NCBI RefSeq assembly: GCF_963921235.1 | Contig: NC_086097.1 | Coordinates: 42,224,001-42,288,000, forward strand | DNA from: Mobula hypostoma | Taxonomy: Eukaryota | Reading direction: 5' to 3' | Length of the DNA: 64,000 bases | Shown here: piece after piece, positions 1 through 64,000 of the stretch | How the letters are laid out: each line of letters begins with the position of its first letter | Position numbering within the stretch: position 1 is the first letter of the stretch | The notes under the pieces: generated by a model | Seen by the model: the letters and a program-made list of their open reading frames with translations, nothing else | What the model was told of the DNA's origin: nothing | Databases searched by the model: none | Made by a program: the position numbers and the translations under genes

Positions 1-1263
1 CCATTGCAATTTGCCTTTCGCCACAATAGGTTAATGGCAGAGGCAATCTCATTGGCTCTCCACACGGCTTTAGACCACCTGGACAACACAAACATCTACG
101 TCAGGATGCTGTTCATCGACTATAGCTTAGCATTTAATACCATCACTTCTACAATCCTGATTGAGAAGTTGCAGAACCTGGGCCTCTGTACCTCCCTCTG
201 TAATTAGATCCTCGACTTCCGAACTGGACAATCACAATTTGTGCGGATTGGTGATAACATATCCTCCTCGCTGATGATCAACACTGGTGCACCTCAGGGG
301 TGTGTGCTTAGCCCACTGCTCTACTCTCTATATACACATGACTGTGTGGCTAGGCAGAGCTCAAGTACCATTAATAAATTTGTTACTAGAATCTCAGATG
401 GCGACGAGAGGGCGTACAGGAGTGAGATATGCCAACTAGTGGAGTGGTGCCACAGCAACAATCTGGCACTCAAAGTCAGTAAGATGAAAGAGCTGATTAT
501 AGAAGTGTAAGGCGAAGGAACACATACCAATCCTCATAGAGGGATCAGAAGTGGAGAGAGTGAGCTGCTTCAAGTTCCTGGGTGGCAAGATCTCTGAGGA
601 TCTAACCTGGTCCCAACATATTGATACAGTTATAAAGAAGGTAAGACAACAGCTATACTTTATTAGGGGTTTGAAGAGATTTGACATGTCAACAAATACA
701 CTTAAAAACTTCTATAGTTGTACTGTGGAGAGCATTCTGACAGGCTGGTATGGAGGGGCTACTGCGCAGGACCAAAAGAAGCTGCAGAAGGTTGTAAATG
801 TAGTCAGCTCCATCTTGGGTACTGGCTTACAAAGTACCCAGGACATCTTCAGGGAGTGGTGTCTCAGAAAGGCAGCTATTGTTAATAAGGACCTCCAGCA
901 CCCAGGACATGCCCTTTTCTCACTGTTACCATCAGGTAGGAGGTTCAGGAGCCTGAAGGCACACACTCAGCGATTCAGGAACAGCTTCTTCCCCTCTGCC
1001 ATCTGAATCCTAAATGGATATTGAATCTTTGGACACTACCTCACTTTTTTTAATATACAGTATTTCTGTTTTTGCACATTTTTTAATCTATTCAATATAC
1101 ATAATTGATTTACTTGTCTATTTATTTTTTATTGTATTTATTATTGGTATTATTTTTTTTTCTCTGCTAGTTTATGTATTGCATTGAACTGCTGCTGCTA
1201 AGTTAACAAATTTCGCGTCACATGCCGGAGATAATAAACCTGATTCTGATTCTGATTCTGATT
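1..1263 (+). mobile_element. Rex1/Babar-type LINE, 3' portion (degraded RT and C-terminal domain) with (GATTCT)n tail
   Basis: ORF pieces [80 protein letters not shown] at 1233 followed by TGATTC repeats 1241-1263. Confidence 0.9.
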
Positions 1264-2995
1264 AAGCCCTTCTGCAGACTCGTTGCCTCCTCAACACTAC
1301 CCGCCCCTCCACCTAGCTTCATATCATCCACAACCTGGACACAAAGCCATCAATTCCATCATCCACATCATTGACAAACAATGTAAAAAGAATCAATCTC
1401 AACACAGACCCCTGTGGAACAACACTAGTCACCGGCAGCCAACCAGAAAAGGCTCATCTTATTCCCACTCTTTGCTTCCTGCCAATCAGCCAATGCTCTA
1501 TCCATGCTCGTATCGCTCCTGTAATACCAAGGGTTTTTATCTTGCTGAACAACCTCATGTATGGCACCTTATCAAAGGCCTTATCAAAATCCAAGTACAC
1601 AACATCCACCAATTCTCGTTTGTCTATCCTGCTTGTCATTTCCTCAACAAATTCCAACAGATTTGTCAGGCCAGATTTTCCCTTAAGGAAACCATGCTGA
1701 CTTTGACCAATTATATCATGTGCCTCCAAGTACCCCAAGACTTCACCCATAACAATTGACTTCAACATCTTCCCAACCACAGAAGTCAGACGAACTGGCC
1801 TATAATATATTTTCCTCTGCCTCCCTCCCTTCTTGAAGAGTGAAGTGATATTTGCAATGTTTCTGTCCTCAGGAACCATGTCAGAATCTACTGATTCTTG
1901 AAAGATCATTATTAATGCCTCCAAAATCTCTTCAGCTATCTCTTTCAGAACACTGGAGGGTAGTCCATCTGGTTCAGGCAACTTAACTAACTTCAGACCT
2001 TTCAGCTTCCCAACCACCTTCTCCCTAATAATAGCAACCACACCCACTTCTGCCCTATGACACTCTCAAACTTCCTGCATACTGCTAGTGTCTTCCATTG
2101 TGAAGATTGATGCCAAATACTTAGTCAGTATGTCTGTCATTTCCTCGTTCCCCATTACTACCACTCCCGTGTCATTTTTCAGCAGTCCATTATCTACTTT
2201 TGTTTCTGTTTTACTCTTTAAATACCTGAAAAAGAGACTTTTGGCATCCTTTTTTTCAATTTTTTAAATTAATTTCATAGAATGAAAACATAACAAGCAA
2301 AAATACTAGTAGGAGATACATTGTTACATTTAAAATGAGTAATTATAAAACCAAATAGTAAAAATCAACAAAGCTCCCAATTGTGCAGAATAATAAAGAA
2401 TAATACAAAGCAAAAAAAAACTGAAGAAAAATCATGAAAAAGAAAAGAAAAAGAAAAAAAACAAACCCCATCCCCCCAAAAAAAACTAAACAGAATTAGT
2501 CAACTAAACTAAAAGACTTGGGCAATACTAACAACTTGAAAATGGGAAAGAAGAAAACCTTAGTGTCGACGACTCCATTCCTCTCAAGGCATCCTGTTTG
2601 ATATTATTAGCTAGCTTACCATATTTCATCTTCTCCCTCCTTGTGTCTTTTTTAGTTGCCTTCTGTTGTTTTTTTAAAAGCTTCCCAATCCTCTAACTTC
2701 CCACTAATTTTTGCTCTATTATACACCCCTCTCTTTTGTTTTATGTTGGCTTAGACTTCCCTTGTCAGCCCTGCCCTTAGAATATTTCTTCTCTTTAGGA
2801 TGTATCTACCCGGTCCCTTCCGAATTGCTCCCAGAAACTCCAGTCATTGCCGCTCAGCCATTATCCTTGCTAGTGTCCCCTTCCAACCTTCATTGGCCAG
2901 CTGCTCTTTCATGCCTCTGTAATTTCCTTTACTCCACTGCGATGTTGATACATTTGACCCTCTCCCTCTCAAATTGCAGGATGAATTCCATCATA
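1264..2995 (-). mobile_element. CR1-clade LINE fragment (RT region), interrupted at 2251-2587
   Basis: ORF 1454-2047: YRPVRLTSVVGK, QSQHGFLKGKS, VDVVYLDFDKAFDKVP; CR1-like sequence resumes after 2595. Confidence 0.85.
2251..2587 (-). mobile_element. 5'-truncated poly(A)-tailed retroelement 3' end (L1-like)
   Basis: 8-bp direct repeat GGCATCCT at 2243-2250 and 2588-2595; T-run at the left end (poly-A on minus strand); A-rich non-coding body. Confidence 0.6.
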
Positions 2996-3220
2996 TCAGA
3001 TCAGAATCAAATCAGGTTTATTATCACCGACAAGTGTCGTGTAATTTGTTAATTTAGCAGCCACTGTACAATGCAGTACATGATCATATAGAAAGAAAAA
3101 AATAAGTAAATCAATTACACCAAGTATATATGTGTATTAAATTAATTAAATAGTGCAAAACAGAAATAATAAATATTTTTTAACAAGTGAGGTAGTGTTC
3201 ATGGGTTCAATGACCATTCA
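2996..3220 (-). mobile_element. Rex1-type LINE 3' UTR/tail fragment
   Basis: Begins TCAGATCAGAATCAAATCAGGTTTATTATCAC, the reverse complement of the tail seen at 1225-1263. Confidence 0.7.
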
Positions 3221-4255
3221 GTGCTCCTCTCCTCTAGAAAACTTATGCTGTGTCATCTTAAGGCAGGAATTTAATTGGAACAACAACGTGGATAGCGATG
3301 GAAGGGTAATGCATGCTAATAGTTGCCCATTCAGAGAACAATAGCAAACCATCAGATGTTTGCAGACTGCCAATTTCAACCTGCAAAATCAACAGCAGTG
3401 AGGTCATTAGTCATTCTGTAGAGGAGAACAGTACTATTTAAATGCGTGTTTTCCAGCAACAGCCATTAACAATTTGGATTCCAATCACTTTTCCTCTTCA
3501 CAAATTCTTTTGATGCATGAAAATAAACCCCTCAACATGACACATTCATAAGGTCTTTTCAAAAGTACTTGTTTTTCATTTAACTAGTGGACTATCTACC
3601 TGTCTGCCACTTGCTCAGTAGGTTTACATTAGTAATTTTGCAATATAGATAACTCCCTTGCTCATTGAGTACAATTCTAATTTCCCAAGACAAAATTACA
3701 AAAAAGAATTATCTGTGATTTCTATGAGTCAATTTGAATAGTGTTTCTTTCTGCTCCCTAATCTTTGGTACCACAAGGCGATAACAAGATACTTTGCAAA
3801 TTAGAACACTGAATTTCCATGAATAGCTAATTAAAATGCAAATGCTGCTAATGTAGGATAGACAAGTCAAATCAAGGTAACACATTTCATGCTTATTGAA
3901 ACAAAGGCTTGCGTTCATATAACCCCAGGTCATTCAACCAGTGAACAGTGAAGTTCTTTTGAAGAGCTTCCATTGCTGTAATATTGGATGTGTTGCAGCT
4001 AATATGCAAACACACTTTATAGCAATGTGCTAATGGCCAGATAGCTTGTTCTGACAATACTTACTGGGAAGTAAATATTGGCCAGAACATTGGGAGATAA
4101 ATTCCATGCTCTAATATTATAAAATGTCAGGGGGAGAGTTTAGAGGAGATGTCAGGGTTGTGTTTTTTAAACAGAGAATGATACGTACAGTACCTAGAAC
4201 ATTGTGGTAGGAGTGGTAGTAGAGGCTGATACAATAGGGGCATTTAAGGGGCTCT

Positions 4256-5222
4256 TAGAATCAGAATCAGTTTAATATCACTGGCATATGCTGTAAAATT
4301 TGTTGTGTTATGGCAGCAGTACAGTGCAATACATAATCTATAAATTACAATAAGAATATATATGGTTTATTAGTATGTGAGGTACTCCATTGGTCTAGGC
4401 TGACCATGGATGTTGCATCATAGCTGGCTACATGATGCACAAGCCAGCGAAGTATGATATGGAGGGCAAACCGTTTGTCCATGCAGTAGGCTCTCCATCT
4501 CCACACAGCTGAGGAATCCAAAGGAACAGCAGCGACCAATACAGTTTAGCACCAGCAGTATTGCAGGAGTCGCTAGTCAGTGTTGAACTCAGTGTAGGAC
4601 TGCTTTAGGGACTCCAGCTCTGGATTTCCCTTGGCGTTGACTCCTGAAGCCTCCCCCATTAATGGGTATAGCCTCAAGGCAGTGAAGGTTTGAGATGAAG
4701 GTTTTCCTTCTCCTGGGTGATCTGCCAACAATGGTTGACCTATCTGCCCGAAGCAACTGGTTTTAAGACACTAGCAATAGACTGTTTCTAAAATGTTAAG
4801 CTGTGTCTTCAGGCTTCTGTACCTCCTCCTGGATAGCAGCAATGAGAAGAAGGCATGCTGTGGGCGATGGTGGTCCATAATGATGGATGTAGCCTATTTG
4901 AGACATTTCCTTTTGAAGATGTCCTTGATGCAGTGCATTCGACTCTGCTGTGCATTCTTTGTAACTGCATCAATATGTTAGGCCTAGGGTAGAACTTCAG
5001 AGATGTTGACATACAAGAACGAGAAACTGCTCACCCTTTCCAATGCTGATCCCTCAACAAGGACTGGTGTTTGTTGCCTCAACTTCCTTTTCCTGAAGTC
5101 CACAATCAATTCCTTGGTTTTACTGATACCGAACACAAGGTTGTTGCTGCAACAACATTCAACCAGCTAATCTATCTCACTCCTATACGTCTCCTCATCA
5201 CCATCTGAAATTCTGCTAACCA
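4256..5222 (-). mobile_element. Rex1-type LINE fragments (tail 4256-4380, body 4790-5222) with an unclassified repeat between
   Basis: AGAATCAGAATCAG tail; body resembles the reverse complement of 380-960. Confidence 0.65.
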
Positions 5223-5225
5223 ATT

Positions 5226-6975
5226 CCAAAGTTCAAAGAAAATTTATTATCAAATTATGTATACGTTATGTATATATAACCCAGAGATTCATTTTTGCAG
5301 GCATATTCAATAAATCCATAATATAATAACAACCATGAGGTTATCAATGAAAGACCACACTAGCTCGGGCATTCAACCACTATACAAAAGACAACAAATT
5401 GTGCAAATACAAAAAGGAAGAAACAATAATAATAAATAAATAAGCAATAAATATTGAGAACATGAGATAAAGAGTCCTTGAAAGTGAGTCCATAAATTGT
5501 GGGAATATTTCAATGATGGGGCAAGTAAAGTTGAATCCTGAGGCTCCTATACCTTCTTCCTGATTTAACAGTGAGAAGGGAGCATGACCTGGGTGGTGGG
5601 ATCACTGATGATAGATTCTGCTTTTCTGTAACTATGCTCTATGTAGATGTGCTCAATGGTGGGTGGGGGGGGGCTTTACCCCTGATTGTCTGGGTTGTAT
5701 CCGCTACTTATTGTAAGATTTTTCATTCAAGAGCTTTTCATAGCAGCCTGTGATGCAGCCAGTCAATATACTCTCCACTACACAACTTTAGAAGTTTGTC
5801 AAAGTTTTAGATGTCATACTGACTCTTTGTAAACTCCAAAGGAAATAGAGACACGGCTATGCTTAGATTAAATTAGATTAGATTAGATTAGATTATGAGG
5901 ACATGCAGTCCTCTTTTATTGTCATTTAGTAATGCATGCATTAAGAAATGATACAATTTGTTCCCCCAGAATGATATCACAGAAACACAAGACAAACCAA
6001 GACTAAAAAACACTGACCGAAACCACTTAATTATGAAATATAGTTACAACAGTGCAAAGCAATACCGTAATTTGATGAAGAACAGACCATGGGCATGGTA
6101 AAAAAAAGTCTCAAAGTCTCTCGAAAGTCCCATCATCTCATGCAGACGGTTGAAGGGAGAAACTCTCCCTGCCATGAGCTTCCAGTGCCGCAAACTTGCC
6201 AATGCAGCATCCTGGAAGCATCCGACCACTGTCCCACTCTGAGTCCATCTAAAAATTTCGAGCCTCTGATCAGCCCTCCAACACCAACCACCGAGCACCA
6301 TCTCTGCCGCGCACTTCGATCCCGGCCCTGGCAACAGGCAATAGACAAAGCCGAGGATTTGGGGCCTTCCCCTGTGGAGATTCTCGATCACACAGTAGCA
6401 GCAGCAGCAAAGCAGGCATTTCAGAAGCTTCACCAGATGTTCCTCCATGCTTCTCACGTCCATCTCCATCAATCAGGATTATGCACGGCCCCTACTTAAC
6501 AAATACGATATCAATTCGGAGTGGCCGGGCGCATTGCATCACGCCACCATCTTCTCCTCTCCTCCCAATTATGCTTTCTTCATAATTGCTAGTCTTCCGA
6601 AATGATAACTCAGAGGAATTTAAATTAGCTGATCCTCTATTGAAGACTGCCTCATAGACCTCAGTTTCCTCCTCCTGAAGTCAATAATCAGCTACATTAA
6701 GTAAGAGGTTGTTGTTGTGACACCATTCAGTCAGACATTCAATCTCCCTCCTATATTCTGATACGTCACCACTTTTGATTCAGCCTACAACAGTGGTGTC
6801 ATCAACAAACTTAAAAATGGCATTGGAGCTGTGCTTAGCCACATAATCGTAAGTAGAGTGGGAGCTATGCACACAGCCTTGTGCACTTGTGGTGATAGTG
6901 ATTGTGGAGGAGACGTTGTTTTCAATCCAAACTGACTGGTATCTGCAGGTGAGGAAATTGAAGATTCAATTGCAC
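5226..6975 (-). mobile_element. Rex1-type LINE, (TTTGAAC)n-tail subfamily, interrupted at 5865-6569
   Basis: CAAAGTTCAAAG tail at 5227; RT-region sequence (TGGTGTCATCAACAAACTT, a decayed FADD region on the minus strand) near 6795. Confidence 0.7.
5865..6569 (-). mobile_element. Apparently complete non-autonomous, non-coding retroelement with (TCTAA)n tail
   Basis: 7-bp direct repeat TATGCTT at 5858-5864 and 6570-6576; (TTAGA)n at the left end; minus-strand 5' end GGGAGGAGAGGAGAAGATGGTGGCG; no RT motifs. Confidence 0.65.
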
Positions 6976-7384
6976 AATAGTAGAGCTACTAGGACTTGAT
7001 GTTTCAATCCCTATGGTAAGTTGCCACTCTCGATGTTGGCAGTGGGCTTGGAGTGGTGACAAGGAGGGAGGGTAGGTATGTCATCGGGGTCATCAGGTGG
7101 GCACCCTCCTTCTTTGACGTTTTGAAGATAAGCCCACGACGTCTCCAGAGGGTTCAACGGTGCTACCTGGCATCCCAGATACACCCCCTTCAGTTCCATA
7201 CCCTCCTGTCTTCATCTTGCAACCCAGTTGTTGTCTTTCCTTTTAATCCAAATCCAGGAGATAGCGAGACCAAGGTCTTGAAGCTTATTGATTTGTTTTA
7301 CTTTCAGGTGACAAATACAAGAAAAACAGTGTTACCCTGATATTCAGTCTTTATATTTTATTATACTGTTGGGTTAAATCATTA

Positions 7385-8180
7385 AAGATTCAAATCACAT
7401 TTATTAATCAATCTTGTGTGCAGTATACAACCCTAAAACTTGTCTTCCCAGCCAGCCATGGAACAAAGAAAAACCATAGAACCCGTTCAACGTCATTCAC
7501 CCAACGCACAAAAAAAGAGAACAAATCATACAAATGGCAAAAAAAGAGCAAAAAGTACAAAATATAAAACATCATAACCACAGAGTCATTGAAACAGTCT
7601 AGGTATGTTCAGGTTAGTTCTGTTCAGTTCAATTCGATGCTGTGACATTCATTGACTGCAGGTCGCACAGCCAGTCTGCCCTGATCAAAATCACACAAAA
7701 TAACAATTAAAAAAAGGACTAATCAGAAACACATCATGATATGAACTACAGAGTCCAATCCACAAACTGTATCGATTGAAACTTGCCCAAGATCCTCGTC
7801 TCCGCAGCATCGAGGGAGAGAGAGAGAGGGGGAGAGGGGGAGAGGGGGAAGAGGGGGGAGAGGGGGGAGAGGAGGGAGAGGAGGGAGAGGAGGGAGAGGA
7901 GGGAGAGGAGGGAGAGGAGGGAGAGGAGGGAGAGAGACCAGTCGCATGCTGGCACCTTCTTGCAGCAGTGGGGGGGAGAGGGGGAGAGAGAGGGGGAGAG
8001 AGAGGGGGAGAGAGAGGGGGAGAGAGAGGGGGAGAGAGAGGGGGAGAGAGAGGGGGAGAGAGGGGGAGGGGGAGAGACCGATGAAACACAGGCAGACGAC
8101 ACTAAACAACCACATGCATTCTACTCTCGTCCTAGAAACCAGCACTAACATCAGATCAGAAGTCACCAAAGTAAACGCAG
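7385..8180 (-). mobile_element. Non-coding Rex1-tailed repeat containing an expanded purine microsatellite
   Basis: Left end AAGATTCAAA..ATTTATT..CAGTATACAACCCT..TGTCTTC..CAGCCATGGAACAAAGAAAA is shared with 40403-40600. Confidence 0.5.
7813..8077. repeat. Polypurine tandem repeats (GGGAGAGGA)n and (GGGGAGAGAGAG)n
   Basis: Directly visible; two purine-only tracts separated by a ~30-bp spacer near 7938-7968. Confidence 0.95.
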
Positions 8181-8319
8181 AACATGTATGCTTTAAAAAA
8201 GTTGTTAACATTAGGTCATAGATTGAGTGGTCTGTGACCTGCAGTTATGAATCCACAGAGCTGGTATTATTGTATATTCACCATCACAATCAATATGCTC
8301 AGGAGGCAATTGGCATATA

Positions 8320-9390
8320 ATTGAATCGAATTTATTTAAATCTTACGTCCGTGCCACAACATGAGGGAGTAATAATCCTTGTGTTATTACTCTGTCACAA
8401 TGTACAAACATGTGAATTTATAAGTCTAATGGCCTGTGGGAAGAACTGTCCCGTAGCTTGTTGGTCTTGGCTTTAATGCTGTGGTACCATTTGCCTGACT
8501 GAAGCAGTTTATGATTTGGGTGACTGGTGTCCCCAATGATCTTCCAGGCCTTCTTTACACACCTGCTGCTGTAAATGTCCTCAATGGAGGGAAGTCCACA
8601 TCCACAGATGTGCTGGGCTGTCCGTACCACTCTCTGCAGTGCCCAGCGATCAAGGTTGGTGCAGATCCTGTACCAGACAGTCAGCATGTTCTCAGTGGTG
8701 CTCCTGTAGAAGGTCGTGAGGATTTGGTTGCACATGTCGAACTTCTTCAGTCGCCTGAGGTGGAAGAGACACTGTTGTGCTTTTTTACCACACAAACGGT
8801 GTGTACAGTCCAGCTGAGATCTTCGGCGATGTGCATACCGAGGAACTTGAAACTACTCACCCTCTCAACTGCAGTCCCATTGATGTTGATTGGGGCAAGC
8901 CTGTCTCTGTTCCTCCTGTAATCCACAATCAGCTTTTTTGTTTGTTGGATATTAGGGAGGTTGTTATCTTGGCACCACTGTGTCAGGGTGTTAACCTCTC
9001 CTCTGTAGGCTGTGTTGTGTCATCTGCGAATTTGATCAGCAGGTTGGAGCTGTGTGTGGCACTACAGTTGTAGGTGTAAAGGGAGTAGAGGAGGGGACTC
9101 AGGACACAACACGGGGGGGGGCTCCTGTGTTGAGGTGACAGGGGTAGAGGTGAGGGAGCCCATGCTTACCACCTGTCGGCGATCCAGTAGGAAGTCTAGG
9201 ATCCAGCTGCACAAGGTGGGGTGCAGCCGAGATTGCTGAGCTTCCTGTCAAATCTGAAGGGAATTATGGTGTTGAATGCTAAACTGTAGTCTAGGAACAG
9301 CATTCTAATGTCTGCATCCCTCTTCTCCAGGTGAGTGAGGATGGTGTGTAGTGCTGTGGTGATGGTATCATCGGCAGACTGGTTCCACCG
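8320..9390 (-). mobile_element. Rex1/Babar LINE 3' part, (AATTC)n-tail subfamily
   Basis: ORF 8418-8795 KKAQQCLFHLRRLKKF...LQRVVRTAQHICG...SHPNHKLL; closely resembles 25370-25915 and 29418-29948. Confidence 0.85.
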
Positions 9391-10648
9391 GTTTCTGTGC
9401 TTAAAACTGAAACAGAATTATTTAATTTTGTCACGGCACAAATATTTGAATTAGTACATTTATACATTGTACCTATATAGGCTGTTGTCATATACCATAC
9501 AGATTCTTATGCAGAAGTGATGTAGTATATTGTCACAGTGCATGTGTTTACATGTACCTGATTAAATTAACCCGACCCCTGTTAAATGCAACTTCCTACA
9601 GGGGTAATGCAAGTACAATGGACAATCGAAATCCTCACATAGACAGAATTTTGCAGATCTTCTTCACTACTTACACTAGTCTCGGCAAAGCTAGTGTGTT
9701 GTGTCATTTCTAGTTTAAGTTGCACAGAATAAATGTGGTTACCCATCTGGCAATACATTCAGGCTGCCCTCACTGATGAAATGGGTTTCTTTCTCTCTTT
9801 ACTGTCTGTGGTTTCTACTTTCCTCACAAGCGCACATAAGTACACTATTTCATTAGTGCCACCAGACTTGGCAGCCATTGCTGAACTAAGCCCTCATTTG
9901 TGGTTACACTGATATTGAGCTTAGTGCTACCTTGCAGGCTGCTGATTTCTTTTAGCGCTCTTGGTCCTCCAGTCCAAATACACACAGATACCTAATCTCC
10001 TCTACAGGCAGTCACTGGCTAATGTAAGAGCTCCATTTAGGGAAATGTCCTTAAGCCAAATCCCCCATAAATCAGAAATGCCCATTTTCTATGGCAACTC
10101 ATTTTACATACATTGTTATCACTGTACTTTTCATTTTATTAAATAGTCTAACGCTACCCATAATCAAATTAATAGAATAGATACCATGTCCAGTCATAAA
10201 TGAGAACCATGAAACACTATTATTATTATTATTGCTAGCTTGAACAATAGCATTAAAAAGTCTGGGAGAATTTGATTAGAGTCGCATTTCAGTAAATCAG
10301 ATCATTTCTAATTCGGGCTGCCCCTGCACTGTAAATTAGACATCCTTTCTATCTGTGCACTGCTGCGCTGAAGCAAGCCTTCTCACTGCCAGCCATTATG
10401 CCCTTCCCAGAGCTAGATACTGGAATCCCTGTCCTCCACTGTTATTTCTGCTAGCAATGAATGGCACGCAGCTCAGTGTGGTGAGGCTGCCAGTGAAGGC
10501 TGCTGTTGGCTAGGCTGAATGGTGTTGGGTCTCAACACCAACGTGTGGGACTGCGGGCTGCATCTTGGTTAGCATGGTGAGTATGGTGTCTGCATCAGTT
10601 GCTCCATGCATTGACAGACCTGTCAAAAGCTACAATCTCACTCATCGT

Positions 10649-10876
10649 TGTAGTGTATTTAATATTTAGTAATATTTGAGTAATATTGTAAGTATACTGT
10701 TTTATTAAGCATTGATTGTTTACATAATTCATTACTGGTTATATGTAGGAAGTACGTGAATCATTGCACCAGCACATTATATTTGAGAACTTCACTGAAA
10801 TACAACTAGGTACACGAGTATCCTTGGGCTCCCATGCTTTTCTTTTGAGGTGTTTCTGGAGTTACGAAACATAACA
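10649..10876. mobile_element. Possible short solo LTR
   Basis: TG...CA termini (TGTAGTGT...ACATAACA) with imperfect inverted ends; no TSD found. Confidence 0.4.
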
Positions 10877-12549
10877 GCCACCTCATGAGGAATGTAATGG
10901 AAGCACCTGCCGCCCCCTCTTTTTCTTCGCCTCCACAGCTCTCTCTAGCCCAGTGAAGAGGAACAGTATCTTCCGTTACAACTGGTGAAGAAGGAGACAG
11001 TGGGACTCGGGCAGCAGGTACAACCAGTGTTCAGGAATGGAGCAGGTGAGTCCAGGTTCTGGTAGAGTCGCCCTGTCAGTAATATGTCTCTTCCTATTAA
11101 TCCAATGCTGTAATAATCCCTTTGGGAGAGATTCCATTCATGCTCTCCATTTTGAGAACTAGCTGAAGTGCCAAAGAATGTCATATATATCAATGAAAGA
11201 ATACTATCATCATTCCAACTGACACATTAGAATGTTTAATCCAGAAATATTTTGGAAAAATTGTGCTAAAGTTAACAGAGGAGATCATTAGCACCTGGCT
11301 TTGCCCTCTATCTGATTTACACCCAAAATCACATCTCTACTCATTTCTGAGAAATCTCCCTTTCTGCCCCTTCATATTTTGATTGGTGATTCAGAAATAT
11401 ATTTTTAAGATGAAGGCTGATGTATATATCATAATAAGCTGGGATGGCAAAAAGCTGCATTTCCACTGCCAATTACACTGGATGCTCAGTTGTGACTATT
11501 TGTGCTTTCGTGAGCAGTCATTATACAATTCTGAAATGATTAATTTTCAATAACAGAAATGAATTAAACATCTTCTGTACCTGACTTTACAACCATGCCC
11601 TACATATAATGGGTGTAATTGCAGTTTAAACAAATATTAATATTACAATGAATTTAGATTAAAATAGTAAAATCAATCAGACCTTCCTGGGAAGCTTCTT
11701 CAAGGTTTAAAATGTTTCCTTTAAATGCTTCCAAACATAAAATAATCAGAATCAGAATCACCAGCATTTGTTGTGAAATTTATTGTTTTGCTACAGTGGT
11801 ACATTGTAATACATAATATTTTAAAAAACTATAAATTACAGCAAGAAGTCCGATCACTTGGCTGTCCTTCTTCCTGCATACAGGCAGAGGCTAAAGGGCA
11901 AGGCTCCAGAGATGAGAACAATAAAGGGGTGGTTGCGGGAGGGTGAGGAGTGGTTACAGGATTGCTCTGTCAGTGGGCTGTGTCATGTTCAAAACTCATC
12001 TGTGGATCTCAATGAATACATCATGGTTCTCACAGACTTTATTAAAACAGTTGTAGACAAGTGTGACCCCACAAACTCACTCAGAGTCTTCCGCAACCAG
12101 AAGTCCTGGATGAACCATGAGATCTGCAACCTGCTGAGGGCCAGATCAGAGACATTCAAGTCTTGGGACCAAGAACGTCACGAGATGTCCGGGTACGACC
12201 TTCGGAAAGCCATCTGATGGGCAAAGTAGCAATTCTGGAGTAAATTTCGATCAACGAAGGATGCTCAACAGTTGTGACAGGGCTTGAATGCTATCACCTC
12301 CTATAAAGTAAAATCAAGCAACATAGGCAACAACAGGGCTTTGCTTTCAAATAAGGTCAATACCTTATATACTCGCTTTGACTGTCAAAACATGGAGGTT
12401 CACTGAAATCCTTATCCTCTCACTTCTGCAATCTGAAATACTCATCTGCTTCAAACAGACTTCACTTTTACCAATGACTAAGAAGAACGTGGTAACTTGT
12501 CCCAATGACTACCATCCAATAGCACTTACATCTACAGTGATGAAGTATT

Positions 12550-12884
12550 TTAAGACCATAAGACCATAAGGTATTGGAGCAGAAGTAGGCCATTCGGCCC
12601 ATCAAGTATGCTCCACCATTCAATCATGGGCTGATCCAATTCTTCCAGTCATTCCTACTCGCCTGCCTTCTCCCCGTACCCTTTGACGCCCTGGCTAATC
12701 AAGAACCTGTCTATCTCAGCCTTAAATGCATCCAGTGACTTGGTCTCCACAGCCGCTCGTGGCAACAAATTCCACAGATTTACCACCCTCTGACTAAAGT
12801 AATTTCTCCAAATCTCAGGTTCTAAATGGACGTCCTTCAATCCTGAGGTCATGCCCTCTTGTCCTAGACTCCCCTGCCATGGGA
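12550..12884 (-). mobile_element. CR1 LINE 3' end with (CTTATGGT)n tail
   Basis: TAAGACCATAAGACCATAAG; translation SRTRGH / RNYFSQRVVNLWNLLP / FKAEIDRFL. Confidence 0.85.
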
Positions 12885-13961
12885 AGGGTGGTGATGAAAC
12901 ATACTAATTCCTGTCTGAGAAGTGACTTGCATCCACTCTCAATTTGCCTACCATTGCAACAGCTCTTTATCAAATACAGCACCGCAATCAATACAATCAT
13001 CCCCTCAAAACTAATCAATAAGCTTCAAGACCTTGGCCTCAAATCCTCCTTGTTCAATTGGATCCTCAATTTCCTCACTTGCGGACCCCAATCAGTTGGA
13101 TTGGCAACATCTCCTCTTCCACAATCTCTGTCAGCACAGGGGCAGCACAAGGCTGTGTGCTTAGCTTTCCAGATTGAATTGCTTTACACTTATGACTGCG
13201 TGGCTAAACACAGCTCCAATATGACACCACTGTTTTAGGTCAAATCAAAGGTCGTGACAAATCAGCATACAGGAGGGAGACTGAAAATCTGGCCAAGTGG
13301 TGACACAACAACAACCTCTTACTCAATGTCGGCAAGACCACGGAGCTGATTATTGACTTTAGGAAGAGCAAGTCAGAGGACCATAAGCCAGTCTTCATTG
13401 CAGGATGAGAGACAGAGAAGGTCAGTGTACTGTTTCAGAAGGTCTGTCCTGGGCCCAACAATTATGAAGAAGGCACAAGAGTGCTTCTACTTCCTTAGGA
13501 GATTGTGAAGATTCAGTATGACATCTAATGACTAATTTCTATAGATGTGTGTTGGAGAGTATATTGACTGGCTGCATTATAGCCTCGTATGGAAACACTA
13601 ATGCCCTTGAGTGGAAAAGCCTACAAAATGTAGAAGATATGACCCAGTAAAACACAGGTAAAGCCCTCCCCACCATTGAGTACATCTACACAGAGCATTG
13701 TTGCAGGAAAGCAGCATCCTTCATCAGGGACCGCCGCCACCCAGGTCATGCTCTCTTCTCACTGCTGCCAATCAGGACGAAGACACAGGAGTCTCAGGAC
13801 TCACACCAGCAGGTTCAGGAACAGTTATTATCCCTCAACTATCAGGCTCTTGAACACAAGGGAGTAACTTCACTCGCCCCAGCAATGAAATGTTCCCACA
13901 ACCTATGGACTCACTTTCAAGAACTCTTCATCTCATGTTCTCAATATTTATTACTTAATTA

Positions 13962-16952
13962 TAACCATATAACAATTACAGCACGGAAACAGGCCATCTC
14001 GGCCCTTCTAGTCCGTGCCGACGCCTACTCTCACCTAGTCCCACCGACCTGAACTTGGTCCATAACCCTCCATTCCCTTCCTGTCCATATATCTATCCAA
14101 TTTAACTTTGAATGACAACATCGAACCTGCCTCAACCACTTCTGCTGGAAGCTTGTTCCACACAGCCACCACTCTCTGAGTATAGAAGTTCCCCCTCATG
14201 TTACCTCTAAACTTTTGCCCTTTAACTCTCAACTCATGTCCTCTTGTTTGAATCTCCCCCACTCTCAATGGAAAAAGCCTATCCACATCAACTCTATCAA
14301 TCCCCCTCATAATTTTAAACACCTCTATCAAGTCCCCTCTCAACCTTCTACGCTCCAAAGAATAAAGACCTAACTTGTTCAACCTTTCTCTGTAACTTAG
14401 GAGATGAAACCCAGGCAATATTTTAGTAAACCTCCCCTGTACTCTCTCAATTTTATTGACATCTTTCCTATAATTCGGTGACCAGAACTGTACAGAATAC
14501 TCCAAATATGGCCTTACCAGTGCCTTATACAATTTCAACATTACGTCCCAACTCCTATACTCAATGCCCTGATTTATAAAGGCCAGCATACCACCCTATC
14601 CACATGAGATTCCACCTTCAGGGAACTATGAACCATTATCCCTAGATCCCTCTCTTCTACAGCATTCTTCAATGCCCTCCAATTAAGCATGTATGTCCTA
14701 TTTCGATTAGTCCCACCAAAATGTAGCACCTCACATTTTTCAACATTAAACTCCATCTGCCATCTTTCAGCCCACTCTTCTAACTGACCTAAATCTCTCT
14801 GCAAGCTTTGAAAACCTACTTCATTATCCACAACGCCACCTATCTTAGTATCATCTGCATACTTACTAATCCACTTTACCATCCCATTATCCAGATCATT
14901 AATATATATGACAAACAACATTGGACCCAGTAAAGATCCCTGAGGCACACTGCTACACACCGTCCTCCAATCTGACACAGTTATCCACCACTACTCTCTG
15001 GTGTCTCCCATCCAGCCACTGCTGAATCCATTTTACTACTTTGATTTTAATGCCTAACGATTGAACCCTCCTAACTAACCTTCCGTGTGGAACCCTGTCA
15101 AAGGCCTTACTGAAGACCATATAGACAACATCCACCGCTTTACCCTCGTCAACTTCCCTAGTAACCTCATCAAAAAATTCAATAAGATTTGCCAAACATG
15201 ACCTCCCACGCACAAATCCATGTTGACTGTTCCTAATCAGACCCTGTCTATCCAGATAATTATATATACCATCTCTAAGAATACTTTCCATCAATTTACC
15301 CACCACTGACGTCAAACTCACAGGCCGATAATTGCTAGGTTTACTCTTAGAACCCTTTTTAAACAATGGAACCACATGAGCAATACGTCAATCGTCCGGC
15401 ACCATCCCTGTTTCTAATGACATTTGAAATATTTCTGTCAGAGCCCCTGCTATTTCCACACTAACTTCCCTCAAGGTCCTAGGAAATACCTTGTCTGGAC
15501 CTGGAGACTTATTCACTTTTATATTCCTGAAAAGTGCCAGTACTTCCTCTACTTTAATCGTCATACTTTCCATAACTACCCTTCTTGTTTCCTTTACCTT
15601 ACACAATTCAATATCCTTCTCCTTAGTGAGTACCAAAGAAAAGAAATTGTTCAAAATCTCCCTCATCTCTTTTGGCTCCGCACATAACCATCCACTCTGA
15701 TTCTCTAAGGGACCAATTTTATCCCTCACTATCCTTCTGCTATTAATATAACTGTAGAAACCCTTTGGATTTATTTTCACCTTACTTGCTAAAGCTGCCT
15801 CGTATACCCTCTTTTAGCCTTTCCAATTTCTTTCTTAGGATTCTTTTTACATTCTTTATATTCCTCAAGCACCTCATTAACTCCAAGCTGCCTATATTTA
15901 TTGTAAATCCCTCTCTTTTTCCGAACCGTTTCCTATATCCCTCGAAAACCATGCCTCTCTCAAACTTTTAACCTTTCCTTTCAACCTAAAGATCCTGTAC
16001 TCTCAAAATTTCACCTTTAAATGACCTCCATTTCTCTATTACATCCTTCCCATAAAACAAATTGTCCCAATCCACTCCTTCTAAATCCTTTCGCATCTCC
16101 TCAAAGTTAGCCTTTCTCCAATCAAAAATCTCAACCCTGGGTCCAGTCCTATCCTTCTCCATAATTATATTGAAACTAATGGTATTGTGATCACTGGACC
16201 CGAAGTGCTCTCCAACACATACTTCCGTCACCTGCCCAATCTCATTCCCTAACAGGATATCCAACACTGCCCCTTCTCTAGTTGGTACCTCTATGTTTGC
16301 TGCAAAAAACTATCTTGCACACATTTGACAAACTCCAAACCATCCAGCCCTTTTACAGAATGGGCTTCCCAGTCTATGTGTGGAAAATTAAAATCTCCCA
16401 CAATCACAACCTTGTGCTTACTACACATATCTGCTATCTCCTTACAAATTTGCTCCTCCAGTTCTCGGTCCCCATTAGGTGGTCTATAATACACCCCTAT
16501 AAGCATCACTACACCTTTCCTATTCCTCAGCTCCACCCAAATAGCCTCCCTGGACGAGTCCACTAATCTATCCTGCCAGAGGACCGCTGTTATATTTTCT
16601 CTGACAAGCAATGCAACACCTCCCCCTCTTGCCCCTCCTATTCTATCACACCTGAAGCAACAAAATCCTGGAATATTTAGTTGACAATCACACCCCTCCT
16701 GCAACCACGTTTCACTAATAGCTACAATATCATATTTCCAGGTATCAATCCATGCTCTAAGCTCGTCCACCTTTCTTACAATGCTCCTAGCATTAAAATA
16801 GATGCATTTAAGAAACTCTCCACCTCTTACTCTCTTTTTATCCTTAATAGAGCAAACAACTTTGTTATCTTTTTCTTTCTTGTCCCCTACATCTTTGGTC
16901 TGAGTGTTCCTGATCTCTGTCCCCTGCCTATCCTCCCTCACACACTGTCTAC
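13962..16952 (-). mobile_element. CR1 LINE with near-complete but frameshifted ORF2 (APE endonuclease + RT)
   Basis: ORFs 16291-16941 (YFNARS, ISETWL, YYRPP, GDFN), 15986-16267 (LDILL, SDH), 14953-15375 (YRPVSLTSVVGK, QHGF, KAFD), 14574-14978 (VPQGS, YADD), 14035-14589 (RRLRGDLIEVFK, TRGH); possible TSD TAATTATA at 13956-13963 and 16953-16960. Confidence 0.92.
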
Positions 16953-17149
16953 TAATTATATATTATTATTATTTCTTTCTTTTTGTTTTTACACATTTTG
17001 TTGTCTTTTGCACACCAGTTGAACTGGTTCACAGTCTTTCTTTGATTCTAATATAGTTATTTTTCCATAATGGATTTATTGTCTATGCCACAAGAAACTG
17101 AATCTCAGGGTTGTATATGGTGACTGTATATATTTTGAACTTTGATTTA

Positions 17150-17505
17150 GAGAGAGAAAATAATAAATAAGTCGTGCAAAAAGAGAGCAAAAAGTAGTGA
17201 GATAGTGTTCATGGGTTCATTGTCCATTCAGAGATCTGATGGCAAAGGGGAAGGTGGTAGATTCCTGTACCTCCTCCTTGATGGTAGCTATGAAGAAAGG
17301 GGATGTCCTGGGTGATGGGGGTCTTTAACAATGGATACTGCCTTTTGAGGCATCGCCATTTGAAGCTGTCCTTGATGCTGGGGAGGCGAGTACCCACGAG
17401 GAGTAGGTTGACTTCACAACTTTCTGCATTTTTTCCGATCTTGGGCAGTGGCCTCTCCATACCAGATGGTGATCCAACCAGTTAGAATGCTCTCCATGGT
17501 AAAGT
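17150..17505 (-). mobile_element. Rex1-type LINE fragment
   Basis: Resembles the reverse complement of the C-terminal region at 730-1010. Confidence 0.6.
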
Positions 17506-20500
17506 TGTAGAACTAATTAGATGTTCATATCATTATATCCTTATTTAATATGCAATCACTGATATACTGAGGTTATTTTTGACCCAGGGAGATTTTATTA
17601 GGCCAGTAATGGTCATACTACTGCCCCTTCTCTAGATTTTCATTTCTATAGCGTCGTTACTAATACCTCTAACTCCAAAGTATACTTGTTATTAGTCCTG
17701 TTGTCTACCTCTCATAAGCCTGTAGATACATCTACCCTTTTCATTTACATTATTACTTTCATTTTTAAACTATTCTGGATGCTGGGTGCTCCCACCTAGG
17801 CTTACTGCATTGCCTTTCTCATTTACAGTGGCGCTTTGCAAAGTGTCATAGAATTAGTCATCACAGAATCAGGCCCTTTGGCACAACATATCCATGCTGA
17901 CCAGCGTGCCTTCTTGAGTTAATCATATTTGCTTGAGTTAGGCCCATATCCTTCTAAACCAATGATTCCCAAAGTGGGTGATGTTGCCTCCCCCGCACAT
18001 GGGGATGGTGGGAGTTTCTAAGGTGGCAATAAAGATAAACGGCATGGCGGGGGGTGCTCACTATCAAGGGGGGCAGTTTGAGGGATTACAGGCATAATTT
18101 AAGAAAGGAAATTATTTATCATAAGCATTTGATCTTCAGGGCCGCAGAACTAATTACAATAATAACGTAATCTCCTCATCCCTTGCTAACCCACCGTTCT
18201 CTTAGACCCTGCTCAAAGCACATTATAGTTGTTGAAAAGCAATGTGACAGTTCTGCATTTATCATATCATTGGAAATCTGGACTGAAGTAAAATTGTGTT
18301 CCTTCTGTGACTGGCCCGCCCATTATTGCCATTCACTACTGTAGTGCAGTGTTAGCTAATATGATTCCCATACTCTATTCATTTAGTGACACATTTTCTG
18401 TGAATTATCATATAGCATTCAATGGATGAAAGTTTAGAACCTGCCCTTTTGAATGGTCTTGTCCATATTTTTCTGGCCTATGGCCCAACCAAGATATCTC
18501 TGTCCCACATTAAGTACCTTCAGGCAGAGAGTCAGGTTTTGCCTGAGCTACTGTATGGTGATGTCATAATTCTCCCCTTTATTGATTGCAATGCTTGAGG
18601 CTGGACTTAAACAGTAGGTGACTGACCATGGTCGTTAATCCATAATGAAAACGGCAGAAGCAGACCAAACGATAAAGTGTAGACAATATGGTGTGGAGTA
18701 TCTGAAATATGAACTTATACCAGCACCAAGCCACCAATAGCGCACAATGTACCTGTCGTATGAAAAAGTTTCTTCAAATGAGACAATGAAACCATCCAGG
18801 CTCCTTGAACATTGAAGAGAATACTCTCTGATAAACCAAACAAGAACTTGGCATTTTCATTCATTTTGTGAAAACTTTCCAAAACTGAAAACACTTCAAA
18901 ACATGCTTCCCAGCGCTTCACAACAAAGCAGTGATGGCTTGCATGCTTTGTACAACATTTCATTGCTCATTGCTAAATCTGGAAAGCCTCATACAGATGG
19001 AGAAGAATTGATTGTGCCAGCAGTAAGGGAGGTTCTGTATTTAGTTTTGCATAAGTCACCAGACCAAATAATTAAAGTGATTCTGTTCCACAACAACTCT
19101 GTTCAAAGACGAATAGATTAAACGTCTCAGAAAGTGGAAGACACAACGTGCAACATGCATAGGACAACAGAATTTGCTCTGAAATTGGATGAGTCAATTT
19201 TGCCAGGCAACAGATTTGTGCTTCTTGATTATCTTGCTTCATTAAAAAATGAACACATGGTTCAAGAGTTGTTATTTGCAAAGGGACTAGAAACAGATAA
19301 GAAGGGGAGTCAATATTTGGAGTTGTTCATTAATTTTTCAAAGAGAAGGACATTCCACTCATCCATGTTTTTGTTGGTGGAACAGATGGGACACCCATCA
19401 ATGACATGATATCACCATGTGAGTTATCACTTTCTTACACCTGACATATTTACCATTCACTGTGTAGTTCACACACAACATCTTGCTGCAAAAAAACTAA
19501 GTGATCGGTTGCACTTCACAAATCATTAAATACTGTTATCACAGTGGCAAATAAAATCAAGTCCTACGCTCTCAATTCTGAACTATTTTGGGAGCTGTGT
19601 ATTGAGGATAAGAACAGGTTGAATGCTTGCTGTCATATGGCTCTCCAAAGGAAAATGCCTGAGCCGCTTTTCACTGATTTTGGAAACTGTGATAAAACTC
19701 TCTGAAGACTCGAATGAGTCACTCATTCATCAACTCAAGAATATTAGGCATCACATTGCTTATTTAGAACATAGATCATAGAACAGTACAACACAGGAAA
19801 AGGTCATTTGGCCCACAATAATGTGCTGAACCAGCTAAACAGCAAATTAAAACACCCAAACTCTCATCCCTCCTACCTACACCTTGCCCGTATCCCTCCA
19901 TCTTCCTTACATCCATGTGCCTGTCCAAACGTCTCCTAAAAGCCTCTAATGTAGTTGCCTTTACCCACCAAACCAGGCAGCACATTCCAGGCATCCACCA
20001 CTCTGAGTAAAAAACTTACCCCTCACATCCCCTTTGAACATACCCCCACTCACCTTCAATGCATGCCCCTTGGTATTAGAGATTTCAATCTTGGGAAACA
20101 GATACCCTCTCTCCACTCTATCAATGGCTCTCATAATCTTGTAAACCTCTATCTGATCTACCCTGAGCCTCCAGTGCTCCAGAGAAAACAACCCAAGTTT
20201 ATCCAACTCTCATAATAACACACGTCCTCTTAACCAGACAGCATCCTGGTAAAACTCTTCTACACCCTCTCCCATGCCTCAACATCCTTCCTATAGTGGG
20301 GTGACCAGAATTGTACAAAATACTCCAGATGTGGTCTAACCAGAGTCTTATAAAGTTGCAAGATAACCTCTTGACTTTTGAACTCAGTGCCTCGACTAAT
20401 AAAAGCAAGTATTCCATAAACCTTCTTTAACCACCTTATCGACCTGTACAGCCACTTGTACACCCAAGATCTTTCTGCTCAGCAACACTGTCAAGGATCT

Positions 20501-20785
20501 TGCCCTTAACTGTGTACTGTCTCCTTACATTTGTCCTAGTGAGTTGCAACACCACACAGTTATCTGGGTTAAAATCCATCTGACATTTCTCAGCCCATAT
20601 CTGCTACTGATCTACATCGTGCTGTACTCTTTGCCAGTCTTCTACAATGTCCACAAGTCAACCAAACTCAATATCATCTGTAAATTTACTAACCCTCCAT
20701 CTACATTTTTACCTGGGTCATTTATAGACGTAACAAACAGCAGACATCTCAGGACAGATCCCCGCGAAATACCACATAATACAGG

Positions 20786-22138
20786 AAGGTGAGTGCCGGC
20801 TGCCTGCCTTTTGATTGCTGGTGGGACTGTTCTGCTACAGAGACTGGAAACTGCCTTTTAGTTGCTAATGAGATCGCTCTGCGTCCAGAAAGGGGAGACT
20901 GCCTTTTGATCACTGGTGAAATCACTTTGCTATGGAGAGGGAAAGTCTGCCTCTGGTCCCGGAGAATGTTATGTCACCCAGTTTTCTGCATTTTGCTTAT
21001 GGACTTGAACTATAGACTTTTATCACTCTCATAGTTTTTTTTTATATATTCAGTATTTTTCACACGATCTTTCACTTTTTTTTTGTGTAGGATAGGAGAT
21101 TTGAGTGTTGATGTGCCTGTTCTGTTTTTGTTAATGTTACATGCTCAAGGAGATCTGTTTTTTTTGTGAGAATGATGTAATGGTCTTTTGGAGGTCACCT
21201 GATGTGATTTTCCCACTGATGTGAGGTCACGTGATGACATGTGCACCATGGGTATATAAGGGTTGACCCCAGATGACGCAGTTAGTTTTTAGTTTGTAGA
21301 TTTCTGGGTAGAACGTGCTGTGTCTCCGTTTCTGTTGCGTGTTTGTTTTTGTGACGCAGTTTCATTTTTGAAACGGTTGTGCGTTCTGTTGCAAAATACA
21401 ATATAATTGGACTGGAAATTTTTGGCTAGATGTGCTGATTTACCCTATTCCAGCAGTAGAAGGGAGAGTGAAGACTTTATCGAAATACAGGACCGAAAGA
21501 GCAAGAGGAGTCAGCATTGTTTGGCAGTTTAACAAAAGATCAACCTTATTGAGTCTTCATTGAAGGAGTAGCGACCTGTATCGAGATAACTCTTGCCAAA
21601 AGAATAAGAGTTCAAGCAAAGGTTTGCTCTCTCTAAAAGAATTTAAGGTCAGTTGTTTTAAACTATTTATTTACTGCATCGGGAATCCTGTGGACAGAAC
21701 CAGCCGGGTCAGTCGCGTCTGTGAAGAAATCCTTCTCCAGAGAAGTCTCTCCCAATTGAACATATAAATCTGTTGGACTTCCGAATTTACCATTTTAAGA
21801 ACTATATCTGACTTTATCACTTTAAGAACTGTTTTCACATTTAACGCTTTAAGAACCAGTGCAGAGTGACAATTTGTTGAACAGCTGCATAACGGTTAAC
21901 TTCCGGTTAAAGTTGTCGTTTATCCGTGTTTAATAAATGTTCGGTTGTTTTTATATAACCTGTCTCGATTGATATTCATTGTTGCCGGATACGTAACATT
22001 AATTTTTGTGTGGGAGGTAGGGATTTGGGGGTTGATGACGGTGCTGTTGTTCTTCCCTTTTCTTTCTTGGTTTTATGGCTATCTAGAGAAAAAAAATTCA
22101 GAGTTGTGTTTTTTTGATATTAAAATGAACCTTTGAAA
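20786..22138 (+). mobile_element. Non-coding Rex1-tailed repeat, split by a solo LTR
   Basis: Ends TTTTATGGCTATCTAGAG..TCAGAGTTGT..AAAATGAACCTTTGAA; CR1 is collinear on both sides. Confidence 0.55.
21135..21998 (+). mobile_element. Solo LTR (864 bp), probably Gypsy-type
   Basis: Termini TGTTAC...GTAACA; 4-bp TSD TTAA (21131-21134, 21999-22002); TATATAA at 21253; AATAAA at 21932; no internal gag/pol. Confidence 0.8.
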
Positions 22139-22214
22139 CTCCGGCTCAGATAAGTCCCTTCAGCCACCACCCTCTGTCCTCTGTGCTCAAGCCAGCTCTG
22201 AATCCAAACAACCT

Positions 22215-23036
22215 GAGAAAACAGAGCCTGCGGAGAGACTGAGATCGTTCAGGGGAGTGGGCAAAGAAGTGGCAAATGAAATACAATGTTGGAAAGTGTA
22301 TGGTCGTGCACTTTGGTGGAAGAAATAAGTGGGCAAACTATTATTTAGATGGGGAGAGAATTCAAAATGCAGAGATGCAAAGGGACTTGGGAGTCCTTGT
22401 GCAAGGTACCCTAAAAGTTAACCTCCAGGTTGAGTCGGTTGTGAAGAAGGCGAATGCAATGTTGACATTCATTTCCAGAGGTATAGAATATAAGAGCATC
22501 TTGCGTGCAGTTTTGGACTCCTTATTTTAGAAAGGATATACTGACGTTGGAGAGGATTCAGAGAAGATTCACAAGAATCTTCAGGAATGAAAGGGTTACA
22601 GTATGAGGAACGTCTGGGAACTCTTGGGCTGTATTCCCTGGAGTTCAGGAGAACGAAGGGGGATCTCATAGAAACATTCTGAATGTTAAAAGGACTGAAC
22701 AGTTTAGATATGGCAAAGTTATATCCCATGAAAGGGGATTCTAGGACAAGAGGGTACGACTTCAGGATTGAAGGATGTCCATTTAGAACTGACTTGTGGA
22801 GAAATTACTTTAGTCAGAGGGTGGTAAGTCAGTGGAATTTGTTGCCACAAGCAGCTGCAGAGGCCAAGTCAATGGGTGTATTTAAGGCAGAGATAGATAG
22901 GCCAGGACATCAAAGGGTATGGGGTGAAGGCGGGGAGTGGGGATGACTGGAAGAATTGGATCAGCCCATGATTGAATGGCGGAGCAGACTTGATGGGCCG
23001 AATGGCCTCCTTCTGCTCCTATATCTTATGGTCTAA
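22215..23036 (+). mobile_element. CR1 LINE 3' end
   Basis: MKYNVGKCMVVHFG, RDLGVLV, SRTRG, YFSQRVV; tail CTTATGGTCT. Confidence 0.85.
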
Positions 23037-24453
23037 CCAATTCGCCATGGACCCCATGCATCTTAATCTTCTGGATTATCCTCCCATGAGGGGCCTTGTC
23101 AAGCACCTTGCTAAAATCCATGGAGACAACATCCATTGCCCTACCCTCATCAATTTGTCTTGGCACCTTGTCAAAAAATTTAATCAATTTGGTAAGGCAC
23201 AAACAACTGTGCATGAAGACATGCTGGCACTCCCTGATTAGGGCATGGGTTTCCAAATGCTCATGTACACAGTCATAGAGAAGTACAGCACTGAAACAGG
23301 CCCTTCTACCCATCTAGTCTATGCCGAAAACATTTAAAGGCCTACTCCCATCGACCTGCACCAGGGCCATAGCCCTCCATACCCCTACTATCCGTCTACC
23401 TCCCCAAACTTCTCCTAAACATTGAAATTGAGTTTGCAGCTCATTCTACATTCTCAGCTTTCACCCGTAGGTCATGACCTCTGGTTGTAGTCCCACCCAA
23501 TTTCAGTGGAAAATGCCTACTTACATTTACCCTATCAGTACCCCACATAGTTTTGTATACCACTATCAAATCTCCTCTCAATCTTCTACATTCTAAAGAA
23601 TGCAATCCTAACCTATTCAATCTTCCCTTATAACTCGGATCCTCCAGACCAGCAACATCCTTGTAAATTTTCTCTACACTCTTTCAACCTCTTTCAATCT
23701 TTCCTGTAGGTAGGTGTCAAAACTACATAAAACACTCCAAATTGGGCCTCACTGCCTTATATAACTTCAACATAACATCCCATCTCCTGTATTCAATGCA
23801 TTGATTTATGAAGGCCAATGTGCCAAAAGCTTTCTTTACAACCCTATCTACCTGTGACGCCACTTTCAACTAATTATGGACCTGTATTCCCAAATCCATT
23901 TGTTCTCCCACACTCCTAATCTGTAAGATCTACCCTGTTTGGTCCTACCAAAGTAAATTCCATCTGCCATTTTTCAGCAGATGCAGTTCCCACTGTAAGC
24001 CATGATAGTCTTCCTCACTGTCAACTACACCCCCAATCTTGGTGTCATCCTCAAATTTGCTGACCCAGTTAACCACATTATCATCCAGATCATAGATATA
24101 GAGTAAATGACAAATAACAAAGGACTCAGCACCGATCCCTGCAGCACAACACTAGCCGCAGGCCTCCAGTCAGAGAGGCAGCCATCTACTACCACTCTCT
24201 GGCTTCTCCCACAAAGCCAATGTCTAATCCAATTTACTACCTTATTCTGAATGCTGAACAACTGAACCTTCTTGACTAGCCTCCCATGCGGGATCTTATC
24301 AAATACCTTACTAAAGTCCATGTAGATAACATCCACTATCTTGCCTTTATCTGCTTTTCTGGTAACTTCCTTGAAAAACTCTATAAGATTGGTTAGACAT
24401 GACCTACCACACAATAAGCCATGCTGACTATCCTTAATCTGTTTGTGTCTATC

Positions 24454-26052
24454 CTTACACACCTGGAGAAGAGGGATGCTTATGTGAGAAAGCTGTTCTT
24501 GGACTACAGTTCAGTGTTCAATACTATAATTCCCTCCAGGCTTGACAAGAGGCTCAAAAGACCTCGGCCTTCACCCAGCCCTAGGGTTGCCAATGTTCTC
24601 ACTCCCGAAGAAGGGACAAAAGTAGCAGTCAAATACGGGACACTTGTGTTTACCCCGAGAAAGACTACCATGACCATGAAGCCTTGCGTGGGCACCTGTG
24701 TGCGCATGCGTGTACGTGCCGATTTTTTTCTACAAATCAGTTTTGGCTTAATCTTCCCGATTCTGCTTTTACTATATGTTAGTGTTATTTTAGGTTTTAT
24801 GTGTTATTTGGTATGATTTGGTAGGTTATTTTTTGGGTCTGGGAACGCTCAAAAATGTTTCCCATATAAATAACTGGTCATTGCTTCTTCGCTTTACGCC
24901 ATTTCGGCTTACGAACGGTTTCATAGGAACGCTCTACCTTAGCGGGGGATATATGGGACAAGGGCAGTCCCATATGGAACAAACTTTTTTAGCCCAATAT
25001 ACGGGATGTCCTGGCCAATACGGGACAGTTGGCAAACCCTACCTTGCCTTGTACAGCTGTATACTGGACTTCCTATCAGATCGCCAGCAGGTGGTAAGAA
25101 CGGGCCTCCTCACCTCTACCTCTCCGACCCGCAATACAGGAGTCCCTCAGGGCTGAGTCCTAAGCCCCATCCTTTACTCCCTGTCTATCCATGATGGTGT
25201 CACCATCAACAGCTCTGATCTGCTAATTAAATTTGCTGATGACACTACACAGATTGGCCTCATCTCAAATAATAACAAGGCAGCCTACAGAGAGGAAGTC
25301 ATCATCCTGACACAGTGTTGTCAAGAGTACAACCTCTCCCTCAATGTCGGAAAAACAAAGGAGCCGGTTGTGGACTACATGAGGAATGGAGACAAGCTAA
25401 CCCCTATTGACATCAATGGACCTGGGGTTGAGAAGGAGAACAGCTTTAAGTTCCTCGGCATACACATCACTAAGGATCTCACGTGGTCTGTATGTACTGG
25501 CTGTGTGGTGAAAAAAAAAGCACAACAGCGCCTCTTTCACCTCAGACAATTAAAGAAGTTTGGCATGAATCCCCAAATCCGAAGGACTTTTTACAGGAGC
25601 TCAATTGAGAGCATCCTGACTGGCTGCATCACGGCCTGGAATGGGAACTGTACTTCCCTCAATCGCAGGACTCTGCAGAGAGTGGTGCAGACAGCCCAGT
25701 GCATCTGTAGATGTGAACATCCCACTATTCAGGACATTTACAAAGATAGGTGTATAAAAAGGGCCCGAAGGATCATTGGGGACCTGAGTCACCCCAACCA
25801 CAAACTGTTCCAGCTGCTACCTTCAGGGAAACGGTACTTCAGCATTAAAGCCAGGACCAACAGGCTCCAGGACAGCTTCTTCCACCAGGCCATGAGACTG
25901 ATTAATTTACGCTGATACAATTTTGACTGTCCTGTTGTACATACTATTTATTACAAATTACTATAAATTGCACATTTAGACGGAGCTGTAATGTAAAGAT
26001 TTTTACTCCTCAGGTATATGAAAGATATAAGAAATAAAGTCAATTCAATTCA
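24454..26052 (+). mobile_element. Rex1/Babar LINE, 5'-truncated, (AATTC)n tail
   Basis: [34 protein letters not shown] 25370-25915; AATAAAGTCAATTCAATTC at the end. Confidence 0.9.
24582..25041. mobile_element. Non-autonomous hAT element (MITE) with an internal Tigger/pogo-like fragment (~24765-24947)
   Basis: TIRs TAGGGTTGCCAA / TTGGCAAACCCTA; degenerate 8-bp TSD CCCAGCCC / CCTTGCCT (the paralogous Rex1 near 29090 reads CCCTGCCT); subterminal GGGAC repeats. Confidence 0.75.
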
Positions 26053-28211
26053 GATACTTATATATCTGATCCCTTAGAATACCTTCCAATAACTTTCCCA
26101 CAAATGATGTCAGACTCACCAGCTTATAATTTCCTGCTTTATGCTTAGAGGATTTTTTTAAACAGCAGAACATTGAATATCCTCCAGTCCTCTGGTACCT
26201 CTCCTGTCACTATGGATGATTTAAGTACCTCTGCTACGGCCCTGGCAATTTCTGCGCTTGCCTCCCACAGGGTTCAAGGGAACACAATTTCCTATCCCTA
26301 AGAATTTTCTCCATCAATTTCCCTACAACTAATGTGAGATTCACCGGTCTATAGTTCCCAGGATTTTCCCTTTATCCCTTCTTAAGTAGGGGTACAACAT
26401 TAGCCACTCACCAGTCCTCCGAGACCTTGCCTGTGGCCAGAGATACACAAAGATACTGGTCAATGGCCCAGCAATCTTGTCTCTTGCCTCATTCAATAAC
26501 CTGGGGTAAATCCCATCAGGTCCTGGTGACTTAACCACCGTAACACTGATAAGGAGGCCCAACACTTCCTCCTCCTTGACCCCTAAACGCCCTAACTTAT
26601 TTATACACTCAACACTTAATTCCTGGTCCTGTGTGTAATTTTCCTTAGTAAATACTGAAGGAGAGTACTCATTAAGTACCTCACTCACATTCTCTGCATC
26701 CAGGCAAATGTCCCCCCTTTATTCTTGTGTTCCACCCTCTTCCTAGTTATCCTCTTGCTCTTGATGCATGTATCAAATGTCTTGGGGTTCACCTTAATTC
26801 TACTTGCCAAGAATTTTTCATGGCCCCTCCTGACTTTCCTAATTCCCTTCTTTACTTCTTTCCTTTATAATCCTCATGTGCTTTACCTGAATTATTCACA
26901 AAGTTTAATTAAATCAATCTTCATTTTCAAGGAAATTAAGTGAATCTTACCAAAGTCAAATCAGTTGTCTCCACATTTCTGCCCAAGTTAACCCTATTTA
27001 AGTGCAACTTTGGCTGTTGCAACATTTCCAATTTACAAGCCCCTCTGAGTTGGAAGAGAAAGAATGAATACCAGATGATGATCTACTATACTGTGCCCAC
27101 TGGGTGAACTGCATAATTATATATATGTCAGAGACAGTTCGGGATCTTCTCTCGATTCTCATTCCAGATCGGGTAATAAATCCATTTCTGATCACTTGTA
27201 ATAAGGAATTAACAGGAAGGATGGAGGAAGAACTGATCTCACTGCAAAATGACTTTGAGCTGAAGCCGAGGTTCAAAAAGTCATATCAAGACTTATGGTT
27301 GCAGAAAGAAATTTCTGAACGCTATCCTGCACTGCAGAAAAGGTCAAGAAGTTCTTTATTGCCTTCCCAACATTTAGTGCAGCACGGTTTCAGTGCAGTC
27401 ACCCAACTTCTTCCAAAACAATGAAATTGACTGCAAATTGACTCCTGAATGACATTCAGCCTGATGTTGAGAACTGATATCACTGCACCAAGTCCTCACT
27501 GAAAGGTGAAAAAGCACTGAAATACTGAATAGTTGAACTACTAATGTACGCTCTAAAATTCTTAATGAAAATTGTTTTTACTGTAATTAAATAAGGAAAT
27601 AATTTTATTTTAGCTTTAAATAGATTTGAATAATTTTTGCAATTATTTGTCACTGCTTTGAATTTGCAGTTCCCATTTTCTTTCACTGTGCGTCATAAAT
27701 CAAAATAATTTATAGTTTTTATGTAATAGCTGGAAAGGGAGAGGGGAATGCTGGGGATCTGGTCCAGGAGCTAAGTGGATGGTAACACAAAAGAGTTTGG
27801 GAAACACTGTTCTAAACCTTTCCTATCCATGTAGCTATCTAGATGTCTTTTAAACATTGGTATTGCACCCACACTACACCCTGAGTAAAAAACTTATCCC
27901 TTGGGTCCCTTTTAAATCCTTCCATTCTCACCTTCATGCTATGCCCTCTTGGTTTAGTCTCCCTTAGCCTGGAAAGAAAAAGATCTATGTTCCTCGTGTT
28001 TTTTTTTAAAACCTCTGTGAGGTCATCCCTCAGTCTTCTTCGCTGTAGGGAAAACACTCCTCACCTAACCAATCTCACCTCATAACTCAAGGCCTTCAGT
28101 CCCAGCAATATCCTTGTGATTTTTATCCTGAACTACCTCTAAGATTCACCACATCCTTCCTGCAGTGTAGTGACTAGAGCAGCATACAATACTCCAGGTG
28201 TGGTCTCATGG

Positions 28212-30088
28212 GAGCCCCCCAGAAGTCTGTCAGGGTCTTCCCAAACCAGAAGCCCTGGATCAATAATTCCGTGCGAGCAGCACTTACTGCGCGACATAGA
28301 GCTTACATTACCAGCAATCAGCAGGAGCTCAAGAAAAGCAGCTACGATCTGCATTAAGCTATCAAGGTTGTGAAACAACAACACAGGAACAAGATTCACA
28401 ACGAATAGCTCACGTGACTTGTGGCGAGGGCTGCATACCATCACAGACTTCAAAGCCACACGTAGTGGCGCCACCAACACTGCGGCCTCTCTCCCAGATG
28501 AGCTCAATCGCTTTTATGCTCAGTTCGATGTCGTTAACTCTGAGCCTCCGAGGAAAGCCGTCACTACAACCTGCAACCTGATCACCTCTGAGGCTGCTGA
28601 ATGCAGATGTTTCCAGCGACTGGACAATCACAAGGCTGCAGGACCGGGCGGCATCCCAGGGCGAGTACTCAGGATGTGCACAGCAAAACTGGCAGGTATG
28701 TTTACTGACATTTTTAATCTCTCCGTCTCCCAGTGTGGAGTGCCTCCCGCTACAAATTATCCACCATTGTCCCTGTACCAAAAAGGCCAAGGTAACATGC
28801 GTGAACGACTGGTGTCCTGTCGCACTCACCTCAATAATAAGCAAATGCTTTGAGAGGCTGGTCAACGATTACATCTGCAGCTTGCTACCACCCAAAATGG
28901 ACCCCCTACAATTCGCATACCAACACAACCGATTGACAGAAGATGCAATAGCCTCTGCTCTATATATGGTCCTTACACATTTGGAGAAGAAGAATGCTTA
29001 CGTGGGAATGTGTTCTTGGACTACCGTTCAGCATTCAACACCATAATTCCATCTAGACTCAACAGGAAGCTCAGAGACCTCGGCCTTGACCCTGCCTTAT
29101 GCAGCTGGATCCTGGACTTCCTGTCAGATCGCCGGCAGGTTGTAAGAGTGGGCTCCCTCACCTTCACCCCTCTGATTCTCAACACAGGAGCCCCTCAGGG
29201 CTGTGTACTAAGTCCCCTCCTTTACTCCCTGTATAACCATGAACGTGTCGTTACCCAGAGCTCTAATCCACTAATTAAATTTGCCGATGACACTACTTTG
29301 ATTGGCCTAACCTCAAACAATAATGAGGTGGCCTACAAGGAAGAAGTCATCTCTCTGACACATTGGTGTTAAGAAAACAACCTCTCCCTCAATGTCGCAA
29401 AATCAAAAGAGTTTGTTATGGACTGCAGGATGAATGGAGATAAACTAACCCCTATTGACATCAATGGATCTGGTGTTGAGAGAGTAAATAGCTTTAAGTT
29501 CCTCGGCATCCACATTACCGAGGACCTCACATGGTCTGTACACACCGGCTGTGTGGTGAAAAAGGCACAACAGTGCCTCTATCACCTCAGATGGTTGAGG
29601 AAGTTTGGTATGGGCCCCAAAATCCTGAGAACTTTCTACAGGGGCACAATTGAGAGCTTCCTGACTGGCTTCATCACTGCCTGCTATGGGAACTGTACCT
29701 CCCTTAATCACAGGACTCTGCAGAGAGCGGTAAGGACAGCCCAGCGCATCTGTAGTTGTGAACTTCCCATGGTTCAGGACATTTACAAAGACAGGTGTGA
29801 GAAAAGGGCCAGAAGGATCATTGGGGACCCAAGTCACCGCAACTACAATCTATTCCAACTGCTACCATCTGGGAAATGGTACGGCAGCATAAAAGCCAGC
29901 ACCAACAGGCTCCAGGCAGTTTCTTCCACAGGCCGTCAGACTGTTTAACTCACACTGACTTGACTGTTCTATTTATTATAAATTACTATGATTACACATT
30001 GCACATTTAGACAGAGGCATAACATAAAGATTTTTACTCCTCGTGTATGTGAGGGATGTAAAAAAAATAAAGTCAATTCAATTCAATA
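28212..30088 (+). mobile_element. Rex1/Babar LINE, 5'-truncated, frameshifted RT
   Basis: ORFs 28419-28853 ([13 protein letters not shown]), 28735-29046 (PVALTS, DPLQFAY), 29010-29372 (GAPQGCVLSP, KFADD), 29418-29948; tail AATAAAGTCAATTCAATTC. Confidence 0.92.
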
Positions 30089-30139
30089 AAGCTGTAAGAT
30101 TACATCCCACCCCTTGCACTCAGTCTCCATCAAATGAGC

Positions 30140-30470
30140 AATACAGCATGAAAACAAACCCTTCAGAAAACTGTGTGTGCCCCAATCACCAACCACCCAT
30201 CCAGACTAATCCTATTTTACCTCTCACATCCTCATCAACCTCTAAACACCTTCCAATTCCTTTCACCTCCTACTTATCTTAGGGCAATGTAGAGCACCCA
30301 ATTAACTAGGCTGTTCTTGGCATGTGGAGTAAAACCAGCATACTTGAGGAAACCCCATGTGGCCACAGGGAAAATATACAAAATCCACATAAAGAGCACC
30401 CAATGTCAGGATCGAACCCTGATTACTGGAGCTTTGAGGCAGCCATACCAATGCTGTACTGCCCTTTTGC
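30140..30470 (-). mobile_element. Degraded tRNA-derived SINE
   Basis: Minus-strand B-box GGTTCGATCC (30411-30420) followed by a core similar to the 36318 SINE. Confidence 0.55.
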
Positions 30471-32729
30471 CTAGCTTGAGCACGTCCAACCCTAATTTGG
30501 AAGAGGTTGTGGAGAGTCCTGGGTGTGAATGTGGATACGTGGAAAAAAGACAGAATGACACAGTAGGACTGGAAGGATGGGACAATTGGAAATATGGCAG
30601 ATACTTCCAGGGGATGAGAGGAGACGTCAGGTGAGAGAGTATGCCAATAGGGAATTTGGAGAAAGTAAAGAGAATAGAATATTAGCACCAATGGATATTT
30701 GCACCTGAAGAATAGATACAGTTATAGACAAAGGTAAAGGTAGGAAAATGGGTGACAGAGCAAAAAGAAAAGGATAAAGGACAAAGTTGCATAATGTGAA
30801 TGGGTAGAAGAGTCACTTTGTAAAATGGAGTGGCATGGGATGAAGGCAAATTTGGAAAAGGTAGCAGGAGATGACTCACTACCTCAAATGTTGGGGGCAA
30901 AAGAGAAAATGGAACACGGCAAAGAAAGGAACAATGAAGAAGAGTAAGATGCAGAGAAGGAAAGAAAGGATAGAGAAAAATAAGCACAGGAAACAGCAGT
31001 AGATTAGGCCACATGGCCCCTTATGCCTTTTCGGTCAGTCATTAAGGCCATGGGTAATTCGATCACTAGTTTCAATTCCTCTGTTTTGTCAAGAGTTTCA
31101 GATCTGAAATATTAGCTGTTCCTCCTTCTACAGTTGCTGCCTGACCTACTGAGATTTTCCACATGTTTTTATTCCACTTCTCTGCCCAAACCTCATGGTT
31201 CTTGATTTCCCTATTGTCCAAATTTGACTGTAAAAAAATTGAGTTCCCTCTGACTTGCCTTGAGTAATTTCAAAAAGACAGTTTAATAATGACACAGTTC
31301 TTACGATAAGCGCAAAAGACGTATGCACAACATGACCTCACAAATAGATCCCTACAATCCTTTGACATCTATGTGCAGTTAATTCCACTGTTCCCCTCAT
31401 CAGCTACTTTCACACTTGAATTCAAAAGAATCCTAGATGGCCAACAACTTACTAGACGTCATCAAGAAAGTCGAGTAACGACCTCAGAAAAATATTTCAG
31501 ACATCTCTGATCTTTCCATCAATTCATGCATTAGACTGAAAATGGGTGAGGAACAGTGCACATCGGAAGAGCTGGGCACCATGAACAGCAACCATTGCAT
31601 TTCCACAATTAATTGCATTTGTGCATAGTCAAGAAATTAACATCAACTTCACAGTGCATTGCTAGCAAATAAGCACGGTTGTTCCTTTATTACAACCACA
31701 ACAGCATGTTAAGAGTAATAAAGTCAGTGCAAATTACACCTGCATTTCCTTTAGCAGATTGGCCCTCACACCAACTCCAACTAATTTGTTTCCATCATCT
31801 TTTTTTAACTCATTGTGAAGCAACACTACATGAGACCTGCTAGTATTGACACGAAATCATTCCAGGAAACCAAAGCCTTCCAATTTGGCATTGAAACTGT
31901 TAACAGCCATTTTCTCTATATTGGATTTTCCACAATTTACAGCACGGTTACACATGCACTATTAAACTTGCATTAATTTCTCAATGTAGGCAGATTCTAT
32001 TTTACCAAAATTAAATTTAGATCTATTAATGTCAAAAAGTTTTCTGTTCTTAATGGAGCTTAAATGTCGGGTTATTTTTTTTGCAATAATGCACAATACC
32101 ATCGCTATAGACTTTAGACAGTCAACAGGTTTATTGCACAGTTGAGAAACACAAGATTTGATCTCTACTGTTTTAGAATTAATCTGATTTAGAGTCATGC
32201 AACAGCTCATGTATTTAATTTTATATTTACTATTTTTCTGAATACATTAAGATCATAGAAACCATTGAAATTATAAAATAATGAGAATTTAATAACAAGC
32301 TATTTTCCTTGCCAAGAAATTTGCTCATATAGAGGAACAAATTATTTCTAACTATAAATTAAATATTCAACATTTTAAATGAGTATTTTCTGTATCTTTT
32401 CTTTAATAACCGCAAAGCCAAAAATTAGGTGTTAAAATAATTGATATATGAAAGAAAAGAGGGATCTCCAAAAGTTGTCAGCCTCAATGAAGGGCCAAAT
32501 GGATAACCAATGGGACATGCAATTCCAGACCACTCATCATCTCTCCTATCTAGTGGGGACAAGACCACAAATTAACTTTCAACTCTGTCAACTCAGTTAC
32601 GAAATGCTTCTTAATGTCAGGCAGCTCCGTGTATTAAGGAAAATAACTTGGAAAGGAGGGAGGAAGGAAACATGTATTACATGTCAATGGGTCAGATCTT
32701 AGATCAGCAAACCATTCATTGCTGTTGGA

Positions 32730-32910
32730 AGCACAAATGACTAAAGATGCTGTAATCTGGAACAAAAACATATAATTCTTGTTGAGCTGTATCTGTGGAG
32801 GCAAAGGAATGGTCAACACTTCAGGTCGAGACCCTCTCAACTTAAAACATCAACCAAACCCTTGCCTCCACAGATGCTGTCTGACTTGCTGAGTTCTCCA
32901 GGCATTTTTT
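32730..32910. mobile_element. Fold-back pair of old Penelope-like terminal fragments
   Basis: ATCTGTGGAGGCAAAGG (32791) is inverted as CCTTGCCTCCACAGATG (32860); decayed hammerhead halves TTCAGGTCGAGACCC and TCTCAACTTAAAACATC meet at the centre. Confidence 0.65.
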
Positions 32911-32944
32911 GCACTCATTAGTATTAATTGTTAGCTCTGCTGAG

Positions 32945-33240
32945 ACATAGATCATATAACAATACAACACAAGAACAAGTCCTCAGGCCTACAATGTTCT
33001 GCTGAACTAACTAGTAATCAAATACCCAACTAAACCAATTCCTTCTGCCCACACAAAAGCCATATTCTTCCATTTCTTGCACATCCATGTGCCTACCTAG
33101 AAGCCTGTTGAACAACTGTATTGCATCTGCCTCCAGCAGCACCCCAGGCATCACACTCCAGGTACTCACCACTCTGTGTGTGCCTTGCACATCACCTTTG
33201 AACAGACCCACCCACTCACCTTAAAGGCATGCCCTCAGTT
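32945..33240 (-). mobile_element. CR1 3' end fragment
   Basis: ACATAGATCATATAAC tail; similar to 19765-20070. Confidence 0.7.
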
Positions 33241-33244
33241 AATA

Positions 33245-34265
33245 AACAGAATCAGAATCAGCTTTAAAATCACTGGTATATGTTATGACATTTGTTGTTT
33301 TGTGGCTGCAACACCTAATAAAAATCTATAAACTATAATATGATGTATATATAAAAATTATTATGAAATATATTTAATACTCAAAAAAGAGAGCAAAAGA
33401 ATAGTATGTTCATTGCCCATTCATAAATCTGATGCGGCGAGGAGGAATCTGTTCCTAAAACACCGAGCAGAGTCTGCAGGCTCCTGCGTCTCCTCCTTCA
33501 TGATGGGGTTCTTTCATGATGGATGCCGCCTTTCAGAGACATCGCCTTTTGAAGGTGTCCTCAGTGCTGGGAAGGACAGGGCCCATGACGAAGTTAACTA
33601 AGTTTATAACTTTCTGCAGCTTTTTCTGATCCTGTGCAGTTGGCCCGCCATACTCGGTGGTGTTGCAACCAGTTATAATGCTCTCCAACGGTTACATCTG
33701 TAGAAATTTGCGAGTGTCGTTGGTGACGTACCAATTCCCTGAAAACACCTAATGAAATATAGCCACTGACGTACTTTCTTTGTAATTGCATCAATATGTT
33801 GGGCCCAGGATAGATCCTCAGAAATGTTAACACCAAGAAACTTGAAACTGCTCACCCTTTCCACTTCTTAACCTTCAATGTAGACTGGTGTGTGTTCTCT
33901 CAAGTCCCTGTTCCTGAAGTCTACAATCATTTACTTGGTCTTACTGACAATGAGTGTAAGATTGTTGCTGTGACATCACTCAACCAGCTGATCTATCTCG
34001 TTCCTGTACACTCCCTCATCACCATCTGAGTTTCTACCAAAAATAGTTGTATTGCCAGCAAAATTATAGGTGGTGTTTGAGCTGTGCCCTAGCCACACAA
34101 TCGTGGGTGTAGAGGGAGTAGAGCAGTGGGCTAAACATGCATCCTTGAGGTGCGCCATTGTTGGTTGTCAGTGAGGAGATCTGCACAGACTGTAAACGCC
34201 TGGTGAGGAAGTCAAGGATCTAGTTGCAGAGAGACATACAGAGGCCCAGGTTTTGAAGCTTGTCC
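33245..34265 (-). mobile_element. Rex1/Babar LINE 3' part, (GATTCT)n tail
   Basis: ERVSSFKFLGVNISEDLSWAQHIDAITKK; CAGAATCAGAATCAG at 33247. Confidence 0.85.
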
Positions 34266-36317
34266 TTGTAGAACATGCCCTCATATCCAAGCAGCATCCT
34301 GATAAACCTCTTCCGCACACTGAAGCCTTGACAATCTTCCTATCATGGGGCAGCAAAACTGAAAGGGTTCTACTCCAGATGCTGCCTAACTAGAATTTAA
34401 TAAAGCAGCAAATAGGGTTTATATTATAGAGCTGATATGTTCTAAAGAAACCATTAAGCCACTCTCTGTGTGAGACACCAGAACTCTAAAATTATACTTT
34501 TATTTATGCTTGTAAGATAAAAGTGTTCACCATAATATAGGCATATGACCGTTTCTACCAATGGACCAGACAATAAGCTTGGCGTCTCAGCACTTATGAG
34601 GGAAACATGTCATAAATAAAATCATAAAATAATGCTAAAGGGTAACCTAATAAAAAGCCATATTAAAGTGATCACAATCGTGCTAAGATGCCAAAGATCC
34701 CTTCAGTGAGTGAGAAGCAACTTAAGTTAATATAACACTTTGCAGATCATCACAACGACAAAAAATTGGGCTTTATTTTGGAACTGCACCTAGAGTTCAA
34801 AGTTCAAAGTATATTTATTATCAAAGTGCATACATGCCACCAAATACTAGCCTGAGATTCATTTTCTTGCAGGCATTCACTGTAGAACAAAGAAATACAA
34901 TAGAATCAATGAGAAACTACAGAGAAACACTGAGAAGCAAAATTAATGTGCAAAAGAAGACAAACTGCAAAAAACAAATAATAATATTATTAATAATAAC
35001 AGATAAATAATTTATAAATAAAACCTGGCAAAGATAACAGCCAGTCAGCAGGTAGTCATATTTCTCAAAAAATGAGTTAAATAAATGGGATAGAAACCAA
35101 CAGAGTTTAACCAGTCAGTTAAAGAATGAATGGTGAGTGGTACTTTATTTCACTTCAAAGTATGCTATGGGAATATGAAATATATACTGTTGAACCTTGA
35201 AAACTGCAGGCAGCTCTTGCCCATTATTAAGAAATATTTTATACCCCTAAGCTATTTTTTGCTATTGAAAAATTGCCAAGTTTCAAATATAAATCTCCCT
35301 GGCGTGAATATGGATTGGATAGTTTGCTTTTGTAGGACCAGCATTTAAGTTCTATAAATCGCTTAATTTCTTTGTCTTAGATGGAAGATTTTTGAAGGCA
35401 TGCATATATTTCAAGACAGGCCTTGAAATTCTACAGAAGTCACAATGAATCGGATCCAATGACTTTCTCATTGCCTCATCTTTAACCATGTCTCTTGTTA
35501 TTTCAAAAGAAAATTGACTTGAATATGCTCCCATTTAGTCCGTATTCTCTGTTGTAACTCATTCTGTGCTTTACACTGTCGTATGTCACATGTCATAATT
35601 CATACCTTGGTTGTACTTCCATCTGCTTTGGTATATAATCAGTTTTGAAATTAACTGCTAAAAATGCAAATCAGCGTGATACTTTCACTTTCTCCGAAAT
35701 TTATACTTTATCTTCTGTCAACTATATTTTTGTTACAATTAGTAATCAAGAGCTCACTGTGATGAAGCACTTCTCATCGATCCTTGAGAGTTAATGTAGA
35801 AACAGATGCAAGTAGTCCCACTGAGAATTACTGAAAATCTGCAAACAAACAATTTTAATACTTTATCCAATTTGATCATTGGAAGCAATTTTTCTTGTGA
35901 AACTATGTATTTAATTTCTATCTGAATTTTCTTTGTCTTCCTAATCATGTGTAGCTGACAATGAAGCTCTAGCACCTGACTACAGTAGTGAACCAGAGGA
36001 CTAAATGACTGTTAATTCTGTGTGTTGTTTAATAAAAGAGGCAACTAAATAAATACATTCCAGTTAAGCCTGAGTGGAATTCATTCTAAGGGGCATTATT
36101 ATCCTTAATTTACAAAGGCACAATTATTTAGGGATAGTTAATGTAGATATGCTAATGGAAGTTCTTACCTGATTAACCTGAATGAATTATTTGAGGAGAG
36201 AACAAGAACCATAGATAATGACAGAACAGCAAACATTCACAATGTTTTGCCATCCCACATTTCAGGCTGGTCAAGATAAAAATAAAAACCCAATGTGTCT
36301 GAGGAAGACACGGACAA

Positions 36318-36625
36318 CATGGTGGCACAGCGGTTAGCTTAATGCTTCACAGTATCGGTGATCAGAGTTCAATTCCTGCGACGGTCTGGAAGGACTTACA
36401 TGCTCTCCCCATGACTGTATTCGTTTCCTCTGGATATTCTGGTTTCTTTCCACATCCCAACGATGTACGAGTTAGGGTTAGTAAGTTGTGGGCATGTTAT
36501 ATTGGCACCGGAAGCACGGCAACACTTCCGGTCTATCCTCACCTCATCCGCACAATGTGTTGTCGTTAATGCAAAGGACACATCTCACTGTGTTTTGATG
36601 TACATGTGACAAATAAAGTAATCTC
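36318..36625 (+). mobile_element. tRNA-derived SINE (V-SINE/HE1-like) with Pol III A and B boxes
   Basis: A-box TGGCACAGCGG 36323-36333; B-box GAGTTCAATTCC 36365-36376; core CATGCTCTCCCCATGACTG..GGTTTCTTTCCACATCCCAA; LINE-like 3' end GTGACAAATAAAG. Confidence 0.75.
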
Positions 36626-36769
36626 AAAGTACGGAAAATTCTATTCAAAATTGTCTTTGTGGCCGGGGTGGGGTGTGGGGGGGGGGGGAAATGTTGATAG
36701 ATATCTCTTGTCATTTGTAGTCATTGACAGTGAGGAAGAAAATTTTAGATTAAAAGTAGCGAACAGAAT

Positions 36770-37710
36770 TTCATCCATTGAAGAGTGAGGTAATGCATTT
36801 TGGAATTTTCAACAAGGTAAGGGAACATGCAATAACTGGGAGGATAATGAATGGCTTGGAGGACAGGAAGTCTATGGAGCAGTGTCCAAAATCCTTGAGT
36901 GTAGTTAAGATAGTTAAAAAGTATGTGAGATACTTTCCTTTCTTAAATATATCAAGTAGGTAATACCAGAGGTAGCAATAAATTGTGGTTCTGGAACAGG
37001 AGGGGAGGAAAAGTCTTATCCCCAATTAGAGGCAAAGAGTTGACTGACCTTAGCTGAAGAGTTAGGGATCTCATCTCATCATGGTCTAAGTCGACATTCC
37101 CCTAGGGATCTCATCCTTAGACGAGCATATGCTGAAAATTTATACACTCGTACAGAAGTAATGGAGATTGGTTACATATGTACAATGGAGATACCTGTAA
37201 ATATGAATATTAATAAGTGTAGGGAACTGACTTCACTAGCCTGAAATTTAAATATTTTAGGAGATGTTTCATGACCAGGAGAACATCTTGCAGACTGTTA
37301 AATCCATGAGGATTGACAAAATAATCTTTCACTCTTTTGATAATCAAGAATATATTATTGAACTTATTCAAAAACCATTGATTTCCCTACCTTTCAAAGA
37401 AGAACTTTAAAGACTCACATCTGCAAAAGGTTGAGAACTAAAGGCCAGAGCCTTAGTATTCAACATGAGGGCAGGGAAGTTTCAAGGAAATATCTGGGGC
37501 AAGATTTTTAAACAGCAAGAATTAGGTACCAGGAATATGCTGCCTGAAATAGGAAGATGAGACGATAGAGGTGTTCAAGAGGCTTTTAGCTAGGCACACG
37601 ACTATGCAAGGAATGGAATGACATGGATTGTTATGCTATCATGTGCGGTCAGAAAGGATTAGATTAAATTGATATTATGTTCAGCACAGTCATCGAGGTC
37701 CAAAGGGCAC
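36770..37710 (+). mobile_element. Highly degraded CR1 3' region
   Basis: KSEVMHFG at 36778 and residual CR1 3' motifs; low identity. Confidence 0.5.
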
Positions 37711-39844
37711 ATTCTATGCTCTATGTTGCCTTAGAGAGAAAAAAGATCAGATTTTTGCATCAAGTGGGCACCTGCTGATACATGCAGCAAGACATTAGTT
37801 GTTCATTGCCTCCTGAAAAGCAGCATTTCCGCACAGGAATCAAGGCTCATGTCCACAGTAAGTTGCTTTTATCATTACCTGGCTTTGCTATAATGGCTTA
37901 CATACACATCAAGTTATGGCAGAATTAAGGCGTTGTGCATGCCAGTCAGTGACCAGCACTGGTCCATCCACTGCTTGTGGGTGTGCAATAGCCAGGGGTA
38001 CCACTTTTAATAATAGCCTATATCAGAGTTGAGATAAAAAGCAACATACTCTGCACCTGGGGATGCCCCCAAATCTCACAAAGATGTGTGCTTTATCACA
38101 CATCAGACAAAAATGCTAACTTTCTTTGAATAAAAAGTGTCAGTGATACCTATTATGGGACATTATCTACAAGGCCAAATATAGGGCACAGTGGAATCTC
38201 AATGGTAACAACTTCCTGTTACCCTCTGTGTCCTGTCACTGTGCCAATTTTGGATCCAGTTTGCCACTTTTTTGACAACCCCATTCTGTAGAGCTCACTG
38301 AAGTGTATGCTACATCAACTACACTGCCCTCATCGATCCTCTTCTCACCTGCTCAAAAGGTTCAACAACTCGATATTGATTTTCTTTGATTAATCTCTGA
38401 TGACTGAATGAATTTACACTGTCCCTCAGAAATGATTCCAAAAATTTGCCAACCATTCAAGGTAAACTAATTGATCCACAATTATTCAGCTTATCCCTTC
38501 TCCTTTTACTCAGAAGTCCAACATCAGCAGAATTTGAGTCCCTGAAATTCTGGAAGGAAAGGGTAATTGGAAAATAATGGTTAGACAATGCAATTCCTGC
38601 TTCTGATACTTATAATCAGTATGTGATATCTTTCATCTGTGCTGTGTTAAATGTCCATTTACAAAGATGATAAACCCCTCTGTATTTTCTTTATTAATAT
38701 AACACTCTTCCCCTTCAACTAGAAGGCAGCACTTCCCATTTATTTTTAGATATTTGCAAAGTTTGCTTTAACTTCTTTCATCACCTGTGTGTTGATTACA
38801 TTTTGTTTTCCTAAAATTCCCACACTTTCGAAAGTCCCTTTGCTCATTGTATACATAAATGATAGAAATACTTTGATAAATATCATTTGATATGATAGAA
38901 AATTGGAGGGCTACGTGGAAGGGAAAAGTTACATTGATTAAAAGGTCAGCAAAAGATTGCGGGCTGAAGGGTCTGTACTGTGCTATAATGTTCTATATTT
39001 TATGTTCTATATTTTTGGGCTTTTCTCTGATTTTATTTGTCAGTATTTTACTCAAGCTCTCTCTCTGTTGACCCTTGCAAATTCATTCCCACTCTTCACG
39101 TGTATTTTCTTCCGGGCTTTCTCCAAAATTAAACTCTCAACATCTGGCATAAATTTCCCTCTTATTGCCTTTTTTTGCCCTGTATAAATTAGCTTTATAC
39201 ATTTTTTTCTTTGTGGAAACACTTTTGCCTTGAACCTCTTGAATTGTTAAAAATTTTTCTCTTTTCTCTCGAGTAATTTACCTTCAATTACATGTTCCAG
39301 TCAACATTTCAATGTAATAACATTAGACTTTCCCAAGGTTAGAACAATTATGTTTTTGGTTTATACCTTTCCATAAATATTTTAAGTCCAACTAAATTAT
39401 GATTGCAACCATAAAAGCTTTCTCCCTTTGGCACTCTTCCCATTGCTCAGTCTCATTTTCTAAAACTGCAACCCAAACATTTGCACACTCTGTTGGTCCT
39501 GCAATATATTGGCCAAGAGAGCTCTCCATAATGCAGTTTAGAAATTCTGTGCCTTCTGCCTTTTCACTAACTGCATATTCTAGATAATATTATAACATTT
39601 GAAATACCTCACAATATTATTTGTTACGAATGTGCTCTCTGCCATTGACTGCTTAGAAGTCCACAGTACATTGCAAATAGCGTGAAGGCAGCATATGAAT
39701 CAGATTTATTAACACTGACATATGACATGAAGTTTGTTGTTTTGTGGTAACGGTATAGTGCAGAGACGCAAAAATCTATAAAATACAGAAATAAATAAAG
39801 AGGTTCTGAGAAAAAGGAATAATGAGGCAGTGTTCACGCTCAGA

Positions 39845-41180
39845 GGAATGGGGGGGGCCGGGATCTCACAAAACCTATCGAATGTTGAAAGACCTCAACA
39901 GTAGACATTGAAAGGGTGTTCCCAATGGTGAGAGAGTCAAAGACCAGATCACACGGCCTCAGAATAGATAGATGGCTTAGACAGATAAGGAGAACAGGCA
40001 AATTAGTGGCAGATGGAATACAGTGTCGGGAAGGTGTTTGGTCAAAGGAGTAAAAGCATAGAAGATTTTCTGAACGGGGAGAAAATTTAAAAATCCAAGC
40101 ACCAAGGGACTTGGGAGTCCTCGTGCAGCATTCTTTAAAGGTTAGTTTGCACTTTGAGTCAATGGTGAGGAAGGCAAAAGCAATGTTAGCATTCATTTTG
40201 AGAAGACTAGAATATAAAAGCCTGAATGTAATGTTGAGTCTTTATAAGGCACTGGCGAGGCCTCACTTGGGGTATTGTGAACAGTTTTCACACGACAGAG
40301 GGCTATGGGCAACCCTAGGTAACTTTTAAAGTAAGTACATGTTCGGCACAGCATTGTGGGCCGAAGGACCTGTATTGTGCTGTAGGTTTTCTATGTTTCT
40401 ATGATTCAAAGTACATGTATTATCAATGTATGTGTCCAGTATACAACCCTGAGATTTGTCTTCCTGCAGACAGCCATGGAACAAAGAAAACCATGGAAAC
40501 CGTTCAATAGAAAAACATCAACTCCCCCCCACCTGTGCAAAAAACAAATCATACACACAGCAACAAGAACGTCAAACCCTCCCACCACCACCACCACCCC
40601 CACCCCCATTTAAGAAAGGATGTACTGGCATTGAAGAGGGTTCAGAGGTGGTTCATAAGAATGATTCCAGGAATGAAAGGCTTATCGATTGATGGCTCTT
40701 GGCCTGTGCTCGCTGGAACTTAGGAGAAGGAGAGGGGATCTCATTGAATCCTGTTGAATGTTGAAAGGCCTAGATTAGGGGTCCATGTACCCCCTCAGTT
40801 TATGGTAGTAATCCATGGCATAAAAAAAATTGGAAATGCCTGCCCTTGATAGTGGATGTGGAGAGGATGTGTCCAATGGTCTAAGACCAGAGGACACAGC
40901 CTTAAATAGATGGATGTCAACTTAGAATGGAGATGAGGTGGAATTTCTTTAGCCAGAGAGTAGTGAATCTGTGGAACTTGTTACCACAGGCGGCTGTGGA
41001 GGCCAAGTCAGCAGGTATATTTAAGGCAGAGGTTGATAGATTCGTGATTAGTCAGAGCATGAAGGGTTGTGGGGAGTAGGCAGGAGTTTGGGTCTGAGAG
41101 GAAAATGAATCAGCAATGAAGAAATGGCAGAGGAGACTCACAGACCAAATGGACTAGTTCTGCTCCTGTATCTTACGGTT
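39845..41180 (+). mobile_element. Cluster of CR1 3' fragments with nested CR1 tail and Rex1-tailed insert (40403-40608, minus)
   Basis: LGVLVQHSLKV, LYKALARPHLGYC, KDVLALKRVQRWFIRMIPGMKGL; FFSQRVVNLWN near 40945. Confidence 0.75.
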
Positions 41181-41949
41181 TCAAGGACCGTTCAGAAATC
41201 TGACGGCAGAAAGGAAGAAGCAGTTCATAAATCATTAAGTGTGAGTCTTCAGGCTTCAGACTCCAATACCGCCTCCAAGATGACGCATCTCCCAGAGGCA
41301 AATCTTTTTAGTTGCATCTATATGGCCTCATCTGATGATATTCATAATATACAGCATTCTCTCCCTCCACACAACTGTCAATTTCACTATCCAGTCCTTT
41401 ATGCATCACCTCTTTAATTCTTTGAATATCCTTGTAACTGAGCTTGTAAGCTGACTTTCACACCCCACCTTAAGCTAGGATTCAGTATACGCTAAAATTT
41501 CATGCTTTTGTGATATTAATTATTTGAGTGATTAAAGCCTGTGGCCACCCTTCAGCAGACATCGACTGCGAACTGTGACAGTGCTCTTTACACCTTATGC
41601 AACATGCAGATAAATTCAGATGCACAAAGGTTCTGAGTCAGGGTCACCTCGACGTGGACAATGCTGTTCTTCTTCTGTTCGGAGACTGGAGTTGTGGAAA
41701 CAGTGGTTGGCAGGTTTATGTTACATGTTTCGAAACAAAGCCATCTGAAGCTTTTGTTGCTGAGGATGAGGAGAGAATTGATCTCTGCAGACCGTAGGCA
41801 GATGGTGGCCTCCTGGTCATTTGAAGATCCGTTGTGGCCCTTATCCTTTGGGCTAACACTATGTACATATCTATAAAGATAACCATTATTCTGAATTACA
41901 TAGTGTGAGTGGTAACTAAATACTTAGCAACTGTGATTTAAGATAAACC

Positions 41950-42487
41950 CTCAAGGATATCTTCAAAAGGTGGCACCTCAAGAAGGCATCTTCTATCATT
42001 GAGGATTCTCTCCAGCCAGGACAAGCCCTCTACTCAGTATTACTGTAGGGGAGGAGATACAGAAGCCTGAAGACCCACATTCAATGTTTTAGGAAGAGCT
42101 TCATCCTCTCTGTGATCAGATTTCTGAACAGTCCATGTACTCATGGACACAACCTCTCTATTGTTCTTCTGCAGTATTTATTTATTTCCTTTTTTATTGT
42201 AACTTATAACAGAATGTGGAGGCCATGTCCTTGGGAATATTCAAAATGGAGGTTGATAGGTTCTTGATTAGCAAGGGAGGCAAAGATTAAGGGAAGAAGG
42301 CAGGAGAATGGGGTTGAGTGTGCTTTAGCCCATCAAGTCTGCTCCTCCATTTCATCATGGCCTAATTCTGCTCCAGTGCATTATGGTCTTACAGCAATTC
42401 TCTCTACCTTGCACTGTACTGTTGCCATTAAACAGCAAATTTTATGACATATGTATGTCAGTGATAATAAAGCTGATTCTGATTCTG
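41950..42487 (+). mobile_element. Rex1-type LINE 3' end with a CR1 3' fragment inserted (~42215-42390)
   Basis: Similar to 840-1020; ends GATAATAAAGCTGATTCTGATTCTG. Confidence 0.7.
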
Positions 42488-43072
42488 AAATAACAGCAAA
42501 TTGAAGACATTCAATCCTTCGAGCCTGTGCCACCTTTCACAAAAGTTGCCCTCATTCCACTTTCCTACAACTCCCAAGTTGTAATTGGTACAATAACCAT
42601 TAAACGAAAAAGTGAAATCCTCAAACCACGAGGCAGCACCATAAAATAATTTGATGGTGGTGAAAATGGAATGGCTAATCAACAATCTTCGCAGTATTTT
42701 CAAACTCGATGGGGATAGCTTAACGCCTTTTAACAGGGGGAAGCTATGCAGAATGAGAACTAACATCCACATGTTGCACTTACGCCTGCTCCAAATCTTG
42801 CTGCTGCTCCAGCACTTTTGTTTTCAGAGTGAGATGACTCCCTATCTCAACAGTGAAACTCACATGGATATAGAAATTGTGATCTTGCCGTTTATATCAG
42901 ATTATGCTGTAACATTAGAAGTCCAGAGTGGGGTGGTTAGAAGTTCGTCAGTAGCCTGGGCTTTTCACAATTGTGAATTGTAACATTTAGTAGAAAATTT
43001 GAAGGTTCAATAGAGTGAATGTCTGTGTTAAAATAGCACAGGCATAAATTAAATATGAGCACATTAATCATT

Positions 43073-43470
43073 TAGAGTCATAGAGTCATTGAGAGGTACA
43101 GCACAGAAACAGGCTCTTCAGCCCATCTAGTCCATGCCTACTCATTTAAACTGCCTACTCCCATTGTCCTGCACCAGGACCGTAGTACTCCTTATCCCTA
43201 CTATCCATGTATCTATCCAGACTTCTCTTAAACGTTGAAATCGAGCTTGCATGCACTACTTGTGCTGTCAGCTCATTCCACATTCTCATGCCCCTCTGAG
43301 TGAAGAAGTTTCCCCTCATGTTCCCCTTAAACTTCTCACCTTTCACCCTTAACCCATGACCTCTAGTTGTAGTCCCACCCAACCTCAGTGGAAAAAGCCT
43401 GCTTGCATTTATCTATATCCCTTGTAATTTTGTATAACTCTATCAAATCTCCTCTCAATTGTCTATGGTC
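43073..43470 (-). mobile_element. CR1 3' end
   Basis: TAGAGTCATAGAGTCAT tail; ORF 43155-43382 TRGHGLRVKGEKFKGNMRGNFFTQR. Confidence 0.85.
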
Positions 43471-43615
43471 TAATTATTAATAATGCAACTAGAAACAGAG
43501 ATCTAAACAAATGAAAGCAATTGACAGGAATTCTGCAGATGCTGGAAATTCAAGCAACATACATCAAAGTTGCTGGTGAACACAGCAGGCCAAGCAGCAT
43601 CTATAGGAAGAGGTG

Positions 43616-43657
43616 CAGTCGACGTTTCAGGCCGAGACCCTTCGTCAGGACTAACTG
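43616..43657 (-). ncRNA. Minimal type I hammerhead ribozyme motif (inverted-arm copy)
   Basis: CAGTCGACGTTTCAGGCCGAGACCCTTCGTCAGGACTAACTG is the exact reverse complement of 47174-47215. Confidence 0.85.
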
Positions 43658-43945
43658 AAGGAAGAGTGAGTAAGGGATTTGAAAGCTGGAGGGGAAGGGG
43701 GAGATGCAAAATGATAGGAGAAGACAGGAGGGGAAGGAATAGAGCCAAGAGCTGGACAGGTGATAGGCAAAAGGGGATACGAGAGGATCATGGGACAGGA
43801 GGTCTGGGAAGAAAGACAAGGGGGGGGTGACCCAGAGGATGGGCAAGAGGTATATTCAGAGGGACAGAGGGAGAAAAAGGAGAGTGAGAGAAAGAATGTG
43901 TGCATAAAAATGAGTAACAGATGGGGTACGAGGGGGAGGTGGGGA

Positions 43946-44791
43946 CTAGCGGAAGTTAGAGAAGTCGATGTTCATGCCATCAGGTTGGAGGCTACCCAGA
44001 CGGAATATAAGGTGTTGTTCCTCCAACCTGAGTGTGGCTTCATCTTTACAGTAGGGGAGGCCGTGGATAGACATGTCAGAATGGGAATGGGATGTGGAAT
44101 TAAAATGTGTGGCCACTGGGAGATCCTGCTTTCTCTGGCGGACAGAGCGTAGATGTTCAGCAAAGCGGTCTCCCAGTCTGCGTCGGGTCTCACCAATATA
44201 TAAAAGGCCACATCGGGAGCACCGGACGCAGTATATCACCCCAGTCGACTCACAGGTGAAGTGATGCCTCACCTGGAAGGACTGTTTGGGGCCCTGAATG
44301 GTGGTAAGGGAGGAAGTGTAAGGGCATGTGTAGCACTTGTTCCGCTTACACGGATAAGTGCCAGGAGGGAGATCAGTGGGGAGGGATGGGGGGGACGAAT
44401 GGACAAGGGAGTTGTGTAGGGAGCGATCCCTGCGGAATTCAGAGAGAGGGGGGGAGGAAAAGATGTGCTTAGTGGTGGGATCCCGTTGGAGGTGGCGGAA
44501 GTTACGGAGAATAATATGTTGGACCCGGAGGCTGGTGGGGTGGTAGGTGAGGACCAAGGGAACCCTATTCCTAGTGGGGTGGTGGGAGGATGGAGTGAGA
44601 GCAGATGTACGTGAAATGGGGGAGATGCGTTTAAGAGCAGAGTTGATAGTGGAGGAAGGGAAGCCCCTTTCTTTAAAAAATGAAGACATCTCCCTCGTCC
44701 TAGAATGAAAAGCCTCATCCTGAGAGCAGATGCGGCGGAGATGGAGGAATTGCGAGAAGGGGATGGCGTTTTTGCAAGAGACAGGGTGAGA
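43946..44791 (-). CDS. Partial PLE ORF: RT thumb, Cys-rich linker and GIY-YIG endonuclease (uninterrupted, 5'-truncated)
   Basis: Stop-free from the inversion junction; RVPLVLTYHP, CKRNKCYTC, GVIYCVRCSRCGLLYIGETRRRLGDRFAEH, HFNSTSH, LEEQHLIFRLGSLQPDGMN. Confidence 0.85.
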   Translation of the reverse strand, partial: SHPVSCKNAIPFSQFLHLRRICSQDEAFHSRTREMSSFFKERGFPSSTINSALKRISPISRTSALTPSSHHPTRNRVPLVLTYHPTSLRVQHIILRNFRHLQRDPTTKHIFSSPPLSEFRRDRSLHNSLVHSSPPSLPTDLPPGTYPCKRNKCYTCPYTSSLTTIQGPKQSFQVRHHFTCESTGVIYCVRCSRCGLLYIGETRRRLGDRFAEHLRSVRQRKQDLPVATHFNSTSHSHSDMSIHGLPYCKDEATLRLEEQHLIFRLGSLQPDGMNIDFSNFR

Positions 44792-44792
44792 A

Positions 44793-46886
44793 CTCAGTGA
44801 GTTCCGTGTTCGCCATGATGCGGAACTTTTCTTCCGTCGTCTCCGTCTCCAAGCCTACTTCTTCGGCAAGGACTCTTCCACCCCCACCGATGACCCCTTC
44901 TCCCGTCTTCAACCCTCCTCTTCTTCATGGACACCCCGCTCTGGTCTTCTGCCTGCTCTGGATCTCTTTATTGCTAACTGCCGACGGGACATCAACCGTC
45001 TCGACTTCACCGCACCTTGTCTCCATTCCAACCTCACTCCTTCGGAACGCTCTGCTCTCCACTCCCTCCGCACTAGTCCTAACCTTATTATTAAACCCAC
45101 TGATAAGGGGGGTGCTGTTGTAGTCTGGCGTACTGACCTCTACCTTGCCGAGGCACAGCGACAACTCGCGGATACCCCCTCTTATTTACCCCTCGATCGT
45201 GACCCCACTAAGGAGCACCAGGCCATTGTCTCCCATACTATCACCGACTTTATCCGCTCAGGGGATCTCCCATCCACTGCTACCAACCTTATAGTTCCCA
45301 CACCCCGCACTTCCCGTTTCTACCTCCTACCCAAGATCCACAAACCTGCCTGTCCTGGCCAACCTATTGTCTCAGCTTGCTCCTGCCCCACCGAACTCGT
45401 TTCTGCATACCTCGACACTGTTTTATCACCCCTTGTTCAATCCCTTCCGACCTATGTTCGTGACACTTCTCACGCTCTTAAACTTTTCGATGATTTTAAG
45501 TTCCCTGGCCCCCACCGCTTTATTTTCACCATGGATGTCCAGTCCTTTATACTTCCATCCCCCATCAGGAAGGTCTCAAAGCTCTACGCTTCTTTTTGGA
45601 TTCCAGACCTAATCAGTTCCCCTCTACCACCACTCTGCTCCGTCTAGCGGAATTAGTCCTTACTCTTAATAATTTCTCCTTTTGCTCCTCCCATTTCCTC
45701 CAAACTAAAGGTGTAGCTATGGGCACCCGTATGGGTCCTAGCTATGCCTGCCTTTTTGTTGGGTTTGTGGAACAATCTATGTTCCGTGCCTATTCTGGTA
45801 TCTGTCCCCCACTTTTCCTTCGCTACATTGACGACTGCATTGGCGCTGCTTCCTGCACGCATGCAGAACTCGTTGACTTTATTAACTTTGCCTCCAACTT
45901 TCACCCTGCCCTCAAGTTTACCTGGTCCATTTCCGACACCTCCCTCCCCTTTCTAGATCTTTCTGTCTCTGTCTCTGGAGACAGCTTATCCACTGATGTC
46001 TACTATAAGCCTACTGACTCTCACAGCTATCTGGACTATTCCTCTTCTCACCCTGTCTCTTGCAAAAACGCCATCCCCTTCTCGCAATTCCTCCGTCTCC
46101 GCCGCATCTGCTCTCACGATGAGGCTTTTCATTCTAGGACGAGGGAGATGTCTTCATTTTTTAAAGAAAGGGGCTTCCCTTCCTCCACTATCAACTCTGC
46201 TCTTAAACGCATCTCCCCCATTTCACGTACATCTGCTCTCACTCCATCCTCCCACCACCCCACTAGGAATAGGGTTCCCCTGGTCCTCACCTACCACCCC
46301 ACCAGCCTCCGGGTCCAACATATTATTCTCCGTAACTTCCGCCACCTCCAACGGGATCCACCACTAAGCACATCTTTCCCTCCCCCCCCCTGCATTCCAC
46401 AGGGATCGCTCCCTACACAACTCCCTTGTCCATTCGTCCCCCCCATCCCTCCCCACTGATCTCCCTCCTGGCACTTATCCGTGTAAGCGAAACAAGTGCT
46501 ACACATGCCCTTACACTTCCTCCCTTACCACCATTCAGGGCCCCAAACAGTCCTTCCAGGTGAGGCATCACTTCACCTGTGAGTCGACTGGGGTGATATA
46601 CTGCGTCCGGTGCTCCCGATGTGGCCTTTTATATATTGGTGAGACCCGACGCAGACTGGGAGACCGCTTTGCTGAACATCTACGCTCTGTCCGCCAGAGA
46701 AAGCAGGATCTCCCAGTGGCCACACATTTTAATTCCACATCCCATTCCCATTCTGACATGTCTATCCACGGCCTCCTCTACTGTAAAGATGAAGCCTCAC
46801 TCAGGTTGGAGGAACAACACCTTATATTCCGTCTGGGTAGCCTCCAACCTGATGGCATGAACATCGACTTCTCTAACTTCCGCTAG
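44793..46886 (+). pseudogene. PLE reverse transcriptase + GIY-YIG ORF, 5'-truncated, frameshifts near 45547 and 46360-46395
   Basis: Start-less open frame 44793-45545 (IIKPTDKGGAVVVW, FYLLPKIHK, PIVS, MDVQS) missed by the ORF track; 45596-46459 (QTKGVAMGTRMGPSYA, RYIDD, FLDL, VYYKPT); 46560-46886 GIY-YIG. Confidence 0.92.
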
Positions 46887-47173
46887 GCCCCACCTCCTCC
46901 TCGTACCCCATCTGTTACTCATTTTTATGCACACATTCTTTCTCTCACTCTCCTTTTTCTCCCTCTGTCCCTCTGAATATACCTCTTGCCCATCCTCTGG
47001 GTCACCCCCCCCCGTCTTTCTTCCCGGACCTCCTGTCCCATGATCCTCTCGTATCCCCTTTTGCCTATCACCTGTCCAGCTCTCGGCTCTATCCCTCCCC
47101 CTCCTGTCTTCTCCTATCATTTTGCATCTCCCCCTCCCCCTCCAGCTTTCAAATCCCTTACTCACTCTTCCTT

Positions 47174-47215
47174 CAGTTAGTCCTGACGAAGGGTCTCGGC
47201 CTGAAACGTCGACTG
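47174..47215 (+). ncRNA. Minimal type I hammerhead ribozyme motif in the PLE terminal repeat
   Basis: TAGTC-CTGACGA-AGG(GTCTCGG)CCT-GAAA-CGTC-GACTG: intact CUGANGA and GAAA core, 3-bp stem II, vestigial stem III, GUC cleavage triplet ending at 47210, stem I UAGUC/GACUG. Confidence 0.85.
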
Positions 47216-48801
47216 CACCTCTTCCTATAGATGCTGCTTGGCCTGCTGCGTTCACCAGCAACTTTGATGTATGTTGCTTGAAAGCAATTGAGATGTATTT
47301 TTTAAAAAATAAACAAATTTTTCAAAGGATGTTTTATTAATGACAAAAACGTGACTGGTTTACACACCTAATTTTCAAATTATTATTATGCACGTGATGG
47401 ATCTCTTAAAAGTATGTCTGCTGTCCTTTCTTGTGGCTAAAGGAATGGAACTTACTTAGGGAAAAATAACTGCAGCCTAGAAAAAGGATTTAGTGGTACC
47501 TTTTTTATATCTGATTTGTGAGTGATAAGCATTTTGCCCCTAACGTTCTTCACAGCAGGAAATTGGACTTGGCACATCTGGCAAGGATTCATCCGAGTAG
47601 AGCTGTCATTTCCCATCATGCTTAGTGCACATGATGGTATCATCGATGTGTGTGGCACATACTCTGCATTCTGCCACAAAATGGATCAAACAGCTCCAAC
47701 TTGTCAACTGCTAAACTAGAACTAAATCACACAGCAGTGGAGAACTGCATGTGACTTAAAAATCCTGACTAGATGACCAATTTTACACTCAGTTTATCTT
47801 CATGTTCTATGTTTCTGCACGTGGGCGGCTCTGAGAAAGTTTGCAGCATCACATCCAAAAGTTCCAACAAATGGCCCCGGAGATCCCATCGTTTGTAGTA
47901 ACCTCCCCAAATCCCGGTACAGCGTGACTTCAGCTCCCCCATAACCCTGACCCTCCCACCCTGATTTCCCTCTGCTCCATGGCAGCACTGATGCTCCAAT
48001 GCATTGGCTTGGAGAGGGTACGCTAACTGAGCTGACCCTGTCGGCAGCAGTCAGTTACCTGGCAGCTGTGAGCTCTGCGACTAGCTGCTATCTGTAAACA
48101 TACAGGTTGCAATTCAATGCTTCAAAATGGGAGGAAACCACAATCATAATCCTTTAGTGTGAGGATATCCCAAATTCACCACTTTTTTTGAGTGCTTTTG
48201 GGGAAAATGTAAATGCAAATGCTTTTGAGGAAAAAAACCATAAAAAACAAATTTGTACTGACCAGATAACATCTGTGTGCCATATTGTTCACTGTTTTCC
48301 ACTACAGTGCAGTGTTCACCTCACTAATGAAGCTGCCTGGAGCTCAACTCAAATTTCAGAACTGCAGTAATCTTTGTCACTTGAAACAAACTAGCAGCAG
48401 CTCCCATGTTCAAAGTTCAAAGTAAATTTACTATAAAGGTACATACAGGTCACCATATACAACCCTGAGATTCATTCTCTTGTGGGCATTCACAGTACAT
48501 ACAAAGAAACACAATAGAATCAATGAAAACCTGCACACAACAAAGATGGACAAACAACTAAAGTTGCACAAAAGACAACAAATTATGCAAATACAAAATT
48601 TAAAGTAAACAAAATAATAAATAAATGAGTAGTATTGAACAACACACACAAAATGCGGGAGGAACTCAGCAGGCCAGGCAGCATCTATGGAAAAGAATAA
48701 ACAGCTGACATTTTTGGGCCAAGACCCTTCATCAGGACTGGAGATAAAAGATGGGAAAGCAGAGCAAGAAGGTGGGGGGAGGGGAGGAAGAAATACAATA
48801 A

Positions 48802-50030
48802 CAGACATCCCACCTCTCCCGGAAGTTCCGGGAGTCTTCCGCATATTGATAGCGGCTCCCTGCTGCCCACAAGTTATATACAATATCCCGGAAATTGATT
48901 TACAGAGAGAGGCAGAGAGAGACAGAGAGACAGAGAGAGAGTGAATCCTGATTGGTCTCTCTTTGTGCTAAGTAGACCTATCAGTTTTCTCTGTGGGCGG
49001 GCTTTACTGTTGACCTCTCTCTCTCTTTCATTGTCCATCAGTCAGTTTAGTGTCCTGCAGCACCATGGGAGAGTGTTCCAAAAAAAATATATAAAATGTA
49101 CTTCACCCCAGACTACACTAAAGTGTACCCTGCCTAATAGGGTTCAAAAATAATGACAGTGTTGCTCACTGCACTGTTTGCAACAGTGACTTTTCTATTG
49201 CCCATGGTGGGTTAAATGACTGTAAAAGACATGTTGAGGTGAGTTGAACAGGTGTCAATGAGAGACCAGATCTTGAAAAATCTGTAATGGTCAATGCAGA
49301 GAGCCAGGATGAGGTGAATCCAGAGCAGATTTTGACTTTGGCAGAGAGATTTCCAAATGTGATCAAGGCAGATGTAAGAGAACAGCTCCACTTGGAAGTC
49401 CTGGATTATGTCTCAAGTAACCTTGAAGCACTGGTGCCAAACTACAGAAGTTTGCCAGTTGATGAGTTCTGGGGGAAGCTGTCCAAAGTAAAATCTGTGA
49501 GCACAGGGCAGTTGAGATTCAAAGAGCTCTGCCAGTTGATGAAGCTGCTTTTGCTGCTGCCAAATTCTCATTGTGATATGGAAAGGGCATTCAGCATGGT
49601 GCGTCACATTAAGACAGAATTCAGAAGTCAGCTATCTCACAAAACACTTGTCAATCTGATGTCTTGCAAAATTAACAAATTCATTGACACAGACTGCTAT
49701 GAGTTTGAGACTTCCAGCAAAATGCTCAAATCTGCCAAGCAAGCCTCATCACAGTAAAAGGAAAGTTTGCAAAAGAAATAAAAAAGCTATTTGCATTAGC
49801 ATTTAGCTATTAGCATTGAGACTGCCAACAAAATATTCAACAGGGAATACATGTGTGTGTGTAAATAGTTTCAATATGTGATCAAATAAATTGTTGTGTT
49901 CTTTCAAAATCAAATGTCCTGTATACATACACCCTTGGAGGTTGACCGGGGAGGGGGGGGAAATGGGGTTACGGTGGGTGGGGTGGTGGTGCTACCTCCC
50001 TGAAATGAGTTTTGCAGGGTGGGATGTCTG
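48802..50030 (+). mobile_element. Internally deleted hAT transposon
   Basis: 13-bp TIRs CAGACATCCCACC / GGTGGGATGTCTG; BED-type finger AHCTVCNSDFSIAHGGLNDCKRH at ~49164-49232; hAT dimerisation ORF 49287-49757. Confidence 0.88.
49287..49757 (+). CDS. hAT transposase C-terminal dimerisation domain fragment (156 aa)
   Basis: VDEFWGKL...RFKELCQLMKLLLLLPNSHCDMERAFSMVRHIKTEFRSQLSHKTLVNLM fits the hATC pattern FW..F..L..LP.S...ER.FS.....K...R..L. Confidence 0.75.
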   Translation: MVNAESQDEVNPEQILTLAERFPNVIKADVREQLHLEVLDYVSSNLEALVPNYRSLPVDEFWGKLSKVKSVSTGQLRFKELCQLMKLLLLLPNSHCDMERAFSMVRHIKTEFRSQLSHKTLVNLMSCKINKFIDTDCYEFETSSKMLKSAKQASSQ

Positions 50031-51852
50031 CAATGGTAAGTGATAGGTGAAATCGGGAGAGGGGGAGGGATGAAGTAAAGAGCTGGAAAGTCAATTGGTA
50101 GAAGAGATAAAGGGCTGGAGAAGGGGGAATCTGAGAGGAGAGGACAGAGACCATGGAAGAAATGGAAGGGAGTGGAGCACCAGAGGGAGGTGATGGGCAG
50201 GTATAGAGATAATGTGAGAGAGGGAAATGGGAATGGGAAATGATGAAGGAGAGCTTGGGGGGGGTGGGTCATTACCGGAGGTTCAGGAAATCAATTTTCA
50301 TGCCATCAGGTTAGAGGCTATCCAGATGGAATATAAGGTGTTGCTCCTCCAACCTGAGTGTGATCTCATCATAGCAGTAGAGGAAGCCATGGACTGACAT
50401 GTCAGAATGGGAATAGGAAGTGGAATTAAAGTGGGTGACCACTGGGAGATCCTGCTTTTTCTGGCCGACAGAGTGTAGGTGCTCGGCGAAGCGGCCTCCC
50501 AATCTACATAGGGTCTCACCAATATACAGCAGGCCACACCGGGAGCACTGGATACAATAGATAACCCCAACAACCTCACAGGTGAAGTATTGCCTCACCT
50601 GGAAGGACTGTTTGGGGCCCTTGAATGGTAGTGAGGGAGGAGGTGTAGGGGCAGGTGTAACACTTGTTCTGCTTACAAGGATAAGTGCCAGGAGGGAGAT
50701 CAGTGTATCTGTCGAAATTTGTAAAGTTTTAGATGACATGCCAAATCTTCACAAACTTCTAAGAAAGTAGAGGCACTGAGGTGCTTCTTTATCGTGGTAT
50801 TTGCATGCTGGACCCAGGACATATCCTCTGAAATTATACCACTAAGGTATTTAAATTTACTGACCCTCTCAAACCTCTGATACCCTGATGAGGACTGGCT
50901 CATGGACCTCCAGTTTCCTCCTCCTGAAGTCAGTAATCAGCTCTTTGGTGGTGCTGATGTTGAGTGAAAGGTTGTTGATGTGGCTCCATACATCCAGATT
51001 TTCAATCTCCCTCTTACTTGTTGATTTACCACCCTTTTGATTCAGCCTACAACGGTGGTGTCATAAGCAAATGTAAATAAGGCACTGGAGCTGTGCTTAA
51101 CCTCACAATCATTATTATAAAGCGAGTACAGCATGGGGTTAAGCACACAGTCATGTGCACCTACCTGTGTTGATGGTGACTGTCGAGAAGATGTTGTTGC
51201 CAATCCGAACCGACTGGGGTCTGCAAGTGCAGAAATCCAGGATCCAGTAGCACAAGGAGGTATTAAGGCCTAGGTCTTAGAGCCTGTTAATTAGTTTAGA
51301 GGAGATATTAGTGTTGAATGAAGAAATGTAGTCAATAAAGAGCATCCTGATGTGTGATTCTTCACTGTCTAAATGTTCCAGGGTTGAGTGAAGAGCCAAT
51401 GAAATGGCATCTGCTGTGGAGCTGTTGTGACGGCCGGTAAATTGGAGCGGACCCAAAGTCGCTCCTCAAGCAAGAGTTGACATGTTTCATGTCCAACCCC
51501 TCCAAGCACTTCATCAGAGTAATGTAAGTGCTACTGGATGAGAGTCTTTGAGGCAGGTTACCATGTTCTTCTTGGGTACTGGTATAACTGGAGCCTGCTT
51601 GAAGCAGGTGGATACCTCGGACAGGCAAAGCAAGATGTGAAAGATATCAATACACACTATAGCCATTTGATTAGCACAGCTACACTGTCTGAGATCCCCC
51701 TAAATGATGCTCTTGCATTGGCCTCAAAGACTGAGATCACAGGGTTGTCAGGGACTGTGGGAGTTTGTAAAGGTGACTCCACGTTCTGTCGGTCAAAGTG
51801 AACATAAAAGGCATTGAGCTCCTCTGGGGGCAAAACATTTTTGTCACATAAA

Positions 51853-52390
51853 ATACATTGTAAAAGTCTTTGCCATTTATGTGCTGCTAGGGTGACTAAG
51901 ACTTTTGCACAGTCCTGTGTGACATTACAGCATGTTACACCTGTATTTGTTGTGGAGAACAAGTTTCTAAATCTGGGATGGCGGGAATGGAGTGCCGCGG
52001 GAGGGGTGTGGGACAGGTGGCAGAGAAAGGGTGCCGGGGCAGAGGGTGGCGAGGATGCAGACACACCCAGCCCTGAGACACCAGGCAAGGTCATTTGTTT
52101 CCAAACAATTGGTTTGTTGATCATTACAGAATGTCTCTCTGGTGCTTCCCAGTCCCTCTGCTCTCCCTTCCCCTTTTCCCAACTATGATTCCCCTCTCCC
52201 TCCAACCCCCCCTTCCCACAATCAGTTCACAATAGAGACCCATATCAGAATCAGGTTTATCATCATGCACATCTCTCATAAAATTTATTTTATTTGTGGC
52301 AACAGTATAGTGCAATAGACAAAATTATCACAGTACTGTCATAGGCACCCGAGCTATGTATATGTGCCTAAGACTTTTGCACAGTACTGT
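51853..52390. mobile_element. Composite repeat: two tiny Tc1/mariner-like TIR modules flanking a GC-rich segment and a Rex1 tail
   Basis: CTAAGACTTTTGCACAGT at 51895-51912 and 52367-52384 (reverse complement of a CAGTACTGTGCAAAAGTCTTAG TIR); ATCAGAATCAGGTTTAT at 52244. Confidence 0.55.
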
Positions 52391-55159
52391 GTACAAAGTA
52401 AACTACAAAGTAAACTTTGTAGGAGCTGACGGTATTAAAGCCCTGCCACTGCCTATTGCGGTCTGATGCCAGCGAATTTTTTTTGGACAAGGAAGAGCTA
52501 CACAGACAAACCAACCTCAGTCAGAGGTGTTTGGCTTGTCTTGACAGTCCTTGTCAATGGTGCCAAGGTAGGAGTCTTGGGTGAGCAGTCAGCCAAGAGT
52601 GCATTAAAATATTTCCGGCCTCTAGGTTTACAAACAAGCAAACCACTCATCCCAATATTTTCACACCTTAGAGTTAAAATATCCTCTTAAATACTTTTCT
52701 CAAACTCTAAGTAGTAATTCTCAGTCTTCAGAGAAGATTATATTTCTCCCGTTCCAGTTGAATTCATTTGTTAAAGCGGAACAATTCATTGTGGTACCAC
52801 TCAGGAAAGGCCAGAGAGACTGATAAAGACTACAAGAACATTAGTAATTTTAGACAGCACAGGATTTATCTCAATAATATCACAATGTTGCAGACTTATG
52901 TATCAGAATTCATAATAGTTACAGCTTACATCTTCCTTGTGATTAAAGGCTTTTGGAAAGCCCAAGTGTACTCTGGGAGATGAATATGGATATTCTTGGA
53001 CTGGATTATTGTTATGGTATATGCATATAGAGTGAATTAAATTGTGGTTTCTAAATTACTTAGATGAAATATATTTCGACATGTAAATGAACTCAGTTGA
53101 CTATATCTCAGTTTGAGTAATTTTAACACCCTTGATTGAAAACTTACAGTCAATTGATATTAATCAAGGGGGCCACAAAATTTATTCCTGACAGATACTG
53201 AAATGTTTCCAAAATGGCATTAAATACATACATGAATACTTAAAATGAGGTTCACAGAGGACACTGTCTTGGTGGGAGTGTTGATATACCTGTACATGCT
53301 ACTCTCTATGAATGCAAAGTTGGGGGATTATGATCTCACTCAATCCACTGATTTGACACCACAACTACCATTTTGTATTTTGACATTAGCTCAACCTCCG
53401 GTTTAACTTCACGTGTTCAGCAGCAGGAAGAACACCCCGGAAGTATTTTTAAACAAGAATTATTTGCTAATTTAATATTAGCTTTTACTTAATCTTACTG
53501 TCCTTTTGCCATGATTGCACATGTGTGTGATGCTTTCTAGGCTACCTTGAAATAGTGAAAGAGTATAGCGATCAGTGCGCTGTGTGCTGAGGGAGTTTCT
53601 CCTGATTTCAGTGTTCCCAGTCTTGATGCATTAGTGAGCGTTCCCTTTGGAATGTAGCTTGTTCAGAAAGATGACCAGAGGGCACACAAAGCAGGACATA
53701 GAGGCAGCAGGTGGGGAGGACAAAGATGCTAAGTAGGAAGTCATATCTGATCAATGCGATCAAGGAGCAATATTCATTGGCCTCAGCAAAGTATCATGTA
53801 TAACTCCTCTAAGCTTCAATAAAAGGTCTTCATTGAAATCTGAGCAGTCAATTTGTCCATATTAGAGCTGAACAAGATTGCATTGTGACATGATGTCACT
53901 GTGGTGGTGAAGGACAGTCAACAACGGCAGCCTACAAAGATTTAGCAAGGATTCTGAGAATGTGTCATAAGGCAGACTGGCAAAGTACACATGACATCCA
54001 AGGAAGACTGGCATATTGGATCCACAACTGGCCCAGAGGTGGGAAACAAAATGTTTTAGTGAGTAGTTACAATTACCAGTCAAGTTCCACAGAACTCAGT
54101 CCTTCAGGACCTGTACCTTACTCAACCTAACAAGACCTTTGAAAATGTTGCTATTTACTGTGGCTCCTCATTCCCACTGCACTGTTGGAATGCTTGGCCA
54201 CTCCATCCCATTGTCATTGCTGGCTATACAAAAGTGTGGGAACCTGACTGCATGCATTAAAGTGGGAACAGCAAGAAAATTGGAAACAATTCTGTTTGAA
54301 TAAAAGTGTTTAAGGGATGGAACCCTTTAAAGTCACATGGGAGGTACGCTGTGGGCAATTTTCCAATACTGTCATTATAACCTCTCAACTTTCACTCATG
54401 GTTGAAATTTCTGATTAGGATTCAAATCAAAAGGAAAAGATCAAGATGAGGAATTCCAAAATTATGGGCATGGCCACCTACTTTCACAGCATAAAACCAA
54501 AGATCTAAGTAACTCCTGGCTCTTATTTGAAATAAAGTCTACAAATCAGTGATGAATGGATTCAGCTTTTCCCTCGTTTCATCACAGACTCAGGCACAAA
54601 TACAAAAATACCATAGTAAAACAAATGACTATAAATGGGATGTTTCTTTCCTACAAGAAGCCAGACGCCAGTTTATATTCTGCTTTGAAGGTATAATTGT
54701 TTGTGTTTCTACTATTTTAGCTAAACAACATGCTCTAGAGTTACTCTTAAAAAATATATTTTTCATTCTAACACTGTGAGTGTTTAAAAAGGCCCAAGTA
54801 TTGCCAGTATCACAAGATACCTATATCTCAATATTATTTTAGGAATGATTATGTGGATAAACATACTCAAGTAAAAGAGATTTTTTTTAAATTTCCAAGA
54901 TCTTTCTTCTTTTCCTATTTCTTTTTCTATTATACATTTATTTTTTATGAAATAATAACTATTACAATTTAGGATCTTCTCAAAATATCACCAAGACTTA
55001 CTTGAACAAGCCAATCGGCTTACAATGTGTAAGCTTCTATGTTGATGGTTTCCTACATGTCCCATTGCCTGAAACGTACACCTCACCTTAAAAGTCAGTC
55101 AGGTCGTATGATCTAGTCTTAAACCTAAGCCAAAATATCTAGGCCTTCTGGAAACATAA

Positions 55160-55400
55160 GTTGCTGGAATCAGGAGCAACAAACAATCTGCTGGAGGAAC
55201 TCAGTCAATTGTGCAGCATCAAGTTCACATAAGCTGCTCAACCAGCTGAGTTCCAACAGCAGGCTGTCTGTCGTTTAGCTCTTTTCCTTGGTAGGAAGAG
55301 CAAGTTAGCCTCTCCCAATAGATGCTGCCTGGCCTGCTGCGTTCACCAGCAACTTTTATGTGTGTTGCTTGAAATTTCAGCATCTGCAGATTTCCTTGTG
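55160..55400. mobile_element. Penelope-like terminal fragments (old fold-back 55160-55270; young 3' terminus 55318-55400)
   Basis: ATAGATGCTGCCTGGCCTGCTGCGTTCACCAGCAACTTT..GTTGCTTGAA..CAGCATCTGCAGA matches 47227-47280 and the reverse complement of 43530-43605. Confidence 0.75.
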
Positions 55401-56599
55401 TTAGGGCAAGTTAGCATGTGGTTTTGGAAGCCTGTAACTTGGTGTCACATTCTAACCAACATTATGACTGCTGCAGATAGGGAAAATGAATTGGACACCA
55501 CTTTAAAATACTTTTCAGAACCCTATCAATTGCATGTACCCTCGTGGACGACTGAGATGCGTGATAGGTTTATTAAAAGCTGGTGGCCCTATCCAAGAGA
55601 AGCCCTTGATTAAATTTTTACTTTCATTCTGCCATGCTGCTCTGATCTCACCCCACCCTGAGTTTAAAAGTTCTGCTCCGTGGCCCTGCAGGGATGTCAT
55701 AAACAAGAAATTGCCAGAGGCTGAAGTGCTTCTCCTGGTCCTCGTCTTCTCAGCCGCAGCTCCCTGATCAAACACAATGAGAAAATGGAATGGATCTCCA
55801 GGCTCTCAGAACATGAAAAGAAGCTGAAGGAACAGGTCATACTGCCTCTCATGCCTGCTCAGCCATTCATCTGGTCATGGCTGAACTTTCATCTCAGCAC
55901 CACTTTCTTCAGTAGCACTGCAGCATTTCATTCCCTTATTATCTAACAATCTATCGATCTTTGTCATGATTTCTCCTTATTTCTGACCTAACTTTCAGAA
56001 CTGCAGGCCCCCAGTCCCAGGCAGTGCAGCCAGGAGAAACATTAATTGCACATCTACCTTTGTATATTTCAATGAGATCACCTCTCTAACCTCCTGAAAG
56101 TACAGGTTGAATCTGTTTAATCTCTTCTATTCGACATACTTAGCATCCAGTGAACCTTTACTCTCTTTAGAATATGGATATCACTTCTTAACTAGGGAAA
56201 CCAGACCTAATGTTCCAGGCACAACCTCAGCAAGATCCTGTGGGATTAGTTCAAAATTCTCTATTTCCCTCTTACTCTACTGCTGGTGCTCACCATCTAC
56301 ATGAAGTCGGCTTTCTCCATTATTATCAATCTATTATTAATTGCTATTCTCAAGCTTTGAACATACCGAAACATTGTACAGCCATTGAAAAGGATATTGT
56401 GCTCAAAGCAAGCTCCCTCAAATGCGTAACAACTTAATAATTTACCAGCCCGGATCCGTGCACAGAATCTACAACATCCTCTGACTCAGACGCAGATGTG
56501 CTCCCAGCTGAGTTGCAGATGACAAAGCTATCAGAAATAATACGTACAAAATAACAAAGGTTTCATTTGTGAAACAGCTGGATTCCAACATCTGTACTC

Positions 56600-58035
56600 C
56601 CCATGGTAGATTCATTCAGAAGGTAAGGCGGCATAGGATCCAGGGAAACTTGCCTGTGTGAATTCAGAATTGGTTTGCCACAGAAGAAGGTTGCAGTTTG
56701 CAGATGACATGAAGGTTGGTGGTGTTGTGTGTAGTGTAAAAGGTTGTCATAAGTTATAAAGGAACATTGATAGGATGCAAAGCTGGGCTGGTGAACAAAG
56801 GCAGGTTACAGAGTTAATGGAAGGATTTATAACTGTATGGAGAAACGGAGGGATCTTGGGGTCCACACCCATAATCTCTCAAAGCTGCAGTACAAGTTTA
56901 TAGGGTGATTAAGAAGGCGTATGGTGCATTGCCCAGACCGAGGTCCTTTAACATCTGCCGGACGATGCGGAGGATGTTCTTCGAGTCTGTGGTGGCCGGT
57001 GTTATCATGTTTGCTGTTGTGTGCTGGGGCAGCAGACTGAGGGTAGCAGACACCAACAGGACCAACAAACTCATTCGTAAGGCCAGTGATGTTGTGGGGA
57101 TGGAACTGGACTCTCTGACGGTGGTGTCTGAAAAGAGGATGCTGTCCAAGTTGCATGCCATCTTGGTCAATGTCTCCCATCCACTACATAATGTACTGGT
57201 TGGGCACAAGAGTACATTCAGCCAGAGACTCATTCCACACTGAGCGTCATAGAAAGTCGTTCCTGCCTGTGGCCATCAAACTTTACAACTCTTCCCTTGG
57301 AGGGTCAGACACCCTGAGCCAATTTACATAATTTACATATTACTATTTAATTATTTATGGTTTTATTACTATTTAATTATTTATGGTGCAACCGTAATGA
57401 AAGCCAATTTCCCTCAGGATCAATAAAGTATGACTATGACTATTAGTCAGTGGACTGAATTCAAGAGCCATGGGGTAATGTTGCAACTTTATAAAACTCT
57501 TTTTAGATCACACTTGGAGTACTGTGTTCATTTCTGGCTATCTCTTTATAGGAAGGATGTGGAAGCCTTAGAGAGAGTGCAGAGAAAGTTTATCAGAACG
57601 CTGCCTGTATTAAAGAGTATATCTTATAAGGAGAGTTTTGGAGAGAAGGAGAATGAGAGGTGACTTGACCGAGGTGTTTAAGATGATAAAAGATATAGAT
57701 AGAATGGATAGCCTGAGACTTTTTTCCCAGGATGGAATGACTAACACAAGGGGGCATAATTTTAAGGTGTTAAGTGAAGAAAGTATGGGAGGAATGTTAG
57801 ATGTAATTTTTTTTTCCACGGAGAGTGATGAGTGCATAGACACACCGCCAGGGGTGGTGGTGGAGGCAGATACATATATTAGGGACTTCTAAGAGTCTCT
57901 TAGATAGGCACAAGGATGAATGATGAAAGAAAGGGCGATGTGGGAGAAAAGGGTTGGTTTAATCTTAGGTTAAAGGGTCAGCATAAGATTGTTGGCCGAA
58001 AGGCCTGTACTATGCTGTAGTGTTCCATGTTCTAT
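56600..58035 (+). mobile_element. CR1 LINE 3' part, interrupted by Rex1 at ~56936-57443
   Basis: TTTGCAGATGAC (FADD) at 56697; LYKTLFRSHLEYCV, RMRGDLTEVFK, TRGH; tail TTCCATGTTCTATG. Confidence 0.8.
56936..57443 (+). mobile_element. Rex1/Babar LINE 3' end with (TATGAC)n tail
   Basis: RSFNICRTMRRMFFESVVAGVIMFAVVCWG, SHPLH, KSFLPVAIKLYN; AATAAAGTATGACTATGACTAT. Confidence 0.85.
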
Positions 58036-58964
58036 GTTCCACATCTGAGGTGAGGATCGAACCTTCACTGCAGGCTGTGTGGAGGCGGTGCTAACTCCTA
58101 CACTACCTTGCACCCTATCCACACAGAAAACATTCTGTTCCAGAATTCAGTATAGTGCAACATTTCCTGAAATTGTTTGCTCATCAAAGCAGCAGTGCCC
58201 CTGCCTTTCACACAATCCCCCACATTGTCTTCCACACAGTGAATGTGAATGAGAAAATAAACCAACGACTTGCAGAGCATTCCCCAGGTGGCAAGGCTTT
58301 GGAGCTTCCAGCTGTCAGTCAAGCTAGAAACAAGGGACCCATCATACCTGGAAATTTCTATTTGGAGCAAATGGACCAGTAATAATTGTCATAATTATTT
58401 CTATTACCTCACTTGAGAGGCAGCTCCAAAATGCCTGGATAGATGTCTCCCTTGTCAAACCTGCAAAAAAAGTGGCAACCCTGGCAGCTGTGCCAATCAG
58501 CGAAGCTCTCAGAAGATCAGGTTTGCATAGATTATCCTCTTAGTAACCTAAGGCAGTAATCTGACAGTGCTCCCTGGCTGTATGGAATCTAGTACAAATT
58601 TTGGATAATCTCTTGTGTTCAGTCACACTTGTCATGTTCATAAGCATTCCCTAGCATTGTTGTGTCCTCTGGCTAATAAAGGCTTACAAAGATTTTAAAG
58701 CCATCCATCACAGTGACTTCAGTCATCGAGTCCACACTGGTAATAAAGCACCCATTTACTGTAGTCCCACACTCATCCCATTTGATCCCCTGCACATTCC
58801 CCTCAAACTGCCCCAGCTTCCATCACTCACTCAAACACAAGGAACAACTTACAGTGGCCAAATAATTGGCCAACATATATGATTTAGGAACGTGAGAGGA
58901 AACTGCAGTACCAGAAGGAATTATGGTTGTGGAGACAATATGCAAATCTACAAAGACATGACTA

Positions 58965-59250
58965 ACTCTGCCATGGACAGTCCCAAGCCTGGCTGTGAGA
59001 GAAGGAGGGTTGGGCATTGGGCTAGCAACCCCATCCCATAAAAATCCAGAGCGACAGAAATGTCAACAGAAGCTCCAAAGACCCCATCCCTCAGAGGAAG
59101 GATTTTTGCATATAAGACATATGAAGTTGTGTGGTGAAAGCAGAAGCCACAGGGAAGATCAGTCTTCTGTTGGCTCAGGACAGAGAACTCTGGTGAGCTG
59201 CTGTTGGCAGCTTCTGCCCCAGAAGAGCTGATGGTTTAAGAAGAGGAAGA
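58965..59250 (+). mobile_element. Short RTE-clade-derived element (5'-like segment joined to the ORF 3' end)
   Basis: GGAGGGTTGGGC..GGGCTAGCAACCCCATCCC..TAAAA motif; AQDRELW*AAVGSFCP (RTE C-terminal AQDR..W pattern); (AAG)-rich tail. Confidence 0.55.
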
Positions 59251-59259
59251 CAAAATTTC

Positions 59260-62200
59260 ATTGGGAGTGAGACACTGTTTTGAAGTAGCAAGTGACAGAG
59301 CAATATCCTGCAGGGCAGGAGCTATGTGAAAACTGAAAGCCTCGTCGAGAGTGAGTCACAGTTTGAGCCAATAAAAAGAAAGGAAGTTTTTGTTGGAGTG
59401 GGGCAGTGTTAGAGTGGTCCAGCTTTGGCTCAACAGGCTTCAGCAAGAACAGGTTTGGACAAGTGCAGGCGCAGGCTCTAAATAAGTTTCCAGTAAGTTT
59501 TTTTTTCCCTATTAGTACATAGCTTGTGCTCTGATAATTGGTCCAGAGCTAGTGATATAGTCCTTGGGTGAGATGTGGAAACTTTAGGAGACCTTCAGTC
59601 TCCCTGACAGCTGCATCTGCATGAAGTGCATAAGCTGCAGCTCCTTTGAGACTATGTTAAGGAACTGGAGCTGCAGCTTGATGACCTTTGGCTCACATAA
59701 CACAGAAGAATGAGGAGGTGATAGATAGGAGATACAGGGAGGTAGTTATTCCTAAGTTGCAGGAGATAGATACCTGGGTGAATTTCAGGAAAGGGAAAGG
59801 GAATAGGTAGCCAGTGCAGAATACCCCGGTGGCAATTCCCCTCAATAATAAGTATTCCACTTTGGATACTGTTGGGAGGGAATGACCTACAGGGAGAAGC
59901 CACAGCAAGCAGGTCTCTGGTACTGAGTCTGGCCTTGTGTCTCAGAAAAAATGGTGAACAGCCAGAGGTCGTGGTTCACGTCAGTAGCTATGACATGGGT
60001 AGGAGGGGTGACGAGGTCCTGAAAAGTGAGTTTAGGGAGTTAGGTGCCAAGTTGAAGGACAGGCCCTCCAGGATTGTGATCATGTAACCATGCCACATGC
60101 CAGTAAGGCCAGAAATAGGAAGATTAAGGAGTTGGTGCAGGAGGGAGGGCTTCATATTTTTGGGTCATCAGACTCTCTTCAAGGGAAGGTGGGACATCTA
60201 CAGAAGGGACGGTTTGCATCAGAACTGGAGAGGGACTAATATCGAAGTTGGAAGGTCTGCTAGTACAGTATGGGGGTCGGGGCTTAAACTAGAGTTGCAG
60301 CGGGATGGGAACCAACGTGCCAGAACAGATAGTGGACTGGGTGTGCAGAAAGATGTTTTTGAGCCTACATACTGTACAAGGTGAGGAATCAAAATACTGA
60401 TCATGGTGGGAATAATGCTCTGAGCTGTATATATTTCAATGCAAGGAGTATTGTAGAAAAGGTGGATGAGACTGGGGCATGGATCAGCACATGGAATTAT
60501 GATATTGTTGCCATTAGTGAGACTTGGTTGCAGGAGGGGCAGGACTGGCTGCTCAGTGTTCCAGGGTTTCATTGTTTTAGTGGTGATAGAGCAAGAGGCA
60601 TTAAAGGAGGACGGGTGGTGTTACTAGTCAGGTAAAATATCATGAGAGTGCTCAGTCAGAACAGTGTGGAGAGCTTGTCTAGTGGGTCTTTATGGGTAGA
60701 ACTGAGGAATAAGAATGGTATGACCAGGCTATTGGGATTATATTGTAGACCACCCATCAGTCCTCGGGATTTATAGAAGCAAATTTGGAGAGAGATCTCA
60801 GAATGTTGCAAGGAACATACAGTTGTGAGAGTAGGTGATTTTAACTTTCCACATATTGACTGGGACTCCTATACTGTAAAAGGACTGGATGGGATAGATT
60901 TTTTTCTTGTTTGTGGATGGGATAGAGTTTGTCAAATGTGTTTGGGAAAGTTTCCTTAATCAGTGGACAGAGGTCCCAACTAGAGAGAGTGCAATATTAG
61001 ATTTCCTATTAGGGAATGAGACAGAGCAGGTGACAAAAGTTTGTGTAGGGGAACACTTTGCCTCCAGTGATCATAATGTCATTAGTTTCAAGATAATTAT
61101 GGAAAAAGATGGGTCTGGTCTTCAGTTTGAGACTCTAAGTTGGAGAAAGGGCAATTTTGATGGTATCAGAAAGGATCTACAAGTGTGGATTGGGATAAGT
61201 TATTTATATGGACTGGGACAGGTTGTTTTCCGGCAAAGCTGTATTTGGTAGGTGGGAGACCTTCAAAAGTGAAAATTTGAGAGCACAGAGTTTGTACGTT
61301 CCAGTCAGATTAAAAAAAGGCAAGGATAGCAGATTTATGGATCCTTGTATTTTGAGAGATATTGAGGCCCTAATTGAGAAAAAGACTGAGGTGCATTGCA
61401 GGTATAGGCAGGCAGGAACGAATGAGGTAGATGAAGTGCATAAGAACACTTACAAAGGAAATCAGGAGGGCTAAAAATAGACATGAGATTGCTCAGCAGA
61501 CGAGGTAAGGGAGAATCCTAAGGGCGTCTACAGATATATTAAGAGCAAAAGGATAGCAAGGTACAAAATTGGCCCTCTGGAGATCAGAGTGGTAACCTAT
61601 GTATGCATGGAGCCAAAAGAGATGGGGGAGATCTTAAATGGATTTTTGGCATCTGTATTTACTCAGGAGATGGACGCAGAGTCTATAGATGTTAGGCAAC
61701 GCAGCAGCGAGATCATGGACCCTATACAGATTACAGCAGAAGAGGTATTTGCTGTCTTGTGGTGAATTGTGGTGGATAAATTCCCAGAGGCTGACAAGGT
61801 GATCCCTCAGATCCTCTGGAAGGCTAGTGCAGAAATTGCAGAGGCCCTAGCAGAGATATTTAAAATGTCCCTAGCCACGTGTGAGGTGCCATAGGATAGC
61901 TAATGCTGTTCCGTTGTTTAAGGAAGACTCTAAGAATAAGCCAGGAAATCACAGGCCATTGAGCCTGTCAACAGTAGTGGGAAAGTTATATAAGTATTTG
62001 GATAGACAAGGACTGATTAGGGATAATCAATATGGCTTTGTGCATGGTAAGCCATGTCTAACCAACCTTATAGAGTTTTTTGAGTTTCCAGGAAAGTTGA
62101 TGAAGGCAAGGCAGTGGATGATGTCTACATGGACTTTAGCAAGGCATTTGACAAGATCATTCTTGAGTTAAGAAGGTTTAGTTGCTTGGCATTGATGATG

Positions 62201-63722
62201 AGGTAGTAAATTGGATTAGACATTGACTTTGTGGAAGAAGGCGGAGAATGGTTGCCTCTCTGACTGTAGAGATGTGACTGGTGCTGTGCTGCGGGACTGA
62301 TGCTGGGTCCTTTATTGTTAGTAGTCATCTATATTCACAGCAGTGGTGAACGAAATTCTTCCGTGAAGTGTTCGGAGTCCCAGGGTAGGTGGGTGGTTAG
62401 ACTCTCTCTTGTTGGGGATGGGTGCTTCCTGACAATTGTGAGGCACAAACGTTCCTTACAATTACTAGTTCACACCCAACGCTAAAAGCGAACTTGCTGG
62501 AGGAACTAAGTCAGTGTTTCAAGTTGAGACCCTTCATCTGAACTGAAAGACAGAGGGAGATAGGCAGTATGAAGAGATGAGGAGAGGGGGTGGAGGAAGA
62601 GCATCATTGAAGGCATCTTCAAAACATAGTGCCTCAAGAAGGTGACATCCATCACTGAGGGGCAACACCATCCACAACATGCTCTCTTCTCGTTGCTGCC
62701 ATCCAGGAGTAGGTATAGAGGCCTGAGGATGCACACTCAATGTTTCAAGAACAGCTCATTGCTAGCGAGTAGGCGGATACAATAGGGTCTTTTAAGAGCT
62801 TCTTGGATAAGTACATGGAACTTAGAAAACTAGAGGGCTATGCGTTAGGGAAATTCTAGGCAGTTTCTAGAGTAGGTTACATGGTTGGCACAACATTGTG
62901 GGCCGAAGGGCCTGTAATGTGCTGTAGATTCATATGTTCTATGTTCTATATCAATGATCTGGATGATAATGCAGTAAACTGGATCAACAAATTTGCGATT
63001 ACATCAAAATTGGGGGTGTAGTGGGAAAATGGCAGAGGGAATTGAATACAGACACTTGTGAAGTATTGTACTTTGTGAGGATCAACCAGGGTAGGTCTTA
63101 CCAGCGAACGGTCGGACACTGAGGAGCGCAGTACAACAGAGGGATCTGAGAATACAGATCCATAATTCCTTGAAAGTGATGTCACAAGCACATAAGGTTG
63201 AAAAGAATGCTTTTGACTCTTTGACATTCATAATCAATGTATTTTGTACAAGAGTTTATGATGTCACATTGAAATTGTATAAGATATTAGTGAAGCCTAA
63301 TCTGGAGGATTATGCAGTTTTGGTCACCTACCTGCAGGAAAGATGTAAAGAAGATTGAAAGAGTGCAGAGAAAATTTACAAGAATGTTTCTAGTACTTAA
63401 GGGCCTGAGTTATTGGAAAAGGTTAGGACGTTATTCCCTAGAACATAGAAGATTGAGGGGAGATTTTATAAAAATGTACAAAATTATGAAGGATAGAAAG
63501 GACAAGTAGGCTTTTTCCACAGAAGTTAGGTGAGACTAAGACAAGAGGTCATGGGTTATGGGTGAAAGGTAAAATTGTCAAGTGGTAGATGCATGGTCAA
63601 TTTCAAGAGAAATTTGGATAGGTACGTGGATGAGAGGGGGATGAAGGGCTGTGGTCTGGGTTCAGTTTAATGGTTAGACACAGGCTAGGGCCTGTTTCTG
63701 TGCTACAGTGTTCTATGACTAT
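59260..63722 (+). mobile_element. Near full-length degraded CR1 LINE: 5' UTR, ORF1 (Zn-finger/zipper + SGNH esterase), ORF2 (APE + RT); interrupted ~62335-62945
   Basis: EMW..PDSCICMKC..VKELELQLDDLW; GEQPEVVVHV.SYDMGR; WCRREGF, DGLH; YFNARS, ISETWL, SDHN, QYGF, RRLRGDFIKMYKIM; tail TTCTATGACTAT. Confidence 0.88.
62490..62945. mobile_element. Mixed insert in CR1: PLE terminal fragment (minus, 62490-62600), Rex1 fragment (62600-62757), CR1 3' end (62765-62945)
   Basis: TGCTGGAGGAACT..TTTCAAGTTGAGACCCTTCATCTG (decayed hammerhead); HHPQHALFSLLPS; CATATGTTCTATGTTCTAT tail. Confidence 0.65.
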
Positions 63723-63726
63723 CTTT

Positions 63727-63945
63727 CCAGGCCATTGGAGCTATGACACCACTAGTCACAACCCTTCAATCTGAATATACTCCCTCCACCACGACCCTCT
63801 GCTTTCTGCAGGCAAGCCAATTCTGAATCCACCTGGCCAAACTTCCCTGGATCCCATGATTTCTGACTTTCTGAATAAGCCTACCGTGTGGAACCTTGTC
63901 AAATGCCTTACTAAAATCCATGTAGATCACATCCACTGCACTACA
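63727..63945 (-). mobile_element. CR1 RT fragment
   Basis: AVDVIYMDFSKAFDKVPHGRLIQKVRNHGIQG. Confidence 0.85.
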
Positions 63946-64000
63946 CAGTGAGATTTCAGTGGAAAGCCCCGAAGAGGGACCAACCACTGAATACTGTACA

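What the first reader, a model, noticed from the sequence alone, without database searches (positions are those of the whole stretch)
43616..47215. Two intact, divergently oriented minimal hammerhead ribozymes at the ends of a young Penelope-like insertion
Seen: identical motifs at 47174-47215 (+) and 43616-43657 (-), with CUGACGA, a 3-bp stem II, GAAA, a GUC cleavage triplet, a 5-bp stem I and almost no stem III (GAAACGUC, self-complementary ACGU). Known: Penelope-like elements carry minimal type I hammerheads in their terminal repeats, proposed to cleave efficiently as dimers. Inference: the copies are on opposite strands, so any single transcript has only one sense hammerhead. Cleavage would need trans-dimerisation or monomer activity, and a read-through transcript could instead sequester the motif in the arm-arm duplex. 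That would be a ribozyme switch at this locus, active in either transcription direction.
Basis: partly seen in the sequence, partly recalled or inferred. Interest (0 to 1): 0.75.

Follow-up and report, generated by a model that had tools for sequence, protein, structure and literature searches.

The report
Ordinary head-to-head Penelope retrotransposon insertion
The two mirror-image self-cutting RNA motifs are real, but they are the end of one jumping gene present twice in a single back-to-back insertion, a layout already in print, and any RNA running through both is predicted to lock the motif shut rather than act as a switch.

Summary
Observation confirmed: the 42-nt motifs are identical and fit the minimal type-I hammerhead of Penelope-like elements (PLEs). 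They sit in one 3.76-kb insertion (43525-47282). It consists of a 5'-truncated, frameshifted Neptune/Nematis-type PLE plus an inverted 1.24-kb copy of its 3' end, with a 13-bp target-site duplication, a 24-nt tail on the left arm only and a short palindrome at the inversion point. All four traits are published, as are opposite-strand minimal hammerhead pairs. Identity of the motifs is expected by chance about half the time at 1.5% arm divergence. The switch idea is not supported. In either read-through direction the sense motif comes last, after its antisense copy; on the + strand all 38 bases fold into the arm duplex. The five older hammerhead relics in the window all have broken cores, and I found no host gene. 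Best mechanism (inferred): both 3' overhangs of a staggered cut primed a cDNA, and the two cDNAs were joined head to head. Cleavage and expression of this locus could not be tested. The scan has noted this architecture before in this genome and in another. Ordinary; interest 0.08.

The parts
43512..43524 (+). Left target-site duplication (13 bp)
   Evidence: the 13-mer occurs only at 43512 and 47279 in the window
43525..43548 (-). 24-nt PLE 'tail', on the left arm only
   Evidence: homologous tail in an independent copy at 55374-55396
43549..44792 (-). Inverted 5'-truncated copy (1244 bp) of the element's 3' end: end of RT thumb, linker, GIY-YIG endonuclease (frame open to its stop at 43946-43948), 3' UTR, hammerhead
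43616..43653 (-). Minimal type-I hammerhead motif, left copy; predicted cut after 43621
44790..44804 (.). Inversion junction (44792|44793) carrying a 7-bp-arm palindrome with 1-nt spacer
   Evidence: 81 of 19489 random junctions reach 7 bp or more (0.4%); pattern noticed before the test
44793..47282 (+). Main 5'-truncated PLE copy; begins near residue 196 of an 893-aa homologue; ORF broken by frameshifts near 45546, 46357 and 46389
45104..45835 (+). RT region with DKG motif (45104) and YIDD (45824-45835)
   Evidence: 52% identity over 267 aa to P0004, a homologue with precomputed RVT_1; direct Pfam scan of the RT pieces gave no hit
46482..46886 (+). C-X4-C-XX-C linker (46482-46508) and C-terminal GIY-YIG endonuclease with CCHH residues, stop at 46884-46886
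   Evidence: (PF01541, E 6e-5, above cut-off)
47178..47215 (+). Minimal type-I hammerhead motif, right copy; predicted cut after 47210
47279..47291 (+). Right target-site duplication; its first 4 bases are shared with the element's end, so the duplication is 9-13 bp

Best explanation
This is one young, protein-dead insertion of a Penelope-like retrotransposon, made of a front-truncated copy and an inverted shorter copy inside one target-site duplication, and the two hammerheads are likely passive passengers, present twice only because the element's 3' end is present twice. Shown: architecture, duplication, one-sided tail, junction palindrome, broken ORF. Inferred mechanism (about 60% against fold-back): the GIY-YIG endonuclease cut both strands 9-13 nt apart leaving 3' overhangs. 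Each overhang primed reverse transcription on uncleaved element RNA, one at the tail end (left) and one at the tail start (right, 4-nt microhomology). The 1.27-kb and 2.49-kb cDNAs were joined head to head, probably through a 3-nt snap-back at the long cDNA's end. Today any read-through RNA would form a 1.2-kb duplex that buries the motif. An RNA starting inside an arm would carry one motif, predicted to misfold and to need a partner RNA or the element's protein from elsewhere in the genome.
For: 13-bp duplication at the exact ends; 2 of about 19,900 random 40-nt window pairs share 13 bp. Arms 98% identical, and at 8 of the 19 listed left-arm sites checked both arms carry the same letter while 25-85% of run X1's family depth reads another, pointing to one source lineage. 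Inverted 5'-truncated copy, 8-10-bp duplication, one-sided tail and junction palindromes are described for PLEs (PMC3846280; PMC8557442). Opposite-strand min-HHR pairs are reported (PMC4209133). A purified PLE protein cuts and extends both strands, starts at two internal sites flanking the tail, uses uncleaved RNA and does not need the hammerhead (PMC11167929). Both arms run 67-91 nt past the cut site, so both templates were uncleaved there. The tail is absent from the right arm, so the left arm cannot be a fold-back copy of the right as it now stands. 5 of 5 older relics overlapping the motif have broken cores. Monomer fold is an inactive hairpin (stem II pair probability 0.02; stems I and II near 0 in 3 of 3 longer contexts).
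Against: No genome was held, so no genome-wide test of ends, cores or empty site. No listed contig bridged the window's own junctions (one search shows only the best rows). The in-vitro mechanism comes from the Poseidon clade, not this one. Nearest-neighbour folding does not score the hammerhead core or protein help. Family-level hints of selection on the motif exist: in run X5, 368 contigs stop matching exactly at the outer edge of stem I (43616), and the motif bin has the highest depth in both DNA contig runs. That speaks for a role in the element's cycle, not at this locus. The junction palindrome also fits the self-priming rival.
Confidence: 0.88

Rival explanations
1. Same ordinary insertion, different route: one template (possibly antisense RNA, or one long tail-bearing cDNA) self-primed at a short palindrome and folded back; the right end was joined by 4-nt microhomology and the centre was trimmed unevenly.
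For: 7-bp junction palindrome, 0.4% under a random-junction null. Self-priming is the published reading of such palindromes (PMC3846280 Discussion). 4-nt microhomology at the tail-less end.
Against: Needs an extra 1.25-kb one-sided loss to explain unequal arms. Both-strand cutting and two start sites are shown in vitro for another PLE.
Confidence: 0.3
2. One reading: a locus-level ribozyme switch, active in either direction and toggled by arm-arm pairing.
For: Both motifs are intact; arm-arm sequestration is predicted; family sequence is present in contigs of a run guessed to be RNA (X9).
Against: Both read-through directions are predicted off. Intactness is explained by youth. Older relics decay. 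Single min-HHRs showed no cleavage and dimers little (PMC4209133). No reads ended at the site in Anolis RNA-seq (PMC11167929). No host-type Pfam domain in 189 non-repeat frames of 55 aa or more outside the element; only an RT and a hAT fragment.
Confidence: 0.02
3. Two separate insertions at one spot, or a fold-back assembly artefact.
For: PLEs tend to insert beside earlier copies (PMC6765202). No listed record bridged the junction.
Against: One duplication frames both arms. The arms differ at 18-19 substitutions and 3 indels, and at 11 of these the right arm has the family's common letter, unlike a read fold-back.
Confidence: 0.03

Closest known systems
Endonuclease-bearing PLE insertions with inverted pLTR, e.g. 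Pen2a_Av of Adineta vaga (PMC3846280; general scheme in PMC8557442 Fig. 2 legend)
   Same: Head-to-head inverted 5'-truncated copy, short target-site duplication around the whole unit, tail on one arm only, palindrome at the inverted junction
   Different: Here the inverted arm is long (1.24 kb, reaching into the RT thumb), there is no direct 5' pLTR, the tail is 24 nt instead of 30-40, and the host is a cartilaginous fish by protein homologues
Minimal type-I hammerheads (min-HHR) of metazoan PLEs (PMC4209133)
   Same: CUGANGA/GAAA/UH core, 4-5-bp helix I, palindromic 15.2-16.2, no helix III, mostly solitary or opposite-strand pairs
   Different: Helix II is 3 bp (7-8 bp in Schistosoma); the pair is 3.5 kb apart (100-700 bp in that report); not assayed here
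Poseidon of Anolis carolinensis, PAc (PMC11167929)
   Same: Hammerhead just upstream of an AC/GT-rich tail; two alternative 3' ends; AT-rich target
   Different: PAc is Penelope/Poseidon clade; this element has the CX2-5CxxC linker of Neptune/Nematis

Membership tests
Canonical EN+ Penelope-like element | PLE-type RT (DKG, YIDD) with C-terminal GIY-YIG endonuclease in one ORF | tested here: met
   (ORF now in frameshifted pieces)
Canonical EN+ Penelope-like element | CCHH motif within the endonuclease | tested here: met
   read by eye in the translation against the description in PMC8557442
Canonical EN+ Penelope-like element | Direct or inverted pLTR, optional one-sided tail, short TSD | tested here: met
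Neptune/Nematis clades | CX2-5CxxC linker before GIY-YIG | tested here: met
   C-X4-C-XX-C at 46482-46508; definition
Neptune/Nematis clades | Placement in an RT tree with named clade members | not testable with these tools
   no clade-labelled references were returned
Minimal type-I hammerhead | Conserved core, helices I and II, palindromic 15.2-16.2 | tested here: met
   Rfam models did not match
Minimal type-I hammerhead | Self-cleavage as dimer or with protein | not testable with these tools
   RNA data were contigs only, kind guessed
Minimal type-I hammerhead | Core better conserved than flanks across genomic copies | tested here: inconclusive
   no core position among 40 listed variant rows but 263 rows hidden; 5 of 5 old relics broken; no outside copies found
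Non-LTR retrozyme | Tandem non-coding units, each with a hammerhead | tested here: not met
   inverted, coding-derived arms; definition from bioRxiv 10.64898/2026.07.22.740005

The most novel reading that the evidence does not exclude
The locus is a clean fossil of double priming by a dimeric PLE particle: two uncleaved RNAs, held together through their self-complementary hammerhead motifs acting as a pairing signal more than as enzymes, each prime one overhang, and the cDNAs are joined by snap-back synthesis. That would give PLE hammerheads a structural job and explain head-to-head pairs.
Probability: 0.07. Interest if true: 0.6.

Novelty: new member of a known kind. Interest (0 to 1): 0.08.

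Why it matters
As found, it matters little: one more copy of a very abundant family in a published layout. Its small value is as a tidy example for the open question of how PLEs integrate, since both ends, the tail and the junction are readable. The role of PLE hammerheads is still unsettled in print (PMC8557442, PMC11167929), but this locus does not make it more testable than any other copy.

Tried and rejected
Whole genome not held. Rfam found no hammerhead. A 22-nt pattern from just downstream of the motif found 0 loci in viral and 0 in metagenome contigs, so no alignment of outside copies. The one raw-read run laid (X21) gave 2 reads, both under 90% alike; the other three runs were contigs and cannot show RNA ends. 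Cofolding two motifs gave -30.3 kcal/mol against -22.0 for two monomers, but in the inactive register; the strand-swapped active dimer scored -10.9, with the core not modelled; a first attempt at that structure was mis-nested and is discarded. The bacterial promoter scan is irrelevant to this host and ignored. The Lunse et al. dimer paper is not held; I saw only its citation and the summary in PMC6765202. Searches for PLEs in cartilaginous fish (15 of 18 listed, none on topic by title), 'twin priming' with Penelope (2 papers, listing only, neither on PLE mechanism by title) and hammerhead + Penelope + antisense + bidirectional promoter (0) gave nothing specific. A run of C-to-T changes in the left arm (43695-43747) suggested editing; rejected as untestable: four sites on a C-rich strand, some variable in the family. 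One search used 19 substitutions; one search lists 18; the probability is about 0.5 either way.

Full report
Observation. The two 42-nt stretches are exact reverse complements. They parse as a minimal type-I hammerhead: 5-bp stem I (one G-U), CUGACGA, 3-bp stem II, GAAA, palindromic ACGU in place of stem III, cut predicted after 47210 (+) and 43621 (-). Rfam does not see them; the match is to the descriptor in PMC4209133 (parts 1-2 of 4 read). They are not independent events. Both lie in a 1244-bp inverted repeat, 43549-44792 against 46045-47282, 98% identical, with 18-19 substitutions and 3 indels. At that rate a 42-nt block is identical about half the time, and three longer identical blocks lie elsewhere in the arms.

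Anatomy. The unit runs 43525-47282 and is framed by a 13-bp direct repeat at 43512 and 47279 that occurs nowhere else in the window; 2 of about 19,900 random window pairs share as much. Four of those bases are also the element's last four. The left arm has 24 extra bases of element sequence, the tail, also seen in an unrelated copy at 55374-55396. [quoted passage not shown] It lacks about 195 N-terminal residues relative to an 893-aa homologue and is frameshifted near 45546, 46357 and 46389, so it makes no working protein. A C-X4-C-XX-C linker points to Neptune/Nematis (PMC8557442 passages); no tree was possible. Best named homologues are from rays and sharks, 89% identity over 78% of the query for the top hit. 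At the inversion point a 7-bp palindrome straddles the joint; 81 of 19489 random joints do as well (noticed before testing). A ray homologue has His where the window has Glu just before the joint, so the three bases that extend the palindrome are probably not the main copy's own upstream sequence (inference).

Family context. Contigs of two DNA runs and one guessed RNA run cover all 30 bins of 43200-46040. In X1 summed depth is 9.8 million in the motif bin and 0.5-1.6 million over the RT region, as expected for an abundant, mostly 5'-truncated family; the tool warns this is no copy number. Of the 40 variant rows shown (263 hidden), 19 fall in the left arm. At 11 the arms differ and the right arm has the family's common letter; at 8 both arms share a letter that 25-85% of X1 depth does not. 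This fits one source lineage plus later mutation and cannot tell one RNA from two. In X5, 368 contigs stop matching at the outer edge of stem I, a hint that the motif is kept across subfamilies. Within the window, 5 of 5 older relics overlapping the motif have lost the core. Together these suggest selection on source elements and decay after insertion.

The switch. Folding the whole + strand read-through (43500-47300) pairs all 38 motif bases with the left arm. The - strand was not folded but is symmetric. In each direction the antisense copy is made first, so read-through is predicted off both ways. An RNA starting inside an arm, for instance from the pLTR promoter described for PLEs (PMC6765202 passages), would hold one motif. 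Its predicted fold is an inactive hairpin in which the core pairs with the cleavage triplet, with the caveat that the model ignores tertiary contacts. Published single min-HHRs did not cleave and dimers cleaved weakly; the Anolis motif needs the element's protein and is dispensable for insertion (PMC11167929 parts 1-2 of 4). Any partner would come from the family at large. No host-type domain appeared in 189 non-repeat frames outside the element, a weak test since short exons are missed. Expression of this locus is untested.

How it formed. A duplication around two outward-pointing 3' ends means each end is joined to a 3' overhang of a staggered cut. The Anolis protein cuts and extends both strands and starts at two sites flanking the tail. 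I infer two cDNAs, one from each site, on RNA uncleaved at the hammerhead, joined head to head, possibly by a 3-nt snap-back. The rival is self-priming fold-back, the reading given in PMC3846280 (passages and Discussion). Both give the same ordinary product.

Known versus new. PMC3846280 describes the inverted pLTR, 8-10-bp duplication, one-sided tail and junction palindromes; PMC8557442 calls the layout typical; PMC4209133 reports opposite-strand min-HHR pairs. Supplements were not read and may list this family. My searches found no paper on this family in cartilaginous fish, which is weak. Earlier scan notes, unchecked, report the same architecture in this genome and another; they agree but are not evidence. 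Verdict: real motif, known kind, no support for a switch. Interest 0.08.

Noticed in passing
window 55310-55405 (+): 96-bp tail-bearing PLE 3' scrap framed by a 10-bp duplication (55300 and 55406); starts about 9 nt past the hammerhead cut site.
   Followed up: partly
window about 32735-32910: Old, decayed head-to-head PLE stump centred in hammerhead stem II; by eye the tail is on the left arm only; no clear duplication found.
   Followed up: partly
window about 55150-55280: Another old head-to-head stump of PLE ends without hammerhead; by eye tail on the left arm only.
   Followed up: partly
window 50021-50706 (-): Older PLE fragment of a related subfamily, 84% identical over the nuclease region; no hammerhead seen beyond it.
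   Followed up: partly
window 48640-48740 (-), 62448-62568 (-), 31091-31155 (+): Solitary PLE-end relics with mutated hammerhead cores.
   Followed up: yes
window 43695-43747: Four C-to-T differences (element sense) in TC context within 53 bp in the left arm; may be chance or source polymorphism.
   Followed up: no
window 41182-41257 and 42062-42137: 76-bp inverted repeat, 82% complementary, 804 bp apart; possibly a DNA-transposon relic.
   Followed up: no
window 49248-49754 (+) and 1457-2065 (-): hAT dimerisation-domain fragment and an RT fragment.
   Followed up: no
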